Of a stretch of DNA of 49,561 bases, positions 1 to 49,561 are shown piece after piece; position 1 is the stretch's first letter, and every line of letters begins with the position of its first letter. Origin of the DNA: a virus; the IMG/VR virus record IMGVR_UViG_3300045988_174153, one strand, 5' to 3'. A model generated the notes under the pieces. The model was not told where the DNA came from. It did no database searches and saw only the letters and a program-made list of their open reading frames with translations. A program made the position numbers and the translations under genes.

Positions 1-55
1 CGAGCTCGGAGTTGATGAAGTTCTGGAAGTAGGGCAGGCCGTACTTCGCGGTCAT
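1..55. repeat. 55-bp end overlap identical to 49507..49561 (circular contig closure)
   Basis: Direct comparison: cgagctcggagttgatgaagttctggaagtagggcaggccgtacttcgcggtcat occurs at both ends. Confidence 0.95.
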
Positions 56-823
56 ATCGAACAGGGCGCGGGCGTTGTCCGACTCCCAGTCGAAGTCCTT
101 CGTCATGTTGTAGGTCGGGATCGGGAAGGTGAAGACGCGGCCATCGGCGTCGCCTTCCATCATGACCTCGATGTAGGCGCGGTTGATCGTGTCCATCTCG
201 GCCTGGAGGTCCCCGTACGTGAAGTCGCAGACCTCCTCGCCGATGTAGGGGTGGTCGTCGGCCACGTCGGCCGGGCACGTCCAGTCGAAGGTGAGGTTGG
301 TGAAAGGGCACTGGCTTCCCCACCGCGACGGCACGTTGAGGTTGAAGATGAGCTCTTGGACGCACTGCTTGACGTCGTCGAAGGAGAGGTCGTCGAGCCG
401 GATGAACGGCGCCATGTACGTGTCGAAGGACGAGAAGGCCTGGGCCCCCGCCCACTCGTTCTGCAGCGTGCCGAGGAAGTTGACGATCTGGCCGCAGGCC
501 GACCTGAAGTGACGCGGCGGATCAGAGGCGATGGCCCCGGCGATGCCGTTGAAGCCTTCCTCCAAGAGCCTCCTAAGAGACCAGCCCGCACAATAGCCCG
601 CGAGCATGTCGAGGTCGTGGATATGGTAGTCGCCGTTTCTGTGTGCGGCTCCTTCTTCTTCGCTGTACACCTTCGACAGCCAATAGTTCGCGATCGTCTT
701 GCCGGCGGCGTTGAGAATGAGGCCGCCGACGGAGTAGCCCTGGTTCGCGTTCGCGTTGACGCGCCAATCCGCCTGCTCCACGTACTCCTCCACAGTGGAG
801 ATCGGGTCGATGTTAACAGTCAA
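1..823 (-). CDS. nrdD: Anaerobic (class III) ribonucleotide reductase NrdD, N-terminal part; the gene crosses the circular junction and continues at 49561
   Basis: Hand translation of the minus strand from TTG 823-821 (GAAAGGA 7 nt upstream) gives LTVNIDPISTVEEYVEQADWRVNANANQGYSVGG..HRNGDYHIHDLDMLAGYC..FTFPIPTYNMTKDFDWES..FDMTAKYGLPYF. It is in frame with ORF 48539..49561. It is missing from the ORF track because there is no stop before the left edge. Confidence 0.85.
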   Translation of the reverse strand, partial: MTVNIDPISTVEEYVEQADWRVNANANQGYSVGGLILNAAGKTIANYWLSKVYSEEEGAAHRNGDYHIHDLDMLAGYCAGWSLRRLLEEGFNGIAGAIASDPPRHFRSACGQIVNFLGTLQNEWAGAQAFSSFDTYMAPFIRLDDLSFDDVKQCVQELIFNLNVPSRWGSQCPFTNLTFDWTCPADVADDHPYIGEEVCDFTYGDLQAEMDTINRAYIEVMMEGDADGRVFTFPIPTYNMTKDFDWESDNARALFDMTAKYGLPYFQNFINSEL

Positions 824-853
824 AATCTCGTCCTTTCTACGATGGGTCTTCGA

Positions 854-2275
854 TTATACAGCCACGGGGGCCTTGATGGCGGGGTGGTGTTTGTACCCGG
901 CCGATGCGTAAATGTCGCTCATCTGATAGTCGAATATCGAGGGTGCCTTCTTGAGGCTGAGCTCGGGGAACGGGTAGGGGTTGCGCCCGAGTTGTTCTCG
1001 CACAGCTACCACGTGGTTCTTATATAAGTGGCAGTCGCCTCCCGTCCAGATGAACTCGCCTACGTCGTAGCCTGTTTGCTGTGCGATCATGTGCGTCAAC
1101 AGTGCGTAGGAGGCGATATTCGTAGGTAACCCAAGGAATAAATCAGCGCTTCTCTGGTACATAGAACAAGATAGACGTCCATCGTTGACATAAAACTGAA
1201 TAACGACGCCATGACACGGCGGCAGTGCTTGGAATGGTATAGCAGCGGGGGACCACAAGGTGATCACATGCCGTCGGGAGTCCGGATCATGCTTCAACGA
1301 CGCCACCACATAAGCCAGCTGGTCAACTTGGTTATACCGTAATACCATTCCGGGAGGTGCCTCCATAAACCTGAAGCCACTCCAGCCATGGTGCGTCTTC
1401 AGTTTGCCGTGCACGCAACGATGAATAGCCGAAATGTTCAGTCCTTCTTGCCTTTCAAAGGAACCGAGGGATGTTCTCATTATTTCTTCGCCACCTGGAG
1501 ACACAGCCATCACAGGGTTGGAAGTAGACATGTTGGCTTGATGTACGTCACGGCTCGTCCACATGCACGTATCAGCTCCATAGCGGTTAGACGCATGCAA
1601 CACGTCTTTATCCAGCGAGAAATCGTCGGGATACTCCTTTTTCATAACCCAATTCGGGATCCCCTTAACCTCCCGTTGGAAACAGGCGAAGGAATGCCAA
1701 CTATCCTCTACGTGTATACCTTTAGCACCATAGTGCTTATACATCTTGCACTTTTTGTTGTAACAACGCCGGATCATCTGTCTCCAAATGCCGACGAGCA
1801 TGTTATAGTCTGGGTCATTAAAATCAGCATCCCCATAATAACCCACGCCGTATACGCTACGTATATTCACGTCCTTTCCCCGATGCAAAACACCCGACAG
1901 TGGAACAGGTTTAATGGGCGGCGCGCTGAAAATCCAAGGTTTAACAGCACTCGTGTACGCTACCATTCTCATCTGACGCCCATACACAGGGCCAAGTTCC
2001 CCGTCGCGATCTGCCCACGGCTCCCACCAATTAGCGCCCAATTCCCGTAACCTGGGTTCGGACGTGGACCCCTCAATCTGCCAAAGAAGCTCAGCCTTCA
2101 CAGATTTCATGGGCACGAACTTCGTCGTGATACGCGGGAAACCGTTGTTCAGATCATAGCGGAGCTGCCGTCCGAAAACGGACAGCGTCCCCACCCCTGT
2201 GCGATCCTTCTTCTCCACACCGTTCTTCAGCACGTCGGCGAGAAGATCTTCATACTGCCTGTCAATCGTATTCAT
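854..2275 (-). CDS. thyA: Thymidylate synthase ThyA carrying an in-frame insertion of about 200 aa
   Basis: Conserved ThyA blocks: MNTIDRQYEDLL..DRTGVGTLSVFG..GPVYGRQMR, then the insertion, then DQL..LKHDPDSRRHVITLW..PPCHGVVIQFYV..YQRSADLFLGLPTNIASYALLTHMIA..GGDCHLYKNH..HPAIKAPVAV. The ATG at 2275 overlaps the nrdH stop (TGATG). The first 87 codons of the track ORF are upstream read-through. Confidence 0.9.
   Translation of the reverse strand: MNTIDRQYEDLLADVLKNGVEKKDRTGVGTLSVFGRQLRYDLNNGFPRITTKFVPMKSVKAELLWQIEGSTSEPRLRELGANWWEPWADRDGELGPVYGRQMRMVAYTSAVKPWIFSAPPIKPVPLSGVLHRGKDVNIRSVYGVGYYGDADFNDPDYNMLVGIWRQMIRRCYNKKCKMYKHYGAKGIHVEDSWHSFACFQREVKGIPNWVMKKEYPDDFSLDKDVLHASNRYGADTCMWTSRDVHQANMSTSNPVMAVSPGGEEIMRTSLGSFERQEGLNISAIHRCVHGKLKTHHGWSGFRFMEAPPGMVLRYNQVDQLAYVVASLKHDPDSRRHVITLWSPAAIPFQALPPCHGVVIQFYVNDGRLSCSMYQRSADLFLGLPTNIASYALLTHMIAQQTGYDVGEFIWTGGDCHLYKNHVVAVREQLGRNPYPFPELSLKKAPSIFDYQMSDIYASAGYKHHPAIKAPVAV
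1340..1966 (-). mobile_element. In-frame insertion inside thyA with homing-endonuclease-like DNA-binding motifs (boundaries approximate)
   Basis: The segment MVAYTSAVKPW...GWSGFRF(MEAPPGMVLR) has no counterpart in canonical ThyA. It contains WRQMIRRCYNKKCKMYKHYGAKGIHVEDSWHSFACF and a NUMOD/IENR-like ISAIHRCVHGKLKTHHGWSGFRF. It looks lower in GC by eye than the flanks. There is no stop across about 630 nt. Confidence 0.45.
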
Positions 2276-2499
2276 CAAACGAACTTCCTGACCATATCGG
2301 GGCGGAATCCGCTCCAATGCGTCTGGCCGATCACCACAACCGGAGCTTGCTTGTAACCGAGACCCAACACGAACGACAGAGCATCGTGATCCTCTGTAAT
2401 ATCGACCTCGTCGAAGGGGATACCCTTCTTCGTCAGATCTTTCTTCGTCATCTTGCACTGGACACAGCCAGGCTTCGTATACAGTGTTGCTTTCATCAT
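2275..2499 (-). CDS. nrdH: NrdH-like glutaredoxin-like redoxin
   Basis: 74 aa with a CVQC redox motif and a WSGFRPD C-terminal motif typical of NrdH. SD AAAGGAG lies 6 nt upstream of the ATG at 2499. Confidence 0.85.
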   Translation of the reverse strand: MMKATLYTKPGCVQCKMTKKDLTKKGIPFDEVDITEDHDALSFVLGLGYKQAPVVVIGQTHWSGFRPDMVRKFV

Positions 2500-2514
2500 A
2501 CGTTTCTCCTTTCG

Positions 2515-4602
2515 TCAGTGGGAGGCGTGCTCCCAATCATCTGCCGGCTGCCCGTGTGCGGCGGTGAACTTGACTCCGTTCCACGTCGTGGACATCAGCT
2601 CGGCGATTTTCGGCACCGCCCAGTCTAGCTCTGATTCGGGTATTGAGAAAATCAGCTCGTCGTGGATTTGCGCGCGAAGCCAGTGAATGAGACGAAGGTC
2701 ACAGTTCAACATGCGGATGAGCGCATCCGTCATGATCTCCCTCGTCCCCGACTGACCCATGAGCGCCGATGACTGGGTGTACGACCGCTCGACGTTGACA
2801 CTCATGCGCCGGCCCCACGCGTTGTAGATGTAGCCGCTCTCACCCTGATCCGCACAGTCCTGACGCCATCGCACAACCAAGGGGTAGGCCTCCGCCATCT
2901 TCTCGACGAAGTGCTCCGCCACGTCGAGCGGTTGACCCGACGCCTTGGAGATCGTCTTCGCCCCGCCGCCGTAGTTCCAAGCGTGAGAGAGCGCCTTGGC
3001 CTTCTGCCGGTAAGGGTTGCGCTTGCGCGCCTCTCCGTCTGTCTCCCAGCCGTCTGGCATGTGCGCCTCGTACTCCTCGTCGCCCCAGACGGCGCGGCCC
3101 GTGATCTCGTGCGGGTCGGCTCCGGGCAGGAAGTTTTTCAGGTACGCGGGGTCCTGTGCGTAGCCGGCGACGATCCTCGCATCCGCATTCGAGTAGTCGA
3201 ACGACACCAGCTTGCAGCCGGGATCCGGGATGAAATAGGACTTCTCCACGGCGTTGTCGCCGCGAGCCGTCCACACGGTCAGGCCGGGCTTCGTCGTCGA
3301 TGAGCGCCCGGACCGCTGAAGATCGTCAACCTCGGGGTGCACACGGCCGTCAGGTTGCAGACAATCGATTGTGAGCTGCGCAAGTGAGCGCTGGCCCAGT
3401 AGTTCACCCAAGACCTTTCCGAAGGCCTCAGCGTGGCTTCCATGGCCCCTGAGGAGGTCCTGTACGACGCTGCCGGACAGCTGCAAAGCGCCCGTAGGTG
3501 TGCGGGGCCACTCGGGGTGCGTGAATTCATCCACGCCGAACGCAGCCAGGGCATCGAGGACGCACTGCTTGCCTTTAGTTGTCCGCCACGGCTGCTTCGA
3601 ATCGAGTGGCATGCCCACCGACCTGTGCAGGTAGTCGAGCAGCTTCTCCTTCCTGTCCGCCAACTCGTAGAGTCTGTCGTATGCCTTGTCGGCGTCGATG
3701 AGGAAGCCGTTCCTCGACATCTGCGCGTTGATGGCAGCCTTCAGCTGCTCGCGCCAATCATACTCGTCGACCTCATGACGAAGTAGGAGCTCCTTGAAAA
3801 TACCCCTGAGCACCACTACGTCCTGTTCGGAATACTCGCGGAACGTTGGGTCGTCGAGCGGAATCAGTCCGAAGTTGAGATCGGCGACCTTCGTCCCCGG
3901 GGGGTTGAACCGCTTGGCGAGGTCTTTCAGATCCATGACCTTGCCTTCCAGACCCAGGTGGTGTGCGAGGTTGTCGAGGGACAGCCATCTGCGCACATTC
4001 GAGGGGCTGAGGTCGGTAACGACGCGGCGCCCCGCCCTGTCCAGGTAGACGGACGGGGCGGGATAGGCGATATTGGCCAGCACCATGGTGTCGATGACCT
4101 TGCGACCCATCGTCATCCGTAGCGGTTCGTCACTATCCTTACCGAACAGCACAGACAGGTCGAAGTTGTGACCGTTGTGGATCACCACACCATCGGCCCC
4201 CCGAATAGCATCCAGGACCTCGTCGTAGTCCTCCGTCAAAACGACGGGGCCTTCGCCCCACGCATATTGACCAAGGCGGAAGAACCCACGCGGCGACATG
4301 GACCAGCGCTTCTCGACGCCATGGGACTCGATGTCGAGGAAGAGGATCTTCGACCATTCTCCGCCGAACGGCGACGACCACGCGCCGTTGTCCAGTAGAT
4401 AGCGTCGCACAACACCGGCGAACCACTGGGCTTCCGTGTCGATTCCGCAGTCGTCCCACGGTTCGAGGTCAAAGACAGCGGCGCCTTCCTCGGTGTCGGA
4501 CCACTCGTAGTCGAGGGGTCCGAGCTCCGGATTGGCGGCTACGGCCACCTCCTTGAACATCTCGATGTCGCCGGAGGCCAGATAGAATCGCACAGTTCTC
4601 AC
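2515..4602 (-). CDS. polA: Family A DNA polymerase (PolI-like) with 3'-5' exonuclease domain
   Basis: Exo motifs FLDIESHG, HNGHNFDL and YSEQDVVVL. Polymerase motif A is FDYSNADARIVA, motif B is RQKAKALSHAWNYGGG, motif C is QIHDELIF. The start is uncertain: GTG 4602 (GTGA overlap with the upstream stop), GTG 4593, ATG 4560, or TTG 4629 for the longest ORF. Confidence 0.9.
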   Translation of the reverse strand: MRTVRFYLASGDIEMFKEVAVAANPELGPLDYEWSDTEEGAAVFDLEPWDDCGIDTEAQWFAGVVRRYLLDNGAWSSPFGGEWSKILFLDIESHGVEKRWSMSPRGFFRLGQYAWGEGPVVLTEDYDEVLDAIRGADGVVIHNGHNFDLSVLFGKDSDEPLRMTMGRKVIDTMVLANIAYPAPSVYLDRAGRRVVTDLSPSNVRRWLSLDNLAHHLGLEGKVMDLKDLAKRFNPPGTKVADLNFGLIPLDDPTFREYSEQDVVVLRGIFKELLLRHEVDEYDWREQLKAAINAQMSRNGFLIDADKAYDRLYELADRKEKLLDYLHRSVGMPLDSKQPWRTTKGKQCVLDALAAFGVDEFTHPEWPRTPTGALQLSGSVVQDLLRGHGSHAEAFGKVLGELLGQRSLAQLTIDCLQPDGRVHPEVDDLQRSGRSSTTKPGLTVWTARGDNAVEKSYFIPDPGCKLVSFDYSNADARIVAGYAQDPAYLKNFLPGADPHEITGRAVWGDEEYEAHMPDGWETDGEARKRNPYRQKAKALSHAWNYGGGAKTISKASGQPLDVAEHFVEKMAEAYPLVVRWRQDCADQGESGYIYNAWGRRMSVNVERSYTQSSALMGQSGTREIMTDALIRMLNCDLRLIHWLRAQIHDELIFSIPESELDWAVPKIAELMSTTWNGVKFTAAHGQPADDWEHASH

Positions 4603-6995
4603 TCGTCCACCACCATCGTGTAGAACCAACCCTTGGATTTCTTGCTTTTACCCTTGCCCCGAATGTATTCGAGCTCGACCGGACCGGAGATGAGACCCCT
4701 GCCTCGCAGCGAAGAGATGATGTTCTTGTACGTCCACTCGTCCAATTCGGGGAACTTGTCACGGACCTTCGTGCACAGAATGGCGTGATTAGCCTTGTCG
4801 CAATGTGTGCGGATGAACGTCATGACCGATTCCTGCTGTTTGACGTAGTGGCTAGCCGTCACGTCGTTGAGCGCCTTGAGAAGACACCGAACCCAATGGT
4901 TGGCGTAGTAGATAGCGTTCAGCATGTGCGTCTTGGTGATCACGCCGTCCTCTCTGTCCATGAGGCTGAATAGCCCGGCGACCTGGGGAACGGTGATGCA
5001 CAACCTGCGGAACGCCGACTCGAAGATCGACGACTTGTCCTCGACGATGTCGAAACGCTGCACGTTGAGACACCATGTCTCATAGCGGTCGAGCGCCTCA
5101 TCGTCCACGTCGAGCAGAATGCGGTTCACGTCAAGATCCCGTTCCTGAAGTCGCTGCTCCACATCGGTCACGTCGTCGGTCTTGTAGCACACACGGCACA
5201 GTTGATTAACACGACTAGCCAACGTGTGCGCGAGCTTCTGCGCTTTCCTGTCCCGATCTTTGCTGTTGCCGAACTTTCGACGGCTATTGAACATGGCAGC
5301 GATCTTCGGCTTGTCATCGCTTTTACTCTCGTTGTCTTCTTCGAGGTACGTCACCCATGTGAATCGCGTGAGGAACCCGTTCTTGAAGTTGCGCATTTCG
5401 AGGATATCGATCGACTCGTCGTAGATACCCGTGAGGATGACGTTGAGGTGTGCGTTGGCACGATCTACACCTTCAGTCGTGATACGACGCGTCATCTCGA
5501 CTTCGCCGCTGAACAGCTTGCACAAACCCGCATCGAAACCGTTCCACGACCCGCGGTTGTCCATGATGTCCCGGAACTTGTCTTGAATCTCGTCGAGCGC
5601 CATATACGTAGGCGTGTTGTGGAAGGGAGCGATGTCGCGTTTCATGGCTTGGATAGTGGAGTCGCTCGCCACTTTGATGCTATTGGTACGCCCTATCAGG
5701 GCACCGCACCGGTCGATGACCGTCTGAGCCCCGTTGACGGCCGTGGTCTTGTGCGCAGTACCGGAGGGGCCGAGGATGAGCGGCCAGAAGCGAAGCCCCT
5801 GCTCATCGTCCCCTGTCGTGTTGATCGACCCAAAGGCGCCGATCGTCGTAGCCATCGTCACAATGCCCAGCGCGGCGTGATATGCGTCTGCAGTGTCCGT
5901 CACTGTGCGACCGTAATCGATGTAGTCTTTGATGAACGTCGGGTTGTCATCGCTCTCGACGAAGGCCACCTCGTCGTCTGTGAGAAGCTGTATCTCGCCC
6001 GTCTGATATTCGCGAATAGCGTTTGCGAAGCTCTCATCTCCGAGGGCGATCCCGTTCTCATCAAGGTGCGTGAAGCTGTCCTTGTACTCCTTACTGAACT
6101 TCTCGACCTCTTTCCACGTGCACTGCTCCCAGTTGTCGCGCTTCGGGATCGCGTGGCCTTCTTTGGTTTTCCGGCCGGCGTAGATGGGGTTGTACTTGTT
6201 GCAGTGTGCGCGGAGCATCAGCTGATACACTTCGTTGTCGGTAAACGTAGACCGGAAGAGCTCCATCTGAAATTTCTTGGCCGTCTGGGACCAACTCTGA
6301 CGCCCGTCCTCTATCTCGTCGAGATACATAGACCGTAGTGACTGCGTCTTAAGTTTGTCCTCGATGACTCGAAGCTGCTCGTCATCGCACATTGGAGGTG
6401 CTTCTCCGACCTTCTTAGCCTCTTCAAGGCGCACAACGGGGTAGGCCGCCTTGATCTCGTCCAGTGTGTAGACGGCGCCGGTGTTCTCCACCACACGCAC
6501 GGGGTAGTCGGCGCCATACTTCGTGTTGACGGAGCCCGGCACGCGGAGCAGCTTGGACGCCTGCCATCCGGAGTCGCACCCCTTGTCGCGATGCTTCTGG
6601 TAGATAGACCTCGCTACCTCGGAGCACTCGGACAGCGAGTGTGCCTTATCGAGTACCCACCAACAATGCGTGCGGTTCCTCGATGTGCGCACAACCAAAG
6701 TCGGCTCGACCTCGAACTCGCTCGGCGGGCAGGTGTCCGCCTCAGCCCATACGACACCGCACATGGCCCCCTCGTCGTCGCCCGAACGGCTCTTACCCGT
6801 GAACACGCCGACCGAGCAGTAGGTGTTCTCATCTTCACGAATGGACAGGTAGCGCTGTGCGAGGTCGCGCTTGGCCGGCCAGGCGATGAACTTGCTTTTG
6901 ACAGTCTCTTCCTCGTCGAGGGGATCCATCGTCACAATGTTGATGTAACCCTCGATGTCTTTGTATATCACGTCCAGGAATTCTATTGCTTCCAT
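4599..6995 (-). CDS. Primase-polymerase (AEP-type) fused to a P-loop helicase-like domain (DUF3987-like)
   Basis: N-terminal part has VWAEAD, TSRNRTHCWWVL and LLRVPGSVNTKYG (AEP prim-pol-like). Central part has Walker A-like GPSGTAHKT and Walker B-like YMALDEIQ. Strong SD GAAAGGAAGAG precedes the ATG at 6995. Confidence 0.7.
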   Translation of the reverse strand: MEAIEFLDVIYKDIEGYINIVTMDPLDEEETVKSKFIAWPAKRDLAQRYLSIREDENTYCSVGVFTGKSRSGDDEGAMCGVVWAEADTCPPSEFEVEPTLVVRTSRNRTHCWWVLDKAHSLSECSEVARSIYQKHRDKGCDSGWQASKLLRVPGSVNTKYGADYPVRVVENTGAVYTLDEIKAAYPVVRLEEAKKVGEAPPMCDDEQLRVIEDKLKTQSLRSMYLDEIEDGRQSWSQTAKKFQMELFRSTFTDNEVYQLMLRAHCNKYNPIYAGRKTKEGHAIPKRDNWEQCTWKEVEKFSKEYKDSFTHLDENGIALGDESFANAIREYQTGEIQLLTDDEVAFVESDDNPTFIKDYIDYGRTVTDTADAYHAALGIVTMATTIGAFGSINTTGDDEQGLRFWPLILGPSGTAHKTTAVNGAQTVIDRCGALIGRTNSIKVASDSTIQAMKRDIAPFHNTPTYMALDEIQDKFRDIMDNRGSWNGFDAGLCKLFSGEVEMTRRITTEGVDRANAHLNVILTGIYDESIDILEMRNFKNGFLTRFTWVTYLEEDNESKSDDKPKIAAMFNSRRKFGNSKDRDRKAQKLAHTLASRVNQLCRVCYKTDDVTDVEQRLQERDLDVNRILLDVDDEALDRYETWCLNVQRFDIVEDKSSIFESAFRRLCITVPQVAGLFSLMDREDGVITKTHMLNAIYYANHWVRCLLKALNDVTASHYVKQQESVMTFIRTHCDKANHAILCTKVRDKFPELDEWTYKNIISSLRGRGLISGPVELEYIRGKGKSKKSKGWFYTMVVDE

Positions 6996-7039
6996 TTTCT
7001 CTTCCTTTCTCTTCCGAGCCGGCGTTGTCTTATAGAGCA

Positions 7040-7064
7040 GGAACGGCCCCGTTGGGGCCGTTCC
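7040..7064 (-). terminator. GC-rich hairpin downstream of the 7078 gene
   Basis: GGAACGGCCCC gtt GGGGCCGTTCC, an 11-bp stem in the intergenic gap. Confidence 0.55.
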
Positions 7065-7077
7065 TTACTCCTTCCTC

Positions 7078-7677
7078 TTAACCGATGCTGAACTTCCTCG
7101 TCGTGCACCCGGACGGCTGAACCTTAGCCGTGGGTGCGTCCTGCACGACCTTGGGCTTCAGCGGCTCGCCGAGCTGCTCTAGCTCTCGCTTGCCATCGTC
7201 CACATAGTAGGACTCGACTGTGGCGTTGACGTAGCCCCTATCGTTGTGGCGGTTACCGATTTTGACGAGAACCGTCTGGTCGGGGTCGACCAGTTCGGTT
7301 TCGTCCTCGGGGATCAGGAAGCCCTCGTCGGGGTCGTAGGCGCCGACAGCCTCCCAGAAGTTCGGGAAGCTGTAGTTGAGCTTGCCGTTCTTCCAGTGCG
7401 GTTGAAGCGGGACGTTGAAGTCCTTGACGATGGCGCCGTCGTAGTCGTCGGTCGGGCCTTCGATGATCTTCAGGTCGACGATGAGGCGGGGCAGCCCGGC
7501 GTTGGCAGCAGACTTGTACTCGCCCTTCTCCACGTCGCAGATGATCGCTCGGTAAACCCCGGGCGCAGGAACCTTGACGGCCCCACCGCGACCCCCGAAG
7601 TGGCCGTCGGCTCCGAGAGCGGACTTGAGTTCCTTGTCGTCGAGTTTGAATGCCTTGTAAGCGGGTTTGCGTACCAT
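7078..7677 (-). CDS. DUF669-like protein (putative ssDNA-binding partner of the Sak4-like ATPase)
   Basis: ATG 7677 with SD GAGAGGAG. It lies directly downstream of an AAA_24-type ATPase, a pairing common in phages. The functional assignment is from synteny only. Confidence 0.5.
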   Translation of the reverse strand: MVRKPAYKAFKLDDKELKSALGADGHFGGRGGAVKVPAPGVYRAIICDVEKGEYKSAANAGLPRLIVDLKIIEGPTDDYDGAIVKDFNVPLQPHWKNGKLNYSFPNFWEAVGAYDPDEGFLIPEDETELVDPDQTVLVKIGNRHNDRGYVNATVESYYVDDGKRELEQLGEPLKPKVVQDAPTAKVQPSGCTTRKFSIG

Positions 7678-7691
7678 AATGTTCTCCTCTC

Positions 7692-8459
7692 TCAGTGGTT
7701 GTCGCAAAGCTTCCAGAGCTTTTCGATGGTCAGATCCTCCACGAAGGGAGGAAGGTTGAAGCGGTTCTTGGCCCCGATCGTCCGGGATGCGAACATCTGC
7801 GCTTCCGTGTGCGACTCGCCGGTTTTCCGGTCGGTGTCCAGTGACAAATGTACCACCACGTCGGGCGTCTGTCCAACCTTAGCCCGCGAACCGGATCCGC
7901 GCCAGGCGAAGTCGGCCACCCCGTTGTCGTCGGTCTTCTGGTGGACGACGAGAATGGACAGCACACCGGCGTCCTTCAGAAGCGGGAAGATCCCATTCGA
8001 GCCGGTGGTCTTCTTCGCCGCCTCCGTCCAGATGGCGAACTTGTTGGGGTTCTGCTTGGCCATCTCGACGGCTTCGAAGTGATCCGCACACCAGTCGTTA
8101 TACACGTTGAGCGGGTCGATGACGATCGTCTTGTACTCACGAGGCATCTCCCCTGTGAGGAAGGCCACAAGAATGCGGTCCGTGTTGTGGATCCACCCTT
8201 CTTCCTTAATCATGCCCTCCGGTATCGGCATGTTCTTAGGCCTGACGATGTCGATGTTCTCCGGCGGAACATCGCGTGTAACGCCTGTCGTGCTGCCTTC
8301 GAGATCGAGGTACAACACAGGCGAGGTCGGTGCGAATTTGGCCGCTGATGCGGCGAACGTCGTTTTCCCCTGACCGTAGTCGGAGTAGACGAGGATCTGC
8401 TCGGGTTTGCTGAGTTCGTCGGGTTTGATGATGAATGATTCGATGTCGAAATCTGTCAT
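7692..8459 (-). CDS. Sak4-like / AAA_24 RecA-fold ATPase
   Basis: Walker A YSDYGQGKTTFA and Walker B-like TIVIDPLN. About 255 aa, typical phage recombination ATPase size and context. Confidence 0.7.
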   Translation of the reverse strand: MTDFDIESFIIKPDELSKPEQILVYSDYGQGKTTFAASAAKFAPTSPVLYLDLEGSTTGVTRDVPPENIDIVRPKNMPIPEGMIKEEGWIHNTDRILVAFLTGEMPREYKTIVIDPLNVYNDWCADHFEAVEMAKQNPNKFAIWTEAAKKTTGSNGIFPLLKDAGVLSILVVHQKTDDNGVADFAWRGSGSRAKVGQTPDVVVHLSLDTDRKTGESHTEAQMFASRTIGAKNRFNLPPFVEDLTIEKLWKLCDNH

Positions 8460-8794
8460 TCGTCTTCTCCTTTCTCTTGACGTACGTAAAGCTGCTCTGT
8501 GCTCTTAAGGCACTGAAGATATTCCCCTGCCGAAGCCAGTGATTTCACTCTCTTCGGATCCAGCTTTTGAACATAGCAACGTCGAAGCGTATCTCCAGGT
8601 AGAGCCTTTTCAGCCTTCGATATATCGAAACGGTGAACCTCCCTTCGCGTAACTATGTATGGTCCTGCAACACCGGACTCTCCAACCTGCAGCCTTTGCT
8701 TGATAGCTGCAGCGAGTTCCTTCTTCCTCTCTTCGAGGCTGTCGATGAGCCCCGATATATAACCGTATTCGAGAATGTCGTCCTGTTCTTTCAT
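8456..8794 (-). CDS. Hypothetical protein
   Basis: 112-aa ORF whose stop overlaps the downstream ATG (ATGA). Composition looks coding. Confidence 0.7.
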   Translation of the reverse strand: MKEQDDILEYGYISGLIDSLEERKKELAAAIKQRLQVGESGVAGPYIVTRREVHRFDISKAEKALPGDTLRRCYVQKLDPKRVKSLASAGEYLQCLKSTEQLYVRQEKGEDE

Positions 8795-8807
8795 ACGATA
8801 ACACCGC

Positions 8808-9545
8808 CTACGTGGTTTTCTTAACAGCTAGCACGTTGCAACGGTAACAACCTGGGTATGACGGGAAATCCGTGAAGCCATCGCACAGGGCATCGATGAT
8901 GTGCTGCCCGCGCTGCCACACCCGCTCGGCTTTCTCACGGTCATAGTCAAGTGTGAAAATCTCCACATCGGACACTTGCGAAGCATCCCTCGGGATAAAA
9001 ACGACTTTGATCTTGTGCACCGTCCCCTCGCCGTCGCGGCGCTCCTTACCGAGCGCGTAGAGGTGGGTCTGTGCGACGTAGGCGATGTACTTGGCTTTAG
9101 CGCTGTCACCCGTTACGTCCGGAACATCTCCGTGCATTGAGAACACCGCGCTGAGCGCCTTCAGCTTGGAGCGGGTGGTCGTCTTGTAATCGACGATCGT
9201 CCCGTCCTCAGGGTCGTAGGCGTCGGCCGTGGACCGGATCAGTCCGTAGTTCTCGTAGAGGCCGAGCTCGAAGCGCTGTTCCAACTCCCACTTGGGGAAG
9301 AGCCGCTTCGCCCAGTACTCCAAACCCCGGTGGATGTCGGTTCCGATCCTAGCGCCCATAACGAAGTTGGACTCCCGCATCTCGCGCGGCACCAACTCGA
9401 CCCCGCTCTTGTCCTTGATACCAGGAAGGATGTCCTCGGCCAGACACAGCGCACACGGGTTGGAGAGGTTCGAGGCGCCCACCCGGATCTGCTTGTCACG
9501 CCGCGTCTGCGGCGTGAACAGCGATAGTAGTTCGTCGTTCCTCAT
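8808..9545 (-). CDS. PD-(D/E)XK exonuclease, Cas4/RecB-like with Cys cluster
   Basis: Motifs IVDYKTT and QTHLYA. N-terminal NPCALC plus C-terminal CDG..PGCYRC cysteines are consistent with a Cas4-type Fe-S nuclease. Confidence 0.7.
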   Translation of the reverse strand: MRNDELLSLFTPQTRRDKQIRVGASNLSNPCALCLAEDILPGIKDKSGVELVPREMRESNFVMGARIGTDIHRGLEYWAKRLFPKWELEQRFELGLYENYGLIRSTADAYDPEDGTIVDYKTTTRSKLKALSAVFSMHGDVPDVTGDSAKAKYIAYVAQTHLYALGKERRDGEGTVHKIKVVFIPRDASQVSDVEIFTLDYDREKAERVWQRGQHIIDALCDGFTDFPSYPGCYRCNVLAVKKTT

Positions 9546-9910
9546 ACCAGTTGAAGCTCCCAGCCTTTGTTAATCGCGAAGTTGATAATGTGTTTGCACT
9601 CGATGACAGCAGGTGTGTCGCCGGTGTTGTGCAAGATGATCGGACCGTCCTTGTATTTCAGTGTAGTGTGCGGTTCGAGTGCCGCCCGTTGAGTGTCTCG
9701 CTGGCCCCACACGTGTTGAATGAACGGCACGGGTGCAAAATAGAGCAGATCGTTTTCCATGAGGTTGCGCATGTCCGCTAGCCCAAGGCAGTACTCTGCA
9801 CCGTTAACGTCCAACCACTTCTTAAGCGCAGGGATGAAGGCATACCGTTTATCCAAATTGTCAAACAGTATGAAGTTGTCCTTTAACTGCTCTTTAATGT
9901 AGTCGTCCAT
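9542..9910 (-). CDS. Hypothetical protein
   Basis: ATG 9910 preceded by GAGAAAGGAGGAACGAA. The upstream part of the track ORF is Ser/Thr-rich read-through. Confidence 0.7.
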   Translation of the reverse strand: MDDYIKEQLKDNFILFDNLDKRYAFIPALKKWLDVNGAEYCLGLADMRNLMENDLLYFAPVPFIQHVWGQRDTQRAALEPHTTLKYKDGPIILHNTGDTPAVIECKHIINFAINKGWELQLV

Positions 9911-9929
9911 TTCGTTCCTCCTTTCTCGT

Positions 9930-10139
9930 CTAACCGAGAACGACAGCCTCTTCGGCACCGAACTCGGTATTGTTCGACTCGAAGAACTCATCGTAATGCT
10001 CGTTGTACCCCACGAGGCAGTCGAACAGGTCGAGAGACTCAACCGGATACAGCTGGTAGCCCCTGGCCACGAACAGCTTCAAATCGCCGTACTTGGCACG
10101 GGCCTTCTCAAGGTCGTCGATGAACTCCGAAATCGTCAT
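9930..10139 (-). CDS. Hypothetical small protein
   Basis: ATG 10139 with SD GAGAAAGGAACGCACC. An alternative ATG lies at 10166. Confidence 0.6.
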   Translation of the reverse strand: MTISEFIDDLEKARAKYGDLKLFVARGYQLYPVESLDLFDCLVGYNEHYDEFFESNNTEFGAEEAVVLG

Positions 10140-10180
10140 GGTGCGTTCCTTTCTCTCAGTTGTCATGTGCCTCCACCATA

Positions 10181-10217
10181 CACACAGCCCCCCGACAGTG
10201 CAAGCCGGGGCTGTGTG
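10181..10217 (-). terminator. Hairpin after the helicase gene
   Basis: CACACAGCCCC ..15 nt.. GGGGCTGTGTG. Confidence 0.5.
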
Positions 10218-10224
10218 AGTTGTA

Positions 10225-11700
10225 TCACTTGTTCAGGACGGCCCTGTTGGCCTCCGCCTGGCCGGCGAGCCGTTGGAACGTGCCGTCGTCCATCGTGTCT
10301 CGGGCCTGGAAGTAGTAGCGGGTGATTCGCTCCGCAGGCTGGCCCATCCGGTTCAGCCTTCCCTTCGCCTGCTCACACAGCATTCCGTTCAGGTCCTCGT
10401 CCAACCACACCTCGACGTGGCACACGCGCTGCAGCCCGTCCAGTCCCTCCGCCGCGGCTCCGACAGTGCACAGCAAGACCTGCACATCACCCTCTGTGAA
10501 CCCTGCAAACGCTTCACTACGCGCCTTAGCCGACTGCGCGCCCGTGTACAGGGCTGTCTTCGCACACACCCTGTGAGCTACGGCATTCGCGAAACGCTGG
10601 CTCGATGTGAACACCAGCACTTTGTCGTGTGCGTGATGCTTCTCGATCAGCGCGTTCAGCATGTCCAGCTTTCTAGAGGGGCAGTCAGGGTCGAACGTGA
10701 CCGAATCCATATCGGTTTCCGGGTCGTACACCATACACGGCTCTCCCAACGTCACCTGGCGTAGACGCAGTAGCTTAACCAATGGGATCGATGCCACGAG
10801 CAAGCCGCCCTCCACCTCGGAGATCAGCTCGTATTGCAGTTTGTCATATATATCGCGCTGTTTGTGCGTCAGCTCGCACTCGACGATGCGAGTGTCCACC
10901 GGCTTCCGCTCCGCAGGCAGGCCGACCACACATGGCAAAGAACGAAGGAAAGCTCCGGGTTCCTTCTCGGCGACGATCGTCTCGATCTCCTGCAGCCTAC
11001 CGTACCTGTCGTGGATCCAACTGTTCTGAACAATGCACCACCGCGCCTTCCAGCGATGGAACGACCCCTCCACGTACAACCAGTCCCTCTTGTCGTGGGA
11101 CAGCGGCACACGGGACGGGTCTTCCACGTTCCACCACAACCAGCGGCAAATCGACCACAGTCCCTCGAATCGATTTCCTTGTGGTGTGGCCGACATCGCC
11201 AGTTTGAAGCCGGCATTCCGCAGACTCCACATGGCCTTTGCCCGTCCCGATTTACGGTTCGACGCCGACTGAACCTCATCGTACACCACGAAGTCCGGCT
11301 TGGCCTTAATCCAGGGGAGAAGGTTTTTCTTGCCCTTCTCAGCATTCTTCCCGTTCAAATCTGACAGGCCGAGGTACTCCCGTCCCACGTAGTACACGCC
11401 GGGGGTTCGCGCACACAGATCGTAGAAGTAGTCGAGGTGCTTAGAATCGATCCGCTTGAACGGCAGGTCCACGCCCTGCCGGGCGAACGTCGCCTTCCAA
11501 GCGCTGACGATCTGCGGCTTCGCCGGGCCTACGATCAACGTCGTCACCGGGTCAAGCCGCTTCATTACCTCCACCGCGCACAGGGTCTTGCCCGTCCCCG
11601 TGTCCGACACGTCCAAAGCAGCCCGGAGGCCGTCCCGCTGTGCGACGACGGCCTCCACCTTCTCCAGCTGCGCCGGTGTGAGCTCCAATGGCGGGTTCAT
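10225..11700 (-). CDS. SNF2/DEAD-like superfamily 2 helicase
   Basis: Motif I DTGTGKT, motif II VYDEVQ, motif III MSATP, plus a C-terminal helicase domain. ATG 11700 overlaps the upstream stop (ATGA). Confidence 0.8.
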   Translation of the reverse strand: MNPPLELTPAQLEKVEAVVAQRDGLRAALDVSDTGTGKTLCAVEVMKRLDPVTTLIVGPAKPQIVSAWKATFARQGVDLPFKRIDSKHLDYFYDLCARTPGVYYVGREYLGLSDLNGKNAEKGKKNLLPWIKAKPDFVVYDEVQSASNRKSGRAKAMWSLRNAGFKLAMSATPQGNRFEGLWSICRWLWWNVEDPSRVPLSHDKRDWLYVEGSFHRWKARWCIVQNSWIHDRYGRLQEIETIVAEKEPGAFLRSLPCVVGLPAERKPVDTRIVECELTHKQRDIYDKLQYELISEVEGGLLVASIPLVKLLRLRQVTLGEPCMVYDPETDMDSVTFDPDCPSRKLDMLNALIEKHHAHDKVLVFTSSQRFANAVAHRVCAKTALYTGAQSAKARSEAFAGFTEGDVQVLLCTVGAAAEGLDGLQRVCHVEVWLDEDLNGMLCEQAKGRLNRMGQPAERITRYYFQARDTMDDGTFQRLAGQAEANRAVLNK

Positions 11701-12257
11701 GCCCTCACCACCTCGAACTTCGCACACGACACATCGATGGAGCGGACCAGGATATCCATGTTCAACCCGATCGAGAACGCCTTGATGTAGTACTTGTCCG
11801 CATCCGCCTTACCTTCCTTATCTTTCGTCAGGAAGAACTCGACGCCGTCGTAAAGGCGCCTACACCACACGTAACCCTGGCTCTTCAGCAGGCCGGTCAC
11901 CGAGTCCGGCGCACAGTCCTCACCCTTCGCATGGAACGGTGGGTCATAGAAGCGATCCACCGTGTGCCGTGACGCGTCATAGTAGTACCCGGACGGAGCC
12001 ACATCGGGGCTGATCGGCGGGCCGTCCTGCTTGACGAGGATCAAACGGATACCGTTGCACGTGTAGAACACCTTCCTCTCCGACGCGTACCCGATGCTGA
12101 TCGCACGGAACGGCTTGCCCGCCGCATCCTCGACCAGCTCTTTGTGCGACCCGTGCATCGCCTCCCTCGACGTTGGCACGTACTCGATCGTGTCGTCCGC
12201 ATTCACGGCGAACCACCCTTGAAGCTTGCCCTTCTTTCCGTACAGCAGTTGCCTCAC
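11697..12257 (-). CDS. Hypothetical protein
   Basis: 186-aa ORF. GTG start overlaps the whiB stop (GTGA). Confidence 0.65.
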   Translation of the reverse strand: MRQLLYGKKGKLQGWFAVNADDTIEYVPTSREAMHGSHKELVEDAAGKPFRAISIGYASERKVFYTCNGIRLILVKQDGPPISPDVAPSGYYYDASRHTVDRFYDPPFHAKGEDCAPDSVTGLLKSQGYVWCRRLYDGVEFFLTKDKEGKADADKYYIKAFSIGLNMDILVRSIDVSCAKFEVVRA

Positions 12258-12541
12258 AGCTTGCCCTCCTCTTCTCTCCTAGCCCGGCGCTCGAACGAGT
12301 CTTCCCCGCCTATCACGCCGAACAGCCTTTTCTGTCCTTTCTCCACGCGGTCCGCATAGTCTCTGCACTCACGTCGCACGGGACAAATCGAGCACACCCA
12401 CTTGGCCCGATCATAGTAGGGGTCGTCCTCCACATCGGCCCCCTCGCGGGGGGCGAAGAACAGGTGCATGCCGATGTCGCTCTTCTTGCAGCGCGCCTGC
12501 TTGACCCATTCTTCGTTCCCCCAGATGTCGGCGATGTCCAT
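12254..12541 (-). CDS. whiB: WhiB-family (Wbl) Fe-S transcription factor
   Basis: Four Cys in the WhiB pattern (ARC..x..VCSICPVRREC) followed by GVIGGE, corresponding to the GVWGG turn. Confidence 0.8.
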   Translation of the reverse strand: MDIADIWGNEEWVKQARCKKSDIGMHLFFAPREGADVEDDPYYDRAKWVCSICPVRRECRDYADRVEKGQKRLFGVIGGEDSFERRARREEEGKL

Positions 12542-13083
12542 TACTGCTTCTTCACACACCCCTTGAGACGGGACAGCTGGGGTCCGACTGGGTTACGGTA
12601 ATGCCCCTTGACGCTATACGGTTCCTTCGCCTTCGACGACAGTTTCATAAACGAAACCTGTGCGATCGGTTCCACGCCGGTCGAATCCAGCAACAAATCG
12701 AAAACCGTCGGAAGGACCAGCGGATAAGCATTGACGTTGTACAGTTCGAGCGTCACATGCCCGGAGAATCCGGGGTCGATGAAGCCCGCGGTGATGTGCG
12801 TCAACAGCCCGAGGCGGCCCCAGCTCGACCGGCCCTCTATTTGAGCAGCGATATTCGCTGGGAGGGAGAACTTTTCCAAAGTCACACCCAACCACAGCTC
12901 GTGGGGCGGGAGAATGAACTCACTCCGTGCACCCCAGGCCACATGACGCTCACCCGTCTTCGTGTTGAGGAAGTACGGGCCTAGGTGCACGTCGTAGCTA
13001 GCCGGCTGAAGGCAATCGTCGCGGAGCGGATATACCAGTTCCTTACTCTTCGCCAGTTTTTTAATGTCCTTGTCAGATAACAT
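12541..13083 (-). CDS. dcd: dCTP deaminase (Dcd/dUTPase superfamily)
   Basis: MLSDKDI.., QPASYDVHLG, GFIDPGFSGHVTLELYN, IAQVSF and KGHYRNP are typical of Dcd. ATG 13083. Confidence 0.8.
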   Translation of the reverse strand: MLSDKDIKKLAKSKELVYPLRDDCLQPASYDVHLGPYFLNTKTGERHVAWGARSEFILPPHELWLGVTLEKFSLPANIAAQIEGRSSWGRLGLLTHITAGFIDPGFSGHVTLELYNVNAYPLVLPTVFDLLLDSTGVEPIAQVSFMKLSSKAKEPYSVKGHYRNPVGPQLSRLKGCVKKQ

Positions 13084-13681
13084 TAAAAGACAGCTCCTTT
13101 CCATTTAGTGTGTATTGATTCAGTCTGAACACCACGACGGGTTTTTTGTCGTCGGGGTCGGCTGCGCAGATGCGCAGCATGTCGAAGCCGTCGCCGCGGC
13201 TGACGTCGACGTGGCCCACCGTGAAAGGGACCCTATTCGCGTCGATGCGCACACGGGAGGCGCCGTTCGACACAGCGTCGTAGTCGTCGTCCAGGTGAAG
13301 GCACAGCCCGCCGTCCGACGTCGACACGGACTGGACGCGAGAGCCCACCAGCGTCTCCCTCATATGGGAGACGAAGACGGGTAGCGGATCGGTCGGCTGG
13401 GACAGCCCGATCACGGCGACGACGGCATTCATTTCGTCGAACAGCTGCCACGTGTACGACCCGTCTTCCATCCGTCTGCGCGCCATGCGCTTGAGAGGCA
13501 CAGTAGGTGCCGGGTGGGCAACGGTGAACTCAGACTTCTTCAAGTACACCGAGGCGCCGTTGTCGAAGAAGAACGTCGTTCTGTGGGCCGCGTCGACAAT
13601 GCGGTCTACGGTCCGCCCTTCTCGCACAAGGGGGTCGAACAGGTCGAATACATGCTGGAGTAGCTTCTCGTCCTTACTCAT
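13073..13681 (-). CDS. Hypothetical protein
   Basis: ATG 13681 overlaps the upstream stop by 8 nt. 202 aa. Confidence 0.65.
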   Translation of the reverse strand: MSKDEKLLQHVFDLFDPLVREGRTVDRIVDAAHRTTFFFDNGASVYLKKSEFTVAHPAPTVPLKRMARRRMEDGSYTWQLFDEMNAVVAVIGLSQPTDPLPVFVSHMRETLVGSRVQSVSTSDGGLCLHLDDDYDAVSNGASRVRIDANRVPFTVGHVDVSRGDGFDMLRICAADPDDKKPVVVFRLNQYTLNGKELSFNVI

Positions 13682-14234
13682 CGGCCACGTCTCCGTCTTT
13701 GAAAAGCAGCTCGACAGCATGACCCGCTACGGTTTCGATGTATATCGCATCCCCTTGATCGAGGATGTGTTCCACCGGCGAATCTACCGCCAACCAATTC
13801 ACGAAGGCACCCGTCAAGCCGTCGGCATCCGCTGTGAACACCACACCACTGGCGAGTGTTACATACTTCTTGTGTTGGTTGACGTTCATCGAGTCGTGCA
13901 GGTTCTTACCGTACAGCTCGCTGAGCAGCCACTCCTTCCGGGTGACGTTCTTAAGCTCCACGTCTGCGATGACGTCGCCGTCCTCGTTGAAGAGCCGAAC
14001 CTGCCTAAATTGGTCGTTGTACTTCACGTGGTTCACAAGCACGTCGAGCTTGTTCAAGCCATAGCGGACCACTCTACAGCCCCACTCTTTCGCTTTGTTG
14101 CGCAGAGGGAACGCTACGTAACCGTACGGGCTTTTGAAGAGCAAACTGCCGTCCCTGACCTCCATGCCGATCAACGAGAATCCTTCAAGTTCTTTCAATG
14201 CGTCTACGTAGTCCTGCGGTCTTTTGAAACCCAT
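13674..14234 (-). CDS. Hypothetical protein
   Basis: ATG 14234 with SD GAGAGAAAGGAACACG. Confidence 0.7.
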   Translation of the reverse strand: MGFKRPQDYVDALKELEGFSLIGMEVRDGSLLFKSPYGYVAFPLRNKAKEWGCRVVRYGLNKLDVLVNHVKYNDQFRQVRLFNEDGDVIADVELKNVTRKEWLLSELYGKNLHDSMNVNQHKKYVTLASGVVFTADADGLTGAFVNWLAVDSPVEHILDQGDAIYIETVAGHAVELLFKDGDVADE

Positions 14235-14287
14235 ATTACGTGTTCCTTTCTCTCGGCGATGTGCGTATTAAACAGTGTATACAGAAA

Positions 14288-14313
14288 GGGCGGGGGCCGT
14301 CAAGCCCCCGCCC
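14288..14313 (-). terminator. Intrinsic-terminator-like hairpin
   Basis: GGGCGGGGGC cgtcaa GCCCCCGCCC, followed on the minus strand by TTTCTGT. Confidence 0.6.
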
Positions 14314-14334
14314 TGTGAAATGTGTCACTGTCTG

Positions 14335-14661
14335 TTACAGCTCGGCGCATTTGCGAACAGACGTCAAACGCCACGAACCCGTCGAACAGTTGTTCTCCTC
14401 CCACGATTCGCAGATCGCGAAGCTCGGGGCCGGCTTCAGCGTCAAAGAGCCGTCCACTTCCCTCCACAGCTTACACAGCGTCCGGGTCGAGCAGCTGTCC
14501 GGACTGGGGTTGACGCCTTCGTCCACGGGGGAGAAGTCACACAGCCACACAACGCCCACGTCGTCCGACCGGGATAGCGTCCGCCACGGGTTCGTCTCCT
14601 GGCATTCCGCAACAGGTGGAAACAACACCGCATCGTACAAAGACAAGCGCATGTGCTCCAT
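14335..14661 (-). CDS. Hypothetical protein (ORF B; possibly the C-terminal part of a frameshifted gene)
   Basis: Protein-like composition. This frame is open upstream to 14727. It overlaps ORF A by 220 nt. Confidence 0.5.
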   Translation of the reverse strand: MEHMRLSLYDAVLFPPVAECQETNPWRTLSRSDDVGVVWLCDFSPVDEGVNPSPDSCSTRTLCKLWREVDGSLTLKPAPSFAICESWEENNCSTGSWRLTSVRKCAEL

Positions 14662-14870
14662 ATATGCCTGGGGGCTGTCGAACCGTGTAGCTCGTATGGG
14701 TCCAACGGTTCTACGAACACCGAAACGTTATCGAGCTCCTTGAGAGGGACCAGTCTTACCGTGTGCGCTTCGTTATCCACGTGCAACACGCCGTACATCG
14801 AACCCTCGAAACAGATGTAGTACTCTCTCAGCCCACGGCCCTGACCAAGCGGAATAAATTTCAAACCCAC
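14442..14870 (-). CDS. Hypothetical protein (ORF A; only about the first 70 codons look coding)
   Basis: GTG 14870 lies downstream of GGAAGGAG. After about 14655 the translation becomes Arg/Cys-rich, typical of an off-frame read in GC-rich DNA. Confidence 0.4.
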   Translation of the reverse strand: MGLKFIPLGQGRGLREYYICFEGSMYGVLHVDNEAHTVRLVPLKELDNVSVFVEPLDPYELHGSTAPRHIWSTCACLCTMRCCFHLLRNARRRTRGGRYPGRTTWALCGCVTSPPWTKASTPVRTAARPGRCVSCGGKWTAL

Positions 14871-14893
14871 GGTAAACAGCGTCTCCTTCCAAT

Positions 14894-15109
14894 CTAACCC
14901 AAATAGAAAAGACCGATCGTCTCGTGATGAGGGTAGAGCATCACCCTCAGCCGCTTCGTCAGCGGGTTGTAACGAGACATGTACCGCGCCTCGTCCTCCT
15001 TCACGGTCGTCGTACCGTCCGCCATGTGATAGCGCACGATTAGCTCGTTACCGCCCTTAGGGGTTTTATAAGCGTTCGCTATAGCCCGAGCGATGTCCTT
15101 GTACGTCAT
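14894..15109 (-). CDS. Hypothetical small protein
   Basis: ATG 15109 overlaps the upstream stop (ATGA). Confidence 0.65.
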   Translation of the reverse strand: MTYKDIARAIANAYKTPKGGNELIVRYHMADGTTTVKEDEARYMSRYNPLTKRLRVMLYPHHETIGLFYLG

Positions 15110-15570
15110 ATGACAAGGCACCTCACCTCGAACGTTCGGACGAACTCATTTTTCTTCATGTCGAACGGCTCACCTGTATCCGGCACGCAGTGGATCATCT
15201 TAGTCTTGGTGTCGTATGTCAAGTCACCTAAGAAAAAATCGTCAACTGACTGCAACGACACCGCCACACAACCGTGCAACATCTCCGTATAGGGATTCGG
15301 CTCGTTATCCCCCACCCTGAACATGTTCGGCCAGTCTTCCGGCACCAACTCCTGCAGCACCGTGTTATAGCACATGTCATGCGGCAGGCGGTGATGCACC
15401 AGAAGAACATCCCCGTAGGGGTTCGTATACGGCGCCGCCTCATCGCACGTCGTCAAGCCGAACGGCGTTGGCAGGTCTTCGTCAAAGCGAGGACTGTTCG
15501 CGTCCACGCACACGAAACCACGATTCCGGATATAGGCGTACAGGGAATCCTCGTGATCATAGAACAGCAT
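15106..15570 (-). CDS. Hypothetical protein
   Basis: ATG 15570 with SD GAAAGGAGGATTAAC. Confidence 0.7.
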   Translation of the reverse strand: MLFYDHEDSLYAYIRNRGFVCVDANSPRFDEDLPTPFGLTTCDEAAPYTNPYGDVLLVHHRLPHDMCYNTVLQELVPEDWPNMFRVGDNEPNPYTEMLHGCVAVSLQSVDDFFLGDLTYDTKTKMIHCVPDTGEPFDMKKNEFVRTFEVRCLVI

Positions 15571-15583
15571 GTTAATCCTCCTT

Positions 15584-16123
15584 TCAGTCAGGCTCGACGA
15601 TAACCAACCACGGATCGCCCGATGTCTCGTCTTCAAAGAACGACGTGATCTTATCGGCATCAGTATACGTCTCCTCGATCACAGACACCGCACTGGCCTC
15701 CGACTTGATTTCCACCAAAGCCCCGGAGGAGGTGATGACAGACGGCTCCTCCAACCTGACCTCCACCGAAGCAGCGGCGGAGAGAGCGACAGATCGCTCC
15801 TCCGACCCTTCTTCGAACCCCCGACGGACGACGAAAGACAGGCGACGCTGTTCGTGGTTCAAAAGCACTGCGACCTTCTCCACGTCGTGGTCCAACGTGA
15901 AACCAAACTTCGAACCGTCTGCGCCGCAGTCCACCGTCGTAGACGCCAACTCCGCGTCGTCGACGTCGAAGAGCGTCGTCTTACACTCCCAACCGCCCGT
16001 ATAGCGCTTCGTAAAGGACGACACCCACTGCCCATTCGGCGTCGCCGGAATCTCCATACTCCTCAAGTGCGGTGTCTTAGCCAGTTCTGCCAGAAGACCC
16101 GGCGTGTACTTCGTTCCAATCAT
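15584..16123 (-). CDS. Hypothetical protein
   Basis: ATG 16123 with SD GGGAAAGGAGAG. Confidence 0.7.
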   Translation of the reverse strand: MIGTKYTPGLLAELAKTPHLRSMEIPATPNGQWVSSFTKRYTGGWECKTTLFDVDDAELASTTVDCGADGSKFGFTLDHDVEKVAVLLNHEQRRLSFVVRRGFEEGSEERSVALSAAASVEVRLEEPSVITSSGALVEIKSEASAVSVIEETYTDADKITSFFEDETSGDPWLVIVEPD

Positions 16124-16145
16124 GCTATTTCTCTCCTTTCCCTTC

Positions 16146-16172
16146 GGAGCCCCGCGCAGAGCGCGGGGCTCC
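16146..16172. terminator. 12-bp GC hairpin between two early genes
   Basis: GGAGCCCCGCGC aga GCGCGGGGCTCC. There is no U-tract on the minus-strand (mRNA) side. The (GTT)n run follows on the plus strand. Confidence 0.4.
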
Positions 16173-16174
16173 GG

Positions 16175-16224
<50 letters not shown>

Positions 16225-16226
16225 GC

Positions 16227-16706
16227 TTAAAGCAGCCAGGCGGCTTCGCTCTCGGAGTAAGGACGGGTCGCCATCACGAGCTCTGCGAACGGCGCTATCA
16301 GGCTCACCGTCACATCGACCGGCCCGTACTCCACGGCCACCGCAGTGATACGGCGCCCGAACTCGCAATTCGGGCCCACCTGCACGTCAACGAACGGGAA
16401 GAGGTCAACGGGCTCCTCGCGTGTGCGGTCGTTATCTTTCAGGATTGCATAAAGCTGGCCGTCTTCCGCGTGGCGCACACCAACCAGTTTCTCGTCGAAG
16501 AGGGGCTCGAACCGCGTGCTCACGTTGTCCGACTTCAGCGTCATGAACTCGAACCCGTCTGCGTTGTAAAACCGCACAGTCGAGCCCTCAGCGGTGCGGG
16601 TGTCGACGATCGAAGCCGCCTGGCGGTCGACGACGTCGAGATGGTGTGTAACGGTTTTCGCATTGAACCAAGTGGCTGCATTCTCAACAGTGGGAGTGAT
16701 TCTCAT
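16227..16706 (-). CDS. Hypothetical protein
   Basis: ATG 16706 with SD AGAGAAAGGAAC. Confidence 0.7.
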   Translation of the reverse strand: MRITPTVENAATWFNAKTVTHHLDVVDRQAASIVDTRTAEGSTVRFYNADGFEFMTLKSDNVSTRFEPLFDEKLVGVRHAEDGQLYAILKDNDRTREEPVDLFPFVDVQVGPNCEFGRRITAVAVEYGPVDVTVSLIAPFAELVMATRPYSESEAAWLL

Positions 16707-16770
16707 AAGTAGTTCCTTTCTCTTGTTCGCGGCAGCTCATTCTGCTGCTGCTGTGGTTACAGTCTAGGCA

Positions 16771-16803
16771 CACACGGGGGCGGAAGTCAAGTGCCCCCGT
16801 GTG
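16771..16803 (-). terminator. Hairpin after tmk
   Basis: CACACGGGGGC ..11 nt.. GCCCCCGTGTG. Confidence 0.5.
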
Positions 16804-16812
16804 CGATGTGCG

Positions 16813-17436
16813 TCACATCAGCTCGGTTATCCAGTCGGCGATCTCCGTGGCCACGGAGTCGGGCGAGTCCTGTGCGCGGTCCACGACGATCGGTATGAAC
16901 CTCGACATACCCCCCGCGATGAACGCATCCGTCAGGAACTTCCGGTACGCCTCCGTTGTGCCGAGGGGGTTATAGGGGTCGGGGCCGGGGTAGTCCGGGT
17001 CCGTCAGCTCGGTGGGGTCGCGGGGCATCAACACGAACGTCGTCAGCGGAACACGGTTCAGCCAGTTCAGCGTGCGCGCTACGTTCTCCAAGATCTTTTC
17101 GTTTCTAAGGTGTGCGTACACCGCGGTGCTGAGCGCCCATCTGTCCAGAATGTACAGCGTCTCAGGCTGTTCTCCGTTCGCTGCGGTCGGAGTGTTGGGG
17201 AACAGCACGGGCTCCGGTCGGAAGGAGAGCCAGCTCTCCATGTCCCTCGCGTAGTCCTCCGCATCCAGGCAATACCCCCCGTTATTCGCACACTGCACGA
17301 GTGTGTCCGTAGGGAAGTGCCGTATGCGCACAGTGGAGTAGGCGGTGCGGTGTAGCAGCGGCTCTCTCAGAGCCGCTGCTACGGTCGACTTCCCCACGCC
17401 GTCAGGGCCCTCCAGTGCTACGTACGTTGCGGTCAT
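16813..17436 (-). CDS. tmk: Thymidylate (dNMP) kinase
   Basis: P-loop ALEGPDGVGKST and DRWALSTAVYA (corresponding to DRY..S..AY). About 207 aa. Confidence 0.75.
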   Translation of the reverse strand: MTATYVALEGPDGVGKSTVAAALREPLLHRTAYSTVRIRHFPTDTLVQCANNGGYCLDAEDYARDMESWLSFRPEPVLFPNTPTAANGEQPETLYILDRWALSTAVYAHLRNEKILENVARTLNWLNRVPLTTFVLMPRDPTELTDPDYPGPDPYNPLGTTEAYRKFLTDAFIAGGMSRFIPIVVDRAQDSPDSVATEIADWITELM

Positions 17437-17449
17437 CCTTCGCTCCTTT

Positions 17450-17484
17450 CGTCTATCGTCTATCGTCTATCGTCTATCGTCTAT
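17450..17484. repeat. Five perfect tandem copies of the heptamer CGTCTAT (ATAGACG on the mRNA strand), abutting the tmk SD
   Basis: Counted by position 17450-17484. It is followed on the minus strand by AAAGGAGCGAAGGATG. Confidence 0.95.
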
Positions 17485-17651
17485 TCTGCAGGTGCGGGGT
17501 GGGCGTGCAGGATATGCCCATCGCACACCCCTCTTCCGAGAACGCCTCGAACCACGTGTATTCCTCCACGGCGGTCCATCGCGGCGGGTTCTATCGTGCG
17601 GCCCGGAAGGGTCGCCAGGAGAGCGAGGTCGAAAAAGGCCAGTGGCTTCAT
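17481..17651 (-). CDS. Possible 56-aa ORF (MKPLAFFDLALLATLPG...)
   Basis: ATG 17651 overlaps the upstream stop (ATGA). GC3 is high in the first half. The stop TAG lies in the last heptamer repeat. No homology is recognisable. Confidence 0.3.
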   Translation of the reverse strand: MKPLAFFDLALLATLPGRTIEPAAMDRRGGIHVVRGVLGRGVCDGHILHAHPAPAE

Positions 17652-22541: not shown

Positions 22542-22646
22542 GGTGGGAAAAGTTGGAATTTTTGGAGGGGTGGGTCGACTTTCGTGGGGGGACCCAACCG
22601 CATACACTAACTTGAATTTTCCGTCACTGGAACATCGTACTGCAGT

Positions 22647-23024
22647 ATGATTGCTATAATAGGACCTGTGCACGACATAGTACTCATCGCCGACCACCTC
22701 TTAGGGGCGCCAGCCGTAGGCTTAGGCGCCCTTATAACCGCTATAGCGACGCTCTATACGTCATTGAAGACCAATAGAAAGGTCCTTAGCGTCAAACAAG
22801 ACATGGAAAACAACCATGGAAGCTCTCTAAGGGACGCCGTAGACCGCATAGAGTCCAACACCCAAACACTCACGGACCTGGTCCACGCGCACACCCGTCA
22901 GCTGGACGACATCCAGTGTGCTGTGCGCAGACACGACGACGAGTTAAAATCGAGGCATGCCAGACCCACAGAAGCCCCTTGTGCGCATAAGGAAGATCTA
23001 CAACGAAGCGACGATAACGCCTAA
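22647..23024 (+). CDS. Membrane-anchored coiled-coil protein (possible lysis-associated or holin-like)
   Basis: N-terminal hydrophobic stretch, then ENNHGSSLRDAVDRIESNTQTL... Uses many codons that are rare elsewhere in this genome (ATA, TTA, CTA, AGA). No clear SD. Confidence 0.55.
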   Translation: MIAIIGPVHDIVLIADHLLGAPAVGLGALITAIATLYTSLKTNRKVLSVKQDMENNHGSSLRDAVDRIESNTQTLTDLVHAHTRQLDDIQCAVRRHDDELKSRHARPTEAPCAHKEDLQRSDDNA

Positions 23025-23934
23025 CCCGACACCTCCCTACGACTCGACTCTTCTCCTGACTCCGCCCCCTCCCCCCAAACCGAACCCGGACCAGCCCTTG
23101 GGCGCTACGGCGGCCTCGCTGGCGGCGCCTATCCCTGCCCTTTCCCCTCTGCTCAAAATAGAGCGGGTGCCCGTTCCCTCCTCCGACCCGGACCCACAAC
23201 GCCATAATCGCCTACAGGTGGTGTACTCGTTCTCAGCGAACATTGTCACACTGAAGCAACTGCGTAACAAGGACAACACCCCGCCTACCAAAGACAACCC
23301 CGACTCCCTCCCTAACCCGTGGGAGGTGGGCTGGCTGCTGTGGTGTTTCAGCCCGGACCCAACGCACCCATATGACCCGAGCCCGACGTCCAACTCGAAC
23401 TTCCGCTTCTATGCCCTGTGCCTCAAACCCAACGGCTGGGAGGTGTCGAAGCAAGACCCCTCATATAAGGGCGGACAGCGTTTCCTGAAGTCGAACACTC
23501 AAGAGGACCCGCGCAAGTTTCCCCCACACAACACGGAGAGTGACAACACAACAGAACACAGCACCGTCAACCCCTACTCCGTACTGATAAAAGCCTGTCA
23601 CGAATACCCGTTGGGGACAACTCTGACCGACCTACAAAACGACATCATCCCGGCTAACCGCAACTCCGAAGAGGGGAACAAGGCACGACTCCAACCAAGC
23701 CGCAATGTATTCCACGTCTTCGTGGAGAGTCAGATGCTTACGACGGTCGTAGACACTGAAAAACCTCTGCCTCCGCACATTCCGGCGTTCTATGCGGAAG
23801 ATGCCCGTGTGTGCTTCTCTCACCTGTGGCATGCGACCCCCAAGCGACCTCAGCTTCGACCCTCCCCCGCCGACTACGACCCCCTCTCCCTCCATGCGAC
23901 GGGCTACCCACCCCAGGGGGTGGTATGGTTCTAG
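22957..23934 (+). CDS. Pro-rich hypothetical protein (possible secreted or cell-wall-active protein)
   Basis: 325-codon open frame on an A+C-rich strand. Core PWEVGWLLWCF..FYALCLKPNGWEVSKQDPSYKGGQRFL. Start uncertain. Overlaps the previous ORF by 68 nt. Confidence 0.55.
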   Translation: MPDPQKPLVRIRKIYNEATITPNPTPPYDSTLLLTPPPPPKPNPDQPLGATAASLAAPIPALSPLLKIERVPVPSSDPDPQRHNRLQVVYSFSANIVTLKQLRNKDNTPPTKDNPDSLPNPWEVGWLLWCFSPDPTHPYDPSPTSNSNFRFYALCLKPNGWEVSKQDPSYKGGQRFLKSNTQEDPRKFPPHNTESDNTTEHSTVNPYSVLIKACHEYPLGTTLTDLQNDIIPANRNSEEGNKARLQPSRNVFHVFVESQMLTTVVDTEKPLPPHIPAFYAEDARVCFSHLWHATPKRPQLRPSPADYDPLSLHATGYPPQGVVWF

Positions 23935-24479
23935 GCATGGAGGAGAGCCACCACGACAGAACAGAGAGTTTCACGTATGCAGCGGAGGACGCCTATACGG
24001 CGTACACGAAGCGGGAGCCGGGGAAGATGCCGTTGGACAACCGGAGCGCCGCGGTCTTCGAGGAACGCTACCGGCCGGCCTCCAGATCGCTGTGCGGGTT
24101 CAACCCGCCGTTTCCGACGCGGGACGGGGCAGCGATATCGCGGGGCGAGGCGAACGACGAGATCGAGGAGTTCAACGCGCATCTGGACGCGCTGCAGTCC
24201 CTAATCGATGCGGCGTGGCGTACCGTGCCGGGCAACGACGGCCCGCTCATACGCGGCTACCCTTTTGCTGTGCGCCATGTGGACGACGGCTGGGTGGAGT
24301 TCCATTTGCCCCACCGCGATTCACCCCCTGTGCGCCTTGAGCAGGGGGAGGGCTATGACTTTCAACACAACCGTAAAATCCCGGCGCACAGTCCCCGGCC
24401 CGACCGCAACTCCTTTGTGCCGTATACTGAGGTGAAAGCTCTTCTGCAAGACAGGAAGGAGACGGATGACGCAGGCTGA
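23925..24479 (+). CDS. Hypothetical protein
   Basis: ATG 23925 or 23937 near the upstream stop. The 38 N-terminal codons of the track ORF are read-through. Confidence 0.6.
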   Translation: MVLGMEESHHDRTESFTYAAEDAYTAYTKREPGKMPLDNRSAAVFEERYRPASRSLCGFNPPFPTRDGAAISRGEANDEIEEFNAHLDALQSLIDAAWRTVPGNDGPLIRGYPFAVRHVDDGWVEFHLPHRDSPPVRLEQGEGYDFQHNRKIPAHSPRPDRNSFVPYTEVKALLQDRKETDDAG

Positions 24480-25257
24480 CGTGCAGCGCAACGCCATAGT
24501 GGCGTGGATGGCGAAACACGACGGTGACTTCGGCTACACGAACGACTACCGCCGCCGGGACCCGGAGCGCTACGGCTGGGGGGATTGCAGCTCCACCATA
24601 GCTCAGGCCTACAGGCAGTGTGCGGGGATAGAGATCGGCGAGCGGAGTTTCAATATAGCGTCGGACCCCGACGCCTACACGGTGGCGTCGGCCACCTCAT
24701 GGAGGGACCTGCCTCTCAGCGACCTGAAACCGGCGGACATCATTTGCATGGGTTGGCACTCGGGGGCCTTCGCGGGGCGGATAAGCCACGTCGAGCTCTA
24801 CGCTGGGGGCATGTATACGTGGGGGCACGGCGGGCCGGGCAGGGGCCCGAGACTGCACTCTCTGTCGGACCGGTCCCTGACGGGCTCTGCGACGATCATC
24901 ATCGTCAAGCGCTATATTCAAGACAGTAACCAAGATGACAACACCAGTAAAGGAGACGATTTGACACCCGACGAGCACAACATGCTCAGCTGGCTGTACG
25001 AGAACATTAAGGTGCCGAGCCAGGGCTTCGGCTACCCGCAGGCGACGCAGAATTCCATCGCAGAGCTGAAGGAGGTAGCGGCCAACCTGACGCAGGCCGT
25101 GGAGTCGATGACGGCGACTGTGAACAGGATCGCGACCGACCTGACCGTGCCGGGCTACGGCTTCGGTTACCCGGCTGCCAGCCACGCTGCGCTGGAGGAG
25201 ACGATCAACAAGCTGAACGACATCCAGAACACGCTCGCGAAGAAGGGGGACAAGTGA
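24466..25257 (+). CDS. Endolysin, NlpC/P60 (C40) cysteine peptidase domain plus repeat-containing C-terminus
   Basis: Catalytic-type GWGDCSS and ISHVELY. SD GGAAGGAGACGG. The C-terminus has two related VP..GFGYP.A...... repeats. Confidence 0.75.
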   Translation: MTQADVQRNAIVAWMAKHDGDFGYTNDYRRRDPERYGWGDCSSTIAQAYRQCAGIEIGERSFNIASDPDAYTVASATSWRDLPLSDLKPADIICMGWHSGAFAGRISHVELYAGGMYTWGHGGPGRGPRLHSLSDRSLTGSATIIIVKRYIQDSNQDDNTSKGDDLTPDEHNMLSWLYENIKVPSQGFGYPQATQNSIAELKEVAANLTQAVESMTATVNRIATDLTVPGYGFGYPAASHAALEETINKLNDIQNTLAKKGDK

Positions 25258-25685
25258 CGACCCAAGAAACGCCCACACCCACCGGACCCAAGCACTTGGA
25301 CACCCCGACGCTGACGGATGAGCAGAAGGCCGCGGCGTTCGCCGCGGCTGCGCACACCGTGGAGACGGGCGGCCTGCCGCAGGGAGACGGCGGACTGGCG
25401 GACCCGAACCGGAAGAACGCCTACCACTTCGACGAGCTCGTGCCGACGCAGATCCAGCACAAAGCGCGGTCGGTCGTCCGGACGTTCGTGGTTAGCCTTA
25501 TCGGTGTGTTGGCCGCGTGGGGCGCCAAGGTGGGTATCACTCTGCCCGCCGACCTGGCGGATACGATCACGGCGGCAGTGTGGGGCCTGGTGACTGTGTG
25601 CGCGCAGTGGCTGCTCAACACTAAGCCCGTGGACCGCTTCCTCCACAAGGTAGTGCCGTTCCTGGCGACTACACCCCGCAGTTGA
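25254..25685 (+). CDS. Holin-like membrane protein
   Basis: GTG overlaps the lysin stop (GTGA). Two hydrophobic helices (VVRTFVVSLIGVLAAWGA and AAVWGLVTVCAQWLL). Position directly after the endolysin. Confidence 0.6.
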   Translation: MTTQETPTPTGPKHLDTPTLTDEQKAAAFAAAAHTVETGGLPQGDGGLADPNRKNAYHFDELVPTQIQHKARSVVRTFVVSLIGVLAAWGAKVGITLPADLADTITAAVWGLVTVCAQWLLNTKPVDRFLHKVVPFLATTPRS

Positions 25686-25712
25686 CGGTGTGCTAAGCTA
25701 GACGAAGCATAA

Positions 25713-25756
25713 AGAGGCCCCGCTTTCCAGTTGGACGGCGGGGCTCTCCTTTTATT
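25713..25756. terminator. Bidirectional terminator hairpin
   Basis: AGAGGCCCCGC ..14 nt.. GCGGGGCTCT with T-rich tails on both strands (CCTTTTATT and, on the minus strand, TCTTTATGC). Confidence 0.65.
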
Positions 25757-25767
25757 CGGTTATTGCC

Positions 25768-25851
25768 TCAGCAGATCCAGGTTCTGCCCCACAGGCGGCA
25801 GGTTCCGTACCACCCGGCGAACATCCGTCCGATCAGATTCCATGAAAACAT
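25768..25851 (-). CDS. 27-aa Trp-rich cationic peptide (MFSWNLIGRMFAGWYGTCRLWGRTWIC)
   Basis: Hand-translated. ATG 25851 preceded by GAGAGGAGAAAAC. Mostly GC-ending codons. It ends 12 nt before the bidirectional terminator. Confidence 0.4.
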   Translation of the reverse strand: MFSWNLIGRMFAGWYGTCRLWGRTWIC

Positions 25852-25899
25852 GTTTTCTCCTCTCTGTTGGGTCGCTGTGCGCAACCAGTGTACACGCTG

Positions 25900-26109
25900 T
25901 CAAGCCGCGATGAGGTTGAGTTGGTGCTGGGTCCATGCGAAAGCGGCGAGAGCTGAGATAGCCCCAAGGGATGTGAAGGCGAGGGAGACCCAGAAGACAA
26001 CGGAGCCGGCCTTGGGGAAGCCGCACCACGTGACGATGTAGGCGATGAGGGTCCAGAACCCCTGTGCGACGAGGAATGCGACGGGGACGGCGATGAAGTA
26101 AAGAAGCAT
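25900..26109 (-). CDS. 69-aa two-TM membrane protein, reverse-oriented
   Basis: ATG 26109 with SD AGAGAAAGGATGTCAC. MLLYFIAVPVAFLVAQGFWTLIAYIVTW.. and ..VVFWVSLAFTSLGAISALAAFAW. Confidence 0.65.
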   Translation of the reverse strand: MLLYFIAVPVAFLVAQGFWTLIAYIVTWCGFPKAGSVVFWVSLAFTSLGAISALAAFAWTQHQLNLIAA

Positions 26110-26250
26110 GTGACATCCTTTCTCTAGTCGGGCAGTGCTATATCTCGACTGTAGTCCGCACACTGCTCAATGTCAAGTTTGCGAACACTCGGGTCACCCT
26201 GCTAGAGTCCTCGTATCAGCCAATACACCGCTTACGAGAGGAGAGACACG

Positions 26251-26784
26251 ATGTTTCACGTGCATTTCATTTGGGCGCAATCCACGTCCGGGATCATAGG
26301 GGTCAACGGGAAGCTGCCGTGGCACGACCGGGGGGATCTACAGCATTTCAAGGACATGACGACCGGAAAAACGGTGATAATGGGGCGGAAGACACGACAA
26401 TCCCTGCCTCAACGCAACAAGAAGCTGCCCAACAGGACGAACATCGTGTTGAGTCGGACGATGAAGTCGACCAAATCGATTAAAGCCGTGGCGAGCCCAT
26501 ACGCTGCGATAGAGCAGACCCTCGCAGAGGGCCGGGACGAAGCGTGGGTGATTGGCGGGCACGAGACATTCCAGGCGTTCATTACAGCCCATGACCTGGA
26601 TAGGCTGCCGTTCAGGCTGGACGCTTATGTGTCCGTCTTAAACGTGGACGACGAGATACAGTCGATCACCGCACAGGACAGCATTACATGGGCGCCTACA
26701 CTGGACGACCGCTGGGTGCTGCTGTACGACCACATGGCGGGGCCTAGACGGCGCCTGCAGAAGTATGTTAAGGTGTTCAGGTAA
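26251..26784 (+). CDS. folA: Dihydrofolate reductase
   Basis: IWAQSTSGIIGVNGKLPW, DLQHFKDMTTGKTVIMGRKT and LPNRTNIVLSR are classic DHFR motifs. Confidence 0.85.
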   Translation: MFHVHFIWAQSTSGIIGVNGKLPWHDRGDLQHFKDMTTGKTVIMGRKTRQSLPQRNKKLPNRTNIVLSRTMKSTKSIKAVASPYAAIEQTLAEGRDEAWVIGGHETFQAFITAHDLDRLPFRLDAYVSVLNVDDEIQSITAQDSITWAPTLDDRWVLLYDHMAGPRRRLQKYVKVFR

Positions 26785-26799
26785 GCTCCTTTCTCTCAG

Positions 26800-26835
26800 G
26801 ACCCCGCCGGGTGAGCTCTATGCCCCGGCGGGGTC
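26800..26835 (+). terminator. Hairpin after folA
   Basis: GACCCCGCCGGG ..12 nt.. CCCGGCGGGGTC. Confidence 0.6.
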
Positions 26836-26886
26836 TGCTGTGTGCGTGGTAACATTCCTCTTAAGCCTGACTAGAGAGGGAGTTTC

Positions 26887-27168
26887 ATGAGAATCGACGT
26901 TCAAACAAGCCGATTAGCCACTGCTAACGGGTCGATTGCGACGCTTAGCGGAACGCTGCCCAACCTCGACCTGGACGTTGCGCTGGCCAAGGGTGTGAAG
27001 GCCGTGTACCTGACGGTGTTCGCCAACGCAACGGAGACGAAGATCACGTCGCTGAGCACCGAAGGCGGCACGTTCTGCGTAACCCTACACACTACGGACG
27101 AGCGGCCTACCGTGAAGGTGTGCGACCCGCTTGAGGCGCCGGTGGTGATCCGGTACAGGGGGATGTGA
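26887..27168 (+). CDS. Hypothetical protein
   Basis: ATG after GAGAGGGAG. 93 aa. Confidence 0.65.
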   Translation: MRIDVQTSRLATANGSIATLSGTLPNLDLDVALAKGVKAVYLTVFANATETKITSLSTEGGTFCVTLHTTDERPTVKVCDPLEAPVVIRYRGM

Positions 27169-27794
27169 TGGCGGCACCCAAGAAAACGACGAAAAAGAAA
27201 AAGGACCAATCCCCAGCACAGGGTAGGATTGCGTCCAAGGAGCTGGTGAAGAACCAGCGCGACCGCTTCGCGATCCAAAAGTCGACCGGCGAGCTGGCCA
27301 TGGACGACAGGCGGCTGCTTACTCTCGCACAGGCGGGGGCCAGCCCCGCCGAGATGTCTGAGGAGCTCGGTCTGCCGGCGGAGACGTGCCTTGCCCGTGT
27401 GCGCTCCTTGCTGAAGCGCAATGACGTGTGGACGAACCTCGAACGGCAACAGATGTTGATCGCCGACATGTACGACTTGAAGACTCGCGCCTTCAACTTC
27501 CTGGAGAAGTGCTTCGAGTCGGACGAGATAGCCGCTCGGCACATCGAGGCGGTCAACAGCGTTCTTAAACAGCTCGGCGACCGCCTGGACAAGGTGAAGG
27601 AGTACAACGACGAGGAAGAGGCCAGGGTGACGAAGCAGCAGACCCGGCTGATTCTCGACCTGGTGGAGGACGCCTGGGAGCGTGTGCGCATTCACATCTC
27701 CAACGCCTACGCCAACAACCAATTACTCGACCCGGAGGCGATGGACGAGGTCTTCTATCAGGCGTTGAAGGAGGCCCATGCTGATCAAAGCTAG
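27168..27794 (+). CDS. Terminase small subunit (putative)
   Basis: Basic N-terminus, HTH-like LTLAQAGASPAEMSEELGLPAETCLARV, and position directly upstream of TerL. Alternative GTG at 27165. Confidence 0.6.
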   Translation: MAAPKKTTKKKKDQSPAQGRIASKELVKNQRDRFAIQKSTGELAMDDRRLLTLAQAGASPAEMSEELGLPAETCLARVRSLLKRNDVWTNLERQQMLIADMYDLKTRAFNFLEKCFESDEIAARHIEAVNSVLKQLGDRLDKVKEYNDEEEARVTKQQTRLILDLVEDAWERVRIHISNAYANNQLLDPEAMDEVFYQALKEAHADQS

Positions 27795-29331
27795 CGCGAT
27801 CGACAGCGCTATCGCCACCGTCAAGGCGCACAGGAGGCAGGACAGCTTCAAATCGGACCCCGTGGGCTGGGCCCAGTACATGCTGGGCACGGACGAAGGA
27901 ACCCTGTGGAGCAAACAGCGGGAGATCGCCCGGGCCGTGGTGGATAACAACTCGACGGCCGTGAAGGCGGGCCACGGCGTGGGGAAGTCCCGGCTGATGG
28001 CTGTTCTCATATGCTGGTGGGTTGATACCCGCTACCCCCACTGTTATGTGATTTCGACGGCGCCGTCGATGGCGCAGGTGCAGGATGTGCTGTGGCGCGA
28101 GGTGATGCAATTGAAGGACATCGTGGAGCGGCGCTTTGAGGAGGGGCTCGTCGACCATAAGCTTCCTGGGCGCATCACGATGGACGTGCAGTGGAAGGAC
28201 GACGTGACGAAGCTCCCGCTGGGCCGCGGCAGGAAGCCGCCGGACAACCTGGGCGGCAACTCCTTCCAGGGAATCCACGGCGACGTGTTGGCGATCGGCG
28301 ACGAGGCCTGCGGGCTCTCGGGTGAGTTGATCGACGCCCTGGCGAATATCACGACGAACGAGGCGTCTCGGCGTGTGCTCATCGCGAACCCCACGGACCC
28401 GATGAGCTACCTGGGGAAGATCTTCAAGGAAGAGATGGAGAACTGGAAGCGCATGTCCATCTCCGTCTTGGAGAGCCCGAACTTCACGGGTGAGCCCATG
28501 CCTCCCAATGTGCTGCAGAAGCTCACCGGGCCGTCGTACGTGGAACAGAAGAAGCAGGAGTACGGCGAGGACAGCGCTAGGTTCAAGGCTCGCGTGCTAG
28601 GTGAGTTCGCATTCGACATCGAGGACTCGTTGATTCTCCCAGGGGATGTTGAGACAGCGTGTCTCACTGAGCGGGAGCGGATCGGCCGGCCGGTGTTGGG
28701 GGTGGACGTTGCGCGCTTCGGCGCGGACCGCTCGGTGGTGTACCTGTGCGTCAACGGGGTTGTGCGCTTCGTGGACTCGTGGGCGAAGACAGACCTGGTG
28801 CACAGCGCACAGCGGGTGCACGACCTGGCCCTGCGCGAGGGCGCCCACGCTGTGGCGATCGACTGCGACGGGATCGGCGGCGGTATGTTCGACATCCTGA
28901 ACTCGTACGCTAACCGCACATACGACATTCTGGCTGTGCGGGGGTCCATGTCAAGCCCGGACAGGGGCAGGTGGCACAACTACCGGTCCTACATGTGGGA
29001 CTCGTTCAGGTATAGGTGTCGCACAGGCGAGCTGGATCTGGATCCACTGGATATCGACTTGCACGACGAGCTTCTATCCGTCGGCTACTCGTATAATACG
29101 ATGTCCGGGGGGCTCGTCCTGGACTCTAAGGACAAGCTGAAGAAGGACGTCGGCAAATCCCCCGACTTGGCCGACGCGGCAGTGTATGCTGCGATAACAG
29201 ACCAGAACATACGGGACGCCATCCAACAGGAGACCGTGTTCTCCGACGCGGGGGACATGATGGACGGCGACGAGGACGACTACCTACACGAAATGGGGGA
29301 GACTTTTGGATTCCAACGCATACTCGTTTAG
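27778..29331 (+). CDS. terL: Terminase large subunit
   Basis: Walker A AGHGVGKS, Walker B LAIGDEACG, and a C-terminal nuclease-like region (GVDVARFGADRS). SD GAAGGAGG. Confidence 0.85.
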   Translation: MLIKASAIDSAIATVKAHRRQDSFKSDPVGWAQYMLGTDEGTLWSKQREIARAVVDNNSTAVKAGHGVGKSRLMAVLICWWVDTRYPHCYVISTAPSMAQVQDVLWREVMQLKDIVERRFEEGLVDHKLPGRITMDVQWKDDVTKLPLGRGRKPPDNLGGNSFQGIHGDVLAIGDEACGLSGELIDALANITTNEASRRVLIANPTDPMSYLGKIFKEEMENWKRMSISVLESPNFTGEPMPPNVLQKLTGPSYVEQKKQEYGEDSARFKARVLGEFAFDIEDSLILPGDVETACLTERERIGRPVLGVDVARFGADRSVVYLCVNGVVRFVDSWAKTDLVHSAQRVHDLALREGAHAVAIDCDGIGGGMFDILNSYANRTYDILAVRGSMSSPDRGRWHNYRSYMWDSFRYRCRTGELDLDPLDIDLHDELLSVGYSYNTMSGGLVLDSKDKLKKDVGKSPDLADAAVYAAITDQNIRDAIQQETVFSDAGDMMDGDEDDYLHEMGETFGFQRILV

Positions 29332-30697
29332 CGACGAGGGTATAGCGTTCATCAACGAGGCGCAGAGGTCCTACCTCCTCGACGAGGGGGCCAACTGGGT
29401 TAGCTACGCCGACGATAAGGGCCTGACGCTGGCTTTCATCCACGAGGTTGTGCGCGGCCTTCGGGACATGGCCAGAGACCACCCGCTGCATAAGCGCGGC
29501 GCACAGCTGAGGACCAGCTACATCTTCGGCGACGACTTGGTGTTCAGTGACACCTCTTCGAAGCTGGACGAGTTCATCAAGTCGGAGTCTGCGCAGAGGA
29601 CTCTGTTCTCCGCCTCGGCGATGGAGAGCCTGAACTTGGAGCGGTTCTGTGCGGGGAACGTGTTCCTGTTCCGCGAGGTGCACACGAATAAGCTGACGCT
29701 GGTCCCTGTGGAGGAGATCGAGGAGATCGTCCGAGATTCGTTCGACTCGTCGGTTGTGAAGTATGTGCGTCGTACGTGGACTCCGGACGGGCAGAACACG
29801 ATCAGCCAGTGGTTCCCGACTGCCGAGTACAGGCGGAGCGTACAGCGGTTGAGGAAGCCGCCGAACACAACCTACGAGGTGAATGGCAACTACGTCGTGT
29901 ACATTCTGTCATCCGGCCGACATGCGGGGCATGCATTCGGTGCGCCGGATTCGCTGGCGGCTGCGCTGTGGAGCGTCGCCTACTCAGGCTACCTGCGGGA
30001 CAGTGCCAGACTGTCGAAGGCACTGTCGAAGATCGCGTGGGCAATCGTCAACAGCAACAACCAGGGCAAGCGGCAGTCGGCCGTGGAGATATCGAATCGC
30101 GGCGACGTGGTGGGCGCCACGGCGAGCTTGGGGCCCAATCAGTCTCTGGCTGGCGTGGGCGTCCCGAGTGCACAGGTCAACTACGGGAACGGCCAGCCTT
30201 TGGCAGCGCTGGTTGCAGCGAGCTTCGGCATCCCGGTCATCGCACTGTTGTCGTCACCGGGTGCGACGGGCGGTTCCTACGGGGCTGCGACGACGCTGGA
30301 TCGGCCGACGATCAACGGCTTCAAGCTAGAGCAGCGTAAGTGGAGGGATTTCTTCAAGCAGGTAATGATGGACGTGGACCCGTCGGTGAAGGACGTGGAC
30401 ATCAAGTTCCCGTCGATCGAGCAGGACCCCACCTATAGGGCTTTGCAGTCGCTTGCTACGTCTATGTCCACCGGGGCCATCCACCAGGACGAGTACCGTC
30501 AGGCTGTGCTCAATCTGCTCGCTGTGCCCGATATCCACGGCGATGAGCTTCCGGAGCCGAACGATTTTCTGAAGAGTGGTAATGTGTCAGGTGGGGACGA
30601 CGGCGATGCTGTGCGCGACCCTGTGGCGCGTCAAGGAAACCAGGGCGCCGTCCCCGGCGGTTTCAACCAAGGAGACACCGAAGATGAAGATCAGTGA
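29306..30697 (+). CDS. Portal protein
   Basis: 463 aa immediately after TerL. TTG start after GGGGGAG. The call rests on size and synteny. Confidence 0.7.
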   Translation: MDSNAYSFSDEGIAFINEAQRSYLLDEGANWVSYADDKGLTLAFIHEVVRGLRDMARDHPLHKRGAQLRTSYIFGDDLVFSDTSSKLDEFIKSESAQRTLFSASAMESLNLERFCAGNVFLFREVHTNKLTLVPVEEIEEIVRDSFDSSVVKYVRRTWTPDGQNTISQWFPTAEYRRSVQRLRKPPNTTYEVNGNYVVYILSSGRHAGHAFGAPDSLAAALWSVAYSGYLRDSARLSKALSKIAWAIVNSNNQGKRQSAVEISNRGDVVGATASLGPNQSLAGVGVPSAQVNYGNGQPLAALVAASFGIPVIALLSSPGATGGSYGAATTLDRPTINGFKLEQRKWRDFFKQVMMDVDPSVKDVDIKFPSIEQDPTYRALQSLATSMSTGAIHQDEYRQAVLNLLAVPDIHGDELPEPNDFLKSGNVSGGDDGDAVRDPVARQGNQGAVPGGFNQGDTEDEDQ

Positions 30698-31640
30698 GAG
30701 CACGAACACCAGCGTCCTAAAACCCGTTAAGGGCACACGCAAGTGGCTTGTGCGACTCATAACCGAGGGCCAGGGCTCGACCGGCGTCTATACGAAGGAA
30801 GCGCTGCAGGGTAGTTTCGCCGAGGCGTTCCCCGTCGGGACGCACATGTACATCGACCACGCTACCGAGGCTGAGACCGACGAGCGTCCCGAAGGCACGC
30901 TTACCAAGCTGGCGGCCGTGATTGCCGAGACGCCTCACTGGCAGGACGCGCCGGAGCCCGGGATGTACGCGACGATCGAAGTGGTCGAGCAGTGGGCGCC
31001 CTTCATCGAGCAGGTGTCGGATATCATCGGCGTGTCGATCCACTGCGGTGCGACGCTGGTCCAGGACGACGACCTCGTGACGGCGGGTGAACCCGCACCG
31101 CCTGTGATAGAGTCGTTCATACCGTCGCCCGTTAATTCCGTGGATTTCGTCACAGTTCCGGGTGCCGGCGGGCGCCTCGTCGAGGCTCTGGAATCGTTCA
31201 AAAACGGAAATGCTATTATGGACGGTAGCAACAAACACAATTCCGAAAGGAAGAGAATGGACACTGAGTTCAAGGAGGCCCTGGAGGCCCTGGACACTAA
31301 ACTCTCCGCTCTCGTCGAAGCCCTCGCCGATAAGGCCAAGAAGAAGGACGAAGAGGACGAAGAGGATGCCAAGAAGGCCAAGGAGGAAGAAGAGGACAAG
31401 GCCAAGAAGGCTAAGGAGGCCATCCTTGCTCTCGCCGATTCCGACCTTCCCGAGGTTTCCCGTGTGCGGGTAGCCGAGGCCATCTCCCGCGGCTATGACG
31501 CGAAGGCGATCCTGGACCGCGAGACCAAGCTCGTCGAATCCATCCGAGAGAGCCTGTCGGGCGGCTTCGCCCCTGAGCACGTGCCCTCCGGTAAGGGCGC
31601 CGACGACTTCGAAGCCGAATTCGCCAAGCTGACCTGGTAA
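30684..31640 (+). CDS. Scaffolding protein (possibly a protease-scaffold fusion)
   Basis: ATG after AAGGAGACACCGAAG. The C-terminal half is charged coiled coil (KKKDEEDEEDAKKAKEEEEDKAKKAKE). Located between portal and capsid genes. Confidence 0.55.
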   Translation: MKISESTNTSVLKPVKGTRKWLVRLITEGQGSTGVYTKEALQGSFAEAFPVGTHMYIDHATEAETDERPEGTLTKLAAVIAETPHWQDAPEPGMYATIEVVEQWAPFIEQVSDIIGVSIHCGATLVQDDDLVTAGEPAPPVIESFIPSPVNSVDFVTVPGAGGRLVEALESFKNGNAIMDGSNKHNSERKRMDTEFKEALEALDTKLSALVEALADKAKKKDEEDEEDAKKAKEEEEDKAKKAKEAILALADSDLPEVSRVRVAEAISRGYDAKAILDRETKLVESIRESLSGGFAPEHVPSGKGADDFEAEFAKLTW

Positions 31641-31652
31641 GGAGACCGCTTT

Positions 31653-32015
31653 ATGGCACAGAATCACGTCAAGGGTGGGGACACCTACGAAGTCCAGGTC
31701 GACGCCGCCGTCAAGTCGGGCGACGTCGTCGCCGTCGGCAAGGTCGGGGCCGTCGCCCTCACCTCCGCCACGCCTAAGGACGACAACAACTTCTATTCCA
31801 CGCTCGCATTCGAAGGCATCGCACACCTCGGGCTGGACGGATCCGTCAAGGTCGGGGACATCGTGACGATCGACGGCGCCACCGAGTCCGGCAAGGCCGC
31901 CAAGCCTGAGATCGCGGCCGACCCGAAGGGCAAGATCGTCGTCGGCTTCGTGCTCAACCCGTTGTCGAGCGCATCTACCAAGTACGCCGTCAAGCTCACC
32001 CAGGCTTGGCTCTAA
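31653..32015 (+). CDS. DUF2190-like head decoration/cement protein
   Basis: 120 aa with GD.V.VG..GAVAL...G..H.G pattern. Located directly upstream of the major capsid gene. Confidence 0.5.
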   Translation: MAQNHVKGGDTYEVQVDAAVKSGDVVAVGKVGAVALTSATPKDDNNFYSTLAFEGIAHLGLDGSVKVGDIVTIDGATESGKAAKPEIAADPKGKIVVGFVLNPLSSASTKYAVKLTQAWL

Positions 32016-32028
32016 GGAGGATATCTAC

Positions 32029-33123
32029 ATGGCGATCAACAAGAGGGAAGCCTACAAAGCGGGTATCCTGCTGCATAGGGCCCTTCACGCGGACGACATC
32101 CGTGTGCGCAATTCGGCCCGCAAGGACCTGAGCGAGGCCATCACCACGTCGGACCTTCCGGTCAACCTCGGCCCCACCATGAACAAGATCATGCAGGGCG
32201 AATACGAGCAGGTCCCGTCCAACTGGCGCGAGTGGGCCGACACCCTCGAAACCCCTGATTTCGAGACCGTGCCTTACTTCAGCTTCGACTTCACCGACGA
32301 CAACGTTCCGGTCCGCAAGGATGGCAAGGGCTACGTCGCACAGGGGCTACCCGCAGTCGGCGAGCTCGGCGAGTACCCGATCCTTGGTCTGAAGGCGGAA
32401 CAGTTCAAGCTGAAGCTCGCCAAGGCCGGCGTCCAGATCCCGCTCTCCTGGGAGACCCTGAAGCGCTACGGAGCCGACTGGAACCTGATCCCCCGAATCA
32501 CGAAGGAGCTCGGCCGGCGCGCCGCCAACCAGGAGTCCATCGAGGCGGCCCTTCAGCTCGTCCAGCCGACGGGCCTCAACACGACCAACTTCAAGGCTGC
32601 TAACAAGAACGTTCTGGCCGGCAACCCCGAGCTGAGCATCGAGGCGCTGGAGAAGGCGTTCGCACAGCTGGCCGTCACCAAGTACAACGGCAAGCGGATT
32701 ATCATGCCGACGAAGTTCAACCTGATCGTGCCTCCGGCTCTGGCGAGCCGCGCAGAGCAGATCATGAAGGTCGTCGAGATCCGCCGCCAGAACGGCACCG
32801 AGACCCAGGTGATGGGGAACACGGTGTCCGGGAAGGTCGCGAACGTATACGAGGTCCCCGAGCTCGCGCTCATCGCCGGCGATTACGCCGACAAGTGCTG
32901 GTTCCTCCTTCCTCCGAAGGGCACTATGCCCCGCAAGAACATCGTCAACGTGTTCCTGGAGGGCGAGACCGGGCCGAAGATCTTCGTCGAGAAGACGACG
33001 AACAGCTCCGAACTGGAGGGCTCGTTCGAGAACGACGCATACCGGACGAAGATCCGCCACCTCGTCAAGTCTGCTTTCATCGCCCCGGAGGGCACTCTGG
33101 CCTCCAGCGGTGCGGGCGCCTGA
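32029..33123 (+). CDS. Major capsid protein
   Basis: 364 aa, SD AAGGAGG, followed by a strong hairpin. Called from synteny. Confidence 0.75.
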   Translation: MAINKREAYKAGILLHRALHADDIRVRNSARKDLSEAITTSDLPVNLGPTMNKIMQGEYEQVPSNWREWADTLETPDFETVPYFSFDFTDDNVPVRKDGKGYVAQGLPAVGELGEYPILGLKAEQFKLKLAKAGVQIPLSWETLKRYGADWNLIPRITKELGRRAANQESIEAALQLVQPTGLNTTNFKAANKNVLAGNPELSIEALEKAFAQLAVTKYNGKRIIMPTKFNLIVPPALASRAEQIMKVVEIRRQNGTETQVMGNTVSGKVANVYEVPELALIAGDYADKCWFLLPPKGTMPRKNIVNVFLEGETGPKIFVEKTTNSSELEGSFENDAYRTKIRHLVKSAFIAPEGTLASSGAGA

Positions 33124-33143
33124 TAACGATACCCGACAAGGAT

Positions 33144-33176
33144 GGAAACCCCGCCCTCACAAGGGGCGGGGTTTCC
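33144..33176 (+). terminator. Hairpin after the capsid gene
   Basis: GGAAACCCCGCCC tcacaag GGGCGGGGTTTCC. Confidence 0.6.
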
Positions 33177-33196
33177 TGCAGTGGAAAGGAGCTGCG

Positions 33197-33556
33197 GTGC
33201 CCGACAAGCCGAAGATAACCGTGGAGGAGTTGAAGTTGTTCCTGCCCGGTATCGACCTGGACGCCAAGCTGCTCGAACGACTGTGCGCACTGTACACGAA
33301 CGTGTTCAAGGCTGCAGCTGCCGCTCTACGCGCCTACGCGGCGAAGCTCGTGTCGGAGGGCGGGGTCGAGAACGTCAAAGCGGACGACTTCACGCTGTCT
33401 GGCGGGGACAAGAACATTGAGGCCCTGCTCGCCCTGGCTGATAAATACGACGCACAGGGGGATGCGCTGGAGAACGGTGAGGGGCTCGTGCTCGTCCCGA
33501 TGAGGGGGGACGACGTGTTCGAGAGAGCGAGGGAGTTCCTTGGCCGGTATCTCTGA
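33197..33556 (+). CDS. Head-tail connector (gp6-like) protein
   Basis: GTG after GAAAGGAG. The N-terminus ITVEELKLFLPGIDLD.. is typical of connector/adaptor proteins. Confidence 0.55.
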   Translation: MPDKPKITVEELKLFLPGIDLDAKLLERLCALYTNVFKAAAAALRAYAAKLVSEGGVENVKADDFTLSGGDKNIEALLALADKYDAQGDALENGEGLVLVPMRGDDVFERAREFLGRYL

Positions 33557-33569
33557 GGGCCGCCTGGCC

Positions 33570-33953
33570 ATGGCGGCCAAACGCGTCGAGCGCTATATGG
33601 TTGACGAGGTGACTATCTATGACGGCAAGAACATCAAATACGACGCTAAGACTGACAGCTACGATTATGGCTCAGTCGTATATTCTGGGAAAGCGCGTAT
33701 ACAGCCGATACGCCAACCTGAGGTAGCGAACGACCAGATCGCACCCCAGACGACTAACCGTGTGCGCGTACAACTCCCCCGCTCGACGATGTCGCTTAAC
33801 ATACCGATGGCTGCACGCATCAAAGTAACGAAGACCCAGGATACTCCGCACATGGTCGGTTATCTGATGACGGTGTCAGCTGTGATCGACGCCTCGCAGT
33901 CGTTCGAGCGAACGATAATCTGCAACACGCCGATGAACAAAGCCGAGGTGTAG
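33570..33953 (+). CDS. Head closure / head-tail joining protein
   Basis: Called from synteny. Alternative TTG start at 33540. Confidence 0.5.
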   Translation: MAAKRVERYMVDEVTIYDGKNIKYDAKTDSYDYGSVVYSGKARIQPIRQPEVANDQIAPQTTNRVRVQLPRSTMSLNIPMAARIKVTKTQDTPHMVGYLMTVSAVIDASQSFERTIICNTPMNKAEV

Positions 33954-33955
33954 GT

Positions 33956-34396
33956 ATGAAAATCCGCACAAAGATCGGAGCTAACAAGTTCACGAAGTAC
34001 GCTAAGCGCATCCAGGACTTCAGGGAGTACGACTTGTTCGCCAACGTCATCGACAAGATTTCTGAGGAGATCCCGCCGGCTTTGCAGGAGACGATCGAGA
34101 AGACCCCGTCCGCTTTGGTACCGGGTAAGATAGGCCGTATCTGGACGAGCCATATGCACGACAGCGTGAGCGTCGTCGTGCCGGACAACGTGACGGTCGA
34201 GTACGGCTGGATAGAGGGATCCAACAAGTTCGACGGCGGTTGGGACCACGATTACATCCTCGGCCAGGAGTACGGCGATGATAGAGTGTGGGGCATGAAG
34301 GCCCTGGACAAGGTGGCGAAGCAGGTGAAGCTCGACGAGAAGACCCGCAAGGAGGTCTACACGGAGACTCGTCGTATCTGGAAATGGGGTAGGTAG
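33956..34396 (+). CDS. Neck/tail-completion protein (HK97 gp10-like position)
   Basis: Called from synteny. Confidence 0.45.
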   Translation: MKIRTKIGANKFTKYAKRIQDFREYDLFANVIDKISEEIPPALQETIEKTPSALVPGKIGRIWTSHMHDSVSVVVPDNVTVEYGWIEGSNKFDGGWDHDYILGQEYGDDRVWGMKALDKVAKQVKLDEKTRKEVYTETRRIWKWGR

Positions 34397-34399
34397 AAG

Positions 34400-34819
34400 G
34401 TGGCCAAATACATCGATGACATTATGGCGAAGGTCCGCGAGCTCTCCGGGGTGCCGCCCCAGAGGGTTGTCGAGGAGGTGGCGCTGCCGGACTTCGACGA
34501 AGGCCAGAAGATGCCGTACATCGCCGTCGTGTTCGGCACGCCCGGACATATCAGCCAGGCGACGAGCATCGTCTCCCAGCTCAACGACGGCTACCGGGTG
34601 TTCTTCCTGTGCCATGTGCGAGCCCTCACCGCACAGCACGCCCGCGAGATCGGAGAGAAGATCCTGTGGGGGCTCGTGGGCTTCGAGCCGGACAACAGCG
34701 GCGGGATCACGGTCCACGGCGGTCAGGGCTTGAATTACGCCGGGACCAACCACAAAGTGGTGCAGTGCGGCTACGAGCTCTACTGCTCCTTTATCACGAA
34801 CCTCAAAAACCGTATTTGA
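34400..34819 (+). CDS. Tail terminator-like protein
   Basis: Called from synteny. GTG start. Confidence 0.45.
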   Translation: MAKYIDDIMAKVRELSGVPPQRVVEEVALPDFDEGQKMPYIAVVFGTPGHISQATSIVSQLNDGYRVFFLCHVRALTAQHAREIGEKILWGLVGFEPDNSGGITVHGGQGLNYAGTNHKVVQCGYELYCSFITNLKNRI

Positions 34820-34832
34820 TAGGATGGTGTAT

Positions 34833-34991
34833 ATGGGCCTCTACAAAGACATGAACACCGGGGACGTCGGCACGTACCCGGATGACTTCGCTCAGTTCTT
34901 CGGGACGTTGGTGCCGATAACCGAGGAAGAGCCTTGTAGCGACTGTTTCATTGACAACGACAACGAGAAAAGGGGGAAGCACAGTGGCTAA
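34833..34991 (+). CDS. Possible 52-aa acidic protein
   Basis: Hand-translated MGLYKDMNTGDVGTYPDDFAQFFGTLVPITEEEPCSDCFIDNDNEKRGKHSG. It fills the gap before the tail tube gene and overlaps its GTG by 8 nt. Confidence 0.35.
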   Translation: MGLYKDMNTGDVGTYPDDFAQFFGTLVPITEEEPCSDCFIDNDNEKRGKHSG

Positions 34992-35523
34992 CGAAGTTCG
35001 CATGCTTCGCGGCAACGTGACTATTCTCTTCGCCGCTCCTGAGGCATTCGCTGACTGGCAGCATCCTACGGCGGCGGAGCTCAACGCACAGTTCAGTGCG
35101 ACCAACAACCCGCGCAACCTGGTGTTCAATGTGTCGTGTGCGATCCTGGACGGTTACTCGCTCGGAGAGACCGACCCCGACACGGACAATACCCGAACGA
35201 TCTGCGACATCTCCGAAGTGGAGAACCCCACCCTCGCCAAGTACGAGGGCAAGTTCACTGCGCTCAGGGATGAGAACGTGGACGACCAGGGTGTGTTCAA
35301 CATGATCCGGGACATCACGATGAAACCCGACATCACGCTGTTCATCGTGGAGCGCATCGGCAAGCGCCCGAACAAGCCGTTCGAAGTCGGCGATGTGTTC
35401 AGCATCTACCGCTTCCAGACCGACTACCCGGTCGACGGGTACGAGTCGAACGGCTTCATCAAGTACGAGCCGAACTTCCTTCAGAACGGCGCGTTCGTCC
35501 TCAACGAGAAGGTGGCCGCATAA
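34984..35523 (+). CDS. Major tail (tube) protein-like, paralogue 1
   Basis: GTG 34984 after AAGGGGGAAG. Position upstream of the chaperones and tape measure protein. Confidence 0.6.
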   Translation: MANEVRMLRGNVTILFAAPEAFADWQHPTAAELNAQFSATNNPRNLVFNVSCAILDGYSLGETDPDTDNTRTICDISEVENPTLAKYEGKFTALRDENVDDQGVFNMIRDITMKPDITLFIVERIGKRPNKPFEVGDVFSIYRFQTDYPVDGYESNGFIKYEPNFLQNGAFVLNEKVAA

Positions 35524-36272
35524 TGGATAAGAAAGTACTCTCCAACGAACACGTCAACGTCTGGGTCCTCCCCAAGGCGTCCGTGAAGGACATCAACGCC
35601 ATCACCGTGGAGGAAATGAACTCCGCTGTGGCTATCGGCGATGCCATCAACTGGGACGACACGACGATCCCAGCCGCCAAGGCGTCGAAGGAACAGTCGT
35701 CTCTGTCTCTGCTCGACGCCGCCGGTTCTTCTTCTCGCGGCGCCGCACAGTACGAGGGCTCACTCACGATGTACTACCCGACGAACCCCGACGACGCGAA
35801 CTCGATCTACGCGAAAGCGTGGAACATGTTCAAGAAAACCCGCGTCGACCTCGTTCTGGTTGTGCGCGGTGTCCTGAAGGGCCGTGAGCCCATCGCTGCC
35901 GGTCAGTGGTACTGTGCGTTCCTCATGATCGAGTCCACGTACAAGAACACACTGGAGGGCGACAACCCGACTCGTTACACGGTGTCGTTCCTGCAGCAGG
36001 GTCAGCTGGCTGTCAACGGGGTCTTCAAGGACGACACGACGGCTATTACTGATACGGAGAATCTGACGGTGTCCCTCAATGAGCACCGCCCGATCCTGCC
36101 GAAGATCCACGGCCATGTGGCCCGCTCCGTGTGCTCCTACCTGTCGAAGGACACCTCTACGGTGTCGGTCAGCCCGCTCGGCGTGGTGACCGGCCTGAAG
36201 GCAGGCAGTGCGGATGTCATCGTCAGCCACCCCGCTTGTGCGAATGTGACCGTCAAAGTGACTGTGGCATAG
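35523..36272 (+). CDS. Major tail protein with C-terminal Ig-like (Big_2-type) domain
   Basis: C-terminal VSVSPLGVVTGLKAGSADVIVSHPACANVTVKVTV. A strong terminator follows. Confidence 0.65.
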   Translation: MDKKVLSNEHVNVWVLPKASVKDINAITVEEMNSAVAIGDAINWDDTTIPAAKASKEQSSLSLLDAAGSSSRGAAQYEGSLTMYYPTNPDDANSIYAKAWNMFKKTRVDLVLVVRGVLKGREPIAAGQWYCAFLMIESTYKNTLEGDNPTRYTVSFLQQGQLAVNGVFKDDTTAITDTENLTVSLNEHRPILPKIHGHVARSVCSYLSKDTSTVSVSPLGVVTGLKAGSADVIVSHPACANVTVKVTVA

Positions 36273-36285
36273 CGCACACCTCAGC

Positions 36286-36324
36286 GAATAGCACAGGGCG
36301 TCTCCTCTCCGCCCTGTGCTATTC
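36286..36324 (+). terminator. 15-bp-stem terminator after the tail tube genes
   Basis: GAATAGCACAGGGCG tctcctctc CGCCCTGTGCTATTC followed by TTGTTT. Confidence 0.8.
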
Positions 36325-36369
36325 TTGTTTACGACGTTACCCTAACGCCCAACAGAGAGGATTTCAACT

Positions 36370-36837
36370 ATGGATATTTTCGAGGTGCTGTCTCGATCCA
36401 AGGCGCCGAAGGCTGAGAAGGTCGTGTACCTGGACGCCGAGGCGGTACAGGATGTGGAGCGGCTCATCAAAGAGCAGGCCGACGCCGACGTGATCAAGGA
36501 GGCGGTGAAGAGGCGTGACGCTTCCAAGCTGACGTTCCACCTTCAGTCGGTGACAGCCGATGTGCGCGAAGAGCTGATGATCGGCATCGAAAGCGCAGAC
36601 AAGACGAAGAACAAGACGAAGCGCGTGTCGGAGGCATACCTGGCGCTCCTGTCGAAGACGCTGTACAAGATCGAGGACGCCGAAGGAAATGTAGACGAGA
36701 GGAGGTTCAACTCTGAGGAGATTCGTAAGATCCTGAACGCTCTTCCCGGCGAACAGTATTTGGGTCTGCTTGTGGCGGCGATGAATCTTCTGGGTGCTTC
36801 CGCCGACTACGACAATGCGGTGACGGTGGATTTCTGA
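36370..36837 (+). CDS. Tail assembly chaperone (G-like)
   Basis: Position immediately upstream of the tape measure gene. 155 aa. Confidence 0.65.
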   Translation: MDIFEVLSRSKAPKAEKVVYLDAEAVQDVERLIKEQADADVIKEAVKRRDASKLTFHLQSVTADVREELMIGIESADKTKNKTKRVSEAYLALLSKTLYKIEDAEGNVDERRFNSEEIRKILNALPGEQYLGLLVAAMNLLGASADYDNAVTVDF

Positions 36838-36878
36838 TAGACGCCCTCCAAGACAAAGGGGGGAGCGGCGCTCTATCG

Positions 36879-37268
36879 ATGGTTAGGACGGCGGTGGACC
36901 TGCACATGAGGCCCACCGCCGTCATCTATAACCAGCCCGACCCTTTCGGGCATTGGACGGAACTGGACTATAAGCTTGTGTTGGCTTACAAGACGGTTAA
37001 GGACGAGACATGTCAGAAGTGTGGTAACCCTATCTGGCTATGTCATTCGAACGATCCTGATATAGCATGGCGCGCAGAAGATAGAACATGCTATGCTACT
37101 AAAGCAAGGATGATGCATGATTGGGTCAGCACACACCGCGCCACCGATCCGCCCCCCTACGAGGACAAGCAGAAATGGGGCAAGGACACTGTGATGACGC
37201 CGTACATGCCAGACTATGCGGAACGAGACCTGCCCACGAGGATGGACTACTACAACAGGAGTGAGTGA
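36879..37268 (+). CDS. Tail assembly chaperone T-like ORF (-1 frame relative to G; this frame is open from 36729)
   Basis: The frame is -1 relative to 36370..36837 and overlaps its last 108 nt without a stop. Contains CQKCGNPIWLC...C cysteines. Confidence 0.55.
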   Translation: MVRTAVDLHMRPTAVIYNQPDPFGHWTELDYKLVLAYKTVKDETCQKCGNPIWLCHSNDPDIAWRAEDRTCYATKARMMHDWVSTHRATDPPPYEDKQKWGKDTVMTPYMPDYAERDLPTRMDYYNRSE

Positions 37269-40200
37269 TGCCTGATATCAAGCAGACTATCGAGTTCAAC
37301 GTACAGGGTACGTCCGAACTCCATGAGGCTGCGGAATCCATCAACACTATCGCACAAGCCCTCGACAACATTAAGGGTAAGGTCGTCGGCGCCGACATCG
37401 GCAAAGGCCTGGACGGGGCCGGCCGAGGTGGGCGAGAAGCCGGGGAGGGTTTCGACAGGGCCGGCCGAGCCGCGGAAGAGGCGAAGTCGCGCATATCCAA
37501 CATGCGCTACGCCCTTTACGACGTGGCCGCCGTTATGCAGAACATCTCGAAGGCGACGATCGGCGCGTTCACCACCGTCGTCAAAGAGTCGATGGACTAC
37601 GAGTCGGCCTTCGCACAGGTGAAGAGAACCAACGACATCGCCGGGAAGTCTGCAGACGAGCTGCGTGGCAAACTCGAACAGATGGCCGCCTCCGTCACTA
37701 CGACGAACTTCAAGGACCTGTCGAACATCGCCGCCCTCGGCGGACAGCTGGGCGTCGCCAAAGAGTCCATCACCGACTTCACCGAGACGGTCGCGAAGCT
37801 GTCGGCAACCACCGACCTGTCGCTCGACAAGTCCGGTGAGACGATCGCGCGCTTCCAGACGATCATGGGCACGACCGGCCAGAACTTCGACAATATCGCC
37901 TCCTCGATCTTGAAGGTCGGCGTCAACTCGGCCGCGACGGAATCCCAGATCGCCAACACCTCGACGCAGATCTCCGCCATGGGCAAGTTCGCCGGAATGA
38001 CCGAATACCAGGTGGTCGGCTTGTCCGGCGCCCTGGCGTCGATCGGCGTCGCACCTGAGCTCTCCCGAGGCGTCATCACGCGTATGTTCACTCAGATGCA
38101 GAAAGCCATCCGGGGCGGCGGCGACGAGCTCAACCTGTTCGCGCGCGTGGCGGGGGTCTCCGCACAGGAAGTCCAGTCCGCGTGGGGCACCTCGAAGTTC
38201 AGCGACATCTTCGTCAAGTTCATCGCCGGGCTCAAGAACCAGGGCCAGGGTGCCATCGGGGTTCTCAAAGACCTCGGCATCAAAGCATCCCGCGACGTCC
38301 CGACGATCCTCCGTCTAGCCGAGGCGCACAAGACACTTGAACAGACGATGAAGGACGCCGAGTCAGGCTACAACGACTCGAAGACGCTCAACGACCAGTA
38401 CCAGCAGATCGCGTCCACCACGGCTGGCAAGTTGGAGATGCTGAAGAACTCCTGGGCGAACCTGAAGGCCGAGATCGGCCGTTCATCTAATTCGGGTATC
38501 GGCGACATGCTCGGTTCCCTTACCGGACTGGTGACGGTTCTGACGAACCTCGTGCAGAACCCTGCGGCGCAGTGGGTTGCCAAGCTGGCCGGCGCCTTCC
38601 TGACGGCCGGTGGAATCATGGCCGGCTACTACGCCAAGCAGGCTCTCGTGCTTGGCGGCGCCTACGCGTTGACGACGGCGCAGAGGTCGATGGGTATTGC
38701 GATGCAGCACCCCATCACGTCAATCCGCTCGCTTCTGTCCGCTCTCGCAGAGACCGTCAAGCTCTACAAGCTCTCGACGGTCTCCGTCAATGAACAGACC
38801 GGTGCCCTCTACAAGAACGCCGGCGCCGCTCGGGGCGCTGCCGCATCCCAGAGAGCGGCAGGCCAGGCCGCCGCTTCGCAGTCTGCAGCCGGGGCTGCAG
38901 CGGGTGGAGCGGGGCAAGCCGCCGGAGCGATGGGCACCGCGGAGAAAGCCACCTCGGGGCTCATGGGCGCCCTCAAAGGGCTTGCCGCAGGTGCCGGTAT
39001 ATCCCTGTTCTTCACGGGGCTTGCGAAGGTCACGGAGTCCTGGACGAAGAGATCCGAAGCGGCCAGGGCTGAAGCCAAGGCGCTTCAGCAGGCTCAAGCC
39101 GACCTCGCACAATCGGTGATGCAGGACACGAAGGCTTTCGAGGAGGGTGGCAGCGCGGCCTACGTGTTCGCGAAGGCTACCAACAAGGCCGGCGAGTCCA
39201 TGTCCTCGCAGCTGTTCTCCACGTCGGATGCCAACGCCCAGACGAAGGCTCTAGCGCAGGCACAGGAACTCCTCGCACAGAAAACCGGGCAGTCGACCGA
39301 CGAAATATCGAAGCAGACGTATGCGATCGGCGAGAACTCGCTGAAGAAGATGGCCGAGCAGATAGCCGGCAACACGGGCTTCAAGCAGTTCGGCGACGAG
39401 CAGCTGGCCACACTGCGTCAGATGGGCTTCTCCGTCCAGGAGTACTCGAAGCTCGTCACGCAGGGCAACTCGGAGATGACAGACTCGCAGAAGAAGCTCG
39501 CAGAGCTCTACCGTCAGAACGGTTTCGGTTCTATAGCCGACGACATCGAACGCAGCACCCAGAAGTCCAGCCAGTACATCGACTCGTTCAAGAACAAGAT
39601 CCAGGAGATGGTGGCCTCCGGTAAGATCTCTTGGTTCGACGGCGAGAAGATCCTCGACACGCTGAAGAAGATCGACGACAACGCGCACCAGACGTTCGAC
39701 GGTGTGCGCAATGAGTCCGACCTAGCTGCGCAGACCATGAAGGGCCTGAAGGGCGACACGGCCGACGCCGCGGACGAGATGGACAACATGGGCGAGAAGG
39801 CCGACAAGGCGGCCAAGGAGCTCAAGAAGGTCGTCGACTCCGCGCTGTCCGGAGACGAAGCGTTCGTCAACCTCGAAGACGCCGTCGCCAACTTGGGCGA
39901 AAGCCTGTACAAGAATGGCATGAACTTCGACGAGTTCTCGGAGGCCGGCAGGTCCAACCTGAAGGCACTCTATGCGGTTGTGCGTCAAGCCGCAGAGGCT
40001 TCCGGCGGGGACGCCGAGGTGATGAACGCCTATATCCAGCAGATTATGCAGCTGCTGCGCAGCCACGGCGTCGGCTCCGTGCAGGTGCTGGAGAGGGTCG
40101 AGCAGCGTTTGCACGCCGTGGCCAACAAGGCGACGCAGTCGGCGAACCAGATTTCGAAGGCCGCTGTCCTCGCACAGAAGGCAGGCAACGCGATCGGCAT

Positions 40201-42088
40201 GATCGCCGCCAGCATCGCCACCGGGAAGGACTTTTCGAAGGAGGCCTCGGCTTCGCTGCAGGGCCTCGGGAAGTCCTCCACGGCCGCTTTGCCGTCCATC
40301 AAAGACCTGGGTAAGGCCCTCGACCAAGGCTTCGCGAGGGGCGCCAGGAACGCCGCCAAGCACGCCAAGAAAGCTCGGCATAGGACGAGGAAACTCGGGG
40401 ACCGAGCGAAGAAGGCGGGTAAGAAGATCAAGGAAGCGGCGAAGGAAATAAAGACCTTCACCGACTACATCAGCGAGCTGTCCTCCGTGGCGAATGCGGC
40501 TTTCAACTTCCGGTGGGAGTTCCCCAAGTCGTTGGATGAGACGGCGAAATCGTTCAAGACGATCAAGTCGTACTTCGAGAACGCGGCGAAGGACGCGCAG
40601 TCCGCGAATAAGGAAATCGGCGACGCCAATAAGTCGATCGAGGAAACGCGCAACAAGATAGCCGAACTGGACGCCGAGCTATCGAAGCTGCAGTCAGACC
40701 GGAACAAATTGACTTTTCAACTAAAGGTGGCCGTCGACTACGGAGATACGCTGCGAGCCGACGACATCCGCGCCGAGTTGCAGAAGAACGCCGTCGCACA
40801 GCAGAAGAACCGCACGGATCGGAAGAATGCCGAAGGCGATCAGGCCGGCAATTACCAGAAACTGTACGAGGCTATGCAGAAGCTCTCGGACGCACAGCAG
40901 AAGGCGCGGCGCGACCTGGCGGGCTTCTCGGACGCCGCTAGGGAACAGCGTGGCAACGTGCTGTCCCTCGTCGAGGCATACCAGAAGCAGGTGCTCGCAT
41001 ATGCTAACACGGGCGCCAGTCAACAGCAGGTGCTCGCATACGCATCTGCCCTGCGTGCTGAGTTCATCAACAACATGACATCGATGGGTTACTCTCGTGC
41101 GGAGACCGAGCGATATGCGGCGACGTTCACGGACCTGTCGAAGGTGATCAATGGCGTCCCGAGGAACTTCACGGTGGGCGTGAACGCAGACCCGGCGCTG
41201 CGCGCCCTCTCCGACCTGGAGGCGAAGAACCGCAAATCGCAGCATTCGATGGACGACAACCGCGACGCGGCCGACAAGCTCGGCAACTCGCTGAACAACA
41301 CGGGCGGAGATGCAGCCGGCCTCGGAGGAGCCCTCGGCGGAGGCGGCGTCGGCGGGGCTGCCGAGCAAGCGGCCGTGACGTTCCAGCAGCTCGGGCAGAT
41401 CACGGGCAACATCGGCGCGGAGATGTGGAAGGCCGCAGGCTCGGCCAACACAGCCGCACACGGACTGGGCAACATGGGCAATCAGGCTCACGGCTCAGCC
41501 TACTCGATGGACGTAGCAGGCAACAAGGCCGGTTGGATGTCATACGCGATCAACGGCATCCGAGAGGCCGGCTACGGGGCGTTCAGCAACATCATCAGCA
41601 GCGCACAGCAGGCGGGGTTCTCGTTCAACCAGGCTGCAACCGACGCCATTAACCTGTGTAATCGTGTGCGGGATCTTCGAAGCCTGTCGGTGGGTCAGTT
41701 CATGTTCGGTTTCAACCAGGCATGGGGTTTCTCCACAGGCGGCAAGGTCGGCGGGTCCTCGTACAGCGGAGGCAAGCAGTCCACGGACACGGTGCCGGCC
41801 ATGCTGACGCCCGGCGAGTTCGTCATCAACAGGCAGGCCGCACAGACCGTCGGCTACGGCTTCCTGGAGGCCGTCAACTCCGGCCGCGCCGCTGCCTCAG
41901 GTGCCTCGGCTGCGTCGTCCGGCGGTGCAGGAGGCGGGTTCGGCGGGGGTCCGATCCTCGTCGAGCTGTCCGGAACGGACAGGCATATCCTTGTGAGCGC
42001 GGTCAACAAACCGACAGTGATAGACGGCAATGCTATAGTGGGGATGGTCAACGGCTCTAACGCCATGGCATCGAGGAGAGGAGCATAG
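37265..42088 (+). CDS. Tape measure protein
   Basis: 1607 aa, Ala/Gly/Gln-rich coiled-coil character, position. GTG 37265 or ATG 37268. Confidence 0.9.
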   Translation: MMPDIKQTIEFNVQGTSELHEAAESINTIAQALDNIKGKVVGADIGKGLDGAGRGGREAGEGFDRAGRAAEEAKSRISNMRYALYDVAAVMQNISKATIGAFTTVVKESMDYESAFAQVKRTNDIAGKSADELRGKLEQMAASVTTTNFKDLSNIAALGGQLGVAKESITDFTETVAKLSATTDLSLDKSGETIARFQTIMGTTGQNFDNIASSILKVGVNSAATESQIANTSTQISAMGKFAGMTEYQVVGLSGALASIGVAPELSRGVITRMFTQMQKAIRGGGDELNLFARVAGVSAQEVQSAWGTSKFSDIFVKFIAGLKNQGQGAIGVLKDLGIKASRDVPTILRLAEAHKTLEQTMKDAESGYNDSKTLNDQYQQIASTTAGKLEMLKNSWANLKAEIGRSSNSGIGDMLGSLTGLVTVLTNLVQNPAAQWVAKLAGAFLTAGGIMAGYYAKQALVLGGAYALTTAQRSMGIAMQHPITSIRSLLSALAETVKLYKLSTVSVNEQTGALYKNAGAARGAAASQRAAGQAAASQSAAGAAAGGAGQAAGAMGTAEKATSGLMGALKGLAAGAGISLFFTGLAKVTESWTKRSEAARAEAKALQQAQADLAQSVMQDTKAFEEGGSAAYVFAKATNKAGESMSSQLFSTSDANAQTKALAQAQELLAQKTGQSTDEISKQTYAIGENSLKKMAEQIAGNTGFKQFGDEQLATLRQMGFSVQEYSKLVTQGNSEMTDSQKKLAELYRQNGFGSIADDIERSTQKSSQYIDSFKNKIQEMVASGKISWFDGEKILDTLKKIDDNAHQTFDGVRNESDLAAQTMKGLKGDTADAADEMDNMGEKADKAAKELKKVVDSALSGDEAFVNLEDAVANLGESLYKNGMNFDEFSEAGRSNLKALYAVVRQAAEASGGDAEVMNAYIQQIMQLLRSHGVGSVQVLERVEQRLHAVANKATQSANQISKAAVLAQKAGNAIGMIAASIATGKDFSKEASASLQGLGKSSTAALPSIKDLGKALDQGFARGARNAAKHAKKARHRTRKLGDRAKKAGKKIKEAAKEIKTFTDYISELSSVANAAFNFRWEFPKSLDETAKSFKTIKSYFENAAKDAQSANKEIGDANKSIEETRNKIAELDAELSKLQSDRNKLTFQLKVAVDYGDTLRADDIRAELQKNAVAQQKNRTDRKNAEGDQAGNYQKLYEAMQKLSDAQQKARRDLAGFSDAAREQRGNVLSLVEAYQKQVLAYANTGASQQQVLAYASALRAEFINNMTSMGYSRAETERYAATFTDLSKVINGVPRNFTVGVNADPALRALSDLEAKNRKSQHSMDDNRDAADKLGNSLNNTGGDAAGLGGALGGGGVGGAAEQAAVTFQQLGQITGNIGAEMWKAAGSANTAAHGLGNMGNQAHGSAYSMDVAGNKAGWMSYAINGIREAGYGAFSNIISSAQQAGFSFNQAATDAINLCNRVRDLRSLSVGQFMFGFNQAWGFSTGGKVGGSSYSGGKQSTDTVPAMLTPGEFVINRQAAQTVGYGFLEAVNSGRAAASGASAASSGGAGGGFGGGPILVELSGTDRHILVSAVNKPTVIDGNAIVGMVNGSNAMASRRGA

Positions 42089-42090
42089 GA

Positions 42091-42894
42091 ATGCCTAAAC
42101 GACCCAAAGTGTGGTTCGGCACACTGAATGACATGCGTTGGATAGACGCCCCTGTGGCTAACTTCCAGAGCAACAGCACAGGGTTCAACTACAGCGCCAC
42201 GACGCTGAGGGGCGACGGCTTCGCCAAACGGTCGGCATTGACGCACAGGGAGTTCACGCTCACCTGGGCGGCCAACACCGTGGCTGAGCACGCTGCCCTG
42301 CTGTACCTGCTGTCCACCAACGAGCTGCTTTACTACGTGGACCCGCTGGCGATGAAGACGAACCTCCTGCCACTGTTCATGTCCCACTACATCCCGAACG
42401 CTACTGTTTTCACCGACGACATCCCGCACGTAGCCACACCGGGCGCCTACAACGGCGCACCGGCGTGGTCGTGGAACCCGGCGTGGATCTGGCAGATCGG
42501 CCAGAAGATCCACTGGCCGGAGGGCTACAAGTTGTGGGCGGGGTGCCGCGGGGACGGAACGATCCAGATAAACGACACGGCGGTGACGGCGGTGAGCGAG
42601 TTCGACGGGCGCTACGTGACGACGATGATCCCTACGAACAACATCAGCAACCCGTGGGGCGAGGTCCAGATGTGGGCGAGCTCTCGGATTTCGAGTATCT
42701 GTGTGCGAGCCTACCCTGAGACGCAGGTGAAGACGATCAACGATGTCCCTAACAACTACGGGCCGTTCCTGCCCGGCATGGGTTACGGCGCGCTACAGCA
42801 GAAGGAGCCGTATTCGATACAGGAGTACAGCGCGGCCATCGACGGGTACGAGGTAGCCGTGACCGCGACGTTCGTTGAGAAGGTGCTGCTGTGA
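42091..42894 (+). CDS. Distal tail protein (Dit-like) / minor tail protein
   Basis: First gene after the tape measure gene. Confidence 0.55.
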   Translation: MPKRPKVWFGTLNDMRWIDAPVANFQSNSTGFNYSATTLRGDGFAKRSALTHREFTLTWAANTVAEHAALLYLLSTNELLYYVDPLAMKTNLLPLFMSHYIPNATVFTDDIPHVATPGAYNGAPAWSWNPAWIWQIGQKIHWPEGYKLWAGCRGDGTIQINDTAVTAVSEFDGRYVTTMIPTNNISNPWGEVQMWASSRISSICVRAYPETQVKTINDVPNNYGPFLPGMGYGALQQKEPYSIQEYSAAIDGYEVAVTATFVEKVLL

Positions 42895-44369
42895 GCATTG
42901 CGCCCGAGCCTTTCGAATACAGGACGGACCGCTCACTGGAGAGCTTCTCCGCACAGTGGGATCGAATGTCGTACAGCGTCCCGGGCGGCACCAAGGGTTA
43001 CCCTGTTATGACGTTGACGGACAGGTTCTTCAAGCCTGCGGACGTGTCGACGACATGGACGAACAAGCACCCTGTGTCGAGTGTGTACGAGTTCCGTGGT
43101 GATGTGCGAACGTTCACCTCCAACTACTCGACGAACACCGTGACCGTCGACGACTTGTGCTATAAGCTCAAGCAGGTAAAAGTCGTCCCCACTCAGTACA
43201 ATAATTTCCGGAACGTGGTAGTCGAGCTGTTCAAGCTGTGCGACTATGACAAGGTGTATGTGGACGGCTTCATCAAGTCCGACCAATACAACCCGATTAT
43301 CATGGCGCCGGGCGGGTCGTTCAACGTGTGGGATTACCTGAACACTTTGTGCGCCGTTCACAACGTGTATATGCTTCGTCAGAACTCGAACCTGCTGTTT
43401 CTTCGCGACAATAACTTCCTGAAGGAACACATGAACAACGTGACGGGCATGAGCTACAGCGTGGACCTCGCACAGTCCACTAAGACCGTGAAGACGACGT
43501 ATAGACCCATGCGTTACGCCTACAACGAGTACTTGCCGTTAAGCAAAGAGTCTAAAGACACGATCATCCAAGTGGACGCCCGGAAGACCGTTGAGCAGAC
43601 GATCACGCTCGACGCCTACGTGATCGAAGCCATGACCCCGTGGGTGACCCAGTGCAAAGACTACATTCCTTCGAAGGACACGTCGGGGCTGGAGTATACG
43701 GCGTACTGCGTCGCCGGCAACGACGGGCTCCCGATCACGGCGTCCCAGTGGTTGGGGCAGGGTGGTAGCCTCTCTGTCCGACTCGACCCGAAGAACCATA
43801 ATCAGATCATCGTGACTGTGCGCGGAATGGTGACGTCCGACTACTCGCCGTTCCGCATCGCAGCTTCCTCGGGGCCGTCCAACTACTACAACTCGCTGCG
43901 CTTCCGGGGCACCGGGCTGGTTATGGGTCCGGAGGATACGTACGTGACACACACGGGATCGTCGACACTGGGTAGCGACGAGGAGCAGATCAATAACCCG
44001 TTGATCAACACCCCGTCGCTGGCTATAGACAACAGCCTCCGGGCCGTATGGGAGAAGTCGGGGTCGATCCCGACGATCACACTCACGTCACCAAACCTGG
44101 AGTCGCGTACGCCATCAACGACTGGGAATGACTTGTTCCTCGCGTCTGGGTCGGCCTTCGACTATGGCGGGGACCGGTTCATGACGACGCACGTCGACAT
44201 GAACAATCAGGAGATTACGGTGACGGCCACGTCACGGATCACCTGCGACGAGTTTTCCAACAAGATCGATACGGGTGTTTCGCTAGCCGATTACGAGGCG
44301 AAGATCCCGAAGACGATCTACAATGTGTTCCAGTTCAACCAACCGCACAAGGAGTACATGCCGGAATGA
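42891..44369 (+). CDS. Tail-associated (Tal-like) / minor tail protein
   Basis: Second gene after the tape measure gene. GTGA overlap. Confidence 0.55.
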   Translation: MSIAPEPFEYRTDRSLESFSAQWDRMSYSVPGGTKGYPVMTLTDRFFKPADVSTTWTNKHPVSSVYEFRGDVRTFTSNYSTNTVTVDDLCYKLKQVKVVPTQYNNFRNVVVELFKLCDYDKVYVDGFIKSDQYNPIIMAPGGSFNVWDYLNTLCAVHNVYMLRQNSNLLFLRDNNFLKEHMNNVTGMSYSVDLAQSTKTVKTTYRPMRYAYNEYLPLSKESKDTIIQVDARKTVEQTITLDAYVIEAMTPWVTQCKDYIPSKDTSGLEYTAYCVAGNDGLPITASQWLGQGGSLSVRLDPKNHNQIIVTVRGMVTSDYSPFRIAASSGPSNYYNSLRFRGTGLVMGPEDTYVTHTGSSTLGSDEEQINNPLINTPSLAIDNSLRAVWEKSGSIPTITLTSPNLESRTPSTTGNDLFLASGSAFDYGGDRFMTTHVDMNNQEITVTATSRITCDEFSNKIDTGVSLADYEAKIPKTIYNVFQFNQPHKEYMPE

Positions 44370-44980
44370 TACCCAATAAGAACCTCGGCGCCGGCGACAC
44401 GTGGGGTACGTGGGTGCAGGACGAGATCTCATCCATCAATTCAGGTCTCAGCAACTTAGGGATTGGGGGTGTGCGCAACTCCCTAAATGGGCTGATGTCG
44501 AACCTGGACAACACCAATAACAAGCTATCTTTCCGGACTCTTACAGGCGATTTGCGTATGCTTGGCCCCAATTCTGATAATGTAATGATGTCCGAGAGTA
44601 TATTGAACTACCCTGAGAACGGGAGGGGTTATTTGAACTTCCTCTTCTTCGGTAGTGGTCGTTACGTGAATAAGGGCTCTTCTGATGCATTTCGATCGAA
44701 GATGCAGTTGGTGCTCCAAACCGCTTGGACACCGCCGGGTGGAACGCAGACGAAGTATGAAGAGTACTACGTTTCGCAGATGCCGGGGATGTTCAATGGT
44801 GAGATTAATGTTGGATACTACGACCTCTACGCCTTCTACAACCTGACGGTGCCGCGCGTCACACAGGTAGTTTTCCGGCTCATCGGGGAAAACCGGTTGA
44901 CTAACAACCCAGATCCGAAAGAATACAACTACTTCAACGGCACTATACTGGTGATGGAGTCCAACCAGCCTAACACGTAA
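44366..44980 (+). CDS. Minor tail / receptor-binding candidate
   Basis: ATGA overlap. Lower GC by eye. Confidence 0.5.
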   Translation: MIPNKNLGAGDTWGTWVQDEISSINSGLSNLGIGGVRNSLNGLMSNLDNTNNKLSFRTLTGDLRMLGPNSDNVMMSESILNYPENGRGYLNFLFFGSGRYVNKGSSDAFRSKMQLVLQTAWTPPGGTQTKYEEYYVSQMPGMFNGEINVGYYDLYAFYNLTVPRVTQVVFRLIGENRLTNNPDPKEYNYFNGTILVMESNQPNT

Positions 44981-44991
44981 AGAGAGGAAAA

Positions 44992-45540
44992 ATGGCTACA
45001 ACCGACAGCAATGGGATCGCGCACATCGAGGGCACGGACCCGGTCAAACCCCTGCAAGGTTTGTTCAACACGATATCTTCTTCCGTGTCCAACGTAGTGG
45101 GCAAACTGCGGAGGCAGGTCATCTACCCGGTGAAGTCGCGGTGGGATGCACAGAACAAGGTTGAAGAGCTGAAGCGCCAGGGTGTGGAGGGCACGGCTGA
45201 CGAGCCTATCGTCTTCAACATCTTGAACGACCGTATCCAGCTACAGCATGACGGCTCGGGGTTCACTTATTTCAGCGCACAAATGGCGGTTCTAGCAGCC
45301 GGGGTGTTCGAGACCGGGTACCAAAGGTGGAACCTATATGATATAAAATCGTTCACTGTGCCCTTCCCCGAGGAACTTGACCGCATCCCGCGTTCGCTCC
45401 TGTGCCAGGTCACAGACGCCATCACGCACAGTATCATTGCATTCCCGGTGGATAAGAAACAGTTCGGCGTTGCCACAGCGTGTAACTGGAAGTGGGGTGT
45501 TGACTCAAACGTCCACGTCAGCTGGGTGGCCCTCGGCTGA
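44992..45540 (+). CDS. Minor tail / fibre-like protein
   Basis: SD AGAGAGGAAAA. The N-terminus GIAHIEGTDPVKPL resembles tail-fibre N-termini of actinophages (from memory). Confidence 0.5.
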   Translation: MATTDSNGIAHIEGTDPVKPLQGLFNTISSSVSNVVGKLRRQVIYPVKSRWDAQNKVEELKRQGVEGTADEPIVFNILNDRIQLQHDGSGFTYFSAQMAVLAAGVFETGYQRWNLYDIKSFTVPFPEELDRIPRSLLCQVTDAITHSIIAFPVDKKQFGVATACNWKWGVDSNVHVSWVALG

Positions 45541-45558
45541 CAACGGCGTAAGCGCATA

Positions 45559-45591
45559 GAAGAAGCCCCCGCATTGCGCGGGGGCTTCTTC
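45559..45591. terminator. Bidirectional terminator at the convergence of the two arms
   Basis: GAAGAAGCCCCCGC attgc GCGGGGGCTTCTTC. Confidence 0.75.
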
Positions 45592-45882
45592 CTACTCACC
45601 TGCCTTATAGCGTCTCCACCACCGGTGGATGTCTGTGTTCGGCGTGTACAGCCAACTCGGTCCTATGATGTTGAACAGCACGTCGATGAACCTGTGCGAG
45701 CCGTTACCCTGGCCGTTCCAGGGGTGGGACGAGAACGGGTCGTCGGCGTCCCACTCGAAGACTGGGCCGATGCCCGCCTTCCCAAGGCGCACAGCCAGCT
45801 CAAAGCAGTCTTCGATGTGCAGCGCCTCATTGTCGTAGCAGTACTTCCTGATCCACCTCGCGGTGTTCCATTTCTTGATCAT
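45592..45882 (-). CDS. Hypothetical 96-aa protein downstream of the methyltransferase
   Basis: ATG 45882 overlaps the dcm stop (TGATG). Confidence 0.6.
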   Translation of the reverse strand: MIKKWNTARWIRKYCYDNEALHIEDCFELAVRLGKAGIGPVFEWDADDPFSSHPWNGQGNGSHRFIDVLFNIIGPSWLYTPNTDIHRWWRRYKAGE

Positions 45883-46817
45883 CAATTGGTCCTTTCCCTT
45901 GTCAGTTGCATGAGACCATGATAAAAGGCCTCGGAAGCTTGTTGGGGCGTGCATGCGTTCCCGAGCGCTGCCAATTTGGCCATGCGCGACACGTCGTCCG
46001 CGTCAGCCACCCACCCCTTCGGGAAACCCATCATCCACTCGACGAACTCTACGTTGAGAGCCCCCCTGGGCTTCGCCAGTGGAGGGGCCCCGCGACCGAA
46101 TGTTCTCTCCCAACGCTCGATGGCCGCTCCGTAGGAAGCCATCACTTCGTCCTCGCTCCACTGCTTAAGGTCGTAGAAGGACGGGTGTTTGGAATACCTG
46201 GGGCTTTTCATGCCATCCATGCGGGACCGATTGGGTGTCGGCAGGTAGTGTAGCCGTATGTCAGGCTTCACTTCGACTAGCTGTGCGTTGAAAGGGGTTA
46301 CCCACTTCTCCGTCCGTTCGGCGAAGACGAAGAGCCTGCTTCTTTTGTGCGGCATGCCGAGACGACTCGCAGGGAGGATCACAGAGCTCGTCGAGTAGTC
46401 AGCTTCGTTCAACATGCCCAAGAGCACGTCATATGCGCCATTCGTGAGAGCCCCTGTGACGTTCTCCCACAGGACATAATCAGGCTTCTTCGCGTTCACG
46501 GCTTCGACGAACGTGTAGAGTAGAGAACTCTTCTCACATTCCAGCCCCTTACGGGTCCCGAGGTGGGAGAAGTCTTGACAGGGGGTCCCTCCAGTGATGC
46601 AGTCTACGTCGGGGACCTTGGTCCAATCGATTTTCGTTACATCCCCGAGATTGGGCACCCCGCGGAACATGGTTAAGTGTTCGAGTATCTTCAGCGCATT
46701 CCCGTCGGTCTCCGCTACCCACTCGATCTCGTTGCCATACGGAGCAATGGACGTCACTGTGTCGCATACCCCGAGCTCCAATCCGCCTATGCCTGTGAAA
46801 AGCGATCCTATCTTCAT
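45882..46817 (-). CDS. dcm: DNA (cytosine-5)-methyltransferase
   Basis: Motif I LFTGIGG, motif IV GGTPCQDFS, motif VI LWENV, motif VIII HKRSRLF, motif X GNA. ATG 46817 overlaps the upstream stop (ATGA). Confidence 0.85.
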   Translation of the reverse strand: MKIGSLFTGIGGLELGVCDTVTSIAPYGNEIEWVAETDGNALKILEHLTMFRGVPNLGDVTKIDWTKVPDVDCITGGTPCQDFSHLGTRKGLECEKSSLLYTFVEAVNAKKPDYVLWENVTGALTNGAYDVLLGMLNEADYSTSSVILPASRLGMPHKRSRLFVFAERTEKWVTPFNAQLVEVKPDIRLHYLPTPNRSRMDGMKSPRYSKHPSFYDLKQWSEDEVMASYGAAIERWERTFGRGAPPLAKPRGALNVEFVEWMMGFPKGWVADADDVSRMAKLAALGNACTPQQASEAFYHGLMQLTRERTN

Positions 46818-47278
46818 TTCCATCCTCTCTCGTACGTGGGTTTGTGATGTGCGCGCTCCACCAGGAAAGCAACAGCATGCCGTGCGGCCTCCCGCCTGTC
46901 GTGGTGGTGATCCTCGACCTTCTCGAATAGGAGGCCGAGCTTGCGGAGGTTCTCATCACGGACAAACATCCGCTGTTGTGGTGTGCGCCACACAATCTCT
47001 TTTCCAAGGAACCGGCCGAAAACGTGGACGGCGCCCTCGACGCGAACCGGGTTGATGTCGGCTCCGGGGATGTTGCGGTTGACATACTTCTCGCACACCA
47101 CAACATCTGGCTGCACCATGCGGTCGAACATTCGCTTGTAGAACCAGTCGTAGGTCTCCTCGGTTCCAGGGTTCCACGAGTTGAGGAGCTTGGCCGGCTT
47201 GTCGCCCCCATAACCGAGGAGGACGATGCCGGTGGTACCCCCGACCCCGCAAGGGTCGATGGCCAGTAGCGTAGTCAT
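46814..47278 (-). CDS. RuvC-like Holliday junction resolvase
   Basis: LAIDPCGVGGTTGIVLL (first catalytic Asp) and C-terminal HHHDRREAARHAVAF. Confidence 0.65.
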   Translation of the reverse strand: MTTLLAIDPCGVGGTTGIVLLGYGGDKPAKLLNSWNPGTEETYDWFYKRMFDRMVQPDVVVCEKYVNRNIPGADINPVRVEGAVHVFGRFLGKEIVWRTPQQRMFVRDENLRKLGLLFEKVEDHHHDRREAARHAVAFLVERAHHKPTYERGWK

Positions 47279-47293
47279 TACTGGTTCACTCCC

Positions 47294-47737
47294 TCAGAGC
47301 CCGTGGTACTGCTGTGCGTAGCCCCAGTATCCGCCGTCGACGAATGACCGGGAGGCCGGGTGGTAATAGTAATGTGCCTCGCTTCCTGTATCGCCTCGTT
47401 CAGCCTCTTCGCCGATTTGCGAAGCTGCCAGTCCAGAAGTGCTATAGCCACCGCCCATGCCAGCAGCATAATAACGACCCAGATATTCGTAGTATTTCCT
47501 TTCCTTCGCTTTATTACCCCACAGGTAGTCGATCAACAGGCAGATGAACACACCGTAGTGAAATGGCCATGCCCAGACTGTCCACATGAAGGGGCGGATG
47601 CGTGTGTCGTAGTTTTCAATCCCTCGGTCGCCTCTTGTCGCCCAGATTTGGTAGGCGACGAGGTGTGCAATGGCGCCGATGAAGAGGACGAAGATGATGA
47701 GTTGCGTCTCGTTGAGGTTCGTTGCTGTGTTCGACAT
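47294..47737 (-). CDS. Membrane protein with Gly/Tyr-rich C-terminus
   Basis: ATG 47737 after GAAAGAAAGGAGCC. Two hydrophobic helices. Confidence 0.65.
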   Translation of the reverse strand: MSNTATNLNETQLIIFVLFIGAIAHLVAYQIWATRGDRGIENYDTRIRPFMWTVWAWPFHYGVFICLLIDYLWGNKAKERKYYEYLGRYYAAGMGGGYSTSGLAASQIGEEAERGDTGSEAHYYYHPASRSFVDGGYWGYAQQYHGL

Positions 47738-47822
47738 GGGGTCGGCTCCTTTCTTTCTCCATGTCTCCAGGGTATCGAGAGGAACCGACCCCGTCAAGTC
47801 GTCCGGCTGTGTCGTCCGTCAC

Positions 47823-48542
47823 TTATGCGAGCCTGAGGATATAGCGGTCGAAGCCGGCGGCCTGTACGCATTCGACGAGCTCCCGTCGGCGTTTCTCCCA
47901 GCGCTTCCTGTCCCACGAAGCGGCCATTAACTGGAATGCCACCGGCGTACCCTCTGTGCGAGCCTCCTGCAAGGCGAAGGTGCGCACACCGACCAACCTC
48001 AACTGGGAGACGAGGTCTTCGAAATTGTAGTCGATGAGCGACTCGGGGTAGACGGTTGTGCGAACTTCGTAGTCAACTCCGGACTCCAAAACGAGGTCAA
48101 GGGTCCTCCAGACTTTGTCTCCTCGCACACCGACGGCTTTCTTGTAGTCCTCGGGTCGTGCTTTCACGTCGAGCCCAACCCAGTTGACGACGTGCATCAT
48201 GCGCTCCAGCCGATCGGGGAACATCCCGGACGTGTGGACTCCGATCCCGAAACCGAGATCGGCGGCGGACTCAGCGGCAGGGATGACCGCCTCCTGGCGC
48301 AGTGCCTCTCCACCTGTGAAGACGACGCCGTCGAGCAGCCCCCTCCTTCTCTTAAGGAAACCCTCGACGTCGCCCCACGGAATGACGCCAGGCGTACGGT
48401 TATCGAGGATGGCGGAGTTCTGGCAATAAGGACACCGAAGCGGACAGCCCTGGCAGAACACGGTGGCTACGAGCCGGCCGGGCCAGTCCACCGACGACAG
48501 CGGTACCAGCCCGGCCACCTGAAGGTCGTTGCTTTCGCTCAC
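47823..48542 (-). CDS. nrdG: Anaerobic RNR activating enzyme NrdG (radical SAM)
   Basis: CQGCPLRCPYCQN (CxxxCxxC). GTG 48542 overlaps the nrdD stop (GTGA). Confidence 0.85.
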   Translation of the reverse strand: MSESNDLQVAGLVPLSSVDWPGRLVATVFCQGCPLRCPYCQNSAILDNRTPGVIPWGDVEGFLKRRRGLLDGVVFTGGEALRQEAVIPAAESAADLGFGIGVHTSGMFPDRLERMMHVVNWVGLDVKARPEDYKKAVGVRGDKVWRTLDLVLESGVDYEVRTTVYPESLIDYNFEDLVSQLRLVGVRTFALQEARTEGTPVAFQLMAASWDRKRWEKRRRELVECVQAAGFDRYILRLA

Positions 48543-49561
48543 GCCTTCACGCTCTCCTTCTCCGTGAAGCACGTCCGCTCGGCATACTCGCCCTTCTTCC
48601 CGATGTTGAACGACTGCACAGGCCTGAAGTAACCCATGACACGGGTCCACACCTCACACGCCTCTCCGCACTTCTCGCACACGAAATGCTCACCCGCAAG
48701 ATAGCCGTGGTTGGGGCAAATCGAGAAGGTGGGCGTGATGGTGATGTAGGGAAGATGGAAGTTGGTGAGCGCCCTCTTAACGAGCTTGGCGCACACAGCA
48801 CCGGACGAGATCTTCTCGTTCATGTACAGGTGCAGGACGGTGCCGCCCGTGTACATAGATTGAAGGTCGGCTTGTTCCTCCAGAGCTTGGAAGGCGTCCT
48901 GCGTGTGCGACACAGGAAGCTGGGAGGAATTCGTGTAGTAGGGGTTCTTATCCGTACCGGCCTGGATGATGTTGGAGAACCGCTTGCGGTCTTCCTTGGC
49001 GAACCTGTATGTGGTGCCCTCCGCGGGGGTCGCCTCCAGGTTGTACATGTTTCCAGTCTTCTCCTGATATTGGACGAGGCGCTCCCTCATGTGCGCGAGG
49101 AGCCTCTTCGCAAAGGCGTGACCCCACTCGGTGGTGATGTCTTCCTTATCGTGGGTGAAGTTGCGGATGGCTTCGTTAACGCCATTGACGCCGATCGTCG
49201 AGAAGTGGTTGCCTAATCCCCCGAGGTAGCGCTTGCTGTACGGGAAGAGGCCACGCTCCATGAGCTCGGCGATCTTGATCCTCTTCTTCTCAAGCGTGGA
49301 CGAGGCGAGGTCCATAAGGTGATCCAGCCTCTCGTAGAGCGCTTCTTCGTCACCTGCGTACGTGTACCCGAGCCTTGCAGCGTTCACGGTGACGACGCCT
49401 ATGGAGCCCGTGAGCTCGGCCGAGCCGAACAAACCGTTGCCCCGCTTCAGGAGCTCGCGCAGGTCGAGCTGGAGGCGGCAGCACATCGAGCGGATCATGC
49501 CCGGGTCGAGCTCGGAGTTGATGAAGTTCTGGAAGTAGGGCAGGCCGTACTTCGCGGTCAT
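48539..49561 (-). CDS. nrdD: NrdD, C-terminal part (continues from 823..1 across the junction)
   Basis: Zn-ribbon CPNHGY..CEKCGEAC and glycyl-radical motif TRVMGYFRPV. Confidence 0.9.
   Translation of the reverse strand: MTAKYGLPYFQNFINSELDPGMIRSMCCRLQLDLRELLKRGNGLFGSAELTGSIGVVTVNAARLGYTYAGDEEALYERLDHLMDLASSTLEKKRIKIAELMERGLFPYSKRYLGGLGNHFSTIGVNGVNEAIRNFTHDKEDITTEWGHAFAKRLLAHMRERLVQYQEKTGNMYNLEATPAEGTTYRFAKEDRKRFSNIIQAGTDKNPYYTNSSQLPVSHTQDAFQALEEQADLQSMYTGGTVLHLYMNEKISSGAVCAKLVKRALTNFHLPYITITPTFSICPNHGYLAGEHFVCEKCGEACEVWTRVMGYFRPVQSFNIGKKGEYAERTCFTEKESVKA
49507..49561. repeat. 55-bp end overlap identical to 1..55
   Basis: Direct comparison. Confidence 0.95.

Follow-up and report, generated by a model that had tools for sequence, protein, structure and literature searches.

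How a homing-endonuclease-like element can lie in frame within the coding sequence of an essential enzyme is the question raised by the thymidylate synthase gene of this phage. In textbook accounts, homing endonuclease genes (HEGs) in essential genes survive only through their removal, by a ribozyme in the case of introns or by a Hint domain in the case of inteins, and are otherwise intergenic. In the window, by which we mean the whole analysed stretch of 49,561 nucleotides, an ATGA overlap joins the start of thyA to the stop of an NrdH/glutaredoxin-like gene, and the coding sequence is made up of two enzyme parts and a long segment between them:

854–2275, minus strand: thyA coding sequence from open reading frame and translation, 473 aa plus stop, beginning MNTIDRQ.
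1967–2275, minus strand: N-terminal part of ThyA, aa 1–103, ending GPVYGRQMR, from alignment with E. coli ThyA and other ThyAs.
1325–1966, minus strand: in-frame insert, aa 104–317 (214 aa), a complete PHROG-2081-type homing-endonuclease-like module.
857–1324, minus strand: C-terminal part of ThyA, aa 318–473, with DQL, DPDSRR, PPCHG containing the catalytic Cys354, YQRSAD and GGDCHLY.

The sequence-only reading of this locus had found all canonical ThyA blocks present, and profile searches agree: Pfam Thymidylat_synt (PF00303) gives a match to the window ThyA that is split in two (E 8e-95; 317 bits, the cut-off being 24.3), NCBIfam NF002497, thymidylate synthase, scores 341 bits against a cut-off of 327, and the columns of E. 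coli R21, E58, Y94, R126/R127, C146, H147, R166, D169, N177, H207 and Y209, read from alignments with E. coli ThyA and 41 relatives, are all invariant or nearly so (at least 90% in one alignment). In the AF2 model of the whole chimeric protein (pLDDT 89.8), the core has the ThyA fold, with a target-normalised TM of 0.94 to E. coli TS. As 214 residues separate GPVYGRQMR (aa 95–103) from DQLAYV (aa 318 onwards), where E. coli ThyA has only 10 (AWPTPDGRHI), the limits of the insert are placed at 1325–1966; the earlier description of an in-frame insertion in a surface loop holds, but its limits of 1340–1966 and about 200 aa need this correction. The insertion site is a surface hairpin of ThyA, at about residues 100–109 of the E. 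coli enzyme. The insert is also AT-richer, as had been noticed, with a GC content of 48.4% against 55.0% in the rest of thyA and a GC3 of 52.8% against 66.0%. Judged from the reading frame and the profiles, the insert appears to be translated within ThyA and to leave the enzyme core intact.

Within the insert, sequence motifs and predicted structure distinguish five parts, given here in the order of translation:

1862–1966, minus strand: N-side stalk or linker, aa 104–138, from DSSP of the AF2 models.
1679–1855, minus strand: VYGVGYYG strand and helical subdomain, aa 141–199, with W-x2-M-x2-RCY ... Y-x2-YGxKG-x2-V-x3-W-x2-F-x2-F.
1532–1618, minus strand: S-L-D-K-D ... SNRY..DTC-x-W ... Q..N segment, aa 220–248.
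1367–1513, minus strand: predicted NUMOD-like/helix-turn-helix (HTH) DNA-binding part, aa 255–303, containing GLNISAIHRCVHGKLKTHHGWSGFRF.
1325–1366, minus strand: C-side stalk, aa 304–317, ...MEAPPGMVLRYNQV, returning to the ThyA core in the AF2 secondary structure.

An AlphaFold check for an autonomous domain on a loop had been proposed, and it came out in favour of one: modelled alone, the insert reaches a pLDDT of 94.4, and the module is predicted, with confidence, to be a separate domain. A strand at aa 104–111 is predicted alongside another at aa 311–318 (DSSP, AF2 models); the two would pair with each other, and the module would project from ThyA on a two-stranded stalk. Constraint on the insert is weakest in the N-side stalk (dN/dS 0.13–0.5), and R313 of the C-side stalk is invariant in 42 sequences. 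In the helical subdomain, the motif residues are near-invariant across 102 ThyA-embedded and 74 free-standing family members; both motifs quoted in the sequence-only reading are present, the first of them ending in W-x2-F-x2-F and not in W-x2-F-x-F. Foldseek also returned a weak match to AcrVA3 (9kja; E 0.026, TM 0.59 on the target), which, its match coordinates not being reported, may fall in this helical subdomain (aa 141–199). No further copies of the module were found elsewhere in the window.

The suspected kinship to the DNA-binding modules of homing endonucleases is confirmed by several comparisons. PHROG 2081, annotated as 'HNH endonuclease', matches with an E of 9.4e-42, insert aa 29–208 corresponding to profile positions 70–259 of 433, and the insert is a whole copy of a PHROG 2081-family protein and not a fragment. 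HHalign aligns aa 135–200 (insert numbering) to residues 106–170 of I-HmuI, its NUMOD/HTH part, with 94.6% probability; I-HmuI (PDB 1U3E) is the sole significant PDB match in Foldseek (E 1.9e-5 over 110 columns, with a high rmsd); and Pfam PF22083, I-HmuI_NUMOD-like, matches the insert at E 2.6e-4, below the cut-off, and the homologue from Staphylococcus phage phiSA_BS1 at 32 bits, above the 27-bit cut-off. The C-terminal half of the insert can on these grounds be matched to the DNA-binding part of I-HmuI. The module family is very large, with 11,380 representatives at E ≤ 1e-3 and tblastn hits in 1,038 phage records, and its free-standing members are 145–300 aa long. Free-standing homologues of 158–248 aa occupy typical HEG positions: in Bacillus phage 015DV004 one is flanked by nrdB and thioredoxin, in phiSA_BS1 one lies inside the split DNA polymerase gene, and in Vibrio phage VBP47 one adjoins the RNA polymerase gene. 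In Bacillus phage Chotacabras, a free-standing homologue lies directly upstream of an insert-free thyA. PHROG 2081 proteins have been described as encoded in group I intron loops of Bastillevirinae DNA polymerase genes, and InterPro finds no HNH family match in them (PMC11878797).

The catalytic centre is another matter. Pfam and NCBIfam detect no HNH, HNH_3 or other nuclease domain in the insert or in its free-standing relatives, and the earlier statement that no canonical HNH, GIY-YIG or LAGLIDADG catalytic domain is recognisable agrees with both collections. A canonical HNH assignment is not supported: the His and the HNH profile are absent, and the pattern of general base and Asp/Asn metal ligands (D74/H75/N96) is not found, the general base His75 of I-HmuI having no counterpart and its place being taken by K/R or D, depending on the register. 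HMMER aligned the 'TC.W.s...N' of the insert to 'NLRWVTQKINVEN' at N87–N99 of I-HmuI, and the D-K-D within L-D-K-D is invariant family-wide. It is possible that aa 220–248 form a degenerate beta-beta-alpha (His-Me-finger-like) motif without the catalytic His, an assignment kept tentative because HHalign gives that register no support and, against I-HmuI, supports only the C-terminal DNA-binding part. The searched literature was found to describe no nuclease activity for any member of the family.

The insert-bearing architecture is not a one-off but is widespread in phage ThyAs. A profile built from four inserts recovered 41 insert-bearing ThyA clusters at 90% identity, none of the 41 with 'ncbi' as its genome source, and insert-bearing ThyAs make up 62 of the best 150 (of 11,380) family representatives at 50% identity; among the same best 150, no host protein other than ThyA was found. 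About 100 homologous ThyA clusters, from unrelated phages, carry the module at the same site. This site, between YGxQW and DQ, is shared by four phage lineages, namely the Actinomycetaceae-type phage of the window, Bacillus Herelleviridae, a Klebsiella jumbo phage and E. coli Krischvirus. A rough NJ tree groups 43 embedded modules in one clade, in which strong purifying selection also fits a function beneficial to the phage. A search with the core ThyA returned named cellular ThyAs of 264–269 aa, and a scan of bacterial and archaeal genomes confirmed no close relative of the insert; a word-based protein search with the insert alone gave no matches, and no near-identical DNA was found in the phage collection. 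The architecture is not described in the literature searched, most subscription journals lying outside the search.

The insertion-free homologues that the sequence-only reading had proposed to look for exist, and among close relatives. One sister contig, syntenic and 49,136 bp long, encodes an insert-free ThyA of 268 aa; the insert is absent from sister phages L017/L018, as it is from Bacillus phage 015DV004. Comparison of the window with L017/L018 delimits a tract wider than the insert:

1100–2095: foreign tract, made up of the insert and of thyA coding sequence on both sides of it, about 130 nt upstream and about 225 nt downstream.

DNA identity to these sisters is 85–97% outside the tract and 33–67% within it, with breakpoints near 2095 and 1100; against the insert-bearing sister L011, pS is 0.87 (saturated) in the flanks and 0.40 in the distal thyA. 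A second pair is formed by Bacillus phages 015DV002, with the insert, and 015DV004, without it; if the insert of 810 nt is set aside, the two are 98–100% identical over 4.7 kb. When 015DV002 is compared with insert-free 015DV004, 000TH009 and SIOphi, a downstream tract of about 150 nt has an identity of 63–67% to the three, against 80–95% mutual identity among them in the same region. Foreign thyA flanks (130–225 nt) are, then, present in both pairs examined, on both sides in the window pair and on one in 015DV002, where the gain of the insert is recent, and both comparisons show an HEG-like presence/absence polymorphism at one precise thyA site. Such foreign flanks beside the insert look like the co-conversion signature of homing. 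What the mosaic flanks prove is recombinational transfer, not nuclease-driven homing; the alignments show that the module and adjacent thyA sequence were transferred into otherwise closely related phage genomes. The module would seem to pass from one genome to another in the manner of a selfish mobile element, a way of life undescribed for such elements in the literature searched.

At the protein level, the insert is under strong purifying selection: pN is 0.10–0.13 against a saturated pS, and dN/dS is 0.09 for L015/L016 and about 0.04–0.12 in the window's clade. The family-invariant residues, L-D-K-D included, are equally retained in embedded and free-standing copies. Signs of decay are seen as well. 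In Krischvirus, a shortened module without the HTH and with several motifs lost is fixed genus-wide, and one deletion variant lacks most of the module:

1353–1880: segment missing in the deletion variant P0197/L019 (297 aa), in frame, 528 nt.

The deletion is flanked by a short CGG(G)GAAAGG-like repeat and leaves most of the N-side linker (aa 104–132); the variant, known from one short contig, suggests that the module is dispensable for ThyA.

The conventional answer to the opening question would be that the insert is removed, from the mRNA as an intron or from the protein as a non-canonical intein. A conserved site in a conserved gene is what inteins and introns favour, group I introns are classically found in thyA/td genes, and class 2 and class 3 inteins do without the N-terminal Cys/Ser. 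However, a group I intron is ruled out by the conserved frame and protein sequence together with Rfam, which gives no match at gathering thresholds in the whole window and none even at E ≤ 10 in 700–2500. The frame of the insert is continuous with both flanking thyA parts in about 100 homologous clusters, and since it is open and conserved in all of these, with selection at the protein level, its openness is not due to chance. An intein is ruled out likewise: Pfam at E ≤ 10 finds no Hint, intein or LAGLIDADG family in the window ThyA, the Foldseek matches in the PDB include no intein fold, and the splice-junction residues are absent, the first residue of the insert being variable (M/L/H/K/N/R and others), His-Asn lacking and the C-terminal junction ..RYNQV/DQL having Asp at +1 in place of Cys/Ser/Thr. 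In the AF2 models, moreover, the insert is a separate domain whose strands at aa 104–111 and 311–318 link out of and into the core. The earlier verdict of neither intein nor intron is upheld, its suggestion of a non-canonical splicing element finds no support, and we consider removal in any form highly improbable. IPR003669 is, we assume, the ThyX family and not ThyA. It is under this entry that a survey of actinobacteriophage inteins lists those in 'thymidylate synthase' (bioRxiv 10.1101/2025.01.02.630785). An internal start for a separate endonuclease was also rejected: Met104 at the start of the insert is not conserved among relatives, and by eye no in-frame start preceded by a Shine–Dalgarno sequence is seen in the window or at the 015DV002 junction.

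If the insert stays, it might still be an inert passenger, a dead relic of an old insertion whose frame would have stayed open for no other reason than that any stop or frameshift would cost the phage its ThyA. In an essential gene, no interruption of an insert is tolerated; in addition, the Krischvirus copy is truncated, and the deletion variant points to dispensability; against this, amino-acid sequence and not the frame alone is conserved in the window's clade (dN/dS as above), every family-invariant residue is kept, the domain is well folded in AF2 (pLDDT 94) and the acquisition in 015DV002 is recent, so that we hold a mere relic to be improbable. A stronger competitor is exaptation, in which a former endonuclease has lost catalysis and become a DNA-binding domain that confers something new on ThyA (it might anchor the enzyme to DNA or to the replication factory, serve autoregulation or block a competitor's thyA), and has spread only by ordinary homologous recombination or whole-gene exchange. 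The missing catalytic His and nuclease domain speak for it, as do the strong purifying selection and the fixation of the module in a large clade of oral phages; in one relative, P0153, the module stands beside a separate RNase_T nuclease domain, and parts of the module find matches in the interior of longer PHROG 'HNH endonuclease' profiles; both observations fit a role in DNA binding only. On the other hand, close sister phages thrive without the module, ThyA lineages that differ greatly have gained it at exactly one position, along with short stretches of foreign flanking sequence, it has decayed in Krischvirus and in the deletion variant, and its free-standing relatives are found where HEGs usually lie, in intron loops and between genes (PMC11878797). 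Exaptation is in our judgement unlikely, though far less so than a relic, and the 'domesticated or tolerated' domain of the sequence-only reading does not fit best, given the signs of continued mobility in the polymorphism with co-converted flanks and the purifying selection.

Our preferred reading, to which we give a probability of roughly 0.6, is that the insert is a homing-endonuclease-type mobile element, a putative nuclease, that has settled unspliced and in frame in a permissive hairpin of ThyA. Neither an intron nor an intein is necessary, because the host enzyme tolerates the extra domain, and we read the element as still mobile because of its presence and absence among sister phages, with co-converted flanks, and the strong purifying selection. 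The chimeric protein or its module would recognise insert-free thyA alleles of co-infecting phages, the target presumably being the DNA that encodes the conserved GPVYGxQWR...DQL region, and would nick or cut there or nearby; repair by recombination from the insert-bearing allele would then copy the module and flanking thyA, resulting in co-conversion. After fixation, the module could decay, in frame only, as may have happened in Krischvirus Td and the deletion variant. A bolder form of the idea, for which we would offer slightly less than even odds, is a third lodging for such elements besides introns and inteins that needs no splicing: the ThyA-endonuclease, with the endonuclease as a permanent extra domain in the hairpin, would itself be the homing enzyme, possibly with a catalytic centre of the invariant D-K-D and an acidic residue that is unlike canonical HNH. 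Among phages of Actinobacteria, Firmicutes and Enterobacteria, the arrangement would have originated, or been passed on, many times.

If true, an element merely tolerated as an inserted protein domain would be the missing, simpler state, and an unspliced embedded element bears on the origin of inteins and mobile introns. It would explain the 'long' thymidylate synthases of many phage genomes, now annotated as plain ThyA, and it points to a very large uncharacterised family (>11,000 clusters) whose members may cleave DNA by means of an active site outside the canonical types. A natural, putatively DNA-binding or DNA-cutting domain fused at both ends into an enzyme is of interest to protein engineering as well. 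With cultured Bacillus phages that have the element (015DV002) and lack it (015DV004), the idea is directly testable.

The closest known systems share some features with the module and differ in others. Inteins with a nested homing endonuclease, such as PI-SceI in yeast VMA1 and those of actinobacteriophages, are likewise in-frame insertions, at a conserved position in genes that are themselves conserved and often serve nucleotide metabolism; they are co-translated with the host protein, sporadic in distribution and spread by homing with co-conversion. The ThyA module, in contrast, has no Hint domain, splice-junction residues or predicted excision, apparently stays in the mature enzyme and belongs, in its endonuclease-like part, to the I-HmuI/NUMOD lineage and not to LAGLIDADG. 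The group I introns of T4 td (I-TevI) and Bacillus mojavensis thyA (I-BmoI) lie in the same host gene, a known homing hot spot, and share the logic of a conserved thyA target into which the element is copied with its flanks; they are removed by a ribozyme and encode GIY-YIG enzymes in a separate ORF, whereas the window thyA has no ribozyme, a continuous ORF and a different insertion site. The intron-encoded PHROG 2081 proteins and the free-standing relatives of Bacillus, Staphylococcus and Vibrio phages are the same module at full length, with the same invariant residues and likewise no recognisable HNH catalytic domain, but they are separate genes, while the ThyA module is joined to the enzyme at its two ends by extra linker strands. 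The HNH homing endonuclease I-HmuI, a nicking enzyme from Bacillus phage SPO1, is homologous in its C-terminal NUMOD/HTH part; the module lacks Asp74/His75 as such, and has the helical W-M-RCY...W..F..F subdomain in place of the N-terminal part. In Aeromonas phage Aeh1, a mobE-type insertion gives a two-piece nrdA: there too, an HEG has entered an essential nucleotide-metabolism gene with no splicing element and host function is kept, but through two reassembling polypeptides and not, as in ThyA, a single polypeptide with an inserted domain. Finally, Lactobacillus casei TS has a 50-residue insert in the ThyA small domain; unlike the module, inserts of this type are short and fixed within a lineage and have no relation to nucleases or mobile elements, and they lie in the same general surface region, which tolerates extra sequence with activity kept.

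The thymidylate synthase gene of the window combines an intact ThyA core with a long in-frame insert, which we call the module.

854-2275, minus strand: thyA, 473 aa
1325-1966, minus strand: insert in thyA, 214 residues (aa 104-317) between GPVYGRQMR (aa 95-103) and DQLAYV (aa 318-)
2275-2499, minus strand: NrdH/glutaredoxin-like gene, 74 aa, its terminal ATGA overlapping the thyA ATG

At the position of these 214 residues, E. coli ThyA has ten. Pfam Thymidylat_synt matches the protein in two pieces (E 8e-95), and the score for the NCBIfam equivalog NF002497 is over the cut-off. The insert is AT-richer than the remaining thyA, with a GC content of 48.4% versus 55.0% and a GC3 of 52.8% versus 66.0%. 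The sequence-only reading had described an in-frame thyA insertion with motifs of homing-endonuclease type, and this description was correct apart from one boundary, off by 15 nt, and the spacing of one motif.

The window begins and ends with the same 55 nt (1-55 and 49507-49561) and is thus a circular assembly of ~49.5 kb, most probably the complete genome of a phage. An nrdD-like gene appears to span the end-to-start junction, and in the sister contigs, which keep the gene order DNA polymerase A, glutaredoxin, thyA, nrdD, a 596-aa NrdD immediately follows thyA. Contigs from human oral metagenomes encode the same ThyA protein and the nearest cellular ThyAs, about 64% identical, are from Actinomycetaceae (Trueperella, Arcanobacterium, Actinobaculum), which suggests that the phage infects an oral actinomycete. 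In the window the primase/DUF3987 gene and the DNA polymerase gene are single ORFs; in an insert-free sister (L018 5309-9761) each is called in two or three pieces (274+456 aa; 491+181 aa), perhaps through frameshifts, misassembly or further insertions.

The module belongs to a family of phage proteins, matching PHROG 2081, labelled 'HNH endonuclease', at E 9.4e-42. A HMMER scan of 1.84 billion representatives found 11,380 relatives at E<=1e-3; among the best 150 of these, 62 are whole ThyAs that carry the module between their N and C parts, and 81, mostly 145-300 aa long, are without a ThyA part. Free-standing relatives sit where homing endonucleases are classically found: in Bacillus phage 015DV004 between nrdB and thioredoxin, in Staphylococcus phage phiSA_BS1 within a split DNA polymerase gene, and in Vibrio phage VBP47 beside the RNA polymerase gene. 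According to a 2025 survey, group I intron loops in the DNA polymerase genes of Bastillevirinae encode PHROG 2081 proteins, in which DNA-binding domains only, and no HNH domain, were detected (PMC11878797). Profile comparison gives a probability of 94.6% to homology between insert aa 135-200 and the NUMOD/HTH DNA-binding part of I-HmuI, the HNH nicking homing endonuclease of Bacillus phage SPO1. In a rough NJ tree of the module, indicative only, embedded and free-standing copies are clustered yet interleaved, with 13 changes of state versus about 60 under random labels. In one relative (P0153, 362 aa), the module's first half (aa 31-137) is followed by an exonuclease domain of RNase_T type (aa 198-341, E 5e-11), an architecture suggesting that the module can act as the DNA-binding partner of a separate nuclease.

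The AlphaFold2 model of the whole protein, built from a 42-sequence alignment, has a pLDDT of 89.8 and a pTM of 0.87, and its ThyA core superposes on E. coli TS with TM 0.94. Strands are predicted at both ends of the insert (aa 104-111 and 311-318), and we infer from the model that they pair as a stalk extending a ThyA hairpin. Modelled by itself, the insert folds confidently (pLDDT 94.4); its only significant Foldseek match among solved structures is I-HmuI (E 1.9e-5, 110 columns, high rmsd), and in BFVD it best matches long thymidylate synthases as well as proteins of Bacillus, Staphylococcus and Vibrio phages named 'homing endonucleases'. The runner-up in the PDB, the anti-CRISPR AcrVA3 (9kja; E 0.026, TM 0.59 on a 69-residue target, rmsd 2.7), sits, at a guess, on the helical subdomain (window about 1634-1807), and the match may be chance.

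The distribution of the module is sporadic. Homologous inserts are found at the same ThyA point in a Klebsiella jumbo phage (517 aa), in Bacillus phage 015DV002 (564 aa) and in E. coli Krischvirus phages such as E26 (406 aa), within ThyA cores of different lineages: that of 015DV002 is of Bacillus-phage type, that of the window of Actinomycetaceae type, and those of the Klebsiella and Krischvirus phages have an extra insert upstream of the module, absent from the others. The Krischvirus module, short, without the HTH and with several motifs lost, is shared by all 59 close relatives from the phage collection and looks like a fixed, decaying copy. A further case lies in a Bacillus phage.

L008 1365-3011: Bacillus phage Kioshi gene 41, 548 aa, annotated thymidylate synthase, module at the same site

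The ThyA-like core of this protein is very divergent, with, for example, QECA-WSTNW replacing LPPCH..FQFYV, and by its sequence it may be a ThyA-family enzyme of another specificity.

Where close relatives with and without the insert can be compared, the module has been transferred together with flanking sequence. Over 4.7 kb, Bacillus phages 015DV002 and 015DV004 share 98-100% identity apart from the 810-nt thyA insert of the former and its downstream side: upstream of the insert, identity is complete as far as the junction, and ~150 nt downstream are 62-72% identical. Three insert-free relatives agree among themselves in this tract and 015DV002 is the outlier, so the foreign tract entered 015DV002 with the insert, the pattern left by homing with co-conversion. 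In Bacillus phage Chotacabras (L004 1393-3330, genes 46-44), a free-standing 241-aa homologue of the module lies just upstream of a thyA that has no insert, with one small 78-aa gene between them, an arrangement that may be transitional between free-standing and embedded.

The oral phages show a similar discontinuity. Two sisters of the window, L017 (a contig of 49,136 bp whose genes follow the order of the window) and L018, encode a 268-aa ThyA without the insert; their identity to the window is 85-97% across the polymerase and glutaredoxin genes and on into thyA for its first 180 nt, 33-67% from about 2095 to the insert and from the insert to about 1100, and then recovers, the breakpoints near 2095 and 1100 lying within the conserved ELLW and YQRSxD...NIASY coding segments. 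Compared with the insert-bearing sister L011 (6000-7422), segment 1100-2095 is 62-80% identical and the backbone 90%; pS is 0.87 (saturated) in the flanks versus 0.40 in distal gene parts, and amino-acid change is low. By these patterns, the module and the sequence directly adjoining it have had a different history from the surrounding genome, and as L011 and the window differ by 20-38% exactly over this stretch, different alleles of the element circulate in one phage population. One oral contig (L019) has a ThyA with a 528-nt in-frame deletion of the module (window 1353-1880), between short GGAAAGG-like repeats, that leaves the stalk; being a single short contig, it is weak evidence.

Could the segment be spliced out? 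Rfam gave no match in the whole window at gathering thresholds and none in 700-2500 at E<=10. An uninterrupted reading frame runs through the insert from one ThyA part to the other in 41 clusters at 90% identity, and the same holds for 62 of the best 150 representatives of the family at 50% identity. Among related phages, it has 0.10-0.13 non-synonymous differences per site with synonymous sites saturated (0.7-0.87), and dN/dS in the module core is 0.09 in the closest pair; the insert is thus a protein under selection and not an RNA element. A group I intron is rejected on the empty Rfam search, the conserved frame and this selection. An intein is likewise rejected, as Pfam finds no intein, Hint or LAGLIDADG family in the insert at E<=10, Foldseek finds no intein fold among its matches, and the residues at the junctions vary, position +1 being Asp. 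A splicing element finds no support in these results and is very improbable, and an inert relic, contradicted by the protein-level selection in the window's clade, is improbable too.

A HMMER alignment, not supported by HHalign, places the insert's 'DTCMWTSRDVHQAN' opposite 'TNLRWVTQKINVEN' of I-HmuI; by eye, the preceding S-L-D-K-D then comes opposite V-V-D-H-K-D. His75, the general base of I-HmuI, is not conserved in the insert in either possible register, the position being K/R or D; judged by sequence, membership in the HNH family proper fails on the defining residue. The main rival explanation, rather unlikely in our estimate, is a catalytically dead DNA-binding domain that was exapted and spread by ordinary recombination. 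L-D-K-D, an upstream acidic residue, Y(S/G)..TC.W, W..M..RCY and YG..G..V...W..F..F are near-invariant in both 102 embedded and 74 free-standing members, and embedded copies have therefore lost nothing that free-standing ones have. The best-supported reading, to which we give a probability of about 0.6, is that a homing-endonuclease-type element has stayed within ThyA as an unspliced, inserted domain. The chimeric protein or its module would then recognise and cut or nick empty thyA alleles, and this activity would drive the transfer of the module.

Among known homing elements, the inteins are in frame but are excised; ones that manage without excision, as the ThyA module would, are not known. 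Database records name the insert-bearing proteins just thymidylate synthase, and our literature search, with most subscription journals outside its coverage and an earlier mention therefore possible, found no description of an unspliced in-frame homing-endonuclease module in ThyA. In Bacillus phage KKP_4048 (L021 1001-2183), thyA is annotated as two CDSs ~290 nt apart, at a different position; the gap probably corresponds to a group I intron of the kind reported in thyA of Bastillevirinae, and the same gene family would therefore host both solutions.
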